Positions 1 to 64,000 of a stretch of 64,000 bases of DNA are shown in pieces (position 1 is the first letter of the stretch; each line of letters opens with the position of its first letter). Made by a program: the position numbers and the translations under genes. The notes below the pieces were generated by a model. That model was not told the origin of the DNA and made no database searches. It saw nothing but the letters and a program-made list of their open reading frames with translations. The DNA is taken from positions 1 to 64,000 of the IMG/VR virus record IMGVR_UViG_3300033072_000537. One strand, given 5' to 3'. Source of the DNA: a virus. Its lineage: Duplodnaviria > Caudoviricetes.

Positions 1-2325
1 GGCCTGTTCGGTGCGTACAAGGCCGGGCAGATGGTCATGGAGGGCTACGAGAACGCCCGCACGCTCGCCATTGAGATGGACAAGCTCAAGCGCCAGATGG
101 GCGACATCGGCGTCTCGTTCAACGTTTTGCAGGCGGCAGCTCAGGCCGCATCCGACGGGCTCGAAATCAACGCCGTCGAAGCCGGCAAGCTGATGACCGA
201 GTTCAATCACCTGTCCGGTGGGGTGAAGGACACAACCGACCTTACCGAAGGCACGCGGTCAGGCGTCGGCATGTCCAAGGCGCTAGGCCTCGACCCTAGT
301 GCCGGCGTCTCCTTCTTGGCGAACATCCGAAACATCAACCGAGGCGGGTCTGCTGATGGCGACCGCCGCCTGGCGCTGATGATTGGCGACGTGGTGACGC
401 GCTCTGGCATGAACGGACGCGCGGACGAAATCCTGCAAGCCATCCAGTCGTTTGCCGCTGCCACCTCCCGTATCAGCCTATCGAACCCAAACCTCGGGGC
501 ATTTTCTGGGCTGTACTCGGGAATGCTTGCGTCTCGCATCCCGGGCATGACGCCGGAGACGGCCGCCGCAATGATCGGCCAAGCCAACAGCGCCGTGACG
601 AACATGGGCGCGTTCGGCGAGGCCTCCGAAACCTTCACGATGGGGGCCCTGAGTCGGGATGGTCGGCTTAACCCCATCCAGGCTCGCGTACTGGCCGAGG
701 GCGGGCTCTTCGGCAACCGTGCCGGGGCCTTCGGAAAGGAGTCCGTCTATCGACAGTACATGCTGGCAAACGGCGTGAGTGAAAGCGAGGTCGATAAACT
801 GATGGCCGGCAACTCAGGCCGGACCAACTTCGAGGAAATCCGCCGGCAGCTCGACGAGCAAAATGTCGATCCGCACATCAAGGCGGAGATGGCAAAGAAC
901 TATTTCGGCTTGTCGTCAATCAACCAGGCCATGGCCTTCATGACCGTCAAGCCCGAGGAAATGGGCAAGACGGAGCGCCTGCTTGGCGAGCGCGGTATTG
1001 ACCTCAAGGACTACAACGAGACGGGGATCATGACCCTCTCGAAGATCGCCAACGCTGGCGGAGTCGGCGACCTCCAAGGTGTTGCCGAAGACATGATGTC
1101 GCGTAAGGGCAAGGGCTCGCTTACAGCCGATGAGCGAAACCGTCTCGCCGCTGCGATGGACGAAGCGAAGCGACTCGGCGGCAATGAAGGCTTCACCAAG
1201 CTGCAAGACGTACTGACTGATCTAGCTGCCGACAAGGACAAGCAGCAGACGCTCGGATCGCAGATGGTCGACCAGCAGAAGAGGATCGAGAACGCCATGA
1301 TCGGCGTCGGCCAGACGCTGTTGGGGCCGCTGACCGACATCAAAGAGGTGCTGATGGCGGGATTCAAAGTGTCAGAAACGAAAGCGAGGCAACAGGTTCT
1401 TGATCTTCGCAAGAACGAGATCAACGAAGAGTTCGATGGTCGCCGTAAAGCGATCATGGAGAAATATTCTGGCCCGAGGGTTCAATTTGCAAAAGAGATG
1501 AACGCCGCAAAGCCAAATTCGCCAGAATTCAAAGCGGCAGACAACAAACGGCGGGAGAACGAAGAGAACTTCAACCGCGAGCTCGCCGGTCTGGAAAAAG
1601 AGCGGAAGGAGAAAATTCGCGAAGTTGAAGAGAACTATGCGAAGGAGCGGAAAGCCAGTCAACGGGCCAGGGAGGCAGAATCTGACACCGGCCCTGTCGG
1701 CGATGCCACTGGGCGACAAATCTCAGCAATGAACCGGGTGCAGTTTTCCGATGCTGAGAACCGGGCGCTGGAGCAAGCAGCTGGTGGCGACCAGAAGAAA
1801 CTGGCGTTCATGAAAAACGTCCTGCGTATCGAAAATCGCGGAAAGCCTGGTGTCGACAACGACGCTGTGAGCCCGGCTGGCGCGGTCGGGGCGTTTCAGT
1901 TCATGCCAAACACGGCAGCAACACTGGCCCGCCGGCTGGGGATGCGCTCGTATGATCTCAAGAGCTTCGATGACAGCTCAAAGCTGGCCGGTGCTTACTA
2001 TGACGAGCTGTATGAACGCTACGGCGGGAATCGCTCGAAGATGTATGCCGACTACAACGGCGGGCCGCGCCTGGCCAGGAACGCCGGGAATACTGGCAAC
2101 AAGGAAAACGACGACTACGTCGCTATGGGCAAGTACCTCGACGGCCAATCGACTCCGATGCCGTCCGCAGGCAAGGACTTGGCCTCCAGCTACCCCCAGT
2201 CGTGGCAGAAACAGTCGCTTGCGCCCTGGGATTTGACTTTCAAGCTGATCGGTGAAGACGGGAAGCAACGCGCGGCGCCGATCAACATTAGCGTGCCGAT
2301 TCCGGCACCGTCCGGGAGAGGTTGA
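1..2325 (+). CDS. Tape-measure-like tail protein with C-terminal lytic transglycosylase (SLT) domain; 5' partial
   Basis: Frame open from base 1; long helical Ala/Gly-rich region; SLT motifs IENRG, SPAGAVGAFQFMPNTA, YADYNGGP. Confidence 0.8.
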   Translation, partial: GLFGAYKAGQMVMEGYENARTLAIEMDKLKRQMGDIGVSFNVLQAAAQAASDGLEINAVEAGKLMTEFNHLSGGVKDTTDLTEGTRSGVGMSKALGLDPSAGVSFLANIRNINRGGSADGDRRLALMIGDVVTRSGMNGRADEILQAIQSFAAATSRISLSNPNLGAFSGLYSGMLASRIPGMTPETAAAMIGQANSAVTNMGAFGEASETFTMGALSRDGRLNPIQARVLAEGGLFGNRAGAFGKESVYRQYMLANGVSESEVDKLMAGNSGRTNFEEIRRQLDEQNVDPHIKAEMAKNYFGLSSINQAMAFMTVKPEEMGKTERLLGERGIDLKDYNETGIMTLSKIANAGGVGDLQGVAEDMMSRKGKGSLTADERNRLAAAMDEAKRLGGNEGFTKLQDVLTDLAADKDKQQTLGSQMVDQQKRIENAMIGVGQTLLGPLTDIKEVLMAGFKVSETKARQQVLDLRKNEINEEFDGRRKAIMEKYSGPRVQFAKEMNAAKPNSPEFKAADNKRRENEENFNRELAGLEKERKEKIREVEENYAKERKASQRAREAESDTGPVGDATGRQISAMNRVQFSDAENRALEQAAGGDQKKLAFMKNVLRIENRGKPGVDNDAVSPAGAVGAFQFMPNTAATLARRLGMRSYDLKSFDDSSKLAGAYYDELYERYGGNRSKMYADYNGGPRLARNAGNTGNKENDDYVAMGKYLDGQSTPMPSAGKDLASSYPQSWQKQSLAPWDLTFKLIGEDGKQRAAPINISVPIPAPSGRG

Positions 2326-3818
2326 TGCCGCAGGCGAAAGTTTACAACCCGCAGGTTCAGGTTCTGCTCTACAAGAACGTGGATCGCACCACGGCCGGCG
2401 ATGGCGTTCCGCTCTCGGAGCGCTTCAAGGCCGCAGACCGCGTGATTGATCTCGCCCCTTGGCTGGATGACCAAGCCGGCATCCGGACATCGAAGTCCGT
2501 CCGTGATCCTGCTGGAGGCTGGTCTGTCACGCTGTCTGATCGCATGCACAGCAAAGACCTTGATACCCTCTATGGCCTGATCGAGCCTATGGACTGCATT
2601 GAGATTCGGATGGCCCGGACCCGGACAAAGCCCGGCAACCTGCCGATCATCATGCGCGGCTTTGTGTCGAACATCTCGCGCTCGGAGTCGATCAGTGGCT
2701 CCGGGAAGCCGCAGCGGACCGTAACCATCACCGGCCAAGACTACGGCAAGCTCTGGCAAATCTTCCAGATTTTCTACCCGACCAACTTCCCCGAGTCGGC
2801 CACGCTGCTGACCAATTGGAAGCTGTTCCAGAAGTTCGGGATGGCATTCAACAATCAGAGCTGCCGCGACTTCGTGCGCGAGGCGATTGATCGCATCCTG
2901 AACCCGTTCATCACGAACATGCTCGGGAAAAATGAGTCTGGGCAGCCAGCGCCTGATTCACCGCTCCAGATCATCCAGGTCAAGGACGAGGACATTACCG
3001 CCGAGCCTGGCACCGTGGCCCCGACCGGGGCGAACCAGTTCCAGGGCGGCACCCTGTATTCCATGCTGCAACAGTTCGGTGACGTTGGTCCGTGGAACGA
3101 GCTGTTCCTGGAAGATCGGGAGGAGGGCGTTTTCCTCGTCTATCGCCCAAACCCGTTCTACGCGGTTAATGGCGACTACCTGCCCACGAAGCGCTTCAAC
3201 ATTGAGGAAGCCAAGGAGCCGGCCATTGCGGTCGTCCGCGCCGAGGACATTCAGTCCCTCAACGTGTCGCGGTCAGACAGCAACGTCGCCAATTACTACT
3301 GGGTGGAGGCTCGCCGATCCCAGATGACAAACGGCAGCACGGCAAAGATGATCGCGGCCACCAGCGCCCGGGAAACCTTCTACACGACGCACCGGAACTC
3401 CAGCGAGGAAATCTACGGCCTGCGCAAGATGATGGAGGAGACGAACCAGGGCGACCCGCAGGCAAAGCACCACGGCAACGGCGTCGACAAGGACACCCAC
3501 AAGCGCCTCTACACGCTGACCAGCGGCTGGATCGACCAGCGTCGCTACGAGCTGGTTGAGCAGAACAAGGACAACGTTGTCTTTGAGCTGGGTAGCCTTC
3601 GGGTCAAAGGCAACGAAGCAATCAAGGCTGGGATGTATGTCGAGATCGTCCGGGGCACGATGAAGCACAAGGTTTATGCCTATCAGGTTGATCATGAGTT
3701 TGTCCCTTTTCAGGGGTTTTTCACGACCATAACCTTCGACCGTGGCACCGGGTTTATTGAGCGCGCAAAGGATTCCGGCCGCAAGTCGCCTTATCTTGAG
3801 GAGCTGGCAAGTGTTTGA
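2322..3818 (+). CDS. Baseplate hub-like protein (Mu gp44/T4 gp27 position)
   Basis: 498 aa, between tape measure and spike; TVTITGQDYGK motif; assignment by synteny. Confidence 0.6.
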   Translation: MMPQAKVYNPQVQVLLYKNVDRTTAGDGVPLSERFKAADRVIDLAPWLDDQAGIRTSKSVRDPAGGWSVTLSDRMHSKDLDTLYGLIEPMDCIEIRMARTRTKPGNLPIIMRGFVSNISRSESISGSGKPQRTVTITGQDYGKLWQIFQIFYPTNFPESATLLTNWKLFQKFGMAFNNQSCRDFVREAIDRILNPFITNMLGKNESGQPAPDSPLQIIQVKDEDITAEPGTVAPTGANQFQGGTLYSMLQQFGDVGPWNELFLEDREEGVFLVYRPNPFYAVNGDYLPTKRFNIEEAKEPAIAVVRAEDIQSLNVSRSDSNVANYYWVEARRSQMTNGSTAKMIAATSARETFYTTHRNSSEEIYGLRKMMEETNQGDPQAKHHGNGVDKDTHKRLYTLTSGWIDQRRYELVEQNKDNVVFELGSLRVKGNEAIKAGMYVEIVRGTMKHKVYAYQVDHEFVPFQGFFTTITFDRGTGFIERAKDSGRKSPYLEELASV

Positions 3819-4704
3819 TTCAGGTATTCGACTGGCGAAGGTCGTCAGGTCTTACCCCGAGGGGCATTCCGTCGATCTCGTGATGTACGACGACAATTCC
3901 CCCGTTTCCAACGTCCAGGTGCTTTCTGGCAGCGCCAGTTCCCGCAGCGGGTTTTCTGGACTGGTTGCTCCGACTTCTGCGCCGGATGGCGAGTGGGGCA
4001 ACAAGGACAGCGGCGACGAGGACATTATCGCGGCCGTGGCCTACATGCGCGGCGAACCGATTGTGCTGGGGTTCCTGCGCCCGCAGGTCAATCAGATGAC
4101 GTTCAAGGACGAGAACCGGATCACCTACCGCTTCCCGTCGGACGTCTATGTGACCTGCGACGGCAAGGGGAACACGGAGCTCTACCATCCGTCCGGCACC
4201 TATCTCCGGATCGGCTCCGGCAAGGAGCACGAGGACTTGTCCGGCAAAGACTACGACGGGGCCTGGGCGATCAATCGCAACACCGACAGCGCCGTCGATG
4301 TGCGGCTCGGCGTATCCAACGCCGGGACGGAGGTTGCGTCGCTACATTTTGACCCGTATGGAAACGTGAATTTTCAGTGCGACAAGACGCTGGTCGAGAA
4401 GATCGACGAGAAGTGGCGGGTCGAGGTCGCTGAGACGACGCTGCTCCAGTCTGGCAGCACGACGACGATCCGCGCGCCGCTAATCATGCTGGATGGGAAT
4501 GTTTATTGCACAAAAAACTTTGAGGCGGCGATCTCAATCAAGGCCGGAGCAGACATCGTGGCTGCCGGCGAAGTTGCGATGGGCGATGGCGAGATCGCGC
4601 TCGGCAAGCACAAGCACGTCAATGTTACGCCCGGGACAGGTGTATCAGGCGGCGCAGTCGGTGGCGGTGGCAGCGCTGGGGTGCCAGGCGGGGCAGGGGA
4701 ATAG
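3811..4704 (+). CDS. Baseplate central spike (gpV/gp45-like)
   Basis: GTG start after GAGGAG; N-terminal OB-fold-like region, beta-repeat region, C-terminal HKH metal-binding motif (HKHVNVTPG). Confidence 0.75.
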   Translation: MFDSGIRLAKVVRSYPEGHSVDLVMYDDNSPVSNVQVLSGSASSRSGFSGLVAPTSAPDGEWGNKDSGDEDIIAAVAYMRGEPIVLGFLRPQVNQMTFKDENRITYRFPSDVYVTCDGKGNTELYHPSGTYLRIGSGKEHEDLSGKDYDGAWAINRNTDSAVDVRLGVSNAGTEVASLHFDPYGNVNFQCDKTLVEKIDEKWRVEVAETTLLQSGSTTTIRAPLIMLDGNVYCTKNFEAAISIKAGADIVAAGEVAMGDGEIALGKHKHVNVTPGTGVSGGAVGGGGSAGVPGGAGE

Positions 4705-4722
4705 ACGGGCAAGGTCGGCGGG

Positions 4723-4737
4723 TCGTGATGTTACGCT
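4723..4737 (+). promoter_or_regulatory. Late-promoter-like motif TCGTGAT-GT-TACGCT
   Basis: Recurrent motif before structural genes; ATG 6 nt downstream. Confidence 0.6.
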
Positions 4738-4743
4738 TGGCGT

Positions 4744-5940
4744 ATGCTCAAGAATAACCCGCCGACCAGCCAGAAATCGCGCCCGATTTCGTTTGTACTG
4801 GACGACATGGCCAACGGCCGGTCGCCGGTATGGGTGCCACTGGTTATCCGCCCCGAGGATTTGACTCGCAGCGAGCAGTCTCGGATGACGCTGCACCAGA
4901 CACTTGGCCGCGAGGCGGTTGGCTGGGTCGATAACTTCGGCCCCGGGCTGCCCACCATCAACATTTCTGGGCACACCGGCTGGCGAGCTCCGTCGGGCCA
5001 GCAGTACGACGGTGCAGAGCAGTTCCTGACGCTGCACAACAAGATTTTTCAGGTATACCACGCCAGCAAGCAGGAGGCCATCGACGCCGGAAACGATCCC
5101 GCCGATGTAAAACTGCTGTTTGTCGACGAGCTCGACCGCTTCGCCTACGAAGTCGCGCCGATGAACTTCACGCTGCGCCGGTCGAAGTCTCGCCCGCTGC
5201 TCATGCAGTACAACATCCAGCTACAGGCGGTTTCCACCAGTGCGGGGGTGCCTGCAATCGATACCACCAACCTGGGGGACGTGTTCTCTGGCCTCGGTTC
5301 GCTCGGCGACGTTCTCCGCGACATTACCGGCCTGGTCGATAGCGTGGTCAGTGGCGTGAACTCATTTGTGGCCCCGATTGGGGCCGTGGTGAAAGAGTTC
5401 ATGAACGTGACCGCCAAGGTGTTCGGGGCGGTCGGTACCGTCGTCGGTGCCGTGGCAAATGGCGTCCGGACGGTCGCAAACAACCTGATCGGCGTGGCCC
5501 GGATGGTGGCGACTGCCGGGAAGAACGTTTTCGACTCGCTGTCTGCGATTACCTCGCTGCCAGCCTTCGTCAAGCAGACGTTCCAGCAGGTTGCAGCGGC
5601 TTACTCGACGGCCTTCTGTCTGTTCAAAAACTCGTTGCGCCCAAATGGCAAGGCCTACCAGGACTATTCCGACCTGTACGGCGCATCTAACTGCTCTTCG
5701 ACCACTGGCGGCAGCCCGGCCAGCCCACTGGCGAAGATGAACGTATTCACTGACGTTCGCCCGATGGCCTCGCCGGTTCAAATGAGCGGAAACGCTGTCG
5801 ACGGACTGGGTTCGCTTTCCCGCATGGACCCCGTCATTGCGCCTATGCCGCTGTCTGAAATGACGCGGAACATGGGGGCCGTCGCTTCCGGGTTTAAGGG
5901 ATTCTCCTCCGACATCATGGCCTACGGGGTATCCGGATGA
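4744..5940 (+). CDS. Tail/baseplate protein (tube-initiator-like)
   Basis: 398 aa in baseplate cluster; QTLG...WVDNFGPGLPTINISGHTGW motif. Confidence 0.55.
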   Translation: MLKNNPPTSQKSRPISFVLDDMANGRSPVWVPLVIRPEDLTRSEQSRMTLHQTLGREAVGWVDNFGPGLPTINISGHTGWRAPSGQQYDGAEQFLTLHNKIFQVYHASKQEAIDAGNDPADVKLLFVDELDRFAYEVAPMNFTLRRSKSRPLLMQYNIQLQAVSTSAGVPAIDTTNLGDVFSGLGSLGDVLRDITGLVDSVVSGVNSFVAPIGAVVKEFMNVTAKVFGAVGTVVGAVANGVRTVANNLIGVARMVATAGKNVFDSLSAITSLPAFVKQTFQQVAAAYSTAFCLFKNSLRPNGKAYQDYSDLYGASNCSSTTGGSPASPLAKMNVFTDVRPMASPVQMSGNAVDGLGSLSRMDPVIAPMPLSEMTRNMGAVASGFKGFSSDIMAYGVSG

Positions 5941-6554
5941 GCGTTTTTGACCGCGAACTAACCGGGTACCGGTACGCCAGCACCAATCACGGCGACACGA
6001 TCCAGCAGGTCGCGTTCCGCGAGCTTGGGGACGCCAGCCGCTGGGCGGAGCTGGTGTGGATCAACGACCTGCTGCCGCCGTATATCACCGACGACCCGGA
6101 CAAGGCGTCGGACCGCGTCCTCCTCTCAGGCAAACAGATTGTTGTGCCGGCGGTTACAGCGCCTTCAGTGGCCGCCGAAATCGACCCCTACAAGGTATTC
6201 GGGACGGACTGTCGCCTGCGGAGCGGCTTACTGGAGTCGGATGGGGCAGGGGATTTCCAGATCGTCGAGGGTCGAGAAAACCTGCGCCAGCAGCTCACGC
6301 ACCGGATCGTCACCGACAAGGGCGCGCTGATCTACCACCCGAAGTACGGCTGCGATGTTCGCCGGCTGATCGGCATCGTCAATGGGCCTACGGCGGCCCT
6401 GCTCGGTGAGCAGTACGTCACGTCCGCGCTGCAGTCTGATTTCCGCGTAGCGGAGGTGACGCGAGCTTCTGCCGACGTGCTGGGCGACCGTGTCGCCATC
6501 GATGCCGAGGTCAGGCCGATTTCTGGCCGCCCGGTTGATATTCAAGTGGGGTAA
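5937..6554 (+). CDS. Baseplate wedge protein, LysM-like plus gp25/gpW-like domains
   Basis: GDTIQQVAFRELGDASRWAELVWIN (LysM-like); HPKYGC (gp25-like). Confidence 0.7.
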   Translation: MSVFDRELTGYRYASTNHGDTIQQVAFRELGDASRWAELVWINDLLPPYITDDPDKASDRVLLSGKQIVVPAVTAPSVAAEIDPYKVFGTDCRLRSGLLESDGAGDFQIVEGRENLRQQLTHRIVTDKGALIYHPKYGCDVRRLIGIVNGPTAALLGEQYVTSALQSDFRVAEVTRASADVLGDRVAIDAEVRPISGRPVDIQVG

Positions 6555-6557
6555 CGA

Positions 6558-7655
6558 GTGGCTTTCCAGACCAAGAACTTCGTATCGATTACGGCCGGCA
6601 TGCTCAACCGCATGCGCGGCTCGACCGACAAGATTACCGACTTCCAGGTCGGCTCCGTTGCCCGCACCCTGATTGAAGGCCCGGCCACTGAGATCGACCA
6701 GCTCTATCAGCAGATGTTCATCGGTCTGAGGGAGGCTATCCCCGTTGCGACCTTCTTGTCGTTCGGTTTCGACCTGCTCCCCTCGGGGACCGCGAACGGC
6801 ACGGTGACGGTTTCCCGATCTGCTGCTGTCACCCAGCCATTGACGATCCAGGCCGGGACCGTTTTCACGGCCGGCGATGGTCGGCGCTACCTGTCTGTCG
6901 CGGACGTTGTGTGGCCCGCCGCCTCCCTGTCTGTCGATGTGTCCGTGCGAGCCGAGACGGCAGGCCTCTCCGGCAATGCCGCCTCGGGCGTCGTGTCGGC
7001 CAGTGAGTTTTTCCTGAACGGCGAGGTGATCACCAGCGGCCCGATGGTCAATGGCCGCGATCAGGAGACGGACGTTGAGCGCGAGGCTCGCTTTGCGGAC
7101 TTCGTGGCTTCCCTGTCTCGCGGGACCGTGGCGGCAGTCACCTACGCAGCATCGATTTCGACGGTGTCGGCTGGCGGTGTCGCTACCGAGTACGTCACTG
7201 TGGTGGGCGTGGACGAAAACCCCGGCATTGTCCGGCTCTACCTCTACTCCTCGACCGGCTTGCCCAGCGCGGCTCTGCTGGCCGATGCCCAGCGCCGGAT
7301 CGACGGCTACCGCGACGACGCATTCGGCGTGATCGTGCCCGGCTTCCGGTCGGCTGGCGTCCGCGTCGATGTCCTTCCGGCACAGGAGGTCACGGTCAAT
7401 TTCTCTGCCCAAGTGAAGATGTTTGGCGGCTACACGCTTGATACCGCCACGGTGAACGCCCTCCGGGACGTTTTCAGCGCCGTGGTTACGGGCGTGAAGT
7501 CTGGGGAAACCCTCTACATCGGCACGCTGGTCGAGCGCATGCTGACCGTGCCGGGCGTCGAGAAGGTTGTCCCATCCAACAACGCGAACGTCGCCTGCGG
7601 GGCCTCCCAGGTGCTCAAGGCGGGTGCTTTTACGGTGACCGCGCTGAATGGATAA
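6558..7655 (+). CDS. Baseplate J/gp47 family protein
   Basis: TDFQVGSVARTLIE, AGTVF, GLSGN, NGRDQETDVE..ARF motifs. Confidence 0.85.
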   Translation: MAFQTKNFVSITAGMLNRMRGSTDKITDFQVGSVARTLIEGPATEIDQLYQQMFIGLREAIPVATFLSFGFDLLPSGTANGTVTVSRSAAVTQPLTIQAGTVFTAGDGRRYLSVADVVWPAASLSVDVSVRAETAGLSGNAASGVVSASEFFLNGEVITSGPMVNGRDQETDVEREARFADFVASLSRGTVAAVTYAASISTVSAGGVATEYVTVVGVDENPGIVRLYLYSSTGLPSAALLADAQRRIDGYRDDAFGVIVPGFRSAGVRVDVLPAQEVTVNFSAQVKMFGGYTLDTATVNALRDVFSAVVTGVKSGETLYIGTLVERMLTVPGVEKVVPSNNANVACGASQVLKAGAFTVTALNG

Positions 7656-8796
7656 CGCTCTCTATCGGATCATCGACTACCCGCACGCGCCGGTATTCGA
7701 CAAGTCGCCGCACGAGGTTCTGGCGCTTCGCGTGCGCCACCCGTCCGGCTCGGCATGGGAGGTTCTAGATGGCGTGCTGACAATGACCGTCGGCACGGCC
7801 AAGACGAGCTACGACCTGTCGGCGCTCACAATCGGCCAGCTTGCCGACCGACTGTCCGCTGATGGCTTCGAGGTTCTGGCGGAGAATTCGGAGATCGGGA
7901 GCCGATCCGCCCTGCTGCTGCTGCGCGGGTCGAATAGCCAGTCTAACAGCAACGGCGATCACCTCTACGCCTACACATCGCTCCTGTGGTGCCTCTACGC
8001 GGCCTATGGCGGCGAACTGGACCACGCCGAGTACCAGATCGTACAGGCCATCCGGCAGATGGTGATGACGCAGGCCGAGGGCTACTGGCTGGACGTCTGG
8101 GGCACGCTCTACGGCATCTCGCGCCCTGCCGGCATGGCCGATGACCAGTATCAGAGCATGATCCCGGCCGAGGCCTTCCGTCTGCGCGTCAATGCGCACG
8201 CAATCGAGCAGGCCATACTGGACGCCACCGGCTGGGATGTCAGGATTGAGGAGCCGTGGAAAGAGATTTTCACGCTGGATCAATCCATTTTGTCCGGCCC
8301 GGATCGTCTCTACGATGGCGAGCGGTACGGCTACCACCTGATCCGTCCAACGGCCCGGCAAGTGATCGACTGGGACAAGGTGATCCCGATCATCGAGCGG
8401 AACCGCGCTGCTGGCGTGCTGATCTGTTCCCGGATTGTCTATCACGGTGCCTACATCGACGCCTCGGGGATGGTCGAGATTGCGACCAGGAATGTGCGCC
8501 TCTCGCGCGCCATAGACCTCTACGACGACCGTGCCTTGCTCGACTACATGGCGATTGAGGACACATCGATCAAGAACTACGAGTCGCGTCGCCGGAGAAC
8601 GCTGCGCCACGTCAGCGGCTCGGTGATCGTTGACGAGTACGCGGTCACGTCTGCTCACTCGAGAACCACACGCGCCTACTACAGCTCGGTCAGCTACGAG
8701 CAGCAGTTCTGGGACGTTCCGACTTCGTGGAATGGAACCACGGAAACCTGGCGAATGAACGCCTACATCCAGTCCGCTCACACCCGCTCGTCGTGA
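7648..8796 (+). CDS. Baseplate wedge/tail protein (gpI/gp48-like)
   Basis: AEGYWLDVWGTLYGISR and RAAGV motifs; follows baseplate J. Confidence 0.65.
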   Translation: MDNALYRIIDYPHAPVFDKSPHEVLALRVRHPSGSAWEVLDGVLTMTVGTAKTSYDLSALTIGQLADRLSADGFEVLAENSEIGSRSALLLLRGSNSQSNSNGDHLYAYTSLLWCLYAAYGGELDHAEYQIVQAIRQMVMTQAEGYWLDVWGTLYGISRPAGMADDQYQSMIPAEAFRLRVNAHAIEQAILDATGWDVRIEEPWKEIFTLDQSILSGPDRLYDGERYGYHLIRPTARQVIDWDKVIPIIERNRAAGVLICSRIVYHGAYIDASGMVEIATRNVRLSRAIDLYDDRALLDYMAIEDTSIKNYESRRRRTLRHVSGSVIVDEYAVTSAHSRTTRAYYSSVSYEQQFWDVPTSWNGTTETWRMNAYIQSAHTRSS

Positions 8797-8805
8797 CATT
8801 ACGAT
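8791..8805 (+). promoter_or_regulatory. Late-promoter-like motif TCGTGAC-AT-TACGAT
   Basis: Recurrent motif, upstream of 8837. Confidence 0.6.
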
Positions 8806-8836
8806 GGTGCCATTACCTTTCTAAGAAGGCGGCACC

Positions 8837-9319
8837 ATGCCAATTCTCACAAAGTCCGGGCGCATTGTGATCGCCGAAGCGATTGCTCTGCGCCATGTTC
8901 ATTGCGCCTGGGGCCGGGGCGACGGGGCCTGGACTACGTCTCCTCCTCCGGAAGATAGCGAGGCAACGGCGCTGATCGATGAAGTCGGACGCCGGACTGC
9001 CGATCAGGTTGCTTACGTCGTGCCCGACAATGCGGGCGATATTGTCCTGCCGAACGGCACGTTCAGCATTTCCCCGACCCCGACCCGCCACCTCTATGTG
9101 CGGACCAAGTTCGGCTACACCGACGCGCCGACCAGCATTATTCGTGAAATGGCGGTTTTCGTCGGCACAACCACCGTCGCCGGACTGCCACCTGGTCAGC
9201 GCTACTTCGTGCCCAGCGAGATTTCCAACCCTGGCCGCATGCTTCACCTCGAGCATTTCCAGCCGATCTACCGGTCCGGTGTGATTGAGGAAAGTTTCGA
9301 GGTCGTCATCACTTTCTAA
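8837..9319 (+). CDS. Baseplate/tail-fibre attachment protein
   Basis: 160 aa; ILTKSGR, AWGRGD, IIREMAVF motifs typical of fibre-collar N-termini. Confidence 0.55.
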   Translation: MPILTKSGRIVIAEAIALRHVHCAWGRGDGAWTTSPPPEDSEATALIDEVGRRTADQVAYVVPDNAGDIVLPNGTFSISPTPTRHLYVRTKFGYTDAPTSIIREMAVFVGTTTVAGLPPGQRYFVPSEISNPGRMLHLEHFQPIYRSGVIEESFEVVITF

Positions 9320-9328
9320 AGGCCATCC

Positions 9329-12300
9329 ATGTCTGTCACGATGCCCCCCCAGTATTACGACCGCACTGACCCGGCGAAGAACTACGAGCAACATCTGTTC
9401 ATCGCGGGTCGCGGCCTCCAGTCCGCAGAAATGAATGAGGCTCAAAAAGCCGCCCAGAACCGCTTGCGCGGCGTGGCTGACGCGCTGTTCCGCGACGGCG
9501 ACATCATCCGTGACGCGAGCTGCTTGGTGAATCCCGATACCGGCTTCGTCCAGTGCCAGTCGGGCGCGCTCTACATCCGTGGCGCAGTCCGTGGTGTGGC
9601 CCCGGCCAGTTTCACGATCCCGATTGTCGGCAATGTCGCAATCGGTATTCGTCTGCACGAGAGCGTGATCACGCATCTTGAAGACCCGACGCTGCTCGAC
9701 CCGGCGACCGGCACCCGCAACTATCAGGAACCTGGCGCAGAGCGCCTGCAAGTAGTTGCTGTGTGGGGCTGGGATGGCGATGGTGAGTCCGGTGAGTTCT
9801 TCCCGGTCTACTCCGTAGTTAATGGCGTCCTGAGCGCCAAGGAAGCGCCTCCGTCGCTGGACTCCGTCACGCAGGCGCTGGCCCGCTACGACCGCGACTC
9901 TGCTGGCGGCACCTACATCGTCAGCGGCCTGATCCTGTCACAGCTCACGGATGTGGCAGGCGTCCAGTATTACTCGCTGTCGGACGGTCGGGCGCGCGTT
10001 TATGGCTACGGCGTCGAATTCCCGACCGCTCGCCGCATCGCTCACAACGCCACGACCGATCTGCGGCATATCGAGAACGAGCCGCATCTGTCGTCCACGG
10101 CTGGTGCTCAACGGATCAACTTCGACCGCAAGCCTGGCACCGCGATTACGGAAGTCACGATCACCGCTCAGAAGACCGTCACGCTGACGCACGGTTCGTT
10201 CACCGGGGCTATCGACCCCCTGCCGGACACTAGCATCCTGTCGATTGTTTCCGTCACGCAGGGCGTCACCACCTACGCCTCCGGTACCGACTACAACCTG
10301 ACGGCAGGTTCGGTTGATTGGTCACCTGGCGGTGCCGAGCCGGCCCCGGGTTCGACGTACAGCGTCACTTACCGCTATCTGACCAACGTCACCCCGACTG
10401 CAATCGACGACGACGGCTTCACCGTCACCGGTGCCATCGTCGGCTCTCTCGTGCTCGTGACCTACAGCCAGAAGCTCCCGCGCTACGACCGCCTCTGCAT
10501 CGACACCGACGGGAATACGGTCTGGCTGACCGGCGTCGCGTCCGAGTACAACCCGCTCCAGCCGATCATCCCGCCCGACCTGCTGGCGGTGGCGACTGTC
10601 TATCAGACCTGGCGCGATACCCGCACCGTCACGAACGACGGCGTTTATACCGTGCCCATGCCGACGCTGTCGAAGGTCGAGCGCCGCTTGGACGAGCTCA
10701 CCCAGTTGATCGCCCAGCAGCGGCTGGAGTCGTCCATCCACACCCGCGAGGCTGGTGCCAAGAAAGGCCTCTTCACTGACCCGTTTATTGATGACAGTCA
10801 GCGCGACGCCGGAACGACTCAGACGGCCGCCGTGGTCAATGGCGAGCTGGTGCTGCCCATCACGGCGACCGTCATTTACTCGCCGTCTGACCTGACTGCG
10901 CCGCAGTCGCTACCGGCTACCCTCTCGACTTCCCTCCAGCAGCCGCTGCGCTCTGGCAACATGAAGATCAACCCGTACCTGGCGTTTGATCCTCCGCCGG
11001 CCATCATTACGCTGACGCCGAGCCTTGACCGCTGGACTGAACAGCAGACGGCCTGGGCAAGCCCGGCCACTGGTTTCTGGGCGCATGAGCCAGGCGGGGC
11101 AATGATCACAACGACCGAGGTCGTTAGCCGCACTTCTCAAGCTGCAAAGACCCTGCGTCAGATTCCGGTTTCTGTCCGGATCGAGGGGTTCCAGCCTGGC
11201 GAGCCACTGACCTCATTCACGTTCGACGGCGTGCAAGTGATGTCCGGCACCGCCAACTCAAGCGGCGTGGTCACTGGCAGCTTCACGATCCCGGCAAATG
11301 TCGCTGCTGGTGTTAAGTCCGTTAATGCAGTAGGCGCTGCCGGCACGAAGGGCTCTGCCGCATTCGTTGGCCAAGGTTCCGTTGATGTTACCACCATTAG
11401 ACTGGTGACTAGCCGTTTGGCTCCGAACCCGCCACGGATTGACCCGCTGGCGCAGACTTTCACCCTGGACACGCCTCAGCAAGTCGGTGGCGTCGAGCTG
11501 TGGTTTACGACCAAGCCGACTACCGAGACGCTCGTCCAGATTCGTGAAACTGCCACAGGCTTTCCGACCTCGAGCGTGATTGCTGAGGGGCGTATCCAGC
11601 CGTCCGCGATCTCTACAACTGGCTGGACACGCATCCCGTTCTCGTTCCCGGTCAGCTTGCTGCCTGGTGTCGAGTACGCGATTGTTACTCTGTGCAACGA
11701 CTCGAACGGCGCTGTTGCCGTTGCCGAGCTTGGCAAGCAGGACGTCGCTTCGCAGCGCTGGATTACGAGCCAGCCCTACACCGTTGGCGTGCTGCTCTCG
11801 TCCTCCAATGCGAGCACTTGGACCGCGCATCAAGACCGCGACATGGCGTTCCGCTTGCTGCGCTCCAACTACACGGCCAATACCCGCACGGTGTCTATCG
11901 GCACCGTGGCCGTGACCAACGCGACCGATCTTGCCCTGCTGGCCGCAAGCGAGATTCCGTCCTCGCAGACCTCCGTTGATTACACGGTAACACTGCCGTC
12001 AGGCGATGTGTTGGTGATGGCTGAGGGCCAGAAGGCGCAGCTGTCGTCCGCCGTGACTGGCAACGTGTCGATTGCAGCCCGCTTGACTGGCACCGCTGAT
12101 TTTTCGCCGGTCGTGTATCCGGGAACCCAGCTCATTGCCGGCCACATCGAAAACACTGGCGACTACGTGTCCCGAGCCGTCCCTGCTGGCTCGAACGTCA
12201 TCGTCAAGGTGATTTACGAGGGCGTCGTGCCGAGCGGTGCAACCGTTGAGTGCTACTACAAGGGGCCGGACGCAGGGGATACCTGGACCGCCGTTCCGAT

Positions 12301-12460
12301 GACCTCGACCAGCCCCGCCGACGACGGTTTTGTCGAGTTCATCCGCAGTATCTCTGGTGTCACTGAGACGTCCGTTCAGATCAAGCTGGTCCTGAATGGC
12401 ACCCCGGCTGCTCGCCCGCGTCTGCGTGATCTCCGCGTCATCGTTCTGGAGAACATTTAA
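9329..12460 (+). CDS. Large baseplate/receptor-binding structural protein (DUF4815/VrlC-like)
   Basis: 1043 aa; YYDR..P.KNYE, GRGLQSAEMNE, GLFTDPF, DPLAQTF, LLSSSNASTWT motifs. Confidence 0.75.
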   Translation: MSVTMPPQYYDRTDPAKNYEQHLFIAGRGLQSAEMNEAQKAAQNRLRGVADALFRDGDIIRDASCLVNPDTGFVQCQSGALYIRGAVRGVAPASFTIPIVGNVAIGIRLHESVITHLEDPTLLDPATGTRNYQEPGAERLQVVAVWGWDGDGESGEFFPVYSVVNGVLSAKEAPPSLDSVTQALARYDRDSAGGTYIVSGLILSQLTDVAGVQYYSLSDGRARVYGYGVEFPTARRIAHNATTDLRHIENEPHLSSTAGAQRINFDRKPGTAITEVTITAQKTVTLTHGSFTGAIDPLPDTSILSIVSVTQGVTTYASGTDYNLTAGSVDWSPGGAEPAPGSTYSVTYRYLTNVTPTAIDDDGFTVTGAIVGSLVLVTYSQKLPRYDRLCIDTDGNTVWLTGVASEYNPLQPIIPPDLLAVATVYQTWRDTRTVTNDGVYTVPMPTLSKVERRLDELTQLIAQQRLESSIHTREAGAKKGLFTDPFIDDSQRDAGTTQTAAVVNGELVLPITATVIYSPSDLTAPQSLPATLSTSLQQPLRSGNMKINPYLAFDPPPAIITLTPSLDRWTEQQTAWASPATGFWAHEPGGAMITTTEVVSRTSQAAKTLRQIPVSVRIEGFQPGEPLTSFTFDGVQVMSGTANSSGVVTGSFTIPANVAAGVKSVNAVGAAGTKGSAAFVGQGSVDVTTIRLVTSRLAPNPPRIDPLAQTFTLDTPQQVGGVELWFTTKPTTETLVQIRETATGFPTSSVIAEGRIQPSAISTTGWTRIPFSFPVSLLPGVEYAIVTLCNDSNGAVAVAELGKQDVASQRWITSQPYTVGVLLSSSNASTWTAHQDRDMAFRLLRSNYTANTRTVSIGTVAVTNATDLALLAASEIPSSQTSVDYTVTLPSGDVLVMAEGQKAQLSSAVTGNVSIAARLTGTADFSPVVYPGTQLIAGHIENTGDYVSRAVPAGSNVIVKVIYEGVVPSGATVECYYKGPDAGDTWTAVPMTSTSPADDGFVEFIRSISGVTETSVQIKLVLNGTPAARPRLRDLRVIVLENI

Positions 12461-14283
12461 TGATTGATGATCGCACGTCGATTTTTTCTCTTCCGCTACC
12501 GAATGCGAACAATTCGCTTTCTGACGACGTAGCGCGGCTCCGCTCCGCGCTGGCCGCCATCGACTCAGCGCTGGCGTCGCGTCAGGCGATCAGCGAGAAG
12601 GGTGCGGCCAACGGCTACGCCCCGCTCGACAGCCTGGGCAAGGTGCCGTCGGCTAACCTGCCGAGCTTCGTTGATGATGTTTTGGAGGTTGCAAACTACG
12701 CGGCTCTGCCAGCAACCGGCGAGACTGGCAAGATTTATGTAACGCTCGACAACAGCCGGACCTATCGCTGGGGCGGCTCTGCTTACGTACAGATTCATGC
12801 GTCTCCAGGCACCACCGATGACATCGTCGAAGGCCTGATGAACCTGTTTTTCACGCCGGCCCGTGCCCGCGCTGCGCAGAATATCGCCACGCCGAGCCAG
12901 CTTGGGTTGGTCAAGATCGGGTCGAACCTCGTCATTGACGAGAACGGCCTGCTCTCTGCGCCTGGCAGCCAGTCGGCCACCAACACCTTCGTCGATCAGT
13001 ATTTCACGCCCACCGCCGGTCAGATGACATTCACGGTCACTGGTGGGTATGTGGTCGGGAAGATTGAGGTGTTCCTGAACGGCGTCCTGCTGTTCGCCGA
13101 CGACTACACGGCCACGAACGGCGTGCATGTCGTTTTGTCGGCAGGCGTAGCCACGACGGACACCCTGCTGGTGCGCAAGTGGTCTAGTTTTGATACAGCC
13201 TTGCTTGCGACCCAAGCTGAAGCAGAGGCCGGGACTGATCAGGCGAAGCTGATGACGCCGCTGCGGGTAGCGCAGGAAATTGTTGCTCAGGCCAAACTGT
13301 CAATCTCGTCACGCACGGCAAACACAATGCTCGCAGTTGCTGACAGGGCTGCGCTGATCAACATCACGTCAGGAACATTTACTCAAACGTTTGATGCGGT
13401 CGCTACGCTCAAAAACGGCTGGTACTGCTATATCAAGAACAGCGGGACGGGCGATATTACGCTCGATCCGAATGCCAGCGAACTGATTGACGGACTGACC
13501 AGTTACGTCATGTACCCGGGCGAGATGCGCCTGATTCAGTGCGACGGGACCAAGCTGACGTCAGTGGTCCTCGCGCCGTTTTATCGGACATTCACGGCAT
13601 CTGGTAACTTTATCAAACCCCCTGGGTATTCACGGTTTGAGGGCCTTCTGTGGGGCGCTGGTGGTAGTGGTGGGAAGCATTCTACAATCGGAGGTGGTGG
13701 GGGTGGGGGCGGTGCATGTAATCCATTCATCGTCGCTGCGTCTGCAATCGCGTCTACGCAGCCAGTGGTTATTGGGGCTGGCGGAATCGCTGTTACAACA
13801 AGTTTGCTAGGAAACGTTGGCGGAAATTCAACTTTTGGATCGATTACGGCATACGGTGGCGGTCCTGGTGGATCAGGCTCGCCAGGCGGAGGTGGTGGCG
13901 GCGTGCTTTCTGCAGGTGCAAACGGGCTCGGCGGACTTCCAACCCAAGATATGCTCGGTGGCGTCTCTGTTTTTGGCGGCGGATGCTCTGCGGCAAGCTC
14001 CGCCGGCAAGAGTCCGCATTCGGGCTACGGTGGCGGGGCTGGCGGTAACTCTAACTATTCGGTCGCAGGAAACTCAGTGTACGGCGGTGGCGGCGGCGGC
14101 GGAAGCACAAGCGGTCAATACACACCTGGGACATCAGTTTACGGGGGGAGCGGAGGCGCTGGTAGCGATACTGGGTCCGGTAGCAATGGCGTGGTTCCAG
14201 GTGGGGGCGGGGGAGCGACCATTTCTGGGGCTTCAACGGGCGCCGGCGCCAGAGGCGAATTGCGCGTTTGGGGGGTGGTGTAA
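12460..14283 (+). CDS. Tail fibre protein with C-terminal glycine-rich domain
   Basis: KGAANGYAPLDSLGKVP..LPSFVDDV, ATQAEAEAGT, dense GGGGG repeats in the last 200 aa. Confidence 0.8.
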   Translation: MIDDRTSIFSLPLPNANNSLSDDVARLRSALAAIDSALASRQAISEKGAANGYAPLDSLGKVPSANLPSFVDDVLEVANYAALPATGETGKIYVTLDNSRTYRWGGSAYVQIHASPGTTDDIVEGLMNLFFTPARARAAQNIATPSQLGLVKIGSNLVIDENGLLSAPGSQSATNTFVDQYFTPTAGQMTFTVTGGYVVGKIEVFLNGVLLFADDYTATNGVHVVLSAGVATTDTLLVRKWSSFDTALLATQAEAEAGTDQAKLMTPLRVAQEIVAQAKLSISSRTANTMLAVADRAALINITSGTFTQTFDAVATLKNGWYCYIKNSGTGDITLDPNASELIDGLTSYVMYPGEMRLIQCDGTKLTSVVLAPFYRTFTASGNFIKPPGYSRFEGLLWGAGGSGGKHSTIGGGGGGGGACNPFIVAASAIASTQPVVIGAGGIAVTTSLLGNVGGNSTFGSITAYGGGPGGSGSPGGGGGGVLSAGANGLGGLPTQDMLGGVSVFGGGCSAASSAGKSPHSGYGGGAGGNSNYSVAGNSVYGGGGGGGSTSGQYTPGTSVYGGSGGAGSDTGSGSNGVVPGGGGGATISGASTGAGARGELRVWGVV

Positions 14284-14825
14284 TGAGAGCAGTAATTGTT
14301 GATAACGGTGTTGTCGTCAATGTCGTAGAGGCTTCGAAAGAGTTTGCGGCCGAGCAAGGTTGGATTGTTTCCGACATTGCTCAGATCGGGATGATCTTCG
14401 ACGGGAGGTCCTTTTCAACACCTGATCGCTGGTCATCCGTAGAGTCCGCTCAATCTGATCTGATCAGCCAGATCAACGCCCGGCGCGACCAGCTCGAAAC
14501 TGCTGGCTTCCCCTACGCCGGCCTCTGGTTTCAGAGCGACCAGCGCTCGGTCGATCGCCTCAACTCGACCGCGTTGACGGCGTCGGCCGCCCTGATCTCC
14601 GGGCAGTCGGTTACCTTCCCTGACTGGCTCTCGGCGGACAACACGCCGCTGCCCGTCGACGCAGCCGGTATGCTGGCGCTGCAGGCTGCGCTGACGCAGC
14701 ACGCCGGAGCGCTGCACCAGCACGCCAAGAGGCTGAAGGCTGAGGTGGTCGCTGCCACTGCGGTAGCAGACCTTGAGTCTATCGACATTACTGCCGGCTG
14801 GCCCGGCCAACAGGGAGGTGTATGA
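14283..14825 (+). CDS. Tail fibre assembly chaperone (DUF4376-like)
   Basis: TAATG overlap with fibre; INARRD..ETAGF, FQSD, W.SADN motifs. Confidence 0.7.
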   Translation: MRAVIVDNGVVVNVVEASKEFAAEQGWIVSDIAQIGMIFDGRSFSTPDRWSSVESAQSDLISQINARRDQLETAGFPYAGLWFQSDQRSVDRLNSTALTASAALISGQSVTFPDWLSADNTPLPVDAAGMLALQAALTQHAGALHQHAKRLKAEVVAATAVADLESIDITAGWPGQQGGV

Positions 14826-15361
14826 GCCTTGCACGTAATCTTGCAGACGCAGGAGTAGTTGCCGGGGGCCTGGCCCCCACTGGTGTGGTCCTCCCCTTCG
14901 CCGGGACCGCAGCGCCGACAGGCTGGCTGCTCTGTGCGGGCCAAGCCGTCTCCCGCACCACGTATGCCGCCCTGTTCGCTGCCATCGGCACGACATACGG
15001 CACTGGTGACGGCAGCACGACATTCAATCTTCCCGACCTGCGCGGGCGCGTCGCCGCCGGCAAGGATGATATGGGCGGCACGGCAGCAAGCCGGCTGACC
15101 ACGGGGGGCTCCGGCGTGAATGGCGCGTCGCTCGGAGCGGCTGGCGGCGCGGAAACCCACACGCTGACTGTCGCACAGATGCCATCGCACAGCCACACGG
15201 TCAGCGGCGCGACAGCGCCCCCGATTGGCTCAGGCAGCAACGACGTGCGCAGCTCAGGCGCTGCCACGGGGGCGGCTCCGACGACGAATAGTCAGGGCGG
15301 CGGGACAGCCCACAACAACACCCAGCCCACGCTGGTGCTCAATCACATCATCAAATCATGA
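14822..15361 (+). CDS. Phage tail collar domain protein
   Basis: PTGVVLPFAG..APTGWLLCAGQ..SRTTYAALFAAIG..TFNLPDLRGR; HNNTQP. Confidence 0.9.
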   Translation: MSLARNLADAGVVAGGLAPTGVVLPFAGTAAPTGWLLCAGQAVSRTTYAALFAAIGTTYGTGDGSTTFNLPDLRGRVAAGKDDMGGTAASRLTTGGSGVNGASLGAAGGAETHTLTVAQMPSHSHTVSGATAPPIGSGSNDVRSSGAATGAAPTTNSQGGGTAHNNTQPTLVLNHIIKS

Positions 15362-15687
15362 AAACCTACTTCGTCCGCATTCTCATCGTTCTGGGCTCGA
15401 TGTTCATGGCCCTGATTGCCAACGTGATTGCACTGGTCGCCGCGCTGCTCGGCAAGGGCCGCGCATGGCCCGTGGCGGTTGCCAACGACCAGGCCCTGAA
15501 CGCCGCCCTCGCAGGCTACGCCGGCAGCGAGGACGAGACGGTCAGCAGTCGGGCCGGCAAAGCCCAGCTCGCAGGGAAACGGTGGGGCTGCGTGCTCTGC
15601 CGCCTCTTGGATCACATCGACCCGGGGCACTGTTCAAAGAGCATTGAGCCCGACGAGGGTCGTGACCGCATAATGCCAGGAAAATAA
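15358..15687 (+). CDS. Phage membrane protein
   Basis: N-terminal hydrophobic helix; DQ..N..L.G..DETVSSRAG, LC..LD.IDPGHC motif. Confidence 0.6.
   Translation: MKTYFVRILIVLGSMFMALIANVIALVAALLGKGRAWPVAVANDQALNAALAGYAGSEDETVSSRAGKAQLAGKRWGCVLCRLLDHIDPGHCSKSIEPDEGRDRIMPGK
15660..15674 (+). promoter_or_regulatory. Late-promoter-like motif TCGTGAC-CG-CATAAT
   Basis: Recurrent motif upstream of lysis genes. Confidence 0.6.
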
Positions 15688-15692
15688 CTCTC

Positions 15693-16019
15693 ATGGATAC
15701 GACAGTGGATTCACAGACCCTGATGATCGGCTTCAACATCCTGCTCGGGCTGGTGGCTTTTTTTGGCGGGATGGTCATTCGTGATCTGTCGCAGGCGGTT
15801 AAAGACCTTCGCGTCGCCGACGAAAAAATGGTAGAACGCTTGGGCGAGTACGCCAAGAAAGACGACATTCGGGAGCTGAAGGACGTCCTGCGCGAAATGA
15901 AGGACGAGGAGCGACGGTTGTTCGACAAGGTTTTCGACAAGCTCGAACAGATGGCGAAAGACCTTAGCCGAAAGGTCGACCGCGACGAGTGCGACGGCTG
16001 CTCAAGGAAGCACGCGTGA
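15693..16019 (+). CDS. Holin/antiholin-like single-TM protein
   Basis: One TM helix then a charged coiled coil; directly upstream of the spanins. Confidence 0.45.
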   Translation: MDTTVDSQTLMIGFNILLGLVAFFGGMVIRDLSQAVKDLRVADEKMVERLGEYAKKDDIRELKDVLREMKDEERRLFDKVFDKLEQMAKDLSRKVDRDECDGCSRKHA

Positions 16020-16588
16020 TGCCTATATGGTTCCGCCCCTGGATGGCCTGGCTGGCTGCCGTTGCCGCGCTGTCTGCCCTGCTTGCAATCCAGACCGTCC
16101 GGCTGTCTGAGGCCGAGAAAGCGACCGCCGACGAGGTAGCTGCGCATGCCGAAACCCAGCGCGACTACGCCGAGAAACTCGCTGAGGCGATCAGCACCGC
16201 CCGGCAAACCGAAACCGATCTGCGTGCCAGTCTGGACAAGCTCCAGGATCAGGCCGCCAAGGAGAAGGCAGATGCTAAAGCCCGTGAGGATGATCTTGTT
16301 GAGCGCGTTCGTACTGGCGAGCGCCGCTTGTCAATCGCCGCAGTGTGCCGTCCAGGTGCCTCCGGTACAGGCCTCCGTGCCCCCGCTGCCAGCGGCGGTC
16401 GGGCCGAAGTACCGCGAGCCGACATTGACCCGGCGGCTGGAGTCGCTCTTATCGGAATCGCCCGAGATGGCGACGAAGCAATCCGGGAGCGTAACGCCTG
16501 CATCTCAGCCTACGAGTCGGTAAGGTCCAAGCTGAACGCGATGTCTCAGGTATCTGCGGGAGGTTCAGGGGCATCGAGTTATCCCTAG
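16019..16588 (+). CDS. Rz: Inner-membrane spanin (Rz-like)
   Basis: N-terminal TM helix, coiled coil, RRLSI..C, GDEAIR..NAC motifs. Confidence 0.85.
   Translation: MPIWFRPWMAWLAAVAALSALLAIQTVRLSEAEKATADEVAAHAETQRDYAEKLAEAISTARQTETDLRASLDKLQDQAAKEKADAKAREDDLVERVRTGERRLSIAAVCRPGASGTGLRAPAASGGRAEVPRADIDPAAGVALIGIARDGDEAIRERNACISAYESVRSKLNAMSQVSAGGSGASSYP
16272..16523 (+). CDS. Rz1: Outer-membrane lipoprotein spanin (Rz1-like), nested in Rz in another frame
   Basis: MLKPVRMILLSAFVLASAAC signal with lipobox Cys, followed by a Pro-rich tail. Confidence 0.8.
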   Translation: MLKPVRMILLSAFVLASAACQSPQCAVQVPPVQASVPPLPAAVGPKYREPTLTRRLESLLSESPEMATKQSGSVTPASQPTSR

Positions 16589-16598
16589 TGCTGCGTCG

Positions 16599-16718
16599 GT
16601 CGTGCCTCCCCGTGTGTCGGCCAAGCACCACGACTGGTACAGTTACGTCCCGGAGATGCGCGAGCACGTCCTACCGAAGTGGGAGGCGTTTGTCGATCAG
16701 ATGCTAGGCCGCGAATAG
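16599..16718 (+). pseudogene. Possible C-terminal remnant of a tyrosine integrase
   Basis: Startless frame reads VSAKHHDWYSYVPEMREHVLPKWEAFVDQML, resembling integrase C-termini. Confidence 0.35.
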
Positions 16719-17003
16719 GTCGCGCTGCGGGGCGGGCGGGGGCGGTGGGGACTCCGCCCGCTGTTTCCTGGCGTAAAACAGCTGCTCCGCAAGTGCGCGC
16801 AGTTCGTCAGCTGCGGCCTTGCCGCGGATGTCCGCGACGCCCCGGTGTTTCTTGCCGGCGCCATCGGTGTAGCCGTACAGGAAGCGATTGCGATGGTCGC
16901 GACTCGGCATGGCGAGCAGGGCGCGGGCTTCGCACTCGGCTCGCCAAGCCTCTCCCCAGGTATCAACCGGCTGGCCGGTGAGTTCGGAGATGGCTACTGG
17001 CAT
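16704..17003 (-). CDS. Hypothetical phage protein
   Basis: 99 aa; EAWRAECEAR motif; overlaps the MTase stop. Confidence 0.65.
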   Translation of the reverse strand: MPVAISELTGQPVDTWGEAWRAECEARALLAMPSRDHRNRFLYGYTDGAGKKHRGVADIRGKAAADELRALAEQLFYARKQRAESPPPPPAPQRDLFAA

Positions 17004-19336
17004 GGTCGCTTGATCGCTGCGTCAATGCGTTGCCCGATCCAGCGCACATTCGGCACGGCCCAGCTATTGCCGAGCGCCTTATAGCGCGGGCCGTCTGGGC
17101 ATTCGCTGACGGGCTTCTTGCGCCAGGGGATCATCGTGTAGCCGTGCGACACCTCAACGCTTAAGGCGTATGAACTCGCGGCCCGCGTTTCCTCTGGAAT
17201 GAACAAACTTATGGCAGTCGAAACACAGCAGAGCAAGGTTTGAAGGATCGAGTCGTAGTTCTGGGAATTTCGCCCAGCTTCCGATGTGATGGACTTCATG
17301 CAGCTTTTCACCGCGCTGGTGAATTTTTCCGCATCGCTGGCAAGTTCTTCGATCTCTTGCCCAGACTGACTGGCAAACAAGTTTCCAATCAGTAGAGGAA
17401 AAGAACCGCTGGTGTTCAGACGTGATTCCGCCCTTCCATGCGGGGCTTTTTTCTCCAACCATGTGAGCAGCGCGGCACTCAACTGAACAAAATCGGCGGC
17501 TTGAATAGGTAGGCGACACCATTCGCTCGCGTCCGCAATGCTCGCAGACAAGAGCAACTTTCCTTGACTGTGTAGCTGAAGATGCTGCCGCTCTAAGTCG
17601 ATCTGCGCATTGACGAGAACAGGTGCGTTTGAGCTTGCCTGGCCGACATTCAAATTCAGTTCCGCAGCATTCGCATTTGACGGAAACACGTTTTCTTCGG
17701 CAGGCGAGGCATTGCTTTGCGACTTGTGAGACTGGAGCGCCGCAAGCACATTTGTGCTTGGCTGGTCGGACGACCATACATTCGAATTACTGTGTTGGAA
17801 AACAGTAATTGTACAAGTTTTTACTATTTCGGGAAACCCCTGAAGTCGTTCGCACTCGACCGGGGTTAGGCGGCGGACTTGCATGGCTGCGTTGATAATT
17901 GGATTGCCTCGACCAGTTCCATCTTCCTCTGCTGCTGACCGCGTAGTGAGCGCGTGAGTCCGATCTCCGGTTGCGCAAACAACCGGAGCCAACACATGCG
18001 CCTTATCCCCGCCTCCGCCGCTTGCCCGCAGGCAGTTGCCAACCTCGTCGCCAAGCTCGGCGGTTGCGCCGCCTTCTCTGCCACGGAGGGAGACGGCCAC
18101 CGCTACCTGCCCGCCAGCGTTCGCGTGGCTGCCGTCATGCCCCATGCTGCGCAGCGTCGGGGCGATAGGACCAGCATCGCCGCCGTGGTCTTTGCAGGAG
18201 AAGGCGATGGCGTTCTCACCGCCATTGTTTCGGCCCAGCGCAAAGGCGGTGTCGGTGCTGACGCATGGGTCTTGGGTGCCGTGGACGCAAACAAGCGACT
18301 CGCCGCCGTTGCCGGTGTCGCCGCCTTTGGCGCGCAGCGGGTCAGATACATCGACCTCTTGCAGAGCCCCGAAGTGGCCGACGTTGGCATACGCCGCAAT
18401 CGGCGCCTCATGGTTGCAGGTCAGCGTCGGGCCTCGGTCAAAGCCGATTTTCGCGCCGCCTTGGCCGTGGGCCATGGTGATGACCGGCTGCTGCACCACA
18501 GTCGTGCTGCTGTTGTCGATGTTACCTGGCGTCCTCGCACGAAGGCATTGAGCCAACTCGTCGTAGCTCGCCACCTTCTGAACGGTCGGGTCGGTGCCGT
18601 GGATAGTTACGCCGCTTGGGCTACCGCCCTCAGCGCCTGCTCCAGCGCCACCGGCAGCTCCTTCCCCCGTTTCTCGGCTCGGCGCAGTATCCCGGCGCAT
18701 GCCGTCGAACTCAAAAAGTACCGCTGCGGGATCGAACCCCTCTCGAGCACTTGCGACAACGAACACACGGCGGCGTCGTTGGGCCACTCCGAAATATTGG
18801 GCGTCTGTGACCCGCCACGCGACTGCTCTTTTGGGGCCAAGCACATAACCAGCGTTCGTCCATTTCCCCCCTGGCGCGACGAGCGGGTCATCTTCGCCGG
18901 CAAGTCCAGCAAGGAAGCAGCCGAAGGCGTTATCAGAGGTGGAGAGGACTCCGGGGACGTTTTCCCAGAAGACGATACAGGGCTGCTCTCCGCGAGCAAG
19001 TCGAGCTGAGTCCAGTTCATTGGCTATTTCACAGAATACAAGGGAAAGGTTGCCGCGGGCGTCATCCAAAGATCGACGAAGGCCCGCTACAGAAAATGCC
19101 TGGCAAGGCGTGCCACCGCAGAACACGTCCGGGGCCTCTACTTCTCCACTGCGGATCAAATCCGGCAGTTTTGTCATGTCGCCCAGGTTGGGAACGCTAG
19201 GGTAATGGTGCGCAAGTACAGCGCTTGGAAACGGCTCGATCTCGGAGAACCAGGCTGCTTTCCACCCAAGGGGTTCCCAAGCAACGCTTGCCGCTTCGAT
19301 GCCGCTGCATACGCTTCCGAATTTGATGTCTTCCAT
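16994..19336 (-). CDS. DNA (cytosine-5) methyltransferase carrying a 228-codon in-frame insertion
   Basis: Motifs SVCSGIEA (I), GGTPCQAFS (IV), WENVPG (VI), QRRRRVF (VIII), RRLTPVECERLQGFP (IX), RYKALGNSWAVP (X). Confidence 0.92.
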   Translation of the reverse strand: MEDIKFGSVCSGIEAASVAWEPLGWKAAWFSEIEPFPSAVLAHHYPSVPNLGDMTKLPDLIRSGEVEAPDVFCGGTPCQAFSVAGLRRSLDDARGNLSLVFCEIANELDSARLARGEQPCIVFWENVPGVLSTSDNAFGCFLAGLAGEDDPLVAPGGKWTNAGYVLGPKRAVAWRVTDAQYFGVAQRRRRVFVVASAREGFDPAAVLFEFDGMRRDTAPSRETGEGAAGGAGAGAEGGSPSGVTIHGTDPTVQKVASYDELAQCLRARTPGNIDNSSTTVVQQPVITMAHGQGGAKIGFDRGPTLTCNHEAPIAAYANVGHFGALQEVDVSDPLRAKGGDTGNGGESLVCVHGTQDPCVSTDTAFALGRNNGGENAIAFSCKDHGGDAGPIAPTLRSMGHDGSHANAGGQVAVAVSLRGREGGATAELGDEVGNCLRASGGGGDKAHVLAPVVCATGDRTHALTTRSAAEEDGTGRGNPIINAAMQVRRLTPVECERLQGFPEIVKTCTITVFQHSNSNVWSSDQPSTNVLAALQSHKSQSNASPAEENVFPSNANAAELNLNVGQASSNAPVLVNAQIDLERQHLQLHSQGKLLLSASIADASEWCRLPIQAADFVQLSAALLTWLEKKAPHGRAESRLNTSGSFPLLIGNLFASQSGQEIEELASDAEKFTSAVKSCMKSITSEAGRNSQNYDSILQTLLCCVSTAISLFIPEETRAASSYALSVEVSHGYTMIPWRKKPVSECPDGPRYKALGNSWAVPNVRWIGQRIDAAIKRPCQ
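17145..17828 (-). mobile_element. 684-bp homing-endonuclease insertion inside the MTase
   Basis: Removal joins CCC GA|C GGC TAC and restores QGFPDGYT; length is a multiple of 3; visibly more AT-rich than the flanks. Confidence 0.8.
17154..17777 (-). CDS. HNH endonuclease with N-terminal zinc-ribbon repeats, nested in the MTase (-1 frame)
   Basis: CQRCG...HEVHHI...SNLALLCFDCHKFVH; CECCG..CSRQC, CEHCG..FCSVEC; GEKSPAWKGG. Confidence 0.88.
   Translation of the reverse strand: MVVRPAKHKCACGAPVSQVAKQCLACRRKRVSVKCECCGTEFECRPGKLKRTCSRQCADRLRAAASSATQSRKVALVCEHCGRERMVSPTYSSRRFCSVECRAAHMVGEKSPAWKGGITSEHQRFFSSTDWKLVCQSVWARDRRTCQRCGKIHQRGEKLHEVHHIGSWAKFPELRLDPSNLALLCFDCHKFVHSRGNAGREFIRLKR
18607..19020 (-). 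CDS. Nested alternative-frame ORF, putative MTase beta-type subunit
   Basis: C-terminal CSLSQVLERGSIPQRYFLSSTACAGILRRAEKRGKELP recalls the alternative-frame beta chain of M.EcoHK31I-type enzymes. Confidence 0.6.
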   Translation of the reverse strand: MNWTQLDLLAESSPVSSSGKTSPESSPPLITPSAASLLDLPAKMTRSSRQGGNGRTLVMCLAPKEQSRGGSQTPNISEWPNDAAVCSLSQVLERGSIPQRYFLSSTACAGILRRAEKRGKELPVALEQALRAVAQAA

Positions 19337-19419
19337 ACATCCTTTCTGAAATCACGACGTAATGAAATCGATGCCGGATTTTAACCTGAAAAGGGCAAGT
19401 AACAGCGGGAGTTATCGCG

Positions 19420-20529
19420 TCAAATAACGACAGTCACGCGCTCGGCCGCTCGGGTGATCCCCGTGTAGAGCCAGTTCATTCGGTTATCCCGGAATGACGA
19501 GCTCTCGTCGAACAGCATTACATTGTCCCACTGGGAGCCCTGGCTCTTATGCACCGTGACGGCGTAGCCGAAATCGAACTCGTCAAAGTTGCGGCGTGTG
19601 TACCAATCCAAGGTATCCTCGGTGCCGTCGAAAAACTGGCGCGGTACGGATACGAAGACGTCGGCGCTGCCAGCCGTGTAAGCGTCTGCCGGCGAGGCGG
19701 TGGCTGTGACAATTTGCAGGTCGTCCATCGGCACCAGGCTGACGTCACGAACTGACCAGATCGAGCCGTTGAGCAGGCCCTTATCCTTGTTGTTGCGCAG
19801 GCAGATGATGCGGTCGCCTTCGGTCGGCAGGTCGCCATGGAAGCCGTTGAGTTGGCGAAGCCGGGCATTGAAGCTGCGGCGCGTGCGGTTGAGTCCGACC
19901 AGAACCTGGTCGGCGGCCAGTACGTTGCCCTGCATTACATCGGCGCGACGGATCACCTGGCTATCGCCGTATATCCCGAGCTGGAGCTTGCGCCCCTCGC
20001 GGACCTCCATGCTCATGCGGATGATTGGATTATCGGCAGCCTGGCGGTGAATCTCGGTCAGGATCACATCGGGCTCGTCCATGATGAAAAAGCCCTGTCC
20101 CTTGACCGGCGGCAGCTGTGCCGGATCACCGAGCACCAGAACCTTGATGCCAAACGACAGGAGGTCTTTCCCGAGTGCCTCATCGACCATTGAGCACTCG
20201 TCGATGATGATCAGCTTGGCCGTGCGGACGTCGCTGTCGCGGTTCAGGATGAATTTCGGTTTGCCGCCGCCGCTGTCGTCCAGCTTGTAGATCATGCTGT
20301 GGATCGTACTGGCGTTGTCGCAGCCCTTAGATTTCAGGACGAGCGCTGCCTTGCCGGTGAAGGCGCCGAAAATAACCTTGCCGCCAGCGCTGGCTGCGAT
20401 TTCCTTGGCGATGGTGGTTTTCCCGGTTCCTGCGTAGCCGAACAGACGAAATACCTGCTTGCCGCGTTTTTCTTTCAGCCAGGCCGATACTGCTTTAAGT
20501 GCCTGCTCTTGCTGTGGTGACCATGACAT
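19420..20529 (-). CDS. RecD/Dda-like SF1 helicase
   Basis: GYAGTGKT, IIIDECSM, LGDPAQLPPV, HRQA, YAVTVHKSQGSQW, LYTGITRA. Confidence 0.9.
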   Translation of the reverse strand: MSWSPQQEQALKAVSAWLKEKRGKQVFRLFGYAGTGKTTIAKEIAASAGGKVIFGAFTGKAALVLKSKGCDNASTIHSMIYKLDDSGGGKPKFILNRDSDVRTAKLIIIDECSMVDEALGKDLLSFGIKVLVLGDPAQLPPVKGQGFFIMDEPDVILTEIHRQAADNPIIRMSMEVREGRKLQLGIYGDSQVIRRADVMQGNVLAADQVLVGLNRTRRSFNARLRQLNGFHGDLPTEGDRIICLRNNKDKGLLNGSIWSVRDVSLVPMDDLQIVTATASPADAYTAGSADVFVSVPRQFFDGTEDTLDWYTRRNFDEFDFGYAVTVHKSQGSQWDNVMLFDESSSFRDNRMNWLYTGITRAAERVTVVI

Positions 20530-20572
20530 AAATATCCCTTCGGGGCGGCGCGGGGGAAACGCCGCCAAAAAA

Positions 20573-21283
20573 TTAAATTAGAAAACCGTTTTCCTGCATG
20601 AACTGCACGGGGTCTTTTGACGATTTGCGTCGGTTGAAGCGAGGACAAAGCAACTGGATATTTTCTGGTCCATTTGATCCCCCTCGCGCTAGAGGGATTA
20701 CGTGGTCAACATCGAACCTATTAGCCAGATTCACCTTACATACCGCGCAGCGCCCATTTTGGAGAGAGTAGAGCTTGTCGACGTCGGTTTTTGAGAAAAC
20801 CCCTCCTGACTGCTGTTTCAGAGCTCGCCTCTTGTTTTCCTTGGCGCGCTGATATTCTGGAGTCTTGGACTGCCCATGCTTCGTATTCCTCTCAATCGTT
20901 TTCTCTCTCTTCAAACACCCACATGAGACAACGATCCCGGACCTTAGATGCCAGGTATTGACCTTCGAAGTGTTCCCACAATCGCAAGCACAGACCCAGT
21001 CTGATCGTCCCCGGCCAGTTCCGCCTGCCCGGCGGATTGCCGTAAGTCTTCCAAACTTTTGGCCTGCTATGTCGATCTCTCGCTTCGACGTAGAGCTTTC
21101 GCGCAAAAGACATCCGCACGACCGTGTGTGGCCGCGCAGCATCCTATCGCCTCGGACCCGAACAACAGACCCGCACTCGCATAGGCAAGTCCACAAACTG
21201 CGGCTTTCTCCTTCTTCACGACTCACGAATATCGGTGAAAGCCGGCCGATCTTCATGCCTCGAAGGTCAGGGGCTGTTCTCAT
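20573..21283 (-). CDS. Free-standing HNH endonuclease
   Basis: Two WxCxCxCG..SCGC repeats; CAVC..DVDHVIPLARGGSN...NIQLLC; ATGA overlap at 21280-21283; AT-richer sequence. Confidence 0.85.
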   Translation of the reverse strand: MRTAPDLRGMKIGRLSPIFVSREEGESRSLWTCLCECGSVVRVRGDRMLRGHTRSCGCLLRESSTSKREIDIAGQKFGRLTAIRRAGGTGRGRSDWVCACDCGNTSKVNTWHLRSGIVVSCGCLKREKTIERNTKHGQSKTPEYQRAKENKRRALKQQSGGVFSKTDVDKLYSLQNGRCAVCKVNLANRFDVDHVIPLARGGSNGPENIQLLCPRFNRRKSSKDPVQFMQENGFLI

Positions 21284-21504
21284 TTCCTGTACTCGGACGT
21301 GCTTGAAACGGTGCGAGTCTTCTCCCACTCCATGATCTTTGTGAGCGGGTAAAACACCTTCCCGCCAATTTTCACAAACGGAAGATTCCCGTTGCCGCTG
21401 GACCGCCAGTTCGACAGGGTCCGCGTGCTGATCTTGCCGCCGTAACGCTGGGAGACTTCGGCGGGGGTCAGGTACGTTTCCTGGTTCATTCCAGATTGCT
21501 CCAT
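21280..21504 (-). CDS. Excisionase-like HTH DNA-binding protein
   Basis: YLTPAEV...ISTRTLSNWRS..G..LPFVKIGGKVFY. Confidence 0.8.
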   Translation of the reverse strand: MEQSGMNQETYLTPAEVSQRYGGKISTRTLSNWRSSGNGNLPFVKIGGKVFYPLTKIMEWEKTRTVSSTSEYRK

Positions 21505-21546
21505 TTTCTTGTTCGCCCGGGTTTCCCCGGGCGGTCCTGATGGCGG

Positions 21547-22590
21547 TTAGAACATCGGCTCGTCGTCTGCTGCGCCCGGCGGGATTTCATCAACCGGGGG
21601 CGGTTCTTCGGCCTGGGGCTCGGCTACAGGCTCAGGAGCAGGGGTCGGTGCCGGGGTCGGCTTGGGTGTGACCGCCGCGCCTTGGCGGCGCTGCTGGGCT
21701 GGCTTGTCAGCCTGCGGCTTCGTCTCTGCTGCCTTCGGTGACGATGCCGCTGCGGGAGCCCCAGCAATGGCCGCATTCACGGCGGCCTTCTGCTCGGCCT
21801 TCTCTTCCTCGTTGCCGAAATACTCCGACGGCTTGGCGCCTTCCTTGATCGCATTGAAAACGCCGGTCAGATCGACGAGCTCGTCCAGCGTAGTTTCGTC
21901 GAGCGTGTGGCCGAGGTTCTTCTCGAGGTGGGCTACGGTGACGCCGAATTTGGCGAAGGCCGTCACCATGCGGCGGACGCGAACGCTGACCGGCTCGTCA
22001 TTCGTGCCGGCAATGGTCTTCTTGCATTCCTCGATGGCGGCTTCGACCATCCATTTCGGCAGCAGGGCGAGAATGCGGCCACGGACCTGCTTGCTGGCGA
22101 CGTTGGCGATCTTGTCGTCGATGTCCTTCTGGTCGCGCAGCTTTACCTGGCCATCCTTGGTGTCACGGGTGTGGGTGACCGTGATCTGGCGGATGCTGCG
22201 GTTGTTCTTCTCCATGTCCCAGGCGTAGACCTCGACCTCGGACTTGCCGTCGCCGCGCGAGAGCTCGCGGTGCCCGTATTGAAAGTTGGAATAGCAGCGA
22301 GCGACTTCCTCCGCGAGGCGGATGCTGGGGCCGGTGACTTTGCCGCCGGCACGGGGAACGGAATAGAAGGCGGCATTGGCAAAGGCCGGCAGCTTGCAAG
22401 CCTCAATCAGCTCCTCATAGGCCTCATTGAGGTTACGGGGGAACTTCTTGGCGAGGATGAGCTGACCCTGCGCTTCGGCAATCGCGCGCTCCTGCTCGAT
22501 GGCGACGGCGCCATGGTTGGCGGTCGTCGAAAGGGCGCGAGACTGGTTGAAGGCCGGCATGTGCTGGGATGGTACGAGTTCTTGACTCAT
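21547..22590 (-). CDS. Putative single-strand annealing/recombination protein
   Basis: AKKFPR, GPSIRLAE motifs; Pro/acidic C-terminal tail; next to exonuclease and ATPase. Confidence 0.5.
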   Translation of the reverse strand: MSQELVPSQHMPAFNQSRALSTTANHGAVAIEQERAIAEAQGQLILAKKFPRNLNEAYEELIEACKLPAFANAAFYSVPRAGGKVTGPSIRLAEEVARCYSNFQYGHRELSRGDGKSEVEVYAWDMEKNNRSIRQITVTHTRDTKDGQVKLRDQKDIDDKIANVASKQVRGRILALLPKWMVEAAIEECKKTIAGTNDEPVSVRVRRMVTAFAKFGVTVAHLEKNLGHTLDETTLDELVDLTGVFNAIKEGAKPSEYFGNEEEKAEQKAAVNAAIAGAPAAASSPKAAETKPQADKPAQQRRQGAAVTPKPTPAPTPAPEPVAEPQAEEPPPVDEIPPGAADDEPMF

Positions 22591-22592
22591 GA

Positions 22593-23954
22593 TTACTCCT
22601 GGTTGGTGATGGTGAATTCCGTGTCGCTGACACGGGAAACGAAAAGCTGAAGCCCCGACTCAAGCGCCTGCTTCTGGAATTCCTGCATTGCCGCGGTGTC
22701 GAGGCATTCGAGGCCGTCGCAGCAGATCACGCCGAGTTTTCCGGCGCGCAGCTTGGCAAGCTCGACTGCGACCTGGACCTGTTGGGCTTGGTTCAGTCGG
22801 TCGAACTGCACCCCGTCGCGGTAAATCTCGCCATCGACTACGGTCAGGCCGGGGATCGGAAGGCTTGCGAGCAGCTCAGACTTGTAGGCTTCCAGTCCTT
22901 CGAGCGCGGCTGTCTGTGCGTCCGCCTCTTCCTGGAGCCCGTCCGCCTGCCGACGCATCTCCCCGATGGTCTTGCGGGTAGCTTCGTGGCGTGCGGCAGA
23001 CTTCTGAGCTTCCTGTATGGCGGCCAGGTTGTCGCGCAGCCCCTGCGAGTCTGCGGCATGCTTTTCGACGGTACGCTGGCGCTGAATGTTGGCTTTGCCC
23101 TCGATCTCGCTGAACGAGCGCTTGATCGCCTCAATGTCGTCGGCGGCCTTCGTGCGGATGGCCTCGATCTGGCGCTGCAGCTCGTCGATCTGAGATTGGG
23201 CAGCGGAACGAACTGCGTCGATGTCGGCTTGCGTCTTGTCGCGCAGGCCTCCCAGCTTCGTGCTGATCCGCTCCAGTTCGGCATCCTTGGCCGCGTCGAG
23301 GGCCTGGAGCCGCTCCAGCAGGTCGTTGGCGCCGCCGGGAATCTCGGTCGCTTCATCTGGCAGGGTGGCAGCCAGCTGGTTGATGGTGGCGTGTTTCTCC
23401 TTGACAGCGCGATTCGTGCCGGTGCGGTCGTCGTAGATCGACTTGCGAAGGCTCTCCAAGACGACAAGGGCATGATCGCGGAGAAGGTGCGAGTTTGCGA
23501 CGGCATCCTTGCCGACGATCTCGGTCAAGCGGTCAGCGTCGAGCGTGATCGGCATCGATTCGAGCAGCACCCTGACGCGGTCCTTCTTGCTGGCGCGCAG
23601 GAAATCGACCGGATTCACCGACAAGAGGTCGGCCAGTGCCCCGACCACGCTCGCCGGCTTGGACTGGCGCTTGCCGGTCGCGTCCTTGACGATGGTGTCG
23701 CTGCCCGACTCCTTGACGCGCTTCACGATCTCGGTGCCGTCGTCCAGGACGATGACGGCCTCGCCGGACTCGGCGCCGGCACGCAGCAGCGTCGCGTCGT
23801 GGCCGCTGCGCAGCGTGGCCTTGATTGCTTCGAGAATGGAAGTCTTCCCGGACCCGTTCGGGCCTGAAATCTCGACGAATTTTCCGGCGTCAAACTCAAG
23901 GTTCGAGATGCCGAGGATGTTACTGATACGGATGTGTGAAATGTGGGTAGTCAT
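22593..23954 (-). CDS. SMC/Rad50-like coiled-coil ATPase
   Basis: GPNGSGKTS Walker A, long coiled coil, ICCDGLECLD Walker B-like. Confidence 0.8.
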   Translation of the reverse strand: MTTHISHIRISNILGISNLEFDAGKFVEISGPNGSGKTSILEAIKATLRSGHDATLLRAGAESGEAVIVLDDGTEIVKRVKESGSDTIVKDATGKRQSKPASVVGALADLLSVNPVDFLRASKKDRVRVLLESMPITLDADRLTEIVGKDAVANSHLLRDHALVVLESLRKSIYDDRTGTNRAVKEKHATINQLAATLPDEATEIPGGANDLLERLQALDAAKDAELERISTKLGGLRDKTQADIDAVRSAAQSQIDELQRQIEAIRTKAADDIEAIKRSFSEIEGKANIQRQRTVEKHAADSQGLRDNLAAIQEAQKSAARHEATRKTIGEMRRQADGLQEEADAQTAALEGLEAYKSELLASLPIPGLTVVDGEIYRDGVQFDRLNQAQQVQVAVELAKLRAGKLGVICCDGLECLDTAAMQEFQKQALESGLQLFVSRVSDTEFTITNQE

Positions 23955-23959
23955 TTGTA

Positions 23960-24832
23960 TTAGTCCAAAGGATTGAACCAGCGGGGCAGTTTCAGGGGTT
24001 CGATTTCCTGGCTGTAACCAGGCCAGTTGCCGGCCTGCTTACACTCTGCGATGAGGCGCAGGTCTTTCATGTAGCGCTCGCGCCCAACGTCCAGCTGCTC
24101 GTTTTCCACAAAATATGTGGCTACGGCGTAGGGGCGCTTCTTCTCGACGGCGACGAACACGAAGTAGGGGACGATCTCGCCGTAGAGGCGCAGCGGGATG
24201 TCGGTGTACCAGGGTGCCTGCACGTAGTAGCGGTAGTTGACGACCGACTTGGCAAATCCCGCCGGGCTGGCGTCCTCGGTCGTTTTGACATCAACCATGC
24301 CGCCGTCGCCGCGCAAGTAGTCGGGGCGGCACTTGATCAGTTCCCCCGTCTCCTCCTCAATGCAGTAGAACGACTGCTCGGAGCGGCCACCCTGCAGCAG
24401 GCGGCCAGCCGACGAATGGATATGCACGGCGTCGCGCATGGCGAGGCAGGTCTTGTAGTCCTCGGCGTCAAGGATCGTCTTGCCGGCGTTCGCCTGGTTG
24501 AAATCATCCCACCAGTCGATTGCGAGCAGCGTCTCAGCGCTCGGGTTCTTGGCCTTGCGCTGCACGGAGGTCGGGCGCTTCGGGGCGTCGCCGGGCACGA
24601 CCACATACAGGCTGGGGAACAGGTCGGGCTCCAGGATGGCCGTATGGGTGGCCGTGCCGAGGATCATGGAGTCGGTCGGCTCCTCGGGCTCGCGGTTATC
24701 GTTGACGTACTTGTCCCAGTAGTGCAGTGGCGACTTGGCAACGACGTCGAGGTGCGACTTCGAGATACCTGGACCACTATGATAGTCCTCGTTGCTCAAG
24801 TCCTCGAACAGCCCAATTCGTTCTTGGTTCAT
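23960..24832 (-). CDS. PD-(D/E)XK exonuclease (RecE/ExoVIII, DUF3799-like)
   Basis: ISKSHL, GTATH..ILEP, KCRPD, DVKTT, Y.VQA.WY, FVFVAVEK. Confidence 0.85.
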   Translation of the reverse strand: MNQERIGLFEDLSNEDYHSGPGISKSHLDVVAKSPLHYWDKYVNDNREPEEPTDSMILGTATHTAILEPDLFPSLYVVVPGDAPKRPTSVQRKAKNPSAETLLAIDWWDDFNQANAGKTILDAEDYKTCLAMRDAVHIHSSAGRLLQGGRSEQSFYCIEEETGELIKCRPDYLRGDGGMVDVKTTEDASPAGFAKSVVNYRYYVQAPWYTDIPLRLYGEIVPYFVFVAVEKKRPYAVATYFVENEQLDVGRERYMKDLRLIAECKQAGNWPGYSQEIEPLKLPRWFNPLD

Positions 24833-24861
24833 ATTTTCTCCTGATTGATAACGGACAAGCA

Positions 24862-24980
24862 CAGATTAACCAAAACGGGATAAGTGCGCAAGTAGTTATC
24901 ATGGCTTTACTTCAAAACTCCCGCAAATGCACGGAAACGCACTCTGATTACATTGCTTGCCTAACCCGTTTTGGTACAAT
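24862..24980. promoter_or_regulatory. Divergent sigma70 promoters, each overlapping an 18-bp operator-like palindrome
   Basis: Minus strand TTGCGC-17-TAATCT over TTAACCAAAACGGGATAA (24866-24883); plus strand TTGCTT-16-TACAAT over CTAACCCGTTTTGGTACA (24961-24978). Confidence 0.7.
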
Positions 24981-25006
24981 CGGGCATCGATACTCAAAAC
25001 TGAAAC

Positions 25007-25219
25007 ATGGAAAACAAGAACATCATTGCCGTCTTCAACGAGGCGGTTACCCAGCTCGAGGCCGACGCCAAGTCTGTCGGGTCCAACATCACGGCCATTT
25101 GCCGCGAGGCCGGCGTTAGCCGGACGACCCCGGATCGCTGGAAAGAGAAGCCGCCGGCAACCATCGAAACCCTGGCGAAGCTCCAGGACGCAGTCGCTGC
25201 CAAGAAGGCCGCGCAGTAA
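25007..25219 (+). CDS. Cro/repressor-like HTH protein
   Basis: NITAICREAGVSRTTPDRWK helix-turn-helix; first gene after the divergent promoter. Confidence 0.75.
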   Translation: MENKNIIAVFNEAVTQLEADAKSVGSNITAICREAGVSRTTPDRWKEKPPATIETLAKLQDAVAAKKAAQ

Positions 25220-25515
25220 TACCTGGGCTCGACCACGACGTTCACGAGCGCGTCCGCATCGGCGGTGCGGAGCATCGTGCCGGCTGCTGGAACAAGCCGC
25301 GCCCGAAGTCAGAGGCTGACGGTGGCGGCTACTGGGCGCCTGATCGGACCTATGCGCCGGACGGCTCGTTCACCCAGACGGTGACGTTTATCCCGTACCG
25401 CATGTCGCAGGAGTGCCGCTACGACCAGAAGATCGCGCCTGAGCACTGCATGGGCTGCGATCACCTTGGCACCGGCCAGGCCTACGACGCCGATATTCGC
25501 GCGAGGGGCACATGA
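25219..25515 (+). CDS. Hypothetical Cys-containing phage protein with ATA in the start position (or start-loss pseudogene)
   Basis: 99-codon open frame filling the gap, TAATA overlap with the upstream stop, AAGAAGG SD-like site, ATGA overlap downstream. Confidence 0.55.
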   Translation: MPGLDHDVHERVRIGGAEHRAGCWNKPRPKSEADGGGYWAPDRTYAPDGSFTQTVTFIPYRMSQECRYDQKIAPEHCMGCDHLGTGQAYDADIRARGT

Positions 25516-25757
25516 GCCAGTCGCGCATGGGCTCGCTGGCCGAGTCGCTGGTGAATGTACTGGTCGGATATGGCGTGGCCGTCGTCAGCCAGATTGCAAT
25601 ATTCCCGCTGTTCGGGGTGCATATTCCCCTCTCTGACAACCTTCTGATCGGGCTGTTTTTCACTGTGATTTCTATAGTTCGTTCGTACTGCCTCAGACGT
25701 GTGTTCAATGGCATCACCAGAAGGAGGAACGATGCGGAGAGAATACGACCGTCCTGA
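25512..25757 (+). CDS. Small two-TM phage membrane protein
   Basis: QSR..SL.ES.VNV.VGY...IFPLFG...FT.ISI.RSY..RR.FN. Confidence 0.75.
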   Translation: MSQSRMGSLAESLVNVLVGYGVAVVSQIAIFPLFGVHIPLSDNLLIGLFFTVISIVRSYCLRRVFNGITRRRNDAERIRPS

Positions 25758-25842
25758 TCCCGTCGGGATCATGCTGATCCTTTCAGGTCTATCAATCTAC
25801 TGGGGAATCTTCGGATATTTAGTAGGGAGGTTCTTCAACTGA
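25732..25842 (+). CDS. 36-aa membrane peptide
   Basis: AAGGAGG SD; single hydrophobic helix. Confidence 0.5.
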   Translation: MRREYDRPDPVGIMLILSGLSIYWGIFGYLVGRFFN

Positions 25843-25847
25843 GCAAC

Positions 25848-25918
25848 ACGCCGGGTCTAGGGTAGCTCCCGAAAGCCCTCTCCCCCTGGAGGGCTGACCC
25901 GGCGTCCTAACGCAGGGG
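25848..25918 (+). ncRNA. Candidate structured RNA (three-way junction plus pseudoknot) upstream of an HNH gene
   Basis: P1 ACGCCGGGTC/GACCCGGCGT, P2 GGG-TAGCT-CCC, P3 AGCCCTC/GAGGGCT; loop CCCCTG complementary to CAGGGG at 25913-25918. Confidence 0.5.
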
Positions 25919-25938
25919 TGTATTTTTTGGGGAATACT

Positions 25939-26643
25939 ATGCTTCCGAAAAGTCGGAAATGGCATGCCAAGACAATTTCTGTCGGCGATAGATTTGGGAA
26001 ATTAACCGCTGTCCGATTTAGCCATGCGAATAACGGAAACTATTGGGAGTGCTCGTGCGAATGCGGAAGCGTTGTCGTGCGTCGCGCCGGAGACTTGCTT
26101 AGGCAGGCTAGAGATGGGGCAGAGCAAAGCTGTGTGTGCGCCAAGAGGCGAACTTTTGACGACGTAAATTACCGATGTGGTCGCTGCGGGATGGTTAAGC
26201 ACCGATCAGAGTTCACGCCGGATAAAAGAAATAGTTCTGGCCTGCACGGTCACTGTAAATCGTGCCAGAAGAATTGGCGTAGCGAGAATGCGGACCTCTT
26301 GAAAGCGTTAGCTTTGAGGCACCATCTCGCAAACCCAGATTACAACTACCAGCGAGCCAAGTCATACCGCGCAAGAAATCGGGCGAAATATGCGATGAGA
26401 GAATCGATCCGTCGCGCGAAAATCCGGCTCGCAACCCCGGCCTGGGCAGACCACCGGGCAATAGCAGACATATATTTGGAAGCCGAATACTTCCAAATGC
26501 AAGTCGACCACATCGTTCCTCTCGTAAGCGATCTTGTCTGTGGTCTTCACGTCGAGCACAACCTTCAACTGCTCTCAAAGTCTGAAAACTCAAAGAAAAG
26601 CAATAGGCGCTGGCCTGATATGCCCGGGCGGAGTGGCAAATGA
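25939..26643 (+). CDS. Free-standing HNH endonuclease
   Basis: WECSCECG, CGRCG..CKSC, ATPAWAD, VDHIVPL...CGLHVEHNLQLL...N..KSN. Confidence 0.85.
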   Translation: MLPKSRKWHAKTISVGDRFGKLTAVRFSHANNGNYWECSCECGSVVVRRAGDLLRQARDGAEQSCVCAKRRTFDDVNYRCGRCGMVKHRSEFTPDKRNSSGLHGHCKSCQKNWRSENADLLKALALRHHLANPDYNYQRAKSYRARNRAKYAMRESIRRAKIRLATPAWADHRAIADIYLEAEYFQMQVDHIVPLVSDLVCGLHVEHNLQLLSKSENSKKSNRRWPDMPGRSGK

Positions 26644-28373
26644 CCATTCAGCTCCGTTTCTACCAAGAGGACGCCGTCAACTGGGTCCGACAGAAGTACG
26701 CCGAGGCGTTCCGGGCCGTCCTGCTCGTGTTGAGTACAGGGGCCGGAAAGACCGTGATTTTCAGCTACATAGCCATGATGGCAGCGCAGCGCGGCAACCG
26801 CGTTCTGATCCTTGCGCACCGTGACACGCTGATCAAACAGGCAAGCCGGAAGCTTGCCGACTACGGTGTCGACCACGGCATCATCATGGCGGGTGTGACG
26901 CCAAATCATCGCGCCAAGGTCCAGGTCGGATCGGTTCAGACGATGGTCCGCCGGATCGACAAGATGGCTGACTTGGCGGAGAAGGCGGCCAACCTGGCGC
27001 GCAAAACTGCTTTGAACCAAGGGGCGTCCGCAGCCGAGGCGGAGTCTGCAGCGAAAGCTGCTGCAGCGAAGCACTCATTCGACATGATCGTGATTGATGA
27101 GGCGCATCTATCGGCCGCGAAGTCATACCGCGATGTTGTCGCCGCGTTCCCAAAGGCGCGCGTCCTCGGGGTGACCGGTAGCCCGTGCCGTCTGGACAAT
27201 AAGGGCCTTGGCGTCAATGCCGGCGGCCTTTACGACGAGATGATCGTCGGGATTTCGATCAAGGAACTGATTGATCACAAGTTCCTCGTCAGGCCTGCTG
27301 TCTACGCACCGGCCAACAAGCTAGACTTGTCAGGCGTCCGCCAGACCGGGGGCGACTACAACGCGCACGACCTCGAGCTGGTCGTTGATCGCCCCTCTTT
27401 GGTCGGCGATGCCGCTGATCAATACATGAAAATCTGCCCTGGCGTGCCGGCTATCGCTTGGTGCGTCACCGTCGCCCATGCGCAGCACGTCGCTGATCAC
27501 TTCAACGCCCGCGGCATCAAAGCTGTCATGCTGTCCGGTGAAGCAACGCCAGATGAGCGAGACAAGACGCTGTCTGCGCTCTCCCGTGGCGAAATCAAGG
27601 TCGTCACCTTCTGTAATCTGCTCGTTGAGGGCGTGGATTGCCCGGCGATTGAGGCAGTTATCCTGCTCCGCCCGACTCAATCGCTGGCGTCCTATCTACA
27701 GGTGATCGGACGCGGGCTTCGCCCGCACGGTAACAAGGATCGTTGCTATGTGCTTGATCATGCCGGATGCACGTTCACGCATGGGTTCGCTGATGAGATT
27801 CGCGACTGGTCGCTGGATGGTATGAAGAAGAAGGGTAAGAAGAAAAAGGACGACGATCCCGAGGTTAAGGCCGCTCAGTGCGGGAAGTGCTATCGTTGCT
27901 TTACGCCAGCCGAAGCGATTGAGGCTGGCCGGGAGCGAGGCAGTGGCCCTTGCTGCCCGTACTGCGGCCATCGCTCAGAGGTGAAAGAGCGCAAGATCGA
28001 GCAGGTTGATGGCGAGTTGCAAGAGATTACCGCCGAAGTCCGCGAGGCGATGCGCCGCGAGGCCCGCCGCCAGCAAGGGGCCGCCCAGACCGTCGAGCAG
28101 CTCGTCGCCATCGGCAAGTCACGCTGGGAGGCCGAGCGCATCGTCAAAGCGCGCGCCGAGAAGCAGGAAGTCATATCCGGCTTAATTGCTGATTTGACAA
28201 CGTGGCAGCAAGAAACGGGGCAGATGCCATTCACCATTTTTGGTGTATCATACAAAGACATTCGGTTCATGAAGCCCAAGGATTTGAAGGCGCTGCGGGA
28301 CCGTTTCGAGCAGCACAAAGCCGAATACCTGGCGGCGCAGAATACTGGGGAATTTCAACTGGAGGTTTCATGA
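26640..28373 (+). CDS. SF2 DEAD/DEAH-box helicase with C-terminal zinc ribbon
   Basis: LRFYQ, TGAGKT, IVIDEAH, GVTGSP, EGVDCP, YLQVIGRGLR. Confidence 0.92.
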   Translation: MTIQLRFYQEDAVNWVRQKYAEAFRAVLLVLSTGAGKTVIFSYIAMMAAQRGNRVLILAHRDTLIKQASRKLADYGVDHGIIMAGVTPNHRAKVQVGSVQTMVRRIDKMADLAEKAANLARKTALNQGASAAEAESAAKAAAAKHSFDMIVIDEAHLSAAKSYRDVVAAFPKARVLGVTGSPCRLDNKGLGVNAGGLYDEMIVGISIKELIDHKFLVRPAVYAPANKLDLSGVRQTGGDYNAHDLELVVDRPSLVGDAADQYMKICPGVPAIAWCVTVAHAQHVADHFNARGIKAVMLSGEATPDERDKTLSALSRGEIKVVTFCNLLVEGVDCPAIEAVILLRPTQSLASYLQVIGRGLRPHGNKDRCYVLDHAGCTFTHGFADEIRDWSLDGMKKKGKKKKDDDPEVKAAQCGKCYRCFTPAEAIEAGRERGSGPCCPYCGHRSEVKERKIEQVDGELQEITAEVREAMRREARRQQGAAQTVEQLVAIGKSRWEAERIVKARAEKQEVISGLIADLTTWQQETGQMPFTIFGVSYKDIRFMKPKDLKALRDRFEQHKAEYLAAQNTGEFQLEVS

Positions 28374-29110
28374 AAAAAATTACGCTTGTTTCGGCCCGTG
28401 GGCAAACTTACCTTGAAATTGACGGGGAAGTCGTCAGTCCTGAGCGCGCCCGTCTGTGAATCAATGCCTGCGAAGGTATCCCGGACTACCAGCTTACCGG
28501 CGAGAATGGCGAGTCGAACCGCCTTGGCGAAACCATCGACCATCTGCGCTCGCAAATCAGCCTTGTCGGCGAGTCCCACCCCCTGAAAACCATCTTCGAC
28601 CAGTGCATCGAGCAGGCCGTGTCCGGCAAGGGCGAAGAGCGCCACGGCCACGGCACCCCGTTCATGGAGCAGCCGTGGCACCAGATTGCGGATCGCCAGG
28701 GCCTTGGCTTTCTGGTCGGTCAGGCCGAGAAGAAGATTGGCGAGGCCACGGCCATGATCCAGCATAACCCCGGCCGCGATGGCGTCGAGTTCTGGCAGAA
28801 GGAAATCCGCGGCGCGATGAACTACCTCGCCATGGCAATGCTCTACGTCGAGGAGCAAGTTGCAGAGCTGCAGGCTGATCAGGCCGGCTGCGGCAACTGC
28901 CAGGCCTGCGCCGCTGCTGCGGAAAAAGCAGCCCCGATGAAATATGACCCGGTGACTGGCATCTCCCCGTACCCCGGCCCGTTTCTTCCGGAAGCCTATC
29001 GGTCGTACCACGTCCCGGTGGCATGGTTGTTCAACCCCTGGACTGGCGAGAAGCGCGACCCGCTAGACGTCGGAACGGACCCGGCCGGTCATCTCATTGC
29101 ACCGTTTTAA
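28370..29110 (+). pseudogene. Phage protein interrupted by an in-frame TGA at 28457-28459 (nonsense change, error or recoding)
   Basis: GGAGG SD and ATG at 28370; the same frame continues after TGA to 29110 (GKGEERH, GFLVGQAEKK, GAMNYLA, WLFNPWTG). Confidence 0.6.
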
Positions 29111-29133
29111 TCACCGCCCTTTGGAGCAAAACC

Positions 29134-29415
29134 ATGAAAAAATCTGAACTGATCAAGCACCTGGCCGAGCAAACCGGCCAGACACAGAAGGCCATTGGCG
29201 AACTGTTCTCCGCCCTGGACCTGACCCTGCAGAATAATGCCGCAGCCGGCGAGGATACCGTCCTGGGCCTGCTGACCGTGGCCGTGGTCGAAAAGGCCGC
29301 CCGCGTCGGCCGCAACCCGAAGACCGGCGAAACCGCTGAAATCCCTGCGCGCACCGCGATCAAGGTCAAGGTCGGCAAGACACTGAAGGACGCCGGAAAG
29401 CGGGTGGTAAAGTGA
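29134..29415 (+). CDS. HU-family DNA-binding protein
   Basis: MKKSELIK.LAE, ARVGRNPKTGE..EIPA, GKTLKDA. Confidence 0.9.
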   Translation: MKKSELIKHLAEQTGQTQKAIGELFSALDLTLQNNAAAGEDTVLGLLTVAVVEKAARVGRNPKTGETAEIPARTAIKVKVGKTLKDAGKRVVK

Positions 29416-29687
29416 ATACCCGCCTCTACAAAGTGACCGTCGCCGCCCGCGTGATCTCCTGCTTTGCGCACCTGTCCGGCCGCGACAAGTCCGCCGTCAT
29501 TCCCGAGAGTACGTTCGACCAGCTCGACATGGACAGCCTGGACGTGATCGAGCTGATCATGGCGCTGGAAGAAGAGTTCGAGATCGAGATCGACGAAAAT
29601 CTGACAGGGGATTTCACCACGGTCGGCGAGTTTATCGCGCTCGTTGAAAAAGAAACCGCCGGCACCGTCCAGGGTTCGCCGATTTGA
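29412..29687 (+). CDS. acpP: Acyl carrier protein
   Basis: LDMDSLDVIELIMALEEEFEIEI with the phosphopantetheine Ser in DSL; TVGEF. Confidence 0.85.
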   Translation: MNTRLYKVTVAARVISCFAHLSGRDKSAVIPESTFDQLDMDSLDVIELIMALEEEFEIEIDENLTGDFTTVGEFIALVEKETAGTVQGSPI

Positions 29688-29692
29688 TTTAG

Positions 29693-29716
29693 CGGGGGGC
29701 TGTCCCCCCGTTTTTT
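29693..29716 (+). terminator. Intrinsic terminator
   Basis: CGGGGGG-CTGT-CCCCCCG followed by T6. Confidence 0.6.
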
Positions 29717-29725
29717 GGAGCCAAC

Positions 29726-30172
29726 ATGGCAAACAATATTTCAGTTGTCGGGCGTCTGGCTGCCGACTCCGAGGTTAAGCACACAGCATCCGGCACAACC
29801 GTCTTGGAATTCCGTATCGCCGACGACGTCGGTTTCGGAGATAAGAAGGTTACAAACTGGTGGCGCTGCGCTGTCTGGGGAAAGCAGGCCGAGGGTAAGC
29901 TGGCCGACTTTCTCAAGAAGGGCCAGCAGGTCGTCGTCTTTGGCGAGGTGACCATGCGAGAATGGGAAGACAGAGACGGCAACAAGCGCCTGTCTCCTGA
30001 GATTCGCGTTAATGCCGTGAATCTGGCCGGGGCCAAGCAGGACGGCGGCGGCTCTGGTCAATCGCAGCACCAGCAGGACAAGTCGAACGGTTACCAGCCG
30101 CAAGGTGAGCAGCAGCAGCGACGGCAGGCGCCGCAGAATCAGAGCTTTGATGACGGGGATATTCCTTTCTGA
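29726..30172 (+). CDS. ssb: Single-stranded DNA-binding protein
   Basis: N.ISVVGRL, WGKQAE, LKKGQQV, acidic DGDIPF tail. Confidence 0.95.
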   Translation: MANNISVVGRLAADSEVKHTASGTTVLEFRIADDVGFGDKKVTNWWRCAVWGKQAEGKLADFLKKGQQVVVFGEVTMREWEDRDGNKRLSPEIRVNAVNLAGAKQDGGGSGQSQHQQDKSNGYQPQGEQQQRRQAPQNQSFDDGDIPF

Positions 30173-30197
30173 TGTAAGGGTTTGCGCAAAATACAAC

Positions 30198-30220
30198 ACC
30201 GCCCTCTGGGGCGGTTTTTA
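30198..30220 (+). terminator. Intrinsic terminator
   Basis: ACCGCCC-TCTG-GGGCGGT followed by a T run. Confidence 0.7.
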
Positions 30221-30243
30221 TTTGCACGATTCATCCGAAATAC

Positions 30244-30272
30244 TTGCACCGTTACCCGAATTTGGTTAATCT
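30244..30272 (+). promoter_or_regulatory. Sigma70 promoter with overlapping operator
   Basis: TTGCAC-17-TAATCT; palindrome TTACCCGAATTTGGTTAA at 30252-30269. Confidence 0.75.
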
Positions 30273-30461
30273 ACTCATGCCGGATGTAGGTATCCGGAGA
30301 AGTGCGCCAAGGCCGAGGACGGTCTGCTGCCTGGGTTCATCGTCACCGACGAGTACAAAGGCGACCGGATCAACGCTGACGACCTGACGCCGTTCAACGG
30401 CTGATCAACCCAAGCCCGGTGACAGCGGGTCTGGACGAATGATTTTGAACTTAGGACTCAC

Positions 30462-30956
30462 ATGAACAAAACCCGCTTTGACGCAATATATTCTGGCCTC
30501 ACCTCAGTCGCTCAGAAGGTCTACTGCGCTGTTCCGATCACCGAGGAATGGCCCATCTCCCAGATTCACTCTGAGCTCGTGCGACTCGGCGCTAACACCG
30601 ACAGGAAGATTCTGCAGGGTTGCCTAAAATCGCTGATGGACGCCGGGCTGATCACCGAGTCCGCAGGGAAATGCTACCGCCGTGTCGAGGTGAGAAACAG
30701 GGCGGCCAGCTCTACGTCGCCAGCGCCCGAGCCTGAGATTGAAGCCCCGCCAACGCTGGCCCCTGCTGCGCCGACCACCCCGTTTGGCAAGTTGGCAGCA
30801 CTAGCCGCCAAGGCTCGTGAATTGGCGAAAAGCCTGCACGAGCTGGCGGAAGAAATCGAGAACGCAGCGCTTGATGTTGAGGCCCAGGCCGAAGCGAATA
30901 GCGCCGAATTGCAAAAGGTAAAGCAGCTGAAGGCGATACTGCACAGCCTGAGCTAA
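30462..30956 (+). CDS. Hypothetical protein (winged-helix-like plus coiled coil)
   Basis: 164 aa with SD; wHTH-like N-terminus. Confidence 0.6.
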   Translation: MNKTRFDAIYSGLTSVAQKVYCAVPITEEWPISQIHSELVRLGANTDRKILQGCLKSLMDAGLITESAGKCYRRVEVRNRAASSTSPAPEPEIEAPPTLAPAAPTTPFGKLAALAAKARELAKSLHELAEEIENAALDVEAQAEANSAELQKVKQLKAILHSLS

Positions 30957-31002
30957 TCCACTGATTTACCCGAATTACCAACAACAGCCAGAAAGGCAAA
31001 CC

Positions 31003-31269
31003 ATGAACGCAAAGAAAGCAAAAGCCATCCGCCGCTACGTCCGCTCGACCGGGGCGACCAAGGCCGAGCTCACCCGTCCCCGCTCCGGAGTGATCAGCCA
31101 CACCGACCCGATCACCCGCCAGGAGTTTCGCTACGACCTGCCGCTGACCGCCAGCTACCCGCAGGATTCTTTCCAGCGGGCCTATTCCCTGGCAAAGCGC
31201 CTACTCGGCAACGTCCGCACGGACATCATCAATGCTCGCGCCGAGCTGAATTTCGCCGCCGCCGCCTAA
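31003..31269 (+). CDS. Hypothetical phage protein
   Basis: MNAKKAKAIRR start; SD present. Confidence 0.6.
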   Translation: MNAKKAKAIRRYVRSTGATKAELTRPRSGVISHTDPITRQEFRYDLPLTASYPQDSFQRAYSLAKRLLGNVRTDIINARAELNFAAAA

Positions 31270-31309
31270 TCACCCCGGCCTGGTTCGCCAGGCCACCCCG
31301 GAGACTGCC

Positions 31310-31537
31310 ATGCAAGACCATGCAAAGCCGATCCGTCAGCGACTGATCGCAGATACACCCGAAGACACCCCGCTGGACATCAAGCGCCGCGCCGCCGTCG
31401 CTTACCTGGGTGAAAACCATGTACTGCATCCGGAGTACAAGTTCCGCCCTCGCCACTCGTTCTCCGTCGCTGGCTGGGCTCCCCATTCCGTGCTGCGCCC
31501 GATTCAACTGGCCGCCCAACAGGCTGGCCGTATCTGA
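31310..31537 (+). CDS. Hypothetical phage protein
   Basis: GGAG SD; AYLGENHVLHP. Confidence 0.6.
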   Translation: MQDHAKPIRQRLIADTPEDTPLDIKRRAAVAYLGENHVLHPEYKFRPRHSFSVAGWAPHSVLRPIQLAAQQAGRI

Positions 31538-31555
31538 TCTGCCTTGGAACGAACC

Positions 31556-32032
31556 ATGAACAAACTCAAAATCCAAAAACTGCACCCGGAAGCCATCATC
31601 CCGAAGTACGCCACTGCCGGGGCTGCATGCTTCGATCTGCATGCGGTGCTCGTCGATCAGAAGGAAGGCCCGTATCAGGACATCGTCGCGCCTGGCTGCA
31701 CACTGGTCGTCAATACCGGCCTTGCATTTGAAGTGCCCGATGGCTGGGTGATGTTGATCTTCAGCCGCTCAGGCCACGGCTTCAAGAACGATGTCAGCCT
31801 CTCAAACTGCGTTGGCGTGATCGATTCTGACTACCGCGGCGAGGTGAAGGTCAAGCTGCGCAACGATAGCCCGTTAGCCGACCAGGTTGCGGCCTGCTTG
31901 CCTGTGGCCCATGGCGACCGCATCGCTCAGGCCATGCTCGTCAAGGTCGAGCAGTGGGAGATGGTCGAGGTTGACGAGCTCTCCAGCACCGAGCGCGGCG
32001 CGGGCGGGCTGGGCTCGACTGGTACGAAGTAA
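31556..32032 (+). CDS. dut: dUTPase
   Basis: AACFDL, TGLAFEVP, SRSG, GVIDSDYRGE, GDRIAQ, RGAGGLGSTG. Confidence 0.97.
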   Translation: MNKLKIQKLHPEAIIPKYATAGAACFDLHAVLVDQKEGPYQDIVAPGCTLVVNTGLAFEVPDGWVMLIFSRSGHGFKNDVSLSNCVGVIDSDYRGEVKVKLRNDSPLADQVAACLPVAHGDRIAQAMLVKVEQWEMVEVDELSSTERGAGGLGSTGTK

Positions 32033-32051
32033 TTTTTAAAAGGATACGATC

Positions 32052-32969
32052 ATGTTTTTCAAGAACCTCCAGATTTTCCGTCTCTCCGGTGTCGGCCTGT
32101 TTCTCGCTACGTTCGGCGAGCAAATTGCCAAGGGTCAATTCCGGCCGTGCTCAGATCACGAGTCCTATACCCGTGGCTGGGTGTCGCCGCGTGGCGATGG
32201 TTACCTCGTCTATGCCTCCGGTCGCCAGTGGATGATCTCCTTGGCCGTGCAGGAGCGCCTGCTGCCGTCCTCCGTGGTAAATGAGGAGGTCAGCAAGCGC
32301 GCCGACGCCTTGACCAAGGAGCAGGGCTACGCGCCGGGTCGCAAAGCGATGAAGGAGCTCAAGGAGCGTGTCATCGATGAGCTGATGCCGCGCGCTTTCA
32401 CTCGCACCCGCCGGACGAACGTTTGGATTGACCCTGTCAATGGCTGGTTCGTGGTCGATGCCGCCAGTATGGCCAAGGCCGAGGAGGTGATCGAGCACCT
32501 GCGACTCTGCCTCGACAACTTCCCGCTCAAACTGCTCCGCACAACGATTTCTCCGCAGGCGGCAATGGCGGATTGGCTTGCGGGCGGCGAGGCCCCGACC
32601 GGCTTCACTATCGACCGAGACTGCGAGGTCAAGGCAGTAGGCGAGGAGAAGGCTACGGTCCGCTACGTTCATCATCCGCTGGCGGACGAGGCTGCCGACG
32701 AGATCAAGGCGCACCTGGCCGCCGGCAAGCTGCCGACCAAGCTGGCGCTGACCTGGGACGAACGTATTTCATTCGTGCTGACCGAGAAGCTCGAGATCAA
32801 GCGCCTGGCCTTCCTGGACATCGTCAAGGATCAGGCCGAGAGCGCGGCGGAAACCGCTGACGATATGTTCGACTCCGACTTTGCCATCATGACCGGTGAG
32901 CTGTCGCGCTTCCTGGTGGCGCTGGTTGATGCGCTTGGCGGTGAGATCGTCGAGGAGTCAGCAGCATGA
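32052..32969 (+). CDS. rdgC: Recombination-associated protein RdgC
   Basis: MFFKNLQIFRL, GWVSP, ERLLPSSVV, LMPRAF, KLALTW, FDSDFAIMTGEL. Confidence 0.95.
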   Translation: MFFKNLQIFRLSGVGLFLATFGEQIAKGQFRPCSDHESYTRGWVSPRGDGYLVYASGRQWMISLAVQERLLPSSVVNEEVSKRADALTKEQGYAPGRKAMKELKERVIDELMPRAFTRTRRTNVWIDPVNGWFVVDAASMAKAEEVIEHLRLCLDNFPLKLLRTTISPQAAMADWLAGGEAPTGFTIDRDCEVKAVGEEKATVRYVHHPLADEAADEIKAHLAAGKLPTKLALTWDERISFVLTEKLEIKRLAFLDIVKDQAESAAETADDMFDSDFAIMTGELSRFLVALVDALGGEIVEESAA

Positions 32970-33160
32970 GCGCCGAAACCAATTGCCTTGCCCATGGTGA
33001 AGACGGCAAGCCGAACGGCTGCGACATGGCCGACCAGTGCCAGCGCCACCTGGCGCTCCGTGCCGTAGGGCCGTTCCCCGGCGGTAACGTCGAGGAGCGC
33101 GCCTGCACCAAGTCAGGCTATCCGGCATTCGTTCGCGATGTCAGCGCCAAGCAGAATTAA
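32966..33160 (+). CDS. Small Cys-rich hypothetical protein
   Basis: ATGA overlap; four spaced Cys residues. Confidence 0.5.
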   Translation: MSAETNCLAHGEDGKPNGCDMADQCQRHLALRAVGPFPGGNVEERACTKSGYPAFVRDVSAKQN

Positions 33161-33395
33161 CGGCGTCGACCGGGCGGTCCTCGAGGCCGCCTGCAAGTCA
33201 AAGAACCGATACTCGGATCACCTGACTGCCATCGCTATCGGCATATCCCAGTCCGAGCGTTATGGCGTGAAGCTCTACACGTACAAGTGCCCGCATTGCC
33301 GCGGCTGGCACCTGACGAAAAATGGACGCGGCTTCAACGGAAACCCGTCGCTTCTGTGCTCGCCGAAAATCTTCGGCGCGGGCAGCGACAACTGA
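33138..33395 (+). CDS. Small zinc-finger protein
   Basis: C..K.RY...YKCPHCRGWHLT. Confidence 0.65.
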   Translation: MSAPSRINGVDRAVLEAACKSKNRYSDHLTAIAIGISQSERYGVKLYTYKCPHCRGWHLTKNGRGFNGNPSLLCSPKIFGAGSDN

Positions 33396-33405
33396 AAGGA
33401 CGATC

Positions 33406-34164
33406 ATGGAAACCACTACTGCCGGCGAATCGCTGGTTGTCGAATTAAACGCAAAGGCCCTTGCGCCTGTTTCTATCTTCAAAGCGGATGCTGACGTCCG
33501 CTATTACCTCAACGGTATTTGTGTCCAGCCTGGCCTCGATGGCGTCGGCTGCTTCGTCATCGGCTGCGACGGTCGCCGCCTGGCGCTCTGGTACGACAAG
33601 TACGGCAAGTGCTCTCGCCAGGTTGTGCTGCGCGTCTCCCGTGAGCTGGTGTCGGCCAGTCGGAAGAAGGGCGCAAAGGACGGGCGCATTGTGCTGGATG
33701 CTGGCCGGCTGGTCTGTGTCGGAGAGAACGGCGAGGAGCATTTCGTCCAGGCCGGCAAGGCAGAGGTTGAGCTGTCTACGTACGGAGAAGGAAAGTTCAA
33801 GCGCACCCATGAATACCCCGACGTTTTCCGCGTCATCCCGAAAGATGCCGAGCTGCAGCCTGGTGCTCATGGCGCGATCAACGGGCGCTATCTGGAGGAC
33901 ATTGGCAAGGCTTCCAGGCTTCTGCAGCGCAACCGGTTCGGCATCGGGGTCTGGCATTTCACCAAGGACAAAGGCGGTCCGGTGGTCACTCGCTTCGAGG
34001 GCGAGGATAATTTCCTCGTCGTCACCATGCCTATGCGCTCAGATGGCCTGGACCGCTGGTCGAAGCTGCCGGCGGCGATCAACTGCAAGCACCTGAACGA
34101 CAAGCCTTCCAACGTGCCGGCGACGGCCGGCTATCCGATGGGTTCGATGGGGGAGGCGGTATGA
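33406..34164 (+). CDS. DNA polymerase III beta-clamp-like protein (short, two-domain)
   Basis: DVRYYLNGI, GCDGRRLA, YPDVFRVIP, INGRYL, VTMPMR are clamp motifs. Confidence 0.7.
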   Translation: METTTAGESLVVELNAKALAPVSIFKADADVRYYLNGICVQPGLDGVGCFVIGCDGRRLALWYDKYGKCSRQVVLRVSRELVSASRKKGAKDGRIVLDAGRLVCVGENGEEHFVQAGKAEVELSTYGEGKFKRTHEYPDVFRVIPKDAELQPGAHGAINGRYLEDIGKASRLLQRNRFGIGVWHFTKDKGGPVVTRFEGEDNFLVVTMPMRSDGLDRWSKLPAAINCKHLNDKPSNVPATAGYPMGSMGEAV

Positions 34165-34679
34165 AGATCACCGAAGAACGCATCCGCCGTATCACCATCA
34201 GCGAAGTGCAGTGCCTCGATCCGATCCGCGTCATGCTTGAGGACGTCGGAGAGAACCAGGGTCGGATCAATATCGAGTGCTACGGACAGTCCTGGGCGTG
34301 CTTCTGGGGCAGCATGGGTGGCACAATTTCGGAGTTCTTCACGAGCTGCGACGAGCACTACCTTGCCGGCAAGTTGAGCAGCATCCCGAGCGAGATTTAT
34401 ACGCCGGACGGCCTCAAAGAGATGTTGAAACGAGAGCTGCTGAATGAGCGCCGCCGTCGCCTAGTCAGCGGCGGGTATGCGCGCCAGCGATACGACACCA
34501 TTGAAGAACTCGACCTTCCGGAAACCGAAGAACAGTTATGGAGCATCGCCCGTGAGATGGAGAGCATCATCGGCGAGGAATGGTGGTACAGAATCCCGAA
34601 AAAGCCAAACCCAGACTACGAGTACCTGACTCGGATTATCAAGACCGTGCAGGCCGCACTGCGAGAGGTGAATTCATGA
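34161..34679 (+). CDS. Hypothetical phage protein
   Basis: LDPIRV.LED..G.I.IECYG.SW..FWGSMG motif. Confidence 0.7.
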   Translation: MKITEERIRRITISEVQCLDPIRVMLEDVGENQGRINIECYGQSWACFWGSMGGTISEFFTSCDEHYLAGKLSSIPSEIYTPDGLKEMLKRELLNERRRRLVSGGYARQRYDTIEELDLPETEEQLWSIAREMESIIGEEWWYRIPKKPNPDYEYLTRIIKTVQAALREVNS

Positions 34680-35140
34680 AAACGACCAAGCAGCAGCGCC
34701 TTGAGCACGCCAACGATCTTATCAAAGTGATCGCCTCGCATGGTCGCCGGTTCTTTTTCTATGGCGGAAGCAATGTCTATGACCCGCATACAAAAGCATC
34801 GGTCTTTGTACCCGCAAATCGTTACGCGCGTTTTGAGCTACGCAGCGGACGTCTTTGGTTTATTGATGATTACAGCCAGCGCGCCATCTACATGCACAAG
34901 ACAGGATTCCGCAACAAGTGGCGCGGATTCAGTCACGGCGGTACGCTGCGCGCTCTGGTTGAAGATATGCGTGACTACATCCTCGCATCGACGCCAGTTC
35001 CGCGATGGAAGATCGTAATCCAGCAACTTGGCGCAGAAGGCCTCGATAGAAACATCTGGGGATATGACGTCGAGTCGGCCAAGGCCGTCCGTGCTGCGGC
35101 TTATGCGCTGCCGATCATGGAGGTGGACCATGCCCGCTAA
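34676..35140 (+). CDS. Hypothetical phage protein
   Basis: IASHGRRFF, WRGFSHGGTLR.LV, NIWGY. Confidence 0.7.
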   Translation: MKTTKQQRLEHANDLIKVIASHGRRFFFYGGSNVYDPHTKASVFVPANRYARFELRSGRLWFIDDYSQRAIYMHKTGFRNKWRGFSHGGTLRALVEDMRDYILASTPVPRWKIVIQQLGAEGLDRNIWGYDVESAKAVRAAAYALPIMEVDHAR

Positions 35141-35585
35141 CAAGAAGCCCCGCAAGGACTACCGCCCCCGCGCATCGATCTATCCAGACCTGCACGACGT
35201 CGGAACGATTTTCCGCCCGATTCACACCATGTTCGACCAGCTCCGTGCCGGCGAAGTCGATGCCGTCCGGGGGCGGCCGGTGTTCACGGACTGGATGGGC
35301 GAAATCTGCGAAGTCGTGCCGGCACTCGAGGGCTGGATTTCGTGCTGGCAGCGCATCATCGACGGCGAGCGCTTGGCGATCAAGCTGGACGGTCTGCGCA
35401 AGATCGCGAAGCGGCTCGACCTGGGCGTCATAATGACTGAGGAGGACGTGGAGGCTGGCTGGCGCGAGGTGCTGGCGTGCCAGCGCGCGACGACGCGAAT
35501 TCCGCGCAAGACGCTGGGTTCGTACATGCGCACCGAGCAGATCGCTATCGAGGTCGAGCAACGGGGGTTGACCTATGCTGCCTAG
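35130..35585 (+). CDS. Hypothetical phage protein
   Basis: KKPRKDYRPR N-terminus; GGAGG SD. Confidence 0.6.
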   Translation: MPANKKPRKDYRPRASIYPDLHDVGTIFRPIHTMFDQLRAGEVDAVRGRPVFTDWMGEICEVVPALEGWISCWQRIIDGERLAIKLDGLRKIAKRLDLGVIMTEEDVEAGWREVLACQRATTRIPRKTLGSYMRTEQIAIEVEQRGLTYAA

Positions 35586-36003
35586 ATCACTGCACCCGAC
35601 CATGGGGAAGCTGCGCAAGCTGTTCGAGGCTGGCAATCGCCTGTCAGCCTTTGACGCTGAAGCCCGGCTTTTCGTCGATGCCCGCAACGCGCGCGAGTAT
35701 CTGAAAATCCTCCACGCCGAGAAGTTCATCTACATCCATTCCTGGGTGCGTCCCGGCAATCACGGGAAATGGACGCCGATCTATGCGCTAAAGCGCGACG
35801 AGGACGACAGGGACGTGAAGTCGCCTGCCGCGCTCAAGGAGGCGGAAATCAGTAGGCGCTTTCGCCCCAAACCTGAGAAATGGGAGCACGAGATCAAGCA
35901 GGCGAGGATTCGCCGTGCCGGGCGCAAGTACGTGGAGCAGGTGGTTCAGCTCGACCCGCTGATGGCGGCTCTCAATCGTGACGCCACCATTGCTGGATCA
36001 TGA
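35575..36003 (+). CDS. Winged-helix-like protein
   Basis: AREYLKILH...IYIHSW; C-terminal DPLMAAL. Confidence 0.55.
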   Translation: MLPRSLHPTMGKLRKLFEAGNRLSAFDAEARLFVDARNAREYLKILHAEKFIYIHSWVRPGNHGKWTPIYALKRDEDDRDVKSPAALKEAEISRRFRPKPEKWEHEIKQARIRRAGRKYVEQVVQLDPLMAALNRDATIAGS

Positions 36004-36431
36004 GCGAAACCAAAGTTGTTGTTCCGAGCGTCCTCCTGGAGCTCTCGCGCCAGGGGGCGACCGGCTTCCGCGTCAATACCGGTACCGGATGGATCGGCAC
36101 CGGTAAGCCGGTCCGTATCACGAAGCCGATGACGGTCACGCTCCGCCCTGGTGACGTGGTCCTGCGTGGCCCGGTCCGCCCCCTGAATGCCGGCCTGGTC
36201 AAGGGCGGTAGCGACATCATCGGCTGGGACCAGGTTGTCATCACCCCGGACATGGTCGGCAAGACCATCGCGCAATTCCTGGCTATTGAGTGCAAGGACG
36301 GCAAGGGCCGGCTGTCCGACGAGCAGCGAATCTTTATCAACAATGTCCGTGCAGCGGGTGGCAAGGCCGGCGTCGCATACTGCGCCGATGATGCACGGGA
36401 CATCCTGAAAGGTCACAATATTTCCCCGTAG
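36000..36431 (+). CDS. VRR-NUC domain nuclease
   Basis: FRVNTG, GGSDIIG, FLAIECK..KGRLSDEQ.IF, GGKAGV. Confidence 0.85.
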   Translation: MSETKVVVPSVLLELSRQGATGFRVNTGTGWIGTGKPVRITKPMTVTLRPGDVVLRGPVRPLNAGLVKGGSDIIGWDQVVITPDMVGKTIAQFLAIECKDGKGRLSDEQRIFINNVRAAGGKAGVAYCADDARDILKGHNISP

Positions 36432-36433
36432 TA

Positions 36434-36454
36434 TTATCCTGTTTTGGTTATAAT
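36434..36454 (+). promoter_or_regulatory. Operator-like palindrome and TATAAT box before the primase
   Basis: TTATCCTGTTTTGGTTAT overlapping TATAAT. Confidence 0.55.
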
Positions 36455-36511
36455 CACCGAAAACTAAGCGGCGCAGACCGCATATATGACTTTCACCGCC
36501 TGGGTAAATAT

Positions 36512-39415
36512 ATGAAGAACAACGAGCTAACGCTCGATGCTGTGAGGGAAGCGCTTTCTTTTATTCCTGCCGATGACCGCGACATCTGGGTCAAAATGGC
36601 GATGGCCCTCAAGGATGAGTACGGAGACGAGGCCAAGGACGCCTGGCTCGACTGGTCGTCCACTGCGCTGAACTACAACGCTTCGTCGGCTGATCACGTC
36701 TGGAAATCCGTGTCATCCGGCAAGGTCACCATTGCCAGTCTGATCTACGAAGCCAAGCAGTTCGGCTGGAAGCCGCGCGCAAGTCATCAGCGCCGAGTCA
36801 CGCCCGAGGAGTACGCCCGCAAGCAGGCTGAACGCGAGCGCCGACGTGCTGAGGAGGTTGCCGAGGAGCGCGCAAAGGCCGAGCGTGCAGCCAAGCGTGC
36901 CGCCGATATGTGGGAGAAGGCAGAGCCCGCCGCTGACCATCCGTACCTGGCTCGCAAGGGCATCCAGCCCCATGGCACTCGCCTGCTGCCGATCTGGGAA
37001 CGCCGGCACACCGACACTGAGACAGGCGAGGTCACTACCGTGTCGGTGCTCAATGTGCTGCTGGTGCCGATCTATTCAGGCCCCAAGGCCATTGCCAGCC
37101 TGCAAGCGATTTTCGCCGCGACCGACCCAACCCTTGATCGCGACAAGGACTATCTGCCTGGTGGGCACAAGCAAGGCTGCTACTACACCATCGGCGCCAT
37201 CACCCGCTCGACGCTGCGCGTGATCTTCTGCGAAGGCTTCGCGACTGGTGCCAGCATCCACGAGGCGACCGGCTGCCCGGTGGTTGTCTGCTTCGACGCC
37301 GGAAATCTTCAGCCGGTGGCCGAGGCAGTCCGCGCAAAGCTGCCCGACGTCGAGATCATCATTGCCGGGGATAACGACCTCTGGACCAAGAACAACCCGG
37401 GCGCTCGCAAGGCAAATGCCGCCGCGTGGGCGGTACAGGGTCGCGTTGCTCTGCCAATTTTCGAGGATTACACTAGCGAGCCGACGGACTTTAATGACCT
37501 GCGCGACGCCGATGCTATCCGCGCACAGGTCGATCAGGCCGTCAGCCCGCAAGACCCTGAGCACTACACCCCCGAATGCCGCTGGGTTCCCCCTGACCAG
37601 CCGGCATCGCCCCAGCCGGAGGTGGGCAACAACGAGGTTGATGCTGCCTCGCAAAACGCCGGCAGCGGGAGCCCTGGACAATCCTTTCCTGGGGCCGAAC
37701 CCGCCGTGCAGGACTCCCCGCCGGGCCAGGCTGCGCCAACAGCCCCCGGCGGGGCGCACGATGACGACGACGACCACGACGCGTCCGGCTACTTCACTAT
37801 CAAGGGCTACGACCACGACCGCTATTTTGTGTTCCAGCACGAGCGCAAGCAGCTGGCTGTCTATACCGCTGGCAGTTTCACGGATTCTGGCTTCATCGCG
37901 CTGGCACCGCTGCAATTCTGGGAGATCGAATTCCCGGCAGACTCAGGGTTCAACAAGCGCGCGGCCCTCAACTGGTTCATCCGACTCGCGCACCGCCGCG
38001 GCATCTTCGACCCCAGTCATACCCGAGGTCGTGGTGCCTGGGTGGATCGGGGGCGGATTGTTCTTCACCTGGGCAACGAACTGGTTGTTGACGGCGAGGT
38101 TACGCCGATAACGAAATTCGAGAGCCGCTACGTCTATGAGCTTGACCGCTCACTGCCGCCGCTGTCTGCGAGTGCGCTCGGGTCCGATGAGGGCGAGGAG
38201 CTGCTCGAGCTCGCGGGCCTGTTCCGCTGGACCAAACCGGCCAGTGCGCCCATGCTCGCCGGCTGGTGCGCGCTGGCTCCGCTCTGCGGTGCGCTCCGTT
38301 GGCGTCCGCATATTTGGCTCACGGGTGGAGCTGGTTGCGGCAAATCTAGTATTCTGAACGGATTCGTCCACGTCCTGATGAACGGCATGGACATTTTCGC
38401 CCAAGGCAACTCGACCGAGGCCGGCATCCGGCAGACCCTGCGGCAGGACGCGCTGCCTGTGCTGTTCGACGAGTCCGAGACGAACAACGACCGCGAGAAA
38501 ATGCGCGTCGATGGCGTCCTGGCGATGATCCGGCAGGCCTCAACCGAGTCGGCGGCGCGTACCCTCAAGGGCAGCGCAAGCGGCGACGCCATGGCCTTCC
38601 ACATCCGGTCCATGTTCTGCCTGGCGTCGATCATGGTCGGCATGGAGAAGCAGGCCGACTACGAGCGCCTCGCCGTGCTGGCCCTGCGCCCGAAGCACGA
38701 CAACCCGACCGCAGCGGCCGAGTCCTGGGAGCGCATCAAGAACCGGCTGTATGACCTCGGGCGCGACGAGGATTTACCGGCCCGGCTATTCCGCCGCTCG
38801 CTCAACCTGCTGCCGATCACGCTCAAGAACATCGAGGTGTTCGCTTCAGCTGGGGCCAAGAAGTTCGGCAGCCAGCGCGACGGCGACCAGTACGGGACGC
38901 TCATGGCCGGGGCCTGGAGCCTGATCTCCGACCGCGTCGCAAGCGAAGACGAAGCCATGGAGATGCTCAACCGCTACGAGTGGAACGAGCACATGGAGTA
39001 TGCGGATGCTGACGAGTCCATGCGGGCGCTGCACGCCGTCATGGAGGCCCGGATTCGCCTGCAAGGCGGGCAGGAGTTGGCCGTGCATGAGATCGTCGAG
39101 CTTGCCAAAAATCGCATCGTCGAGGGCGTCGAGATCAGCGCATCGCTGGCCGATACGATCCTGCAGCGCTACGGCATGCGGGTCAGAGATGATTACCTGC
39201 TGTTCTCAAACTCCAGCACTGCGCTCCGCGGCCTTGTGCATGGCAGCTCGTTCGAGTCCGATCTGCGCGGCCACCTGCTGCGCGTTCCAGGAGCCTCCAG
39301 GTTCGACAATCGGCCGGTCAAAATCGGCCCGGCGGTGTCCAAGTGCGTGGCGATTCCGCTGAACCTGATCATTCACGATGACCCGATTATGGGTGACGAC
39401 GACCGCCCATTCTGA
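36512..39415 (+). CDS. Primase-helicase (PriCT-2, Toprim and P-loop helicase domains)
   Basis: ALSFIPADDRDIWVKMAMALK, HPYL.RKGI, CEGFATG, FDAGNL, AGDND, TDFND, GGAGCGKS, VLFDESE. Confidence 0.9.
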   Translation: MKNNELTLDAVREALSFIPADDRDIWVKMAMALKDEYGDEAKDAWLDWSSTALNYNASSADHVWKSVSSGKVTIASLIYEAKQFGWKPRASHQRRVTPEEYARKQAERERRRAEEVAEERAKAERAAKRAADMWEKAEPAADHPYLARKGIQPHGTRLLPIWERRHTDTETGEVTTVSVLNVLLVPIYSGPKAIASLQAIFAATDPTLDRDKDYLPGGHKQGCYYTIGAITRSTLRVIFCEGFATGASIHEATGCPVVVCFDAGNLQPVAEAVRAKLPDVEIIIAGDNDLWTKNNPGARKANAAAWAVQGRVALPIFEDYTSEPTDFNDLRDADAIRAQVDQAVSPQDPEHYTPECRWVPPDQPASPQPEVGNNEVDAASQNAGSGSPGQSFPGAEPAVQDSPPGQAAPTAPGGAHDDDDDHDASGYFTIKGYDHDRYFVFQHERKQLAVYTAGSFTDSGFIALAPLQFWEIEFPADSGFNKRAALNWFIRLAHRRGIFDPSHTRGRGAWVDRGRIVLHLGNELVVDGEVTPITKFESRYVYELDRSLPPLSASALGSDEGEELLELAGLFRWTKPASAPMLAGWCALAPLCGALRWRPHIWLTGGAGCGKSSILNGFVHVLMNGMDIFAQGNSTEAGIRQTLRQDALPVLFDESETNNDREKMRVDGVLAMIRQASTESAARTLKGSASGDAMAFHIRSMFCLASIMVGMEKQADYERLAVLALRPKHDNPTAAAESWERIKNRLYDLGRDEDLPARLFRRSLNLLPITLKNIEVFASAGAKKFGSQRDGDQYGTLMAGAWSLISDRVASEDEAMEMLNRYEWNEHMEYADADESMRALHAVMEARIRLQGGQELAVHEIVELAKNRIVEGVEISASLADTILQRYGMRVRDDYLLFSNSSTALRGLVHGSSFESDLRGHLLRVPGASRFDNRPVKIGPAVSKCVAIPLNLIIHDDPIMGDDDRPF

Positions 39416-39444
39416 TCAACACCGATTACCAGGCAGTACCCTTT

Positions 39445-39468
39445 GCCGCCCTTCGGGGCGGTTTTTTT
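39445..39468 (+). terminator. Intrinsic terminator
   Basis: GCCGCCC-TTCG-GGGCGGT followed by a T run. Confidence 0.8.
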
Positions 39469-39534
39469 GTGCCCGCCGTTCGGGGGCGGTGGCTGGCGGT
39501 AAATTTGGCCGCTCGGCGCTAATCACCTGAAATG

Positions 39535-39810
39535 GGCAATGGTTATTTACCAAGTCGGTTTTGGTAACCGATTTTTAACCAGCAGTTTTCAATGAAATCA
39601 ATGGCTTAACCGTTTACCGGATTTTCCGGGGGATAGAGACTATGTGTGTGTGCGCGTGTGTGTGCGTGCGCGCACGCATGTGTGTACGTATAGGATTATA
39701 TTATTTTGGTAAATTTGGTTAATTGGTTAAGTATATGAATTGAAAGGGGGATTTCTTAACCAAGCCTTAACCAGCGGTTACCTGTCGGTTAAAGCACCGA
39801 ATTCGGATAA
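39535..39810. other. Probable replication origin
   Basis: Non-coding, AT-rich, directly after the primase-helicase; many GGTTA/GGTAA/TAACC/TTACC repeats flank a 52-nt alternating pyrimidine-purine core. Confidence 0.6.
39641..39692. repeat. Perfect 52-nt alternating pyrimidine-purine tract
   Basis: TATGTGTGTGTGCGCGTGTGTGTGCGTGCGCGCACGCATGTGTGTACGTATA. Confidence 0.9.
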
Positions 39811-39890
39811 TTCACCCGATTTCACGCATTGCCCACTTACCCCAAATACCGCCGTGATAAAATCCGCCCCACCGCATACAAGGGGCAGGC

Positions 39891-40445
39891 ATGCAATCAC
39901 CAACCGTCGAGTATTCAACCAGGGCTGACTGCCCCGGCACGTTCTTTCGCTGCGAACCCAATCGAGCGACTCTGACGGTTTCATCCTGCGCTCGAATGTG
40001 GGAACAGGCCAACGCAAAAGGCCGCCGGCAAGACCCATGCGACCGCCTACACCACTGTTTCGGATGCGAGCTGGGAGCAACCCATGCGGGCGTCGAAATC
40101 GTGCGATCCAACCACCTCTACGGCGCCCGCATCTGCTCCCGTTGCCATCGCCCATCAAACCGGCTGATCCACGGCGAGCACTGCACCTCGTGTTATAACC
40201 GTCAAAGAGAGGTCGAGATCGGCCGCAACGGCAAAGGCACCCGACCGGTAAAACACGCCCACCTACACGCCTGCCGGCTGCTCGTCGCAATCAACGGCCA
40301 ACCCCAGGCCAAACGGTTTGAGCGCATCGCCGACACAGCCGAGGCGATTGTGTCCGTGCTCAGGCACGCGCAAGGCGTCGTGGTCTTCGGGTTCAAGGGC
40401 ATCATCCAGTCCAGCCCGCGCCCGGTCCAGCTGGAGCTGTTCTGA
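39891..40445 (+). CDS. Cys-rich zinc-binding protein
   Basis: CxxC pairs (CFGC, CSRC, CTSC); GRNGKG. Confidence 0.65.
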   Translation: MQSPTVEYSTRADCPGTFFRCEPNRATLTVSSCARMWEQANAKGRRQDPCDRLHHCFGCELGATHAGVEIVRSNHLYGARICSRCHRPSNRLIHGEHCTSCYNRQREVEIGRNGKGTRPVKHAHLHACRLLVAINGQPQAKRFERIADTAEAIVSVLRHAQGVVVFGFKGIIQSSPRPVQLELF

Positions 40446-40684
40446 TGGCGCTCTGGAAACTGACCGACCACGCATGCCGGCATTGCCTGGCCCGCCTGCT
40501 GGTGTCCGAGGACGGTAAGCGCGTCATGTGCCCAAACTGCGAGGCCGCAGCCGATGACGGCGTGAAATCGCTGTGCGCGTGCGGCATGAAACTGAAGTCA
40601 GGCAAGTCAGCCGGTCTGCGCTGCATACGCAACCCCAACCCGACCGACGAGATGCCGTCCAGGATCGTCGCCAGCGCGATATGA
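40445..40684 (+). CDS. Small zinc-ribbon protein
   Basis: CRHC, CPNC, CACG. Confidence 0.65.
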   Translation: MALWKLTDHACRHCLARLLVSEDGKRVMCPNCEAAADDGVKSLCACGMKLKSGKSAGLRCIRNPNPTDEMPSRIVASAI

Positions 40685-41202
40685 GCGACGATCTCAACCT
40701 AGCCGAGTACGAGGTGCCGGCTGACACGGAAAACGGCCCCAAGGCGATTTGCGAGCTCCTGGTGGTGACGTGCAACGAGTTCGCCCACCTGCGCGAAGGC
40801 GAGCCCCGCATCCTGATCCTGTTCCGTACCATCCCCAAGGTGAAGGGGGGGAGGGCAGTCCTCGGCGAGTGCTGTATGCCGACCGTTCAGGGCAGCCTGC
40901 GCAGCATGTTCGAGTGGCTCATGGTCGAGCGCTTCGGGTTCTATCCGGACTTCATGATCCTGCTCGACCGCGACTGGTGGAACGAGGCCGACGAGCGAAG
41001 CCGGGAAGCGCTCATGTTCCACGAGCTCATGCACGCCGACCAGGCCGTCGATCAGTACGGGGCGCCGAGGTTCAACAAGGAAACCGGCGAGCCTTGCTGG
41101 CGCATCCGTGGCCACGACATCGAGGAGTTCAACGCCGTGGTGGAAAGGTACGGGGCGTGGCTTCCGGATATTCGGGCGTTTATCGAGGCATCGAAGGGCT
41201 AG
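40681..41202 (+). CDS. Putative phage metallopeptidase
   Basis: HELMH zincin motif, HDIEEF..VV.RYG. Confidence 0.8.
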   Translation: MSDDLNLAEYEVPADTENGPKAICELLVVTCNEFAHLREGEPRILILFRTIPKVKGGRAVLGECCMPTVQGSLRSMFEWLMVERFGFYPDFMILLDRDWWNEADERSREALMFHELMHADQAVDQYGAPRFNKETGEPCWRIRGHDIEEFNAVVERYGAWLPDIRAFIEASKG

Positions 41203-41329
41203 TCTCAAGTCTCATGAGACACATTGAGAATGGCCCCGGACCAATAAACACAAGGGTTTGCGGCTTCGGCTGTTCAATTTTGGATAACAGATACTTGGAG
41301 CGTCTCACTCGCAATGAGACGATGAAACG

Positions 41330-41938
41330 ATGGCAGGGAACAAAGACACATCCGCGCTGAAGGAGGCCGTAATCGCCGAGCTGCGCGACGCGATCAAAAA
41401 CTACGGGACAGAAGCCGCCCCCAAGCTGGTCCGCGAGCGCTACCCGGACATCGCCAAGCCGACCTGGTATCGCTGGCTGAAGGAGGTACAGGCGACGCCG
41501 ATGGATGTCGCGGTTCAAACGGCGGTGAAGGCTGCCGCCAAGCATCTGCCGGTTGCGCCGCCGCCGTCGTACATCAACGAGCGCCCGGTCGAGGCCCGCC
41601 AGGGTATCAACTTCATGGAGCGGCTCGAGCACCTTTACGCCGATGCCGAGATGCTGCGCGCCTGGTCGACGTCGAAGGTGACCGACGCCAGCGGCAAGGA
41701 GTCAGAGCGCATCAAAGTGCCGGCGTTCTTCTCGCAGTCGATCAAGCTGCGCTCCGACCTGTTGGAAACCGCCGTCCGTACCGTGCAGCAGTTCTACGAC
41801 CTGCGCCGCATGCAGCAGTTCTACGACTCCGTGCTGGAGGAAATCGCAGCTGAGTCGCCAGAAGTCGCACAGCGTATCACTGAGCGGCTGGCCCGCCTGG
41901 ATTCGGAAATGGGAATGACGGTCAATGCGCGCGTGTGA
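41330..41938 (+). CDS. HTH protein, candidate terminase small subunit
   Basis: PDIAKPTWYRW HTH plus helical C-terminus; TerS role is inferred. Confidence 0.4.
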   Translation: MAGNKDTSALKEAVIAELRDAIKNYGTEAAPKLVRERYPDIAKPTWYRWLKEVQATPMDVAVQTAVKAAAKHLPVAPPPSYINERPVEARQGINFMERLEHLYADAEMLRAWSTSKVTDASGKESERIKVPAFFSQSIKLRSDLLETAVRTVQQFYDLRRMQQFYDSVLEEIAAESPEVAQRITERLARLDSEMGMTVNARV

Positions 41939-41980
41939 CCGCAAGTAGTTGACACGCCTTAATCAATTTAGGTTAAGATT

Positions 41981-42015
41981 ATCCCGCCCGTTCAACTTCT
42001 GGGCGGGATTTTTTT
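41981..42015 (+). terminator. Intrinsic terminator-like hairpin
   Basis: ATCCCGCCC...GGGCGGGAT followed by a T run. Confidence 0.55.
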
Positions 42016-42065
42016 AGGGGGTTTCAAGTGTCCAAAATTCATTCTTTTGCAAATGGGGTGGCTCA

Positions 42066-42422
42066 ATGAGCGCGGCCAACAACGGAGGGTCGGCGTTTCC
42101 GATCCCTCTCACAGACGAGCAAGAGCAACGCTGGAATCAATCGCCGGAATTGGGTAGCGCGAACGGCATGACCCTGCGCCAGTACGCAGCAATCAAGTTG
42201 CGCGTACCGCAATCAGGAACGGACTGGCTTGATGAGATGATCGTCGAGTCTCGTCGGCAGGACTTGTTCGCGGCGGTTTCTTCTGCGCCGTTTGCTCATC
42301 CTGGTCGCCTCGGAACGGTAGTCGAGGCACTTGAAAAGGCGTCCGATGTCGTCAATGCCACGCGGGAGATTTCGCGGTTCGACGCCATGCTCGCCGCCCG
42401 CGAGAAAGGCGGTGCGGCATGA
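42066..42422 (+). CDS. Hypothetical phage protein (GG.AFP...GMTLR.Y.A family)
   Basis: NGGSAFP, GMTLRQYAA, DAMLAAR. Confidence 0.7.
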   Translation: MSAANNGGSAFPIPLTDEQEQRWNQSPELGSANGMTLRQYAAIKLRVPQSGTDWLDEMIVESRRQDLFAAVSSAPFAHPGRLGTVVEALEKASDVVNATREISRFDAMLAAREKGGAA

Positions 42423-43165
42423 GCCAGCCTTTCCGCCCCTCATTCCCTCACCCGCTTCCGGTTTTTGAGTGCCGGAGCCAAGTAGGCGCGCTCAAGGTCC
42501 GGGCAAAAGTCCCGACAGGCAGCGGGTACGACCTGCATTTCGAGGACGACCGTTTCCCGGTTTTGAGCGTCGGGAGGGATTTGGAATGGCCTTATTTGAT
42601 CTTGCACGAGATTGATCAGGCCGTTGGTTACGTAGTCCAATCCGAGCCTGACGGTGATGTTTTTTTCGTGCGGGGTGATCTTTTCGATGCGCTTGGTTTC
42701 AAGGCGGCGCAGGAAGGAACGGACGGCGTCGAGCCCGCCGCCGCCTTCGAGTCCGGCTACTCGCTGGTGGAGATCGCCGACGGCGCTGTCCAGTCGATGG
42801 ACTTCGGCGACGCAATCCGGGCGCTGAAATCAGGCAAGCGCGTTGCGCGGGCTGGCTGGAATGGCAAGGGGATGTGGCTGTCGCTCTCGGCCCCGGCGTC
42901 AGGCGGCCCGTTCGCGCTCGCCCGCAGCGTCCCCGCTGAGTACTTCTGGAGCGAAAACAACCGCGCCTATGCCGAGGAAAACGGCGGCTTCGCCACCGTG
43001 CTTCCGTGCATCACCATGAAGACCGCGACCGGCGAAATCCTGATGGGCTGGCTTGCCAGCCAGTCGGACATGCTGGCCGTGGATTGGTTGGTCGTTGAGG
43101 CACAGGCAGATGAGGTGTTGCCCGTCGGCCCGGCGACGCAGGCTGCGCGGGAGGTGGGGCAGTGA
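42419..43165 (+). CDS. DUF2829/Tad2-like anti-defence protein with N-terminal extension
   Basis: MDFGDAIRALKSGKRVARAGWNGKGMWL and GWLASQSDMLAVDW. Confidence 0.75.
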   Translation: MSQPFRPSFPHPLPVFECRSQVGALKVRAKVPTGSGYDLHFEDDRFPVLSVGRDLEWPYLILHEIDQAVGYVVQSEPDGDVFFVRGDLFDALGFKAAQEGTDGVEPAAAFESGYSLVEIADGAVQSMDFGDAIRALKSGKRVARAGWNGKGMWLSLSAPASGGPFALARSVPAEYFWSENNRAYAEENGGFATVLPCITMKTATGEILMGWLASQSDMLAVDWLVVEAQADEVLPVGPATQAAREVGQ

Positions 43166-43269
43166 ATCATACCCTGCTCGGCGTCGCCATTGGACTCGTC
43201 GCATTCCTTGTTGCGATGCTGCTGATCTACCTGCTCGTCCCGCCGGCCAAGGCCCCTGGCGGTTGGTAG
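43162..43269 (+). CDS. 35-aa membrane peptide
   Basis: GTGA overlap, GGAGG SD, hydrophobic helix. Confidence 0.45.
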   Translation: MNHTLLGVAIGLVAFLVAMLLIYLLVPPAKAPGGW

Positions 43270-43387
43270 TCAGCCTCTGAATCTGGACGTCAGGCATCCG
43301 CCGGCCTGACGCATCAAAGACTTACGGCGGCAACCGGAATTTCGGGCGCACATCGGGCGCACCAACAACCAAGAAGGGAAGCAACCC

Positions 43388-44020
43388 ATGAGCAACGCAT
43401 TCAGCAACGCCCTGGCGCTTGAGAGCGTCGGCGAACTTGGCATCTTTGACGCTGCCACTGGCACCTACTCTGGCGTCACCCATGATGATCTTGTCAGATA
43501 CGCTCGCACCGTCGCTTACAAAGTTTTCCACAACCTCAAGCTCGGCCACACCATGAGCAAGGAAGACGATCCGCTTACGGTCGACGGGGTCAGTGCTGCA
43601 AATGTCTGGGCGGATCACTACGAGTTCGTATCCGAGAATCCGCTCTGCGGAGAGTGGTATCGCGTCCCGTATCCGCCTACTGATGCCATGAAAGACGCTT
43701 GGAACAACGACGATAGCAATGACTTCAATACGGCATATCTCGCGATGGTTCATGCTTCGCCAGCCGCCGACCAGTGCTGCGGCAAGTGCGAGAAGCCGGA
43801 CGGCCGCGCCCCGCAATACACCGACCTCGAGCAGCGCCTGGCCGCAGACCTTCACGCTGCGCAGCACCTGCTGGCCATCGCCACGCATAAGCTGGGTGGC
43901 ACGATGGTTGTCACTCCCGGAGACGCTGATGTGCCGCATCGGTCGACGCTCGGCGGTTCGGTTGATCCCGAGACCGGCAACTACATCCTGACGCTGGTTC
44001 AGGCACCGGCGGTGCAGTGA
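43388..44020 (+). CDS. Hypothetical phage protein
   Basis: 210-aa ORF with SD; PTDAMK.A motif. Confidence 0.6.
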   Translation: MSNAFSNALALESVGELGIFDAATGTYSGVTHDDLVRYARTVAYKVFHNLKLGHTMSKEDDPLTVDGVSAANVWADHYEFVSENPLCGEWYRVPYPPTDAMKDAWNNDDSNDFNTAYLAMVHASPAADQCCGKCEKPDGRAPQYTDLEQRLAADLHAAQHLLAIATHKLGGTMVVTPGDADVPHRSTLGGSVDPETGNYILTLVQAPAVQ

Positions 44021-44622
44021 TGACCCGCGACAATGTTCTGCGGCTGGCGCGCGAGGCTGGGTTCGATCCCGGAACCCCGGCTATTGAGGATTGGCTTGAG
44101 CGCTTCTACGCTCTGGCCGTTGCGGACGAGCGCGCCAGGATGCCGCCACCCCCGCTCGTCGTCGACGTGAGCAGCATTGACCCCGGCGAGCTGGCCGACG
44201 CGATGAAACGCGCCAGGCCTGATTCTGCTCCCGTGCTTGTGCCTGTGCAGGCGACCCGCAAGCAGCACATCGACGCACTGGTCGGAGACCGCCTGACAGC
44301 CGACAAGGCAGACCACATCTGCGAACGTGACGGCTACGCTGTTACGGGGGTGGTGCTGACCCTGCCCGATGGCCGGGCCTGCATCGTCAATCGTTCGGCT
44401 GTTCGCTGGCTGCACGGCGAAACCGATCTGTGGAACCTTCTGCACACCGATAGCGCTCTGAACCAGCGGCTGATCGCCGAGGCTGTGGACGCCGAGCGCG
44501 AGGCGTTCGCGAAGGTGTGCGACGTGATCCGCCGTCACCTCAAACCGGATGCTCAACAACAGAATGCTTGCGAGGCTCTGGAGTCGGCATCGGAAGCCAT
44601 CCGCTCCCGAGGTCAATCATGA
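44017..44622 (+). CDS. Hypothetical phage protein
   Basis: R..VLRLAREAGF, AEREAFAKVC, AIRSRG. Confidence 0.65.
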   Translation: MMTRDNVLRLAREAGFDPGTPAIEDWLERFYALAVADERARMPPPPLVVDVSSIDPGELADAMKRARPDSAPVLVPVQATRKQHIDALVGDRLTADKADHICERDGYAVTGVVLTLPDGRACIVNRSAVRWLHGETDLWNLLHTDSALNQRLIAEAVDAEREAFAKVCDVIRRHLKPDAQQQNACEALESASEAIRSRGQS

Positions 44623-44819
44623 GCCCGGCCGCCTCCATGTCACTGGCGCTCGTGCTGGTTTCCCTGGGCTTGATCCTCATGATCCTTGCCTTCGGCATGT
44701 GGATCGCGGCTCGCAAGTACCCCGCTGCTGAACCTCCGGCGGACCGCAGCGAACGGGCCATCTGTCTGGTACTCCTGGGCGCTGGTGCTTACGCGATGGC
44801 TCTTGGGTGTGCGTTATGA
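44619..44819 (+). CDS. Small two-TM membrane protein
   Basis: ATGA overlaps; two hydrophobic helices. Confidence 0.5.
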   Translation: MSPAASMSLALVLVSLGLILMILAFGMWIAARKYPAAEPPADRSERAICLVLLGAGAYAMALGCAL

Positions 44820-45025
44820 GCCGCTACGCCACCGGGGAGCCCGACGCCATCGACCGCGCCCGGCGCGTCACCGCGCTGGATGCCAAGATGGCGGGCGTGA
44901 TGTGCTCGTCTTTCCGCTGTGTCTGCTGCGGCAAGGATCGGAAGACCGAGGGCCGCAAGCAGATGGTCAAGGGCACGAACAAGTTCGGCTACAAGTGCGC
45001 GTGTTGCGTGGAGGAGGGGCAATGA
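44816..45025 (+). CDS. Small zinc-ribbon protein
   Basis: FRCVCC...YKCACC. Confidence 0.55.
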   Translation: MSRYATGEPDAIDRARRVTALDAKMAGVMCSSFRCVCCGKDRKTEGRKQMVKGTNKFGYKCACCVEEGQ

Positions 45026-45049
45026 GTCGAGCCGGTGCCGCCGCCGCTG

Positions 45050-45064
45050 GCGTGACGCCATAAT
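45050..45064 (+). promoter_or_regulatory. Late-promoter-like motif GCGTGAC-GC-CATAAT
   Basis: 8 nt upstream of the TerL ATG. Confidence 0.6.
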
Positions 45065-45072
45065 CCCCGCCT

Positions 45073-47142
45073 ATGCCGCCTGCAATCCGCTCAAAAACCC
45101 CAGACTACCGCGCAGGCCTGTCCGACATGATCGGCAGGCTGCGCGCCTGTACCGGCTTCGAGATCAAGCATAAGCCTATCGCCGACGGCGTGACCTTCCG
45201 CGCCTGGTGCGAGCAGCTCGGCAATGACGGCCTCAAGGTCGATGGCCGACCGTTCAAGCTCGACGACCGGCCGGCGATGGCCTGGATTTACGACCAGATA
45301 CCCAGCACCGAGGACGAGGCCTATCGCCTGATTCTGGTCCTGATGAAGTGCGCTCAGGTCGGTTTCACCGTGATGGAGATGCTCGCCACCATCTACCTGG
45401 GGCTGCGCTTCGGGCCGGCGACGGTCGGCATGTTCCTGCCCGACATGAACCTGGCCGGGCTGAAATCGTCCGAGCGCTTCATGCCGATTGTCCGCAGCGT
45501 GCCGACCGTGCATGCGCTCATGACACAAGAGTCGGCGGACGGCTCAGGCACGAAGAAGGGCGAGGGCAACGTCCGCACCCGGCGCATTGGCGACGCCATG
45601 TTCGTATTCTCTTGGACGTCCGGCCGGGCGACGACCGAGTCCATCCCGATGGACATCCTGTCGTTCGACGAGGTCCAGGAGATGACCATTGAGCAGATGG
45701 AGAAGACGCTCGAGCGCTTGTCGGCATCAAGCGTGCGCTTCGTGCTCATGGGTTCGACGGCCAACTGGCCGGACGCCGACATCCACCACTGGTACAAGCG
45801 CGGCAGCCAGTGCGAGTTTCATACTGAGTGCCCGCACTGCGGTGCCAGGCGGCCGCTAGACGACTACTTCCCGGACTGCATCCGGTACATCGCCGACGAT
45901 GGCATGCACCGCTATGTCTGCAAGGAGTGCGGCGGCGTCATCCGCGACACACAGCGCGGTGAATGGATCGCACGCAACCCCGAGGCTGACCCGCCCGTCG
46001 ATCCGTCGATCCCGAAGCGCGACCGCCCTCTGCGCATCCGCTCGATCCACTTCCCGCAGATGCTGTCGCCGACTATCTCAGCCGGCGAAATCATGGACTC
46101 GTACAATCACGCCGAGGACATGAAGAACTTTTTTAACCGGAAGCTGGGGAAGCCGTACCTGGACCCCAGCCAGGTGCCGGTTACGCTCGAGCACTTGGCG
46201 CGATGCGTCGAGCTCGGCAAAGAGGCCGGCATCACCTGGAAGACCCGCGCCCGCGGCACGTTCATGGGCATCGACCAGATGGGTCAGTTCAACGTCGTGG
46301 TGATCAAGGAGCGGCTGCCTGACGGTCGCCAGGCGTGCATTCACGTCGAGATGATCTACAGCGCGGACCCGTTCGCCCGCTGCTCCGAGCTCATGGAACA
46401 GTTCGGGGTGTCCGTGGCCGTGGTGGAAATCAACCCGAACTACAACGACGCCAAACGTTTCGCCAACCGGCACCCCGGGCGAGTCTTCATCTGCGACTCG
46501 TTCGGCACGGTGGCCGAGGGCATGATCCAGTGGGGCGACGCGCCGAAGCTCGACACGTCTGACCGCCGGACCGACGAGGAGGAGCGCGACCGCTACACGC
46601 TGCGCATGGACCAGTACAAGTGCATGCAGGTGTCCATGGCCAGGATCACGGGCACGAAAAACACCCCGCCGTCTCTACTGTTCCCGGACCCGCAGGGACT
46701 GGTGCAGGAGGTCAATGAGAAGGGCGTCAGGACCGTAAAGCCTGTCCTGCCTATCGCCTTCCATCACTTCACGAAGACCGCCCTGGTTGCCGAGAAAGAC
46801 GACGAGACGAACAAGTACCGCCGGAGCGTGAAGAAGGTCGGCATCGACCCTCACTTCTCCTATGCGAACATGCTCTGTGATGTGGCCTGGGCGCGCTCGC
46901 ATGGCACGGCGACGTTCATCATCCCAGAAGGCCCGGAGATCGACGCCTTGAACAAACGAGACGAGCTGCTGCGGCAGTCGCCGGTCGAGCTGCCGAATGC
47001 CGTGGTAGAGATGCTGTCGCACCAAGCGCCGGCAGATACGTGCGGGCGCTGCTCCGGCTACGAGGCCGGCATGTGCATGACTCACGGCTACCGAGTAAAA
47101 GAGGATGCCGTGGTCTGCGACTTCTTCGACCAGGCTTTCTAG
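45073..47142 (+). CDS. terL: Terminase large subunit (lambda GpA-like)
   Basis: KCAQVGFT Walker A, LSFDEVQE Walker B, GSTA, CPHC..CKEC, FFN.KLG.PY, MGIDQ, DPH. Confidence 0.88.
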   Translation: MPPAIRSKTPDYRAGLSDMIGRLRACTGFEIKHKPIADGVTFRAWCEQLGNDGLKVDGRPFKLDDRPAMAWIYDQIPSTEDEAYRLILVLMKCAQVGFTVMEMLATIYLGLRFGPATVGMFLPDMNLAGLKSSERFMPIVRSVPTVHALMTQESADGSGTKKGEGNVRTRRIGDAMFVFSWTSGRATTESIPMDILSFDEVQEMTIEQMEKTLERLSASSVRFVLMGSTANWPDADIHHWYKRGSQCEFHTECPHCGARRPLDDYFPDCIRYIADDGMHRYVCKECGGVIRDTQRGEWIARNPEADPPVDPSIPKRDRPLRIRSIHFPQMLSPTISAGEIMDSYNHAEDMKNFFNRKLGKPYLDPSQVPVTLEHLARCVELGKEAGITWKTRARGTFMGIDQMGQFNVVVIKERLPDGRQACIHVEMIYSADPFARCSELMEQFGVSVAVVEINPNYNDAKRFANRHPGRVFICDSFGTVAEGMIQWGDAPKLDTSDRRTDEEERDRYTLRMDQYKCMQVSMARITGTKNTPPSLLFPDPQGLVQEVNEKGVRTVKPVLPIAFHHFTKTALVAEKDDETNKYRRSVKKVGIDPHFSYANMLCDVAWARSHGTATFIIPEGPEIDALNKRDELLRQSPVELPNAVVEMLSHQAPADTCGRCSGYEAGMCMTHGYRVKEDAVVCDFFDQAF

Positions 47143-47369
47143 CCCCTGCCACGGGCCTTGCAGAGCTCGCGCTGCGTCGGTTCCGGTATCGTCTGGCAGT
47201 TAGCCGGGTTCGCCCCCAGCTCGACGCGGCAGCGCTCGCGCAGGGAATAGTCCCGGATGGCCGTACATGCGTGCGGCTGTCCGACCTCAAGCGCACGGCA
47301 GTAGGCGCGCTGGTCTGGGTCGTGGATCATGATGCAGGAGGCTGCGGCGAGGATCAGTATCGTTTCCAC
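47139..47369 (-). CDS. Small Cys-repeat protein
   Basis: GTG start; three C..I.D...R..C.A repeats. Confidence 0.55.
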   Translation of the reverse strand: METILILAAASCIMIHDPDQRAYCRALEVGQPHACTAIRDYSLRERCRVELGANPANCQTIPEPTQRELCKARGRG

Positions 47370-47566
47370 TTCGGCTCCTTCAAAAACTCGGCAAGCGCGG
47401 CCCTTGCTGCCCACACCCGCTTGGCAATCATGGTCCGCGTGGAGTGCTGGATTTCTTCTGCTGACAGGTGCAGCGCGTAGCGCCTGGTGCTGCCGTCTGG
47501 CATCGGGCGCACCATGAAATAAGCGCGCCCGCCGTCTGGATAGTCAATCCGCCGGTTTTTGATCAC
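47354..47566 (-). CDS. Hypothetical protein
   Basis: GTGA overlap with the upstream gene; GGAGG SD. Confidence 0.45.
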   Translation of the reverse strand: MIKNRRIDYPDGGRAYFMVRPMPDGSTRRYALHLSAEEIQHSTRTMIAKRVWAARAALAEFLKEPKWKRY

Positions 47567-47868
47567 GGCTGGCCCTCCACCTCGGCGATGGCCGCCTCGA
47601 TCTTCGCCAGCGCCGCCCTGGCGTTCGCGAGGAAGCACACGGACTGCAGCACCTCCTCGGCGACGTGCAGGGCGTGGACCAGGTTGTCCCGGTGCGTGAT
47701 GAGCGTGGCGACGGCCTGGGGGGCTTCCTTGGCCAGGTCGGTGCCGGAAGGTAAGCTCAGGGCGTGGCCGACGCGTTGCAGGGCATCGGCCTGGTGGCGC
47801 AGGTTGTCGAGTTGCTTGTTCTGCATGTCGATCTGCTGGCGCAGGCCTAGTTCGATGGCGAAGGTCAT
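47563..47868 (-). CDS. Hypothetical protein
   Basis: 101 aa; ARAALAK..AAIA. Confidence 0.6.
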   Translation of the reverse strand: MTFAIELGLRQQIDMQNKQLDNLRHQADALQRVGHALSLPSGTDLAKEAPQAVATLITHRDNLVHALHVAEEVLQSVCFLANARAALAKIEAAIAEVEGQP

Positions 47869-48122
47869 CGCTGCACCCCTTGGCTCTCGACCAGTCCGCC
47901 GTCAGCAGTCCACGATTCAATCTTGCTGATGTCACCGACTAGGCCAGCATTCTCAAATTCGCCAGCAGCCAGAGCAGCAAGCGAAGCCATGCAGGACTCG
48001 CATCCGCACAGCTCGCCACCGCAAAGGCATTTCACAATGCCAAGATGGGCCTGCTCTAAGGCATCTTCGGTGGCGAACGTCAGCGCGCGCAAGCAATCTT
48101 GGCACAGGGCTTGGCGGCTCAT
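47865..48122 (-). CDS. Cys-rich hypothetical protein
   Basis: CQDC, CLCGGELCGCESC. Confidence 0.6.
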   Translation of the reverse strand: MSRQALCQDCLRALTFATEDALEQAHLGIVKCLCGGELCGCESCMASLAALAAGEFENAGLVGDISKIESWTADGGLVESQGVQR

Positions 48123-48799
48123 ACTGCACCGCCTTTCACTCGGGCGATGGCGTCATCTGCCATTTGGCGAGCATCCAGTCCGGTCATCCCGATTCGGTCA
48201 ATCGCCTCCAGCAGGTCGTCGCGCTGCTTGATCAGGCCGGCGATCCTGTTCTCCATCGTGAGGACCATGCGAACCCGGACGAACCCGGCTGCGCGCAGTT
48301 CGTCGTCGGAGAGGGTAGAGAGGTCGCTATCGCGTGGCATAAAAATAACGCCGCTCAGTCCTGTCACAGAACGGCGCATCCAGTCGCCGATAGACTTCGC
48401 TTCTTCTTTGGAAACGCCGTCGGACTTTATCACGATCAGATCGCTGCCGGGATTTATCGACTGGACAATAGCGTTCTTGGCGCAGTCAAGTTCGGCCAGC
48501 AGCTGGTCGCGCTCAACCTGCACACGCTTGGCGGCGTCAGCGGCTTCGCGGTAGCTTTCTAGCATGTGCACCTGAGTCTCAATGGCCCTCATTTTGTCGT
48601 CGATAGCGGCCTTGTAGCCCGGGGCGTCCTCCAGCACTTCGGTGTGGACACCCTCGCACGCATTCACGCAGGCCACGATGCGGCGGGCGTGCTCTTCGGT
48701 TAGGCCATGGGCAATCTGTTCGTTCCCTTGGCTTAGATACCAACCGTCATTGTCTTCACCGTAGACTATCGGCTCCGGCGTATTCTCCTTTTCGCTCAT
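48119..48799 (-). CDS. Hypothetical phage protein
   Basis: ARRIVACVNACEG motif, QRDDLLEA. Confidence 0.7.
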   Translation of the reverse strand: MSEKENTPEPIVYGEDNDGWYLSQGNEQIAHGLTEEHARRIVACVNACEGVHTEVLEDAPGYKAAIDDKMRAIETQVHMLESYREAADAAKRVQVERDQLLAELDCAKNAIVQSINPGSDLIVIKSDGVSKEEAKSIGDWMRRSVTGLSGVIFMPRDSDLSTLSDDELRAAGFVRVRMVLTMENRIAGLIKQRDDLLEAIDRIGMTGLDARQMADDAIARVKGGAV

Positions 48800-48806
48800 A
48801 CCCGCC

Positions 48807-48992
48807 TCACTTCGCCAGGCTGCCCATAACTGCCGCAGCGGCCCCGCAGATGATCAGGCCGAGGCCCATGGCGATCACCGGCTCATAACCCCCCATCGGC
48901 ATGGCACCGAGGCCGTGGTTCTGGGCAAAGGACAGGCGTTCAAAGCCGAGGCCGACCAGGACGGCGGCGACGATGTAGAAAATGGCTTTCAT
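48807..48992 (-). CDS. Small membrane protein
   Basis: AAGGAG SD; two hydrophobic segments. Confidence 0.55.
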   Translation of the reverse strand: MKAIFYIVAAVLVGLGFERLSFAQNHGLGAMPMGGYEPVIAMGLGLIICGAAAAVMGSLAK

Positions 48993-49025
48993 GGAAATCT
49001 CCTTGGGTTGAATACAATCCTAGTA

Positions 49026-49096
49026 TTGTTCAAATTTGGATAACTGGCAAGTAGATCAGTTATAGCCCGCCCTCGGCGGTGTCGTGACATTACCCT
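49026..49096. promoter_or_regulatory. Back-to-back early promoter/operator (minus) and late-type promoter (plus)
   Basis: TTGTTCAAATTTGGATAA at 49026-49043 inside minus-strand TTGCCA-17-AATACT; TCGTGAC-AT-TACCCT at 49082-49096. Confidence 0.65.
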
Positions 49097-49104
49097 TCCA
49101 GGGT

Positions 49105-50931
49105 ATGACTACCGACACCGCCCGCTCCGTAGCGTTTGATCCGCGCGCCCCCGAGGACGAGCGGTACGACGCCAATCTGGAAATCCAGCAGTCAGCCACG
49201 GCTGCCGGACCTCACGCGAAGTTCGCGGAGATCATCGACTTCATTAAGTCGGACTACGCCGAGCAGGACTTCATGAAGTCCATAAGCGACGCGAAGATCG
49301 TTCAATTCCCATCGAAGCAGGCGCAGCAGAACCGGCCAGGCATGCAGTCCGTGTTTCTGGACGACATGCAGATTTCCTGGCAGGGCGGCTACTTTGAGAA
49401 ACAGGGCTCGCTCAACTTCGCCACGCTGCGCGCGATGGCCGAGGGCACGCCCCTGATTTCGTCGATCATCATCACCCGCATGCGCCAAGTCGCCCGCTTC
49501 TGCGCCCCGCAGGAGTCTGGCGAGGGGCCGGGTTTCGCCATCCGGCACATTGAGAAGAATCACGCCCTGTCCGACGAGGAGCAGAACAGCGTCAATCTGC
49601 TGACGAAGTTTTTCCAAAACTGCGGCTGGGAGATGAACCCACGCAAGCGCCGTAAGCTCAAGCGAGACGACTTCTCGTCGTTCATGATGAAGTCCGTCCG
49701 CGACACGCTGGTCATGGACAACGCGCCCATTGAAACCGAGCTCAAGCGCGACCGTGATCTGGGCATCGATGGCTTCTATGCGGTCGATGGCGCGTCCGTG
49801 TTCCTGGTCAATGAACTAGACTACGACGGCGACGATGAGATTTTTGCCTGTCAGGTCGTCAATGGGCAGATTCGCGCGGCCTACAGCTACGACGATCTGA
49901 TCCTGGTCCCGCGCAACCCATCCTCGTCGATTCTGACCGCTGGCTACGGCACGTCCGAGCTGGAATTCCTGGTGAAGATCGTCACCGGCTTCCTGAATGC
50001 GCTTGAGATCAACCTGTCCGGGATGAGCAAAAACTCAATCCCGCGCGGCTTCATGTCCCTGATCGGCAACTACGACGAGCGCGACCTAGCTGCCTTCAAA
50101 CGCTACTGGACCTCGACCGTCCGCGGCGTGCAGAACCGGTTCAACATGCCGGTGATGGTATCTAAGGACGCCGAGAGCAAGGCCGAGTTTGTCGAGATCG
50201 GCAATCAGGTCGATGAGGTGATGTACCAGAAGTGGATGGAGCTGCTCGGCGCTATCGCGTGCGCGGTCTATTCCATCGCGCCCGAGGAGATCAACTGGAC
50301 CTCCTTTACGGCTTCCAAGTCGTCGCTATCTGGCTCCGATACGTCAGAGAAGCTGGCGCAATCAATGGACAAGGGCCTGCGCCCGCTGCTGTCCTACTAC
50401 CAGAACCTTTTCACCGATTACATCCTGTCGGACTTCTCCGACAAGTACGTGTTCCGCTGGACCGGCCTAGACGAGGAGGACGAGCAGCAGCGTTTCGAGG
50501 CGCGCAAGCTGGCGCAGACATGGAATGAATTCCGGGCGGCCGAGGGCCTCGAGGCCATCGAAGGCGACCAGGGCGAGATGCCGATGAACCCGTCGTTTAT
50601 CGGCCCCTGGATGCAGATCAAGGGCATTGGCCAGCAGCAGCCCGACCAGGGCCAGGGCGAAGATTTCGGAACACCTCCCGAGGGAGAAGATGCGCAAGAC
50701 GAAGCGAACGGCGATGCTGGAGGCCAAGACCAAGGCGAGCAGGGCGGACCCGATGAAGGCGGTTCGCCTGATGCGGCGCAGGGCCAAGCGGATGCAGGAG
50801 AGGGCGGCGAGGCTGGCGGTGACGCTTGGTCGCCGGACTTCGGAAAGCAATCAGGACTCGACTTCGGCAAGGCATTGGCTGTGGGCGAGCAGTTCGGCCT
50901 GCCTGTAATGAGCATCTGGGGGGATCAGTGA
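49105..50931 (+). CDS. Portal protein
   Basis: VPRNP..GYGTSELE, NSIPRG, ACAVYSIAPEEIN, KGLRPLL, KYVFRWTG; acidic Gly/Gln-rich C-terminal tail. Confidence 0.85.
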   Translation: MTTDTARSVAFDPRAPEDERYDANLEIQQSATAAGPHAKFAEIIDFIKSDYAEQDFMKSISDAKIVQFPSKQAQQNRPGMQSVFLDDMQISWQGGYFEKQGSLNFATLRAMAEGTPLISSIIITRMRQVARFCAPQESGEGPGFAIRHIEKNHALSDEEQNSVNLLTKFFQNCGWEMNPRKRRKLKRDDFSSFMMKSVRDTLVMDNAPIETELKRDRDLGIDGFYAVDGASVFLVNELDYDGDDEIFACQVVNGQIRAAYSYDDLILVPRNPSSSILTAGYGTSELEFLVKIVTGFLNALEINLSGMSKNSIPRGFMSLIGNYDERDLAAFKRYWTSTVRGVQNRFNMPVMVSKDAESKAEFVEIGNQVDEVMYQKWMELLGAIACAVYSIAPEEINWTSFTASKSSLSGSDTSEKLAQSMDKGLRPLLSYYQNLFTDYILSDFSDKYVFRWTGLDEEDEQQRFEARKLAQTWNEFRAAEGLEAIEGDQGEMPMNPSFIGPWMQIKGIGQQQPDQGQGEDFGTPPEGEDAQDEANGDAGGQDQGEQGGPDEGGSPDAAQGQADAGEGGEAGGDAWSPDFGKQSGLDFGKALAVGEQFGLPVMSIWGDQ

Positions 50932-52670
50932 ATCCGAAGACCCCTGCCAAGCCGCAGAGCTCCCCGTCTAAGCGTGCAGGCTCCCCAGCCAAGCAGGCCC
51001 GCAAGCCCGGCGTAGAGGTTGGCGACCACGTTTATTTCAAGCTGGGCGACCAGCACACGCACGGCAAGGTCGTATGCCACGGCGAGCACGGCTGCCACAT
51101 CGACCACGATGGCGGGCGATCCCGTGTCTATTGGTCCGACGTGCTCGGCCACCGTTCCCGGTCTGCCAAGTCGGCCAAGGTCATCGACCAGGGCGACGAC
51201 GGATTCCTCATGGAGGACGACAAGGGGCGTCGCCGCTTTGTTGCCGGCGAGCTGCCGGAGCAGGAGCCCGAGAGGCGCGAGGACACGCCAGGCGACCACG
51301 CTGCCATTGCTGAATCCATCAAACAGGCTACCCCTATGACCAAATCAATTCTCCCGCCTGACGGCCGGATCGTGTTTCTCAAGGGCGGCCCGGTGGCTAA
51401 CCGCCCCGGCCTGACCCAGAAGAAGATCACCGACAAGGCAGGCCACCAGACAACCCGCTTGGTGCGCACAAATGCGCAGGCACCAGCGAACGATAACGGC
51501 GGTGGCAAAGACCCGGACCCGACTGATCACCGTGGCGCTGGCGCTGGTTATGGCACCCATGACATCCAGCCGGGTGCGCGGGTCAAGTTCCTTGCCGGCG
51601 AGCACAAGGGCGAGGGCGAGGTAACGGCAATCGGCAAGCACGGCCTGACGGCGAAAGACGCGACTGGGCGCGAGCACCAGGTTCATCACCATGAGGTGAC
51701 GCACTACCAGCCCGCCCCGGACCAGAAGAAGCCCGATGTCGAGAATACCGTTCTTGGCAAGCAAGACCCGATCCCGGCGGAGTCGTTCAAGGCGTCCGAC
51801 TACGCCAAGTCGCACGATCAGGCTGACGTGAATGCCGACGCGATCCTGGCGCACTTCCCGGCCGACACAAAGGACCGGATTGCGGCTGCTCAGGAGCGCC
51901 TGAAAGACATCGAAGACACGATGTCGCAATACCAAAAGGACGGCGTCTGGGACGCAAAGCGGCAGGTTCTTCACCACCAGATCATGGCGAACCTGTTCTC
52001 TCCCGAGGCGATCAAGAAGGCGACTCCGGCCGAAGGCCAGCAGCCTACGTTCATCATCTTGGGCGGGCGAGGCGGCTCAGGTAAGAGCTCGTTTGCTGGC
52101 GCGGTCTATGACCCCGAGAAGTTCCTCGTCCTTGATGCTGACCATATCAAGGGCATGATCCCTGAGTATGAGGGCTGGAATGCCGCGCAGGTCCACAACG
52201 AGTCCGGCGAGATTTTCGACAACGCCGTGCGTATCGCTCGCACCCTCGGGCTGAACGTCTGCCTGGACAAGACGATGAAGACCGCCAAGTCGGCGATTGC
52301 TGACGTCCAGTCCTTCAAGGACGCCGGCTATCGCACCGAGGCGCACTACATGCACCTGCCTCGCCAGGAGGCCGCCAAGCGCGCCGTGGGGCGCTTCCTT
52401 GGTGGCGGCGAGAAGGGGCGCTACGTGCCGGTCGACGTCGTGCTGTCGAACACCACGAACGAGGACGCATTCGACCAGGTCAAGGGCATGGTTGATGCTT
52501 GGTCGTTCCGTGACAACAACGTACCCAAGGGCTCGAAGCCGATCCTGATTTCGCAGTCTGGCGGGGAGAAGAAGCCGGACAGCGTCGGCGACGTCAGCCA
52601 GGGCGATGCACCGGATTTGAAGAAATCCGAGGACGCAGGTAAAATGATCCTGCTTTTCAGGAGAATGTGA
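50928..52670 (+). CDS. Multidomain protein with SH3/KOW-like repeats and a C-terminal zeta-toxin (P-loop kinase) domain
   Basis: GTGA overlap with portal; ILGGRGGSGKSS, LDADHIK..IPEY, VHNES, LDKT, GRYVP, DNN. Confidence 0.75.
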   Translation: MNPKTPAKPQSSPSKRAGSPAKQARKPGVEVGDHVYFKLGDQHTHGKVVCHGEHGCHIDHDGGRSRVYWSDVLGHRSRSAKSAKVIDQGDDGFLMEDDKGRRRFVAGELPEQEPERREDTPGDHAAIAESIKQATPMTKSILPPDGRIVFLKGGPVANRPGLTQKKITDKAGHQTTRLVRTNAQAPANDNGGGKDPDPTDHRGAGAGYGTHDIQPGARVKFLAGEHKGEGEVTAIGKHGLTAKDATGREHQVHHHEVTHYQPAPDQKKPDVENTVLGKQDPIPAESFKASDYAKSHDQADVNADAILAHFPADTKDRIAAAQERLKDIEDTMSQYQKDGVWDAKRQVLHHQIMANLFSPEAIKKATPAEGQQPTFIILGGRGGSGKSSFAGAVYDPEKFLVLDADHIKGMIPEYEGWNAAQVHNESGEIFDNAVRIARTLGLNVCLDKTMKTAKSAIADVQSFKDAGYRTEAHYMHLPRQEAAKRAVGRFLGGGEKGRYVPVDVVLSNTTNEDAFDQVKGMVDAWSFRDNNVPKGSKPILISQSGGEKKPDSVGDVSQGDAPDLKKSEDAGKMILLFRRM

Positions 52671-52855
52671 TGCCGATCCCGACCCCGCAAGAACGCCCCG
52701 ACCTCTACGACGATTACGATGGTCGTCCCGATGTAGCCAAGCCTGGCGAGCAGAAGTATTGGGATAGCGTGGTTCCTGACCATGTAAAGGAAATGCTGGC
52801 GCAGAAGAGCGGCCAGCAGGCGCCGACACCGAAGCCTGACCAGCAGGCAGAATAA
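52667..52855 (+). CDS. Small acidic protein (possible zeta partner)
   Basis: AGGAG SD; overlaps the zeta stop. Confidence 0.5.
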   Translation: MMPIPTPQERPDLYDDYDGRPDVAKPGEQKYWDSVVPDHVKEMLAQKSGQQAPTPKPDQQAE

Positions 52856-52882
52856 AAAACCCCGCTTCGGCGGGGTTTTTTA
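52855..52882. terminator. Bidirectional intrinsic terminator
   Basis: A run-CCCCGC-TTCG-GCGGGG-T run between convergent genes. Confidence 0.85.
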
Positions 52883-53056
52883 TTTCAAGGTACGAATTTC
52901 AACAAGCGTTCCCGTGACACGGATGTTCCCGCCCTCTGGGTGCATGATCAGGATGTCTGTCGCCATCTGGTCGGCAAGGGACGGATGTACGCCCTTGCTG
53001 ATCAGGCTGGCGGCCAGCTTGGCGACCCGCTCCGGGTCTGGTTTGACGGGCTTCAT
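52880..53056 (-). CDS. Hypothetical protein
   Basis: ATGA overlap within the leftward operon. Confidence 0.45.
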   Translation of the reverse strand: MKPVKPDPERVAKLAASLISKGVHPSLADQMATDILIMHPEGGNIRVTGTLVEIRTLK

Positions 53057-53388
53057 TCGTCGATCAAGCGCCACTCGTACCCCCGGCTGCGGGAGTAGGT
53101 CGGCGCATCGTCCCTGTTCCGGCGCTCGATGTGGCCTTCGTCTCTGAGCTTACGAAGGTGCAGCGTTGATGACGTCGCAGCGTAGCCGAGCGCTCCCTCG
53201 ATTGCGGCCTGGGTCATCCAGCCCTTCCCCTGCATCGCGCTACGGTAGGCTTTCACGGCCTTCTCGCTTTTCGACTTAGCTCCCAGGGCCAAGTTCTTGA
53301 GCCGCTGTTCGTGGATGCGAGATTCCGTGTCGGCCTGGTGAGCGCTGGAATTGGCGGCGGCTATGATTTGCGCGGCTATGTTCAGCAT
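53053..53388 (-). CDS. Winged-helix-like protein
   Basis: WMTQAAIEGALGY..LRKLRDEGHIE. Confidence 0.55.
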   Translation of the reverse strand: MLNIAAQIIAAANSSAHQADTESRIHEQRLKNLALGAKSKSEKAVKAYRSAMQGKGWMTQAAIEGALGYAATSSTLHLRKLRDEGHIERRNRDDAPTYSRSRGYEWRLIDE

Positions 53389-53702
53389 TTGTGCCCACCC
53401 ATTTCGTTCCAGTGGGCAGCCAAAGCCTCGACGGCGCTTTCGTCTGCGTGGAACATCACTGGAGAGCCAGTGCTCTTTTCGCCAAGACGCATGCAGTTGA
53501 AGCCCTTGCTGTCGAGGACGGTCGATCCGAAGTCGCATGTGAAAACGGAGTAGGGGCCGCCATCCGCCAGCTCGTGCTTGGCCGCCCAGGATTTCAACCA
53601 GAATGACGAGCTATCAACGGTTGCGCTGTCGGGGGTGTCATCGGGGAAAACAAATCCCATTTGGCGCAGTTTGCCGACCAATGTGCGATCTGTTTCGATC
53701 AT
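53382..53702 (-). CDS. Hypothetical protein
   Basis: 106-aa ORF in an overlapping operon. Confidence 0.55.
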   Translation of the reverse strand: MIETDRTLVGKLRQMGFVFPDDTPDSATVDSSSFWLKSWAAKHELADGGPYSVFTCDFGSTVLDSKGFNCMRLGEKSTGSPVMFHADESAVEALAAHWNEMGGHKC

Positions 53703-54064
53703 GCTGCCACCTCCTGGCGACCGGCAAGGCCGCAGTATCCGTGTGTAGGGGCGTCCGGAACGTCGATAGTCGCCTCGTATTTTTGGTATGCTGGCGGCCC
53801 GATGAGTTGAGCCACGGCACGCTCACGGATTTCAATTTCCTTGTGCATGGTCGTGCTCGGCACCCACCGCCACATGGCGCACTCGCTGGCGATGCAGCGG
53901 CAGGAGGGCGGGACGCGACTGCGGCCGAGGGCGTCGGTGTTGCAGCCGGCGACGACGGTGTTGTTGTAGGCAGTGTCCGGTGCGTGCGGCTGGATGAGTT
54001 CGCGCCGCGCGATCCGCACCATCGGGCACCAGAGCTCGCGGGCTTGGGATTCGGTGTGGCTCAT
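53699..54064 (-). CDS. Cys-rich hypothetical phage protein
   Basis: WCP, CIASECAMWRW, GYCGLAG. Confidence 0.65.
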   Translation of the reverse strand: MSHTESQARELWCPMVRIARRELIQPHAPDTAYNNTVVAGCNTDALGRSRVPPSCRCIASECAMWRWVPSTTMHKEIEIRERAVAQLIGPPAYQKYEATIDVPDAPTHGYCGLAGRQEVAA

Positions 54065-54684
54065 GCTGCACCGCCTTCCGTGTCATCGCACTGGAAGCGC
54101 ACCGGCATGGCTTCATTTCGCCCGCAGTCCGGGCAGTAGTAGACGGGCGTGCCGTCGCCCATGTGCTGCGTGATGGTGCTGGGGTGGAGGCAGGGGGCGC
54201 TGGGGGGGCTGCCTTTTGTATTGGCGATGGCGGCGCTGATCTTCTCGATGATCATTGCGTTCCAGCACGAACAAGGCTCAACGAAGTTTGAGATAACAAA
54301 CCGGCAGTCCCACTCATGGCCGCCAAAAGACAAAACATCATCTTTCAGGTCGGCCAGAACCGCCAGCAGCTGGTCAATCTTTTGCTCTGCGGTGACGGCG
54401 CGAACGTGCATATCGGTGACCTTGCGCGCCAAGTCGCGCTTCTTCTCCTCAAGCGTTTCGACCCGCTGCCGATTGAACGCCTCGGCCACTGCCTCGCCGT
54501 GAGCCTCAGCCTTGAGCCCGAGCAGCTCGGCCACCCGTGCCAAGGCCTTGAGGCCGTCGCGCGACATGAACTCGTGCCGGTAATTGTCCTTTCCGACCCG
54601 CTTTGAACTGACGAAAAAAATGCCTTCGCCTTCGTCGATGGTGATCCTGACACCGTTGTTCTGGTTGGTTGTACTTCTCATCAC
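54061..54684 (-). CDS. Hypothetical protein with C-terminal zinc ribbon
   Basis: 207 aa; CPDCG. Confidence 0.55.
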   Translation of the reverse strand: MMRSTTNQNNGVRITIDEGEGIFFVSSKRVGKDNYRHEFMSRDGLKALARVAELLGLKAEAHGEAVAEAFNRQRVETLEEKKRDLARKVTDMHVRAVTAEQKIDQLLAVLADLKDDVLSFGGHEWDCRFVISNFVEPCSCWNAMIIEKISAAIANTKGSPPSAPCLHPSTITQHMGDGTPVYYCPDCGRNEAMPVRFQCDDTEGGAA

Positions 54685-55184
54685 ATCTCCTTGTTTGAAC
54701 GGGCAGAACTGCCCATGATGGCGGCGATCAGCGGGTCAATTGCCGCAACGCCACCGGTTGAAAACTTTTGTTTCGCAGTGCGATTCTGGTCGTATTTCCG
54801 GGCGTAGTCTTTCCCCGCCTTGCTCCTCTTCCATTTCTTACGAGCCCGCTTGCTGGCCTCGCCCCCCTTTTCGGTGTGGCGATAGCGCTTGCACTTCTCG
54901 GTGGCGCTCAACGGCTGCGGCTTGTCTGCGTCTGCGCCCGGCCCCAGCTTCCAGAGTTCAAAGTGAGGGCCGCCGCCAGCTCTTGCCCAGCCGGCGATAT
55001 GGACCTCGCTCTTACTGTGCATGCGCTTCATTACGCGCTCGACGGTTTGGCGGGCACGGCCTGCTTTCTCTGCGATCTGGCGGGTGCTCTTTGCGTGCTT
55101 ACGCGGGCCAATCAGATCAGGGAGCATGTCAGCGAGCGGCAGCGTGTAATCGCTGCCGGGCGTGGTGCGGCTTTTGTATTTCAC
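54681..55184 (-). CDS. Winged-helix-like protein
   Basis: STRQIAEKAGRARQTV...VHIAGW; C-terminal DPLIAAIMG. Confidence 0.6.
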   Translation of the reverse strand: MKYKSRTTPGSDYTLPLADMLPDLIGPRKHAKSTRQIAEKAGRARQTVERVMKRMHSKSEVHIAGWARAGGGPHFELWKLGPGADADKPQPLSATEKCKRYRHTEKGGEASKRARKKWKRSKAGKDYARKYDQNRTAKQKFSTGGVAAIDPLIAAIMGSSARSNKEM

Positions 55185-55399
55185 GGCATGGCCTCGCCGA
55201 TGGCTGCGGCTTGTCCATCGCGGCGCTCCCCAGGAAACATGACGCGGCCCCAGGCGTCGAGGTAGGCGGCCCAGCAGGTCAGGCCGAGCGTGGCGGTGGT
55301 GATGGCGATCTCTGCTGACACTTCGACGTGCCGGCGAACCATTGCAGCGGGGGTTACCTTCGGGCGCAGGATGCGCTGCAGGGGAGGTGTGTTGATCAT
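55181..55399 (-). CDS. Hypothetical protein
   Basis: AGGAG SD upstream. Confidence 0.45.
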   Translation of the reverse strand: MINTPPLQRILRPKVTPAAMVRRHVEVSAEIAITTATLGLTCWAAYLDAWGRVMFPGERRDGQAAAIGEAMP

Positions 55400-55440
55400 C
55401 GAAATCTCCTAGTCAAAAAATGGATGAAACGCCGCGAGTA

Positions 55441-55487
55441 TTATCCAATTTCGGGTAATATGCAAGATATTGTCGTGACTGTATTTT
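55441..55487. promoter_or_regulatory. Back-to-back early promoter/operator (minus) and late-type promoter (plus)
   Basis: TTATCCAATTTCGGGTAA at 55441-55458 inside minus-strand TTGCAT-17-AATACT; TCGTGAC-TG-TATTTT at 55473-55487. Confidence 0.65.
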
Positions 55488-55493
55488 GTAGAA

Positions 55494-56378
55494 ATGGACA
55501 ATGAAACTGCCAATGCTTGGAAATCAGCTTATCTCGACGAGGGCTTGCCGGTCAGGAAGATCGCTGCGCGGTTCGGTGCGTCAGAATGGATGGTCGCAAC
55601 CATACTCAAGGAAATTGGAGTTGAAGTAAAAAACAGACGGTACAAGGACAAGACTCTGAGAGTTGAGGCCGCTAGGCTGTACGTAGAAGAGCGAAAAACG
55701 ACTTATGAGATCGCGGCATTGTTGAAGGCGTCTCCGGCAACCATTTTAAGGTGGCTTCACGATTTGTCAGTGCCAATTAGGTCGCCGTCTGAGGTTGCTA
55801 TACTGCGGTCTGAAAATCCAAAGAAAAACGGCTATCTACGAAGTCTTCGTGCGGCATACCAGTCCAGCAAGATGGGGTGCTGGTTTATTGCACACTCGCG
55901 ATACGAGGTCGCGCGAATGATGCAACTTGATGGCGACGATGATGTTGCCTCATGGAAGAGATGCGATCAGTGGGTTAGCCTGCCTGGCGGAAAGCGGTAC
56001 ATGCCAGATTTCGACGTTACGTACCGTACCGGTCGGCGCGTCATTGAAGAGGTCAAGCCGTCCCATCTTTTGACCAATGAACTTGTTCTCCTAAAGGCGC
56101 AATGCGCGAAGGAATTTTTCTCGAAAGAGGGCGCGGAATACGTGTTTGTTACTGAGCACGAAATAGGTAAAGAGCGGATCAAAAACGTCGACACGGACCT
56201 GATTAGTTTCGACATCAAGCGCGCAGCAAAGCCAAAAAAAGACAACTCTGCGTATCATCGAGCGTATTACCACAACGTAATCAAGAAAAATCCTGAGAAG
56301 ATGGCTCGATTGGCAGAGATAGCTCTCGCTTCTTACCACAGGCGAAAACTATCGAAGGAGGATGGTCGTGCTGATTGA
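55494..56378 (+). CDS. HTH plus TnsA-like PD-(D/E)XK endonuclease (free-standing homing-endonuclease-like)
   Basis: Two HTH repeats; SRYE, YMPDF, IEEVKP, FVTEHEI; AT-richer sequence. Confidence 0.75.
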   Translation: MDNETANAWKSAYLDEGLPVRKIAARFGASEWMVATILKEIGVEVKNRRYKDKTLRVEAARLYVEERKTTYEIAALLKASPATILRWLHDLSVPIRSPSEVAILRSENPKKNGYLRSLRAAYQSSKMGCWFIAHSRYEVARMMQLDGDDDVASWKRCDQWVSLPGGKRYMPDFDVTYRTGRRVIEEVKPSHLLTNELVLLKAQCAKEFFSKEGAEYVFVTEHEIGKERIKNVDTDLISFDIKRAAKPKKDNSAYHRAYYHNVIKKNPEKMARLAEIALASYHRRKLSKEDGRAD

Positions 56379-57522
56379 TGTTTCTCGCGTCAGCGACGAA
56401 TGCTGCAACCATGCCATCGACGAACTATTCGCGAAGGCTGCCGGCGACCCACCAAATATCTGGGAGCCACACCATAGCCCATTGGTTCGCCGGCTGATTG
56501 AGCTCTTCACCGAGCGTGGCCTAATGCGCATCGGTGCCTTGCAGCTTGAGCTGCAGAAGTGGCTCGACGGCGAGCGCCACAAGGAAAGCGAGCGGTCCAT
56601 CGTCCCGCCTGGCTACGTCGAGCGCTGGACGCCCGGCGAGCTTGAGCTAGTCCGCCTCTACCTGGAGAGCTTGCCGCCGGCCGAATTCACCGCCGACGAC
56701 TGGATGCTCTGCATCGACTTCCTGCATCAGCGCTATTTCCCGCAGGACGAGCTCCGCGCCGAGGCCGAGTGGCTGGCTGTGCGGGCCTCAATCATGGGGC
56801 GCGTGCAGGCCCGCATGGGCGAGGTCAGCGAGCGCCAGGCCGACGCCCTGCTGATGGCCGCCCCGGCGACCGTCGAGGAGGTCGGCGCTCGGTTTGGTAT
56901 GACCGCGGCACAGTCGGCCATGCTTCGCTGGGGGCGCACGCACTGCGCCGAGAACATCGTCACCGTGGCCGACGGCATCCGCCAGCGTATCAAGGCCGTG
57001 GTGCTCGACTACCAGCGCGGACTGGCGCTGGGCGACCCGACTATCCGGGAGAGCATGCAGACGCGGATCGCCGACAAGTTCGCCACGGCCAACGCCGACT
57101 GGCGACGCATCGCTGTTACCGAAGCGTCAGAACTGATGAATCAGGGGTTGATCGCGTCGCTTGAGCAAGGAACTCGGGTCCGCCGACTGGAGCAATACAA
57201 GGGGGCCTGTCAGTTTTGCCGAAAAATCGACGGCATGGAATTCGAGGTTATCCCTGCGTCTGAGGCCGCAGGCAAAGACCCGTGGAAATTCGTGTGGGCA
57301 GGAAAAACGAATATCGGGCGCTCGGCTGCTCCAAGGAAGCGTGTAGGTGGAGAACTGGTAGATCGCGAACCGCATGAAATGTGGATTCCAGCTGCTGGTG
57401 TACAGCATCCTCATTGCCGGGGGCTTTACATTGCCCTCAAAGAGCCAGACAGCGCTGGCGATGCTGAATTCACAGAATGGATGAAGCGGACCCTGGAGAC
57501 GACCAATGCCGACAGGGACTAA
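56362..57522 (+). CDS. MuF-like head morphogenesis protein
   Basis: DWRRIAVTE, ACQFC.KIDG, HPHCRG. Confidence 0.8.
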   Translation: MVVLIDVSRVSDECCNHAIDELFAKAAGDPPNIWEPHHSPLVRRLIELFTERGLMRIGALQLELQKWLDGERHKESERSIVPPGYVERWTPGELELVRLYLESLPPAEFTADDWMLCIDFLHQRYFPQDELRAEAEWLAVRASIMGRVQARMGEVSERQADALLMAAPATVEEVGARFGMTAAQSAMLRWGRTHCAENIVTVADGIRQRIKAVVLDYQRGLALGDPTIRESMQTRIADKFATANADWRRIAVTEASELMNQGLIASLEQGTRVRRLEQYKGACQFCRKIDGMEFEVIPASEAAGKDPWKFVWAGKTNIGRSAAPRKRVGGELVDREPHEMWIPAAGVQHPHCRGLYIALKEPDSAGDAEFTEWMKRTLETTNADRD

Positions 57523-58162
57523 GCTAACGCACGAAGACGCCGTATCAAGGTTGCGCGCCAAGAGCATAACTCTCTTGTCTGAATTTAAGGGTTCGCAAAA
57601 GCCAATTCTTGTCCGTTGTGACAAGCACGGCGATGAATACTGGATTCGCGCTCACGGACTGGTTTGCGATGTGAAGCGAATGAGGTGCTGCCAGCGCGAA
57701 GATGCTAGGGAGCGAATGACCGGCAGATTCGTATCAGAGGAGACGCGCGCGAAGATTAGCGCTTGGCAGCAAGACGGGAAAGCGCCTTGGTCTGGAAAAA
57801 CTTTGTCAGAAGACCACAAGGCAAAGATTCGTCACGGAGTCCACGTTTCCTATGACGCCATCGATCCATTTATTGCACTTGCCAAGGCTGGAAAGACCGC
57901 TGGCGTCAAAGGCTGGTTCTACATCGCCAAGATGGATAACGGTCTGCTCAAATTCGGAAGCACCCGCTTCGACGACTATGAGAAAATGCGCTTCCGTCAT
58001 TTTGAGCGAGCATTTGGTACTTCATCCGAAGAATTGTTGACGCGAGTTCTCGTTGACGACGCCGGCGCCTACGAAGCCGCGATGATGCAAAAGCACCGCG
58101 AGCACTGGGCACATGGCGAGTTTTTCAAAGATTTCCGTTCGGAGCTGAATTGTGCAGCCTAA
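57506..58162 (+). CDS. NUMOD3-containing putative homing endonuclease (GIY-YIG-like C-terminus)
   Basis: CDKHG; SEETRAKIS and SEDHKAKI repeats; GWFYI...LKFGST..GEFF. Confidence 0.6.
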   Translation: MPTGTKLTHEDAVSRLRAKSITLLSEFKGSQKPILVRCDKHGDEYWIRAHGLVCDVKRMRCCQREDARERMTGRFVSEETRAKISAWQQDGKAPWSGKTLSEDHKAKIRHGVHVSYDAIDPFIALAKAGKTAGVKGWFYIAKMDNGLLKFGSTRFDDYEKMRFRHFERAFGTSSEELLTRVLVDDAGAYEAAMMQKHREHWAHGEFFKDFRSELNCAA

Positions 58163-59819
58163 GATCGTGTTCCTGAAATCGTCGCCGGCTGCCGAGCCCG
58201 TCGACCTCACCACAACCCCCGTCCGCGCCGACGAGCCTACCCCGGCCCAAGCCGAGTCCGGCAACTACGCCAAGCGCGCGATGCCGTGGAAGGGCCTAAC
58301 CATCCGGATCGAGAACGAGGCAGGCAGCGTGCGGCGCGGCACCGATCCTGGCGGCAAGGCCTGGGAGACGCACATGCCGCACGCCTACGGCTACATCGTG
58401 GGCTCAATGGGAGTGGATGGCGACCCGGTCGATGTCTATGTCGGTCCGTTTGCCGAGACTGCCGAAAGCGTGTTTGTCGTCCATCAGCGCCGAGTCGGCG
58501 ACTGGGACAAGTACGACGAGGATAAGGTTTTTGTTGGCTTCCTGAACGAGGACGAAGTCAAGCAGGCGTTTATCCAGTGCTACGACGATCCGCGCTTCCT
58601 GGGGCCGATTACGGCTATGCCGGTGGGCGAGTTCGTCGAGAAGGTGAAAACGACCAAGGAGAATCCGAAGATGATCAAGTCTGCCCCCCGCGTGGTGATG
58701 GCTAAGTCGCACGTCGAAGCCTACACCAAGAAGGATGGGACGTTTGTGGCGGCGCATGAGGATTCTAGGAAGCCAAAACAGGTAAAGTCCATCGAGCACA
58801 TTCGCCAGCTTGCCGACCAGAATGGAGGCAAGATTTACGTCAGGTGGTCAGTGCATCATTCGCACGACATGAAAGACGGAGCAGTTTCCCGTGATTACGC
58901 AAATGGCGGGGTGCACGGAGGCTTATCTGCCGTGCCAATTACTTCCGACATGGAGGATCACGAAATTGCGAAATACGCGAAGGAATACGGCTTCCTCAGA
59001 ATGAAGGACAGCAAGATAAAGCCGCACTTCTACGCTGGTGAGAAGGTCGGAGAAGATTCTGATGGGTATGACTCAATACGCCCAACGCGCCACATCGGAA
59101 CTGGGCATGCGTCTTTCGTCAAGGAGCTTGATGCAGGGCTGGCGGAGAAGCTGCGCCTCAAAAGAAATATTGAGAAGGGAGAAAAGTTACTCGCTGGGGA
59201 CATGGATGTTGTCGCCCGAAAGATTTGGGAAAAGTCAGTGGCAGAGGATAAGGAAAAGCTCGCCGGACTAGGCGGAAAACTGATGTCGAAATCCATCATC
59301 TTCCTCAAGGCCAAGCAGAAGGGCGACGACCGAACGCCGGATATGTTCGCGACGCACGTCGAGGCGCGCACCAGGAAAGACGGGCACGTCCAGAACTACC
59401 ATGTTGCGAACGCCAAGCCTGACACCGTCACCGAGCCGCGCGCCGAGCTGGTGAAGGAGCACGAGCGCCTGGTGCATGTGCTGGAGAGCCCCAGCCACGC
59501 CGACGACAAGGCCGAGGCGAAGCGACAGAAGGCCGAGCTCGAGGAGTACAAGGCGGGCGGGGATGCCGGTGTCACCGTCACTAGCAGAAAGAAGGTCCGC
59601 GACCCGCTCGAAGGCACGCAGACGCACGTCACGCTCTCGAACGGCAAGACGCACCGCCTGCAGCGCCTCAACGCGACCGAGTCCATGGGCCTGCCGGGCT
59701 GGCATGACGTCGATGGCGGGTTCCTGGGAGACAACGAGCAGAGCGCTATTGATGAGTTGGTGCGGCGGGCGGGATCGCGCCCCGCACCAATGATCAAATC
59801 AATCCGCAGGATGAAATAA
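58152..59819 (+). CDS. Polyvalent protein with an inorganic pyrophosphatase-like domain and a second unknown domain
   Basis: PTPAQAESGNY.K, IEN..GS.R.G, YGYI..S.G.DGDPVDVYVG, DEDKV..GF. Confidence 0.75.
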   Translation: MQPKIVFLKSSPAAEPVDLTTTPVRADEPTPAQAESGNYAKRAMPWKGLTIRIENEAGSVRRGTDPGGKAWETHMPHAYGYIVGSMGVDGDPVDVYVGPFAETAESVFVVHQRRVGDWDKYDEDKVFVGFLNEDEVKQAFIQCYDDPRFLGPITAMPVGEFVEKVKTTKENPKMIKSAPRVVMAKSHVEAYTKKDGTFVAAHEDSRKPKQVKSIEHIRQLADQNGGKIYVRWSVHHSHDMKDGAVSRDYANGGVHGGLSAVPITSDMEDHEIAKYAKEYGFLRMKDSKIKPHFYAGEKVGEDSDGYDSIRPTRHIGTGHASFVKELDAGLAEKLRLKRNIEKGEKLLAGDMDVVARKIWEKSVAEDKEKLAGLGGKLMSKSIIFLKAKQKGDDRTPDMFATHVEARTRKDGHVQNYHVANAKPDTVTEPRAELVKEHERLVHVLESPSHADDKAEAKRQKAELEEYKAGGDAGVTVTSRKKVRDPLEGTQTHVTLSNGKTHRLQRLNATESMGLPGWHDVDGGFLGDNEQSAIDELVRRAGSRPAPMIKSIRRMK

Positions 59820-59868
59820 TAAATTCGTTGAATGTTCACCGCCGGGTGGCACTGCTACCCGGTTGTGC

Positions 59869-60189
59869 ATGAGCATAGAAAATGGGCGTCGTGCTGCCCT
59901 AAATGCGCGCATTGACCTGGCCTGCAAAATGCTGGCCGAAACAGATTTGACCCTGGCGGAAGTCGCGCTCGAGGCCGGCTTTTCAAGCCAGGCGCACATG
60001 AATTTCGCGTTCCGCAAGATTCGAGGGATTACCCCCAGGCAATGCCGTTGGCGCTGCCGGTCGTCACTTCCCCCGTGCCTGACGGCTTTTTTCGCGCTCC
60101 CAGGCCTCGCGGCAATCCGCATTGCACCAACGCCGGATGCCGTCGGATGGCTGATCGCCTGCCTGAATACGCTCCAGGATGTCGTCTGA
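59869..60189 (+). CDS. Stand-alone AraC-type HTH half-domain (possibly a remnant)
   Basis: RIDLACKMLAETDLTLAEVALEAGFSSQAHMNFAFRKIRGITP. Confidence 0.55.
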   Translation: MSIENGRRAALNARIDLACKMLAETDLTLAEVALEAGFSSQAHMNFAFRKIRGITPRQCRWRCRSSLPPCLTAFFALPGLAAIRIAPTPDAVGWLIACLNTLQDVV

Positions 60190-60345
60190 TACCAGCTGCT
60201 CGCCGCAGTTGGGGTCAAGGCAGAATCCGGTAGGGCGGGGGCCTTCTGGCTTCCTGATGGCAATCTGCGCGGCAAGGATCATCTCCTGCTGGGCGACAGA
60301 CTGGTCTAGCGGGTCTGATTGGTGCTCGAATTCTTCGTTGAACAT
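60064..60345 (-). CDS. TraR/DksA-like C4 zinc-finger protein
   Basis: SDPLDQS, TGFCLDPNCGE...RRWCNADCRE.WE. Confidence 0.7.
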   Translation of the reverse strand: MFNEEFEHQSDPLDQSVAQQEMILAAQIAIRKPEGPRPTGFCLDPNCGEQLVSDDILERIQAGDQPSDGIRRWCNADCREAWEREKSRQARGK

Positions 60346-60374
60346 GGCGGGATGACAGCGGTTTAGGTGCGCTG

Positions 60375-60412
60375 ATTGTGCCGTCACGCCTTTTGATTCG
60401 TGACGGCAGAAT
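60375..60412. promoter_or_regulatory. Divergent pair of late-promoter-like motifs forming a 10-bp inverted repeat
   Basis: Minus strand GCGTGAC-GG-CACAAT (60389-60375); plus strand TCGTGAC-GG-CAGAAT (60398-60412). Confidence 0.65.
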
Positions 60413-60446
60413 TCCAGGTAACTCAATAAATCCCGGCGACCGCCCT

Positions 60447-63400
60447 ATGCTGATCCTGTTTTTGAAGTCCCAGATGGGGCTGTTCGACATGCCGACGCTG
60501 ATCTCTGGCAGCGTCAAGAAAGACGGCACGATCACTGCGCCACACATCGGCATTCGCAAGAAGCGGATTGCGCCGCCAGCACCCGTGCAGGCCGATCTGT
60601 TTGGCGGCCACGAGGAGGCGAAGAAGACCCGCCGCACCGCACTGGAGGCCCTGCTGCGCAAGTACGGTGGCGCTGCCCAGGTAGCAGCGATGATGCGCGG
60701 TGTTGCCGAGGATAAGCGCGCCGACGCCATCGCGAAGATGGCGAAGATCGCCAAGGTGACGCCGGCCGAGATGCAGGCTGCGCTCGACGCCGCCAAGCCG
60801 GAAGACGCGCCGCAGATGGACCTATTCGCGGCGACTGTCGCCAAAATCGACACGTCGGAGAAACGTGTCGATGAAACGCCGAAAACGGAACACGTCGCCC
60901 CTCCTGCCACCGACGCCGCCTTGGTCGAATACACGACCAAGAAGGGCAAGAAGCTGACCGGCATCGTCCGCTCCGATCTGACCAAGGAGCAGGCGAAGGA
61001 AATCGACCCCTACACCTTCTGGCACAAGAACCCGAACGGCTGGTTCATCCGTGAGAAGCACATCGGCCAGTCACCTGCCGCCTCTGATCAAAACCCGATC
61101 AAGACCGAAACCCCCGCCGTTGCTCGCAAACCGAAGCCAGCGCCGGTCGAGGATCAAAACCCGGTCAAGAACGATTCGGGCGTATCCGAGCGCCACGCCG
61201 CCGACCCGCTCGATTTCGGCGTCAAGCCCGGCACCAGCAAGGCCGACCGCCGCCGCCTGAATGCCGCTGCTGCGGCCCTGGTCGATGAGAAAACGCCGGG
61301 CGAGATGACTGGCCAGGACCGCGCCGTCCTGCGCCAGTACAGCGGCAACGGTGGCTGCGGTGACAGCCTCAACGAGTTCTACACCGACCCCGCAATCGCC
61401 AAGGCAATCTGGGACGTGGCAGGCCGCCTAGGGTATGAATCCGGCACCTGCCTGGAGCCGTCCTGCGCTACCGGTGTTTTCCTGCACACCGCCCCGGCTG
61501 GCTTCAAGATTACCGGCGTTGAGCTGGACCCGACGTCGGCAAAGATCGCGACGGCGCTGCATGGCGACCGGCACGAGATCGTCAATGCCAGCATGGAGCG
61601 CTTCGCCACTCAGGACATGCGCCAGTTCAACGTCGTGGTGGGCAATCCGCCCTACGGCCCGCGCGGCATCCTGGCAAAGGACGACAAGGTCGAGCTCTCG
61701 AAGGCCGAGGAGTATTTCATCGACACCAGCCTGGACAAGACCGCCCCGGGCGGGCTGTGCGTGATGGTTGTCCCGGCCGGGATCATGGACAGCAAGAACG
61801 GCCGCAGCTTCCGCGAGCGCATCCTGCGCAAGGCTGAATTCCTGGGCGCGCAGCGCATGCCGAACACGGCGTTCGAGCACACCCATACCGACGTGACGGC
61901 CGACATCATCTATTTCCGCAAGCGGCCTGACGACGTTGCCGGTGCGCTGGCGACCGTGGGTCAGGACACCTTGCAGCAGCTGGGTGTCTGGGACGATGAA
62001 TTCCTGGCCGGCACGTACTTTGATGGGCGCGGCGCTGAAAACGTGTTTGGCGAGGTCGGCACGGCCAAGCGCGCATTCGGCGAGATTTACACGGTCAATG
62101 GTTCCATGCGTGGCGTGCCCGAGGAGGTCGCCAAGTTCGAGCCGCACGCCAAGGGCCTGCCCGTGTCTGTGCCGGACATCCTGGAGGCGCTGGGCGATGA
62201 CGAGGCCGCCAAGAACCGCGCGCTGAACGGAGCCGAGAAGCGTCCTTACCAGGACACCGCCAAGGTCGGCGACATCCGCGTGATCGACGGCGTGTCCTAT
62301 GTCCTGCAGGGCAACCCGCCGCGCTGGCACCGCGTCGACGAGGCGCTCCAGTCCGATGCGGTGACCGAGGCGCAGGAGCTGGCCGAGGCCATCGACCGTT
62401 TGATGACTGGGCGCGCTGCTGACCGTCAGAAGCTCGAGGCCGACGTCCGCGCTTGGGTTGAGAAACACGGTATCCCGGCCAAGAACCCGAACCTTCTAGT
62501 CGCCGCCGCGACCGACAAGACGCTCTACCGCCTGATCGGTGCCGTGGGCAAGGACGGCAGCCTGTCTGACGTGGTCACAGGCCGGTACTTCAAGGCCAAC
62601 GAGGAGGCAGGTTTCGACACCATCGCCCGGGCGCTGGCGCTGAACCACGAGACAGGAGCATTCACGCATACAGAGCTCGCCGAGTCGCTAGGCCAAGACC
62701 GCGAGGAGGTTCTCGACCGTCTCGTCGCCGATGCGAATTACGCCTACCTGCCGAATGCCGACCTGGGCGCCTATGGCGCTTGGGCACCGATGGACGTCTA
62801 TCTGACCGGTGAGCTCTGGCCGAAGCTGGACAGCGTCCGGGCGGAACTGGCACGCGAGGGTCTGCCCGAAGAGGTCCGGGGCAAGCTCGAGCACCAGGCC
62901 AGCCGCCTCGAGGCCACCATCGATCCGAAGTCGCTCGAAGACGTCGAGATCATGCTCAACTCGGCATTCCTGCCGACCAGCGTGATTGAGGCTTGGATGA
63001 ATTCCAAGATCGCGGCATTCAAGGGCGAAAACCCGACCGCATCCTACGCTCAGAGCATGAAGGAAGACGCCAAAGTAACGTTCGACAACGGCGTCTATTC
63101 GATCAGCGGCGGCATGTGGGGAGATGCCAACCTCCTGGACAAGTACCTGAACCGTACCGGCGTCCGGAAGGACGACATGCCGCGCATTGAGCAGATGAAC
63201 GAGGAGTTCAAGGACTGGCTCTGCTCATCGTCGCTGCGTGACCAGGTCGAAGAGCTCTACAACCGGAAGTTCCGCGGCTTCGTGCAGCGCGATTTTTCCA
63301 AGGAGCCTATCGACGTCCCGGGCCTGGCGAACCATGACCAGGTCAAGGACTACCAGTGGCCGGGCCTGCGCTGGGCGCTCGCCGCCGGCAAGGGCATCAT

Positions 63401-64000
63401 CGCCGACGACGTGGGCCTGGGTAAGACCCTGCGCGGCCTGCTGCTGGTCCGCATGGCGAAGATCGAAGGCCGGGCGCAGAAGCCGAGCATCGTTGTGCCC
63501 AAGTCCGTGCTGGCTAACTGGTACGCTGAATCGCAGAAGTGGTTCCCTGGCTCCAAGGTGCTGACCATCGGCGCCACGTTCGAGATCAAGGACGGCAAGC
63601 TGGTCGGCAAGGACGACAACGCCAACGAGCGCAAGCGCAAGTACCACGACCTGTCACAGAACGACTACGACTTCGTCATCATCAGTGAGCCGGCTTTCGA
63701 GGAGCTCGACCTCGATCCGATCACCAAAGAGGAATACTACAGTCAGGATTTCTGGGTGCAGCGCGGCGAGTCGCTGGGCAATGCCGGCGACAAGCGCCGC
63801 AAGAAGATCAAGGAGCAGTACGAGCAGGCTATCGCCAAGCGCGAATTCGCCGACCGCACTGACGCGATCTATTTTAACGAAATCGGCATCGACATGCTGG
63901 TGGCGGATGAAATGCACCACCAGAAGAACCTCTATGCTGCCAAGGCCCGTTTCGGCGACAGCCCGAAATTCCTCGGCGGCCAAGGGCTCTCAAACCGGGC
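60447..64000 (+). CDS. DarB-like N6-adenine methyltransferase/SNF2 helicase fusion; 3' partial
   Basis: ATG at 60447, same frame carries LRQYSG.GG, EFYT, LEPSCATG.F, GVELD, VVGNPPYG, ADDVGLGKT, ADEMHH; absent from the ORF track because there is no stop in the window. Confidence 0.88.
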   Translation, partial: MLILFLKSQMGLFDMPTLISGSVKKDGTITAPHIGIRKKRIAPPAPVQADLFGGHEEAKKTRRTALEALLRKYGGAAQVAAMMRGVAEDKRADAIAKMAKIAKVTPAEMQAALDAAKPEDAPQMDLFAATVAKIDTSEKRVDETPKTEHVAPPATDAALVEYTTKKGKKLTGIVRSDLTKEQAKEIDPYTFWHKNPNGWFIREKHIGQSPAASDQNPIKTETPAVARKPKPAPVEDQNPVKNDSGVSERHAADPLDFGVKPGTSKADRRRLNAAAAALVDEKTPGEMTGQDRAVLRQYSGNGGCGDSLNEFYTDPAIAKAIWDVAGRLGYESGTCLEPSCATGVFLHTAPAGFKITGVELDPTSAKIATALHGDRHEIVNASMERFATQDMRQFNVVVGNPPYGPRGILAKDDKVELSKAEEYFIDTSLDKTAPGGLCVMVVPAGIMDSKNGRSFRERILRKAEFLGAQRMPNTAFEHTHTDVTADIIYFRKRPDDVAGALATVGQDTLQQLGVWDDEFLAGTYFDGRGAENVFGEVGTAKRAFGEIYTVNGSMRGVPEEVAKFEPHAKGLPVSVPDILEALGDDEAAKNRALNGAEKRPYQDTAKVGDIRVIDGVSYVLQGNPPRWHRVDEALQSDAVTEAQELAEAIDRLMTGRAADRQKLEADVRAWVEKHGIPAKNPNLLVAAATDKTLYRLIGAVGKDGSLSDVVTGRYFKANEEAGFDTIARALALNHETGAFTHTELAESLGQDREEVLDRLVADANYAYLPNADLGAYGAWAPMDVYLTGELWPKLDSVRAELAREGLPEEVRGKLEHQASRLEATIDPKSLEDVEIMLNSAFLPTSVIEAWMNSKIAAFKGENPTASYAQSMKEDAKVTFDNGVYSISGGMWGDANLLDKYLNRTGVRKDDMPRIEQMNEEFKDWLCSSSLRDQVEELYNRKFRGFVQRDFSKEPIDVPGLANHDQVKDYQWPGLRWALAAGKGIIADDVGLGKTLRGLLLVRMAKIEGRAQKPSIVVPKSVLANWYAESQKWFPGSKVLTIGATFEIKDGKLVGKDDNANERKRKYHDLSQNDYDFVIISEPAFEELDLDPITKEEYYSQDFWVQRGESLGNAGDKRRKKIKEQYEQAIAKREFADRTDAIYFNEIGIDMLVADEMHHQKNLYAAKARFGDSPKFLGGQGLSNR

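What the first reader, a model, noticed from the sequence alone, without database searches (positions are those of the whole stretch)
17145..17828. Splicing-free 'stealth' homing endonuclease: an HNH gene inserted in a methyltransferase while the host frame stays open
Seen: between MTase motifs IX and X the sequence reads CCC GA|A ATA ... TCG CA|C GGC TAC. Deleting 684 bp restores QGFP-D-GYT. The insert is a 51-nt leader, a complete 624-nt HNH ORF in the -1 frame and 9 trailing nt. All 228 codons are also stop-free in the MTase frame; a naive (61/64)^228 estimate is about 2e-5. There is no room for a group I/II intron core outside the ORF, and no intein ends (no Cys/Ser start, no His-Asn plus Cys/Ser/Thr end). 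In the MTase frame the insert starts IVKTCTITV and ends YALSVEV, two beta-strand-like segments around Ser/Asn/Ala-rich filler. Inference: this is a mobile element that avoids killing its host gene by dual-frame coding, with the terminal strands pairing so the filler loops out of the folded enzyme. That would be a third strategy alongside introns and inteins.
Basis: partly seen in the sequence, partly recalled or inferred. Interest (0 to 1): 0.92.

Follow-up and report, generated by a model that had tools for sequence, protein, structure and literature searches.

The report
Hidden HNH gene inside methyltransferase gene
A selfish HNH nuclease gene sits out of frame inside a phage DNA cytosine-methyltransferase gene whose own frame is kept stop-free, so the enzyme is probably translated straight through it; the trick was published in 2023-2025 for mycobacteriophages, and this is a new, widespread lineage.

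Summary
A 684-nt insert (17145-17828, minus strand) lies between motifs IX and X of a C5 methyltransferase. It holds a complete 207-aa HNH gene in the -1 frame, and the methyltransferase frame has no stop.

This copy alone is weak evidence: the chance of an open frame, given the HNH protein and its codons, is about 0.07, not 2e-5. The comparative evidence is strong.
- All 21 non-redundant relatives found through the HNH protein (GC 0.34-0.60) keep the host frame open as far as motif X. About 37 stops were expected and none was seen.
- Free-standing homologues have 2-15 stops in that frame.
- Synonymous codon choice is column-specific (z = 14.8).
- About 58 of 60 close methyltransferase relatives are empty (QGFPDGYT).
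- Insert and host similarities disagree in both directions, as expected for a mobile element.
- No intron or intein signature was found.

The kind is already published as the ShiLan domain (PMC9957025, PMC11855218), and this scan has met it on other DNA. It is therefore a new member, not a new strategy.

One point appears new. Most relatives carry a sigma-70 -10 box, often TGn-extended, exactly 6 nt before the HNH start codon. That suggests a leaderless mRNA. In this window the box lies 30 nt upstream.

The parts
16994..19336 (-). Whole C5 DNA-cytosine methyltransferase reading frame, 780 aa, read through the insert
   Evidence: ORF list. PF00145 at 1.4e-28 and phrog_116 at 1.5e-81. 93 protein clusters share the same architecture.
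17829..19336 (-). Methyltransferase part upstream of the insert: motifs I-VIII, the variable region and motif IX, ending in QGFP
   Evidence: Translation. AF2 pLDDT is above 90 for residues 1-210 and about 490-505. 78 relatives were found in IMG/VR.
17145..17828 (-). 684-nt mobile insert (228 codons) with lower GC (0.51)
   Evidence: Its exact removal restores the empty-allele reading QGFPDGYT.
17154..17777 (-). HNH endonuclease gene: 207 aa plus stop, three zinc-ribbon-like CxxC repeats followed by the HNH motif, in the -1 frame relative to the methyltransferase
   Evidence: PF01844 at 3e-11; phrog_144 and phrog_1271. Alignment A1 with invariant Cys and His. PDB 5H0M at 6e-7.
17808..17813 (-). 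-10-like hexamer TACAAT, 30 nt upstream of the HNH ATG. It is homologous to the hexamer that lies 6 nt upstream of the start in most relatives.
   Evidence: L019 and L008 share the 30-nt spacing. In 19 short-leader loci T-12 is found in 18/19, A-11 in 17/19, T-7 in 18/19 and TG at -15/-14 in 11-12/19.
17801..17827 (-). Host-frame leader segment (IVKTCTITV), predicted beta strand
   Evidence: AF2 strand 505-513 and 13-22. The alternating hydrophobic pattern is seen in all loci.
17150..17176 (-). Host-frame tail segment (SSYALSVEV), predicted beta strand. It overlaps the last HNH codons and the HNH stop (TGA, 17154-17156).
   Evidence: AF2 strand 724-732, pLDDT 82-94, and 231-240. The pattern S-[YF]-x-[VIL]-x-[VIL] is conserved.
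16994..17144 (-). Methyltransferase part downstream of the insert: GYT..., motif X (GNS) and the stop
   Evidence: In frame and conserved in every filled allele examined. AF2 pLDDT 91-96.

Best explanation
This is a ShiLan-type 'hidden' homing element. A free-standing HNH homing-endonuclease gene has inserted exactly between the D and G codons of the conserved QGFP-D-GYT hinge between motifs IX and X of a phage C5 methyltransferase. The insert is a multiple of three in length, and selection keeps it free of stops in the host frame.

Ribosomes translating the methyltransferase therefore read straight through 228 extra codons. They add a near-neutral, partly folded extra module at a permissive surface site and then continue into motif X, so the enzyme stays whole without RNA or protein splicing (inferred).

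The HNH protein is made separately from its own start codon in the -1 frame. In most relatives a sigma-70 -10 box, often TGn-extended, sits exactly 6 nt upstream of that start codon, which would give a leaderless mRNA. In this window the box lies 30 nt upstream, which would give a short leader with no Shine-Dalgarno sequence (inferred).

The nuclease presumably cuts empty alleles at QGFPDGYT during co-infection, and repair copies the element in (inferred from the distribution, not shown).
For: Shown by tools:
1. The anatomy is as stated.
2. Searches seeded with the HNH protein cannot favour open host frames. They gave 24 loci, 21 of them non-redundant at under 80% identity, with HNH GC 0.34-0.60. 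In all of them the host frame is open through the HNH gene and reaches motif X.
3. Synonymous-codon shuffles expect 36.8 stops in total over the 21 loci; 0 were observed. The summed log10 P is -22.8.
4. Five free-standing homologues have 2-15 stops in the same frame.
5. 93 methyltransferase clusters at 90% identity carry the in-frame insert. Four distant ones, fetched as DNA, all hold an intact HNH gene.
6. Codon choice at invariant Cys and His columns is column-specific: TGT gives V where TGC gives A, and CAT gives I where CAC gives T. The statistic lies 14.8 sd above permutation and no one of 5000 permutations reached it, so host-frame residues are selected.
7. About 58 of 60 close methyltransferase relatives are empty and read QGFPD(G/N)YT.
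8. Insert and host identities disagree in both directions: 95% against 48% in one pair, 28% against 87% in another.
9. A different HNH (PF13392) sits in frame at the very same site in L092, so the site tolerates large insertions.
10. Two AF2 runs place the downstream segment (residues 733-781) at pLDDT above 90 and give the same secondary structure for the insert.
11. The conservation profile of the -10 box includes wobble positions of host codons at -12, -9 and -15, while wobble positions at -3 and -6 vary.
Against: - There is no transcript, protein or activity data. No RNA run holds the region.
- For this copy alone the open frame is only a roughly 7% event.
- Overall four-fold wobble identity in the HNH gene (0.436) is no higher than in the methyltransferase N-terminal control (0.466). 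Host-frame selection is therefore local, not general, and that control region may itself be dual-coded.
- AF2 confidence in the insert may partly echo covariation imposed by the HNH frame.
- In this window the -10-like hexamer is 30 nt from the ATG, the simple promoter scan calls nothing, and no Shine-Dalgarno sequence is visible.
- A few relatives have AGGA or GAGGA at the same place, which could act as a ribosome-binding site instead.
Confidence: 0.8

Rival explanations
1. The insert is removed at the RNA level by an unrecognised self-splicing or host-assisted intron, and the open host frame is incidental.
For: HNH genes commonly ride in phage group I introns (established knowledge). The insertion lies in a conserved motif of a conserved gene. 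Intron ORFs can overlap core helices.
Against: Rfam at permissive E-values finds no intron family in 16900-18100. Only 60 nt lie outside the ORF. The fold energy is ordinary, z = -1.35. The insert does not end in G. Splicing would remove any reason for 21 of 21 diverged copies to stay stop-free and in phase, or for host-frame residues to be fixed through wobble positions.
Confidence: 0.04
2. The insert is translated and then excised or clipped at the protein level, by a non-canonical intein or by proteolysis.
For: The frame is open, as for inteins. Predicted strands at both ends would bring the termini together.
Against: There is no Hint or intein domain in Pfam. The insert begins with I or V, not C, S or A. 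There is no His-Asn end. The next residue is G or H, not C, S or T, in all loci. Foldseek finds no related fold.
Confidence: 0.04
3. The methyltransferase is dead or works as two pieces (an N-terminal fragment plus a separately started C-terminal fragment of about 50 aa), and read-through does not matter.
For: Split C5 methyltransferases exist: M.AquI, and M.EcoHK31I (PMC2836561). Mycobacteriophage Dallas has a methylase in two genes next to an HNH gene. An in-frame ATG follows the insert in this window (GYT-M).
Against: Neither case would select against stops in the insert, yet none occurs in 21 diverged copies, including ones with GC 0.34-0.46 where P is 0.0003-0.007 each. Most relatives have no Met at that position. 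Motif X is intact and in phase everywhere.
Confidence: 0.04
4. The host-frame peptide is not merely tolerated. It has been recruited as a functional domain of the methyltransferase, for example for regulation or for keeping the enzyme off the element's own DNA. This is compatible with the main explanation.
For: Column-specific wobble selection fixes hydrophobic and acidic residues. Two AF2 runs reproduce a sheet-plus-helix model. The peptide is kept near neutral (mean charge -2) while the HNH protein is +17 to +36, through 53% A-ending Arg codons.
Against: Most close methyltransferases lack the insert and are otherwise alike. Two stretches, 521-571 and 633-662, are predicted disordered. There is no known fold. 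Selection for a soluble, non-disruptive loop would give the same signals.
Confidence: 0.15

Closest known systems
ShiLan domain: hidden out-of-frame HNH endonuclease in mycobacteriophage DNA methylases (Gosselin et al. 2023, PMC9957025; Arsenault, Gosselin and Gogarten 2025, PMC11855218)
   Same: An insertion in a phage DNA methylase at a conserved site. It has no stop in the host frame and carries a complete HNH gene with zinc-finger modules in the third (-1) frame. There is no intron or intein signature, the distribution is patchy and horizontally moving, and the host-frame peptide is predicted as a loop-out with a small helical core.
   Different: - A different HNH lineage: tblastn of our HNH finds no mycobacteriophage at E 1e-5.
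- 684 nt against 606 nt.
- ATG start after a 51-nt leader, against GTG 18 nt in.
- No similarity between the 5' end of the insert and the downstream flank.
- The site follows QGFP-D, before G. The ShiLan site is described as lying before a Pro.
- Hosts are Gram-negative-type phages and prophages from wastewater, freshwater and soil, not actinophages.
- The published work gives no test of selection on the open frame and only speculates about leaderless translation.
Pacc40 gp60 insertion, and the out-of-frame HNH noted in phage Applejack (PMC11855218; PMC12613952)
   Same: A second, independent example of an endonuclease ORF hidden out of frame in a methylase that reads through.
   Different: An unrelated methylase family and site, a 160-aa ORF with a less certain HNH assignment, and actinophage only.
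Escherichia phage BUCT618 methyltransferase (OM735461.1, CDS 36396-38258)
   Same: It has a 201-aa HNH ORF with the same zinc-ribbon-plus-HNH layout (about 30% identity), in the same relative frame, with 0 stops in the host frame.
   Different: The host gene is an N6/N4 methyltransferase (PF01555), not a C5 enzyme. No -10 box is seen before its ATG. The record does not annotate the HNH gene.
Homing endonuclease genes carried by group I introns or inteins, e.g. I-HmuI-type HNH in phage introns (established knowledge)
   Same: A selfish nuclease targets a conserved motif of a conserved gene and leaves the host gene functional.
   Different: Those rely on RNA or protein splicing. Here nothing is removed, and the cost is carried as an extra peptide.
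Free-standing homing endonuclease that splits its host gene, e.g. mobE in nrdA of Aeromonas phage Aeh1 (recalled from the literature, not checked here)
   Same: An HNH-type endonuclease gene without intron or intein sits inside a host gene that keeps working.
   Different: There the host gene becomes two polypeptides. Here it stays one chain.
Leaderless phage mRNAs such as lambda cI from PRM (established knowledge)
   Same: A -10 box is placed so that transcription starts at the A of the start codon.
   Different: Here the promoter lies inside another gene's coding sequence and is only inferred.

Membership tests
ShiLan-type hidden out-of-frame HNH insertion element | Insertion at a fixed, conserved site of a phage DNA methylase, with empty alleles among close relatives | tested here: met
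   About 58 of 60 IMG/VR relatives read QGFPD(G/N)YT without the insert. Removing 17145-17828 restores that reading.
ShiLan-type hidden out-of-frame HNH insertion element | Length a multiple of three and no stop in the host frame | tested here: met
   684 nt with 0 stops. The same holds in 24 of 24 HNH-seeded loci and in 4 of 4 methyltransferase-seeded loci.
ShiLan-type hidden out-of-frame HNH insertion element | Complete HNH endonuclease ORF in another frame of the same strand | tested here: met
   PF01844 at 3e-11. The HNH ORF is in frame +2 (= -1) relative to the methyltransferase.
ShiLan-type hidden out-of-frame HNH insertion element | No detectable intron or intein machinery | tested here: met
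   Rfam finds nothing. Fold z = -1.35. No Hint domain and no intein terminal residues.
ShiLan-type hidden out-of-frame HNH insertion element | Disjunct distribution: the insert's similarity is uncoupled from the host gene's | tested here: met
   Spearman correlation only 0.43. Pairs with 95% against 48%, and 28% against 87%.
ShiLan-type hidden out-of-frame HNH insertion element | Same HNH lineage and same site as the ShiLan element itself (needed only for calling it the same element, not the same kind) | tested here: not met
   tblastn against 50,697 phage records gives no Mycobacterium phage hit at E 1e-5. The published site and end features differ. The ShiLan sequence itself was not retrieved.
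HNH endonuclease (PF01844, His-Me finger) | HNH motif with catalytic His, Asn and metal-binding Cys/His | tested here: met
   The Pfam match covers the whole model, 1-47. Invariant H163, H164, N180, C185, C188, H189 and H193 in A1. PDB 5H0M at 6e-7.
HNH endonuclease (PF01844, His-Me finger) | Site-specific cleavage of the empty allele (homing activity) | not testable with these tools
   Needs a cleavage assay.
C5 DNA-cytosine methyltransferase (PF00145) | Motifs I, IV (PCQ), VI (ENV), VIII (QRR), IX and X in order in one frame | tested here: met
   Translation, Pfam, and columns nearly invariant across 93 sequences.
Group I or group II intron | Conserved ribozyme core; terminal G for group I or 5' GUGYG for group II | tested here: not met
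   No Rfam match at E up to 10. The insert starts AAUAG and ends GUCGCA.
Intein | Hint fold blocks, N-terminal Cys/Ser, C-terminal His-Asn, and Cys/Ser/Thr at +1 | tested here: not met
   No such residues in any of 21 loci. No Pfam hit. No fold match.
Sigma-70 promoter giving a leaderless mRNA | -10 hexamer TAnnnT 6-7 nt upstream of the start codon, optionally TGn-extended | tested here: inconclusive
   Met in most relatives: T-12 in 18/19, A-11 in 17/19, T-7 in 18/19, with 6-nt spacing. In this window the hexamer TACAAT lies 30 nt upstream. Transcript starts cannot be mapped here.

The most novel reading that the evidence does not exclude
The element is a fully self-contained overprinted homing cassette. 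It carries its own extended -10 promoter, written into the host protein's codons, that fires a leaderless HNH mRNA. Its second frame has evolved de novo into a folded, charge-balanced module that lets any C5 methyltransferase tolerate it. This would be a general, splicing-free vehicle for homing endonucleases that is widespread well beyond actinophages and can be tested in a coliphage (BUCT618).
Probability: 0.45. Interest if true: 0.65.

Novelty: new member of a known kind. Interest (0 to 1): 0.5.

Why it matters
Introns and inteins were long thought to be the only ways for a homing endonuclease to live inside an essential or useful gene. The read-through design was proposed only recently, from about ten mycobacteriophages and without any test of selection.

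This lineage shows four things:
- The design is common: at least 93 protein clusters, from wastewater, freshwater, soil and marine bacteria.
- It is actively maintained by selection in both frames.
- It targets the IX/X hinge of C5 methyltransferases.
- It may bring its own promoter.

It is also a clean natural case of long (over 200 codons) same-strand dual coding. The overprinted frame shows residue-level constraint, which is useful for studying how new protein sequence arises by overprinting. It also warns annotators, because gene callers report only the long methyltransferase ORF.

Tried and rejected
- **Host-frame peptide as search query.** A search of IMG/VR with the window's own host-frame insert peptide found nothing, because the patterns were too specific.
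- **Pfam and PHROGs on the host-frame insert.** No family was found.
- **Global test for raised wobble conservation.** No difference from the methyltransferase N-terminal control, 0.436 against 0.466. That control may be unsuitable, because it overlaps a nested ORF.
- **Constrained wobble columns and AF2 secondary structure.** 11 of 57 constrained columns lie in predicted elements, against 7 of 77 outside. The trend is suggestive but not significant.
- **Simple promoter scan of 16900-19500.** No site was called. The scan demands a -35 box.
- **Sequencing runs.** No RNA holder is listed. Contigs from four runs were laid on the region. DNA contigs bridge both junctions of the filled allele. One contig in run X4 joins 17104 to 17832 and may be an empty allele of a relative. 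Its alignment ends are loose, so I do not count it.
- **Foldseek of the insert model against the PDB.** No match below E 0.3.
- **Retrieving the ShiLan phage sequence for a direct alignment.** Not achieved. Mycobacteriophage Dallas, reached instead, has a split methylase plus a separate HNH gene.
- **tblastn with the BUCT618 HNH.** It found only itself.
Full report
**1. What is there**

The window is part of a 91.6-kb viral record, 99% complete by CheckV. On the minus strand, 16994..19336 is one open frame of 780 aa. It begins as an ordinary C5 DNA-cytosine methyltransferase (PF00145 at 1.4e-28; phrog_116 at 1.5e-81).

Nested in it, on the same strand but in the -1 frame, is a 207-aa ORF at 17154..17777. 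This ORF has three CxxC zinc-ribbon-like repeats and a full HNH motif (PF01844 at 3e-11, phrog_144 at 1e-17). Its nearest solved relative is the phage HNH endonuclease 5H0M.

Counts of stops in the insert, by frame:

| Frame | Stops |
|---|---|
| Methyltransferase frame | 0 |
| Third sense frame | 12 |
| Antisense frames | 7-9 |

Insert GC is 0.51, against 0.62 for the rest of the gene.

**2. Is the open frame more than chance?**

For this copy alone, hardly. I kept the HNH protein and its codon usage and shuffled synonymous codons. The methyltransferase frame stayed open in about 7% of trials. The naive figure of 2e-5 ignores that this frame rarely meets stops when the other frame codes for a Cys/Arg-rich protein.

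The relatives settle the matter.
- Searches seeded only with the HNH protein cannot prefer open host frames. They returned 24 loci from viral, genomic and metagenomic collections.
- 21 of these are non-redundant (under 80% HNH identity), with HNH GC from 0.34 to 0.60.
- In every one, the host frame is open across the HNH gene and runs on to motif X.
- The shuffles expect 36.8 stops in total over the 21 loci; none is seen. The summed log10 probability is -22.8, and single low-GC copies reach P = 0.0003-0.007.
- Five free-standing homologues from cultured phages have 2, 3, 5, 9 and 15 stops in that frame.
- A search with the host-frame peptide found 93 methyltransferase clusters at 90% identity with the same in-frame insert, at 24-100% identity.
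- Four of the most distant ones, fetched as DNA, all contain an intact HNH gene.

Both frames are therefore maintained.

**3. Is the host-frame peptide just filler?**

Host codon position 2 is the HNH wobble position. At invariant HNH Cys and His columns the synonymous codon is column-specific across genomes of very different GC.
- TGT, read as V in the host frame, dominates at three Cys columns.
- TGC, read as A, dominates at most of the other Cys columns.
- CAT, read as I, is used in 20 of 21 sequences at two His columns.
- CAC, read as T, dominates at another His column.

A permutation that keeps each sequence's codon usage never reaches the observed heterogeneity (z = 14.8, 0 of 5000).

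Arg codons end in A 53% of the time, which gives D or E in the host frame. This keeps the host-frame peptide near neutral (mean net charge -2) while the HNH protein is +17 to +36. It also explains the low GC of the insert.

Overall four-fold wobble identity is not raised, 0.436 against 0.466 in a control, so the constraint is local.

Two AlphaFold2 runs with independent alignments were made: the whole protein with 93 sequences, and the insert alone with 25 sequences. Both give the same layout:
- a strand at each end of the insert (505-513 and 724-732);
- a three-stranded sheet (574-600);
- helices at 614-631 and 692-711;
- two disordered stretches (521-571 and 633-662).

The flanking methyltransferase, including the segment after the insert, has pLDDT above 90. 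The fold matches nothing in the PDB.

Two caveats apply. The covariation that AlphaFold reads may partly come from the HNH frame. Pairing of the two terminal strands could not be read from the output.

**4. Mobility**

Of about 60 close methyltransferase relatives in IMG/VR, about 58 are empty and read QGFPD(G/N)YT. Deleting 17145-17828 from the window gives exactly that reading.

Similarity of the insert and of the N-terminal domain are poorly coupled (Spearman 0.43). There are pairs at 95% against 48%, and at 28% against 87%.

One relative, L092, carries a different HNH (PF13392) at the same site, in frame with the methyltransferase. The hinge between motifs IX and X is therefore both a favoured target and a permissive place.

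**5. Not an intron, not an intein**

- Rfam at E up to 10 finds no intron family.
- Only 60 nt lie outside the ORF.
- The RNA fold is ordinary, z = -1.35.
- The insert ends lack group I and group II terminal signatures.
- There is no Hint domain.
- In all loci the insert starts with I or V and is followed by G or H, not C, S or T.

**6. How the HNH may be expressed (inference, apparently new)**

In 19 relatives with a short leader, the six bases at -12 to -7 from the A of the start codon have the following profile:

| Position | Base | Share |
|---|---|---|
| -12 | T | 95% |
| -11 | A | 89% |
| -10 | T | 47% |
| -9 | A | 63% |
| -8 | A | 79% |
| -7 | T | 95% |

TG occupies -15/-14 in 11-12 of the 19, and T occupies -1 in 18 of 19. 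This is the known information profile of the sigma-70 -10 element (established knowledge), placed so that transcription would start at the A of ATG and give a leaderless mRNA.

The positions at -12, -9 and -15 are wobble positions of host codons. They are conserved while the encoded residue varies (A, V, C, L, Y). The wobble positions at -3 and -6 vary freely. This argues for a nucleotide-level signal.

It also explains much of the conserved 'leader strand': the motif A-I-I-x-V-C is GCTATAAT plus ATG read in the other frame.

In this window, and in its close relatives L019 and L008, the same hexamer (TACAAT, 17813-17808) lies 30 nt upstream of the ATG, because of a 24-nt addition. That would give a short leader without a Shine-Dalgarno sequence.

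A few relatives have AGGA or GAGGA there instead. The published work on ShiLan only speculated about leaderless translation.

**7. Relation to what is known**

The design was described as the ShiLan domain in mycobacteriophage methylases (PMC9957025; PMC11855218). A second case is Pacc40, and a genome note covers phage Applejack. All of this work is computational.

Our HNH has no mycobacteriophage hit at E 1e-5, and the site, leader and ends differ. It is therefore another lineage of the same kind.

Earlier notes of this scan report the same kind on other DNA.

A further lineage sits in an N6/N4 methyltransferase of the cultured coliphage BUCT618 and is not annotated there. It offers a bench system.

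**8. Verdict**

The mechanism of read-through dual coding is well supported by comparative evidence but untested at the bench. The claim that this is a new third strategy is already in print. This is a new member of a known kind and of moderate interest. What it adds is the selection tests, the wide distribution and the promoter inference.

Noticed in passing
window 18607-19020 (-): A 137-aa ORF lies in the third frame, nested in the methyltransferase N-terminal half (over motifs VI-VIII). It ends in a protein-like segment (...IPQRYFLS...GILRRA...). An equivalent open alternative-frame ORF of 164-186 aa with the same motif is present in L002/L003, L006 and (more diverged) L007. Only a weak PHROG hit was found (phrog_16143, E 0.0095). 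It recalls M.EcoHK31I, whose beta chain is encoded in another frame inside the alpha gene (PMC2836561). GC3 of the methyltransferase frame is oddly low here (0.57).
   Followed up: partly
L092:2737-4050 (IMGVR_UViG_3300045988_145686): A related methyltransferase carries a different HNH endonuclease (PF13392 HNH_3, 5e-16) at the same QGFP|GYT site, but in frame. The nuclease would be made as an internal domain of the methyltransferase, with no intein motifs.
   Followed up: partly
L113:1073-2935 (Escherichia phage BUCT618, OM735461.1 36396-38258): The annotated 'site-specific DNA-methyltransferase' (PF01555) hides an unannotated 201-aa out-of-frame HNH ORF (L113 1486-2091). The methyltransferase frame has 0 stops through it. 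This is a cultured coliphage in which the read-through model could be tested.
   Followed up: partly
L114 (Mycobacterium phage Dallas, MN062701.1 67989-69437): A homologous C5 methylase is annotated as two genes (gp118 of 280 aa and gp119 of 65 aa), followed by a separate HNH endonuclease gene (gp120). This is a split-gene solution next to an HNH gene, unlike the read-through solution.
   Followed up: no
window 19420-20568 (-) and L006:3129-4268: A PIF1/AAA_30-type helicase gene lies next to the methyltransferase both in this phage and in the Thalassospira prophage copy, so the neighbourhood is conserved beyond the methyltransferase.
   Followed up: no
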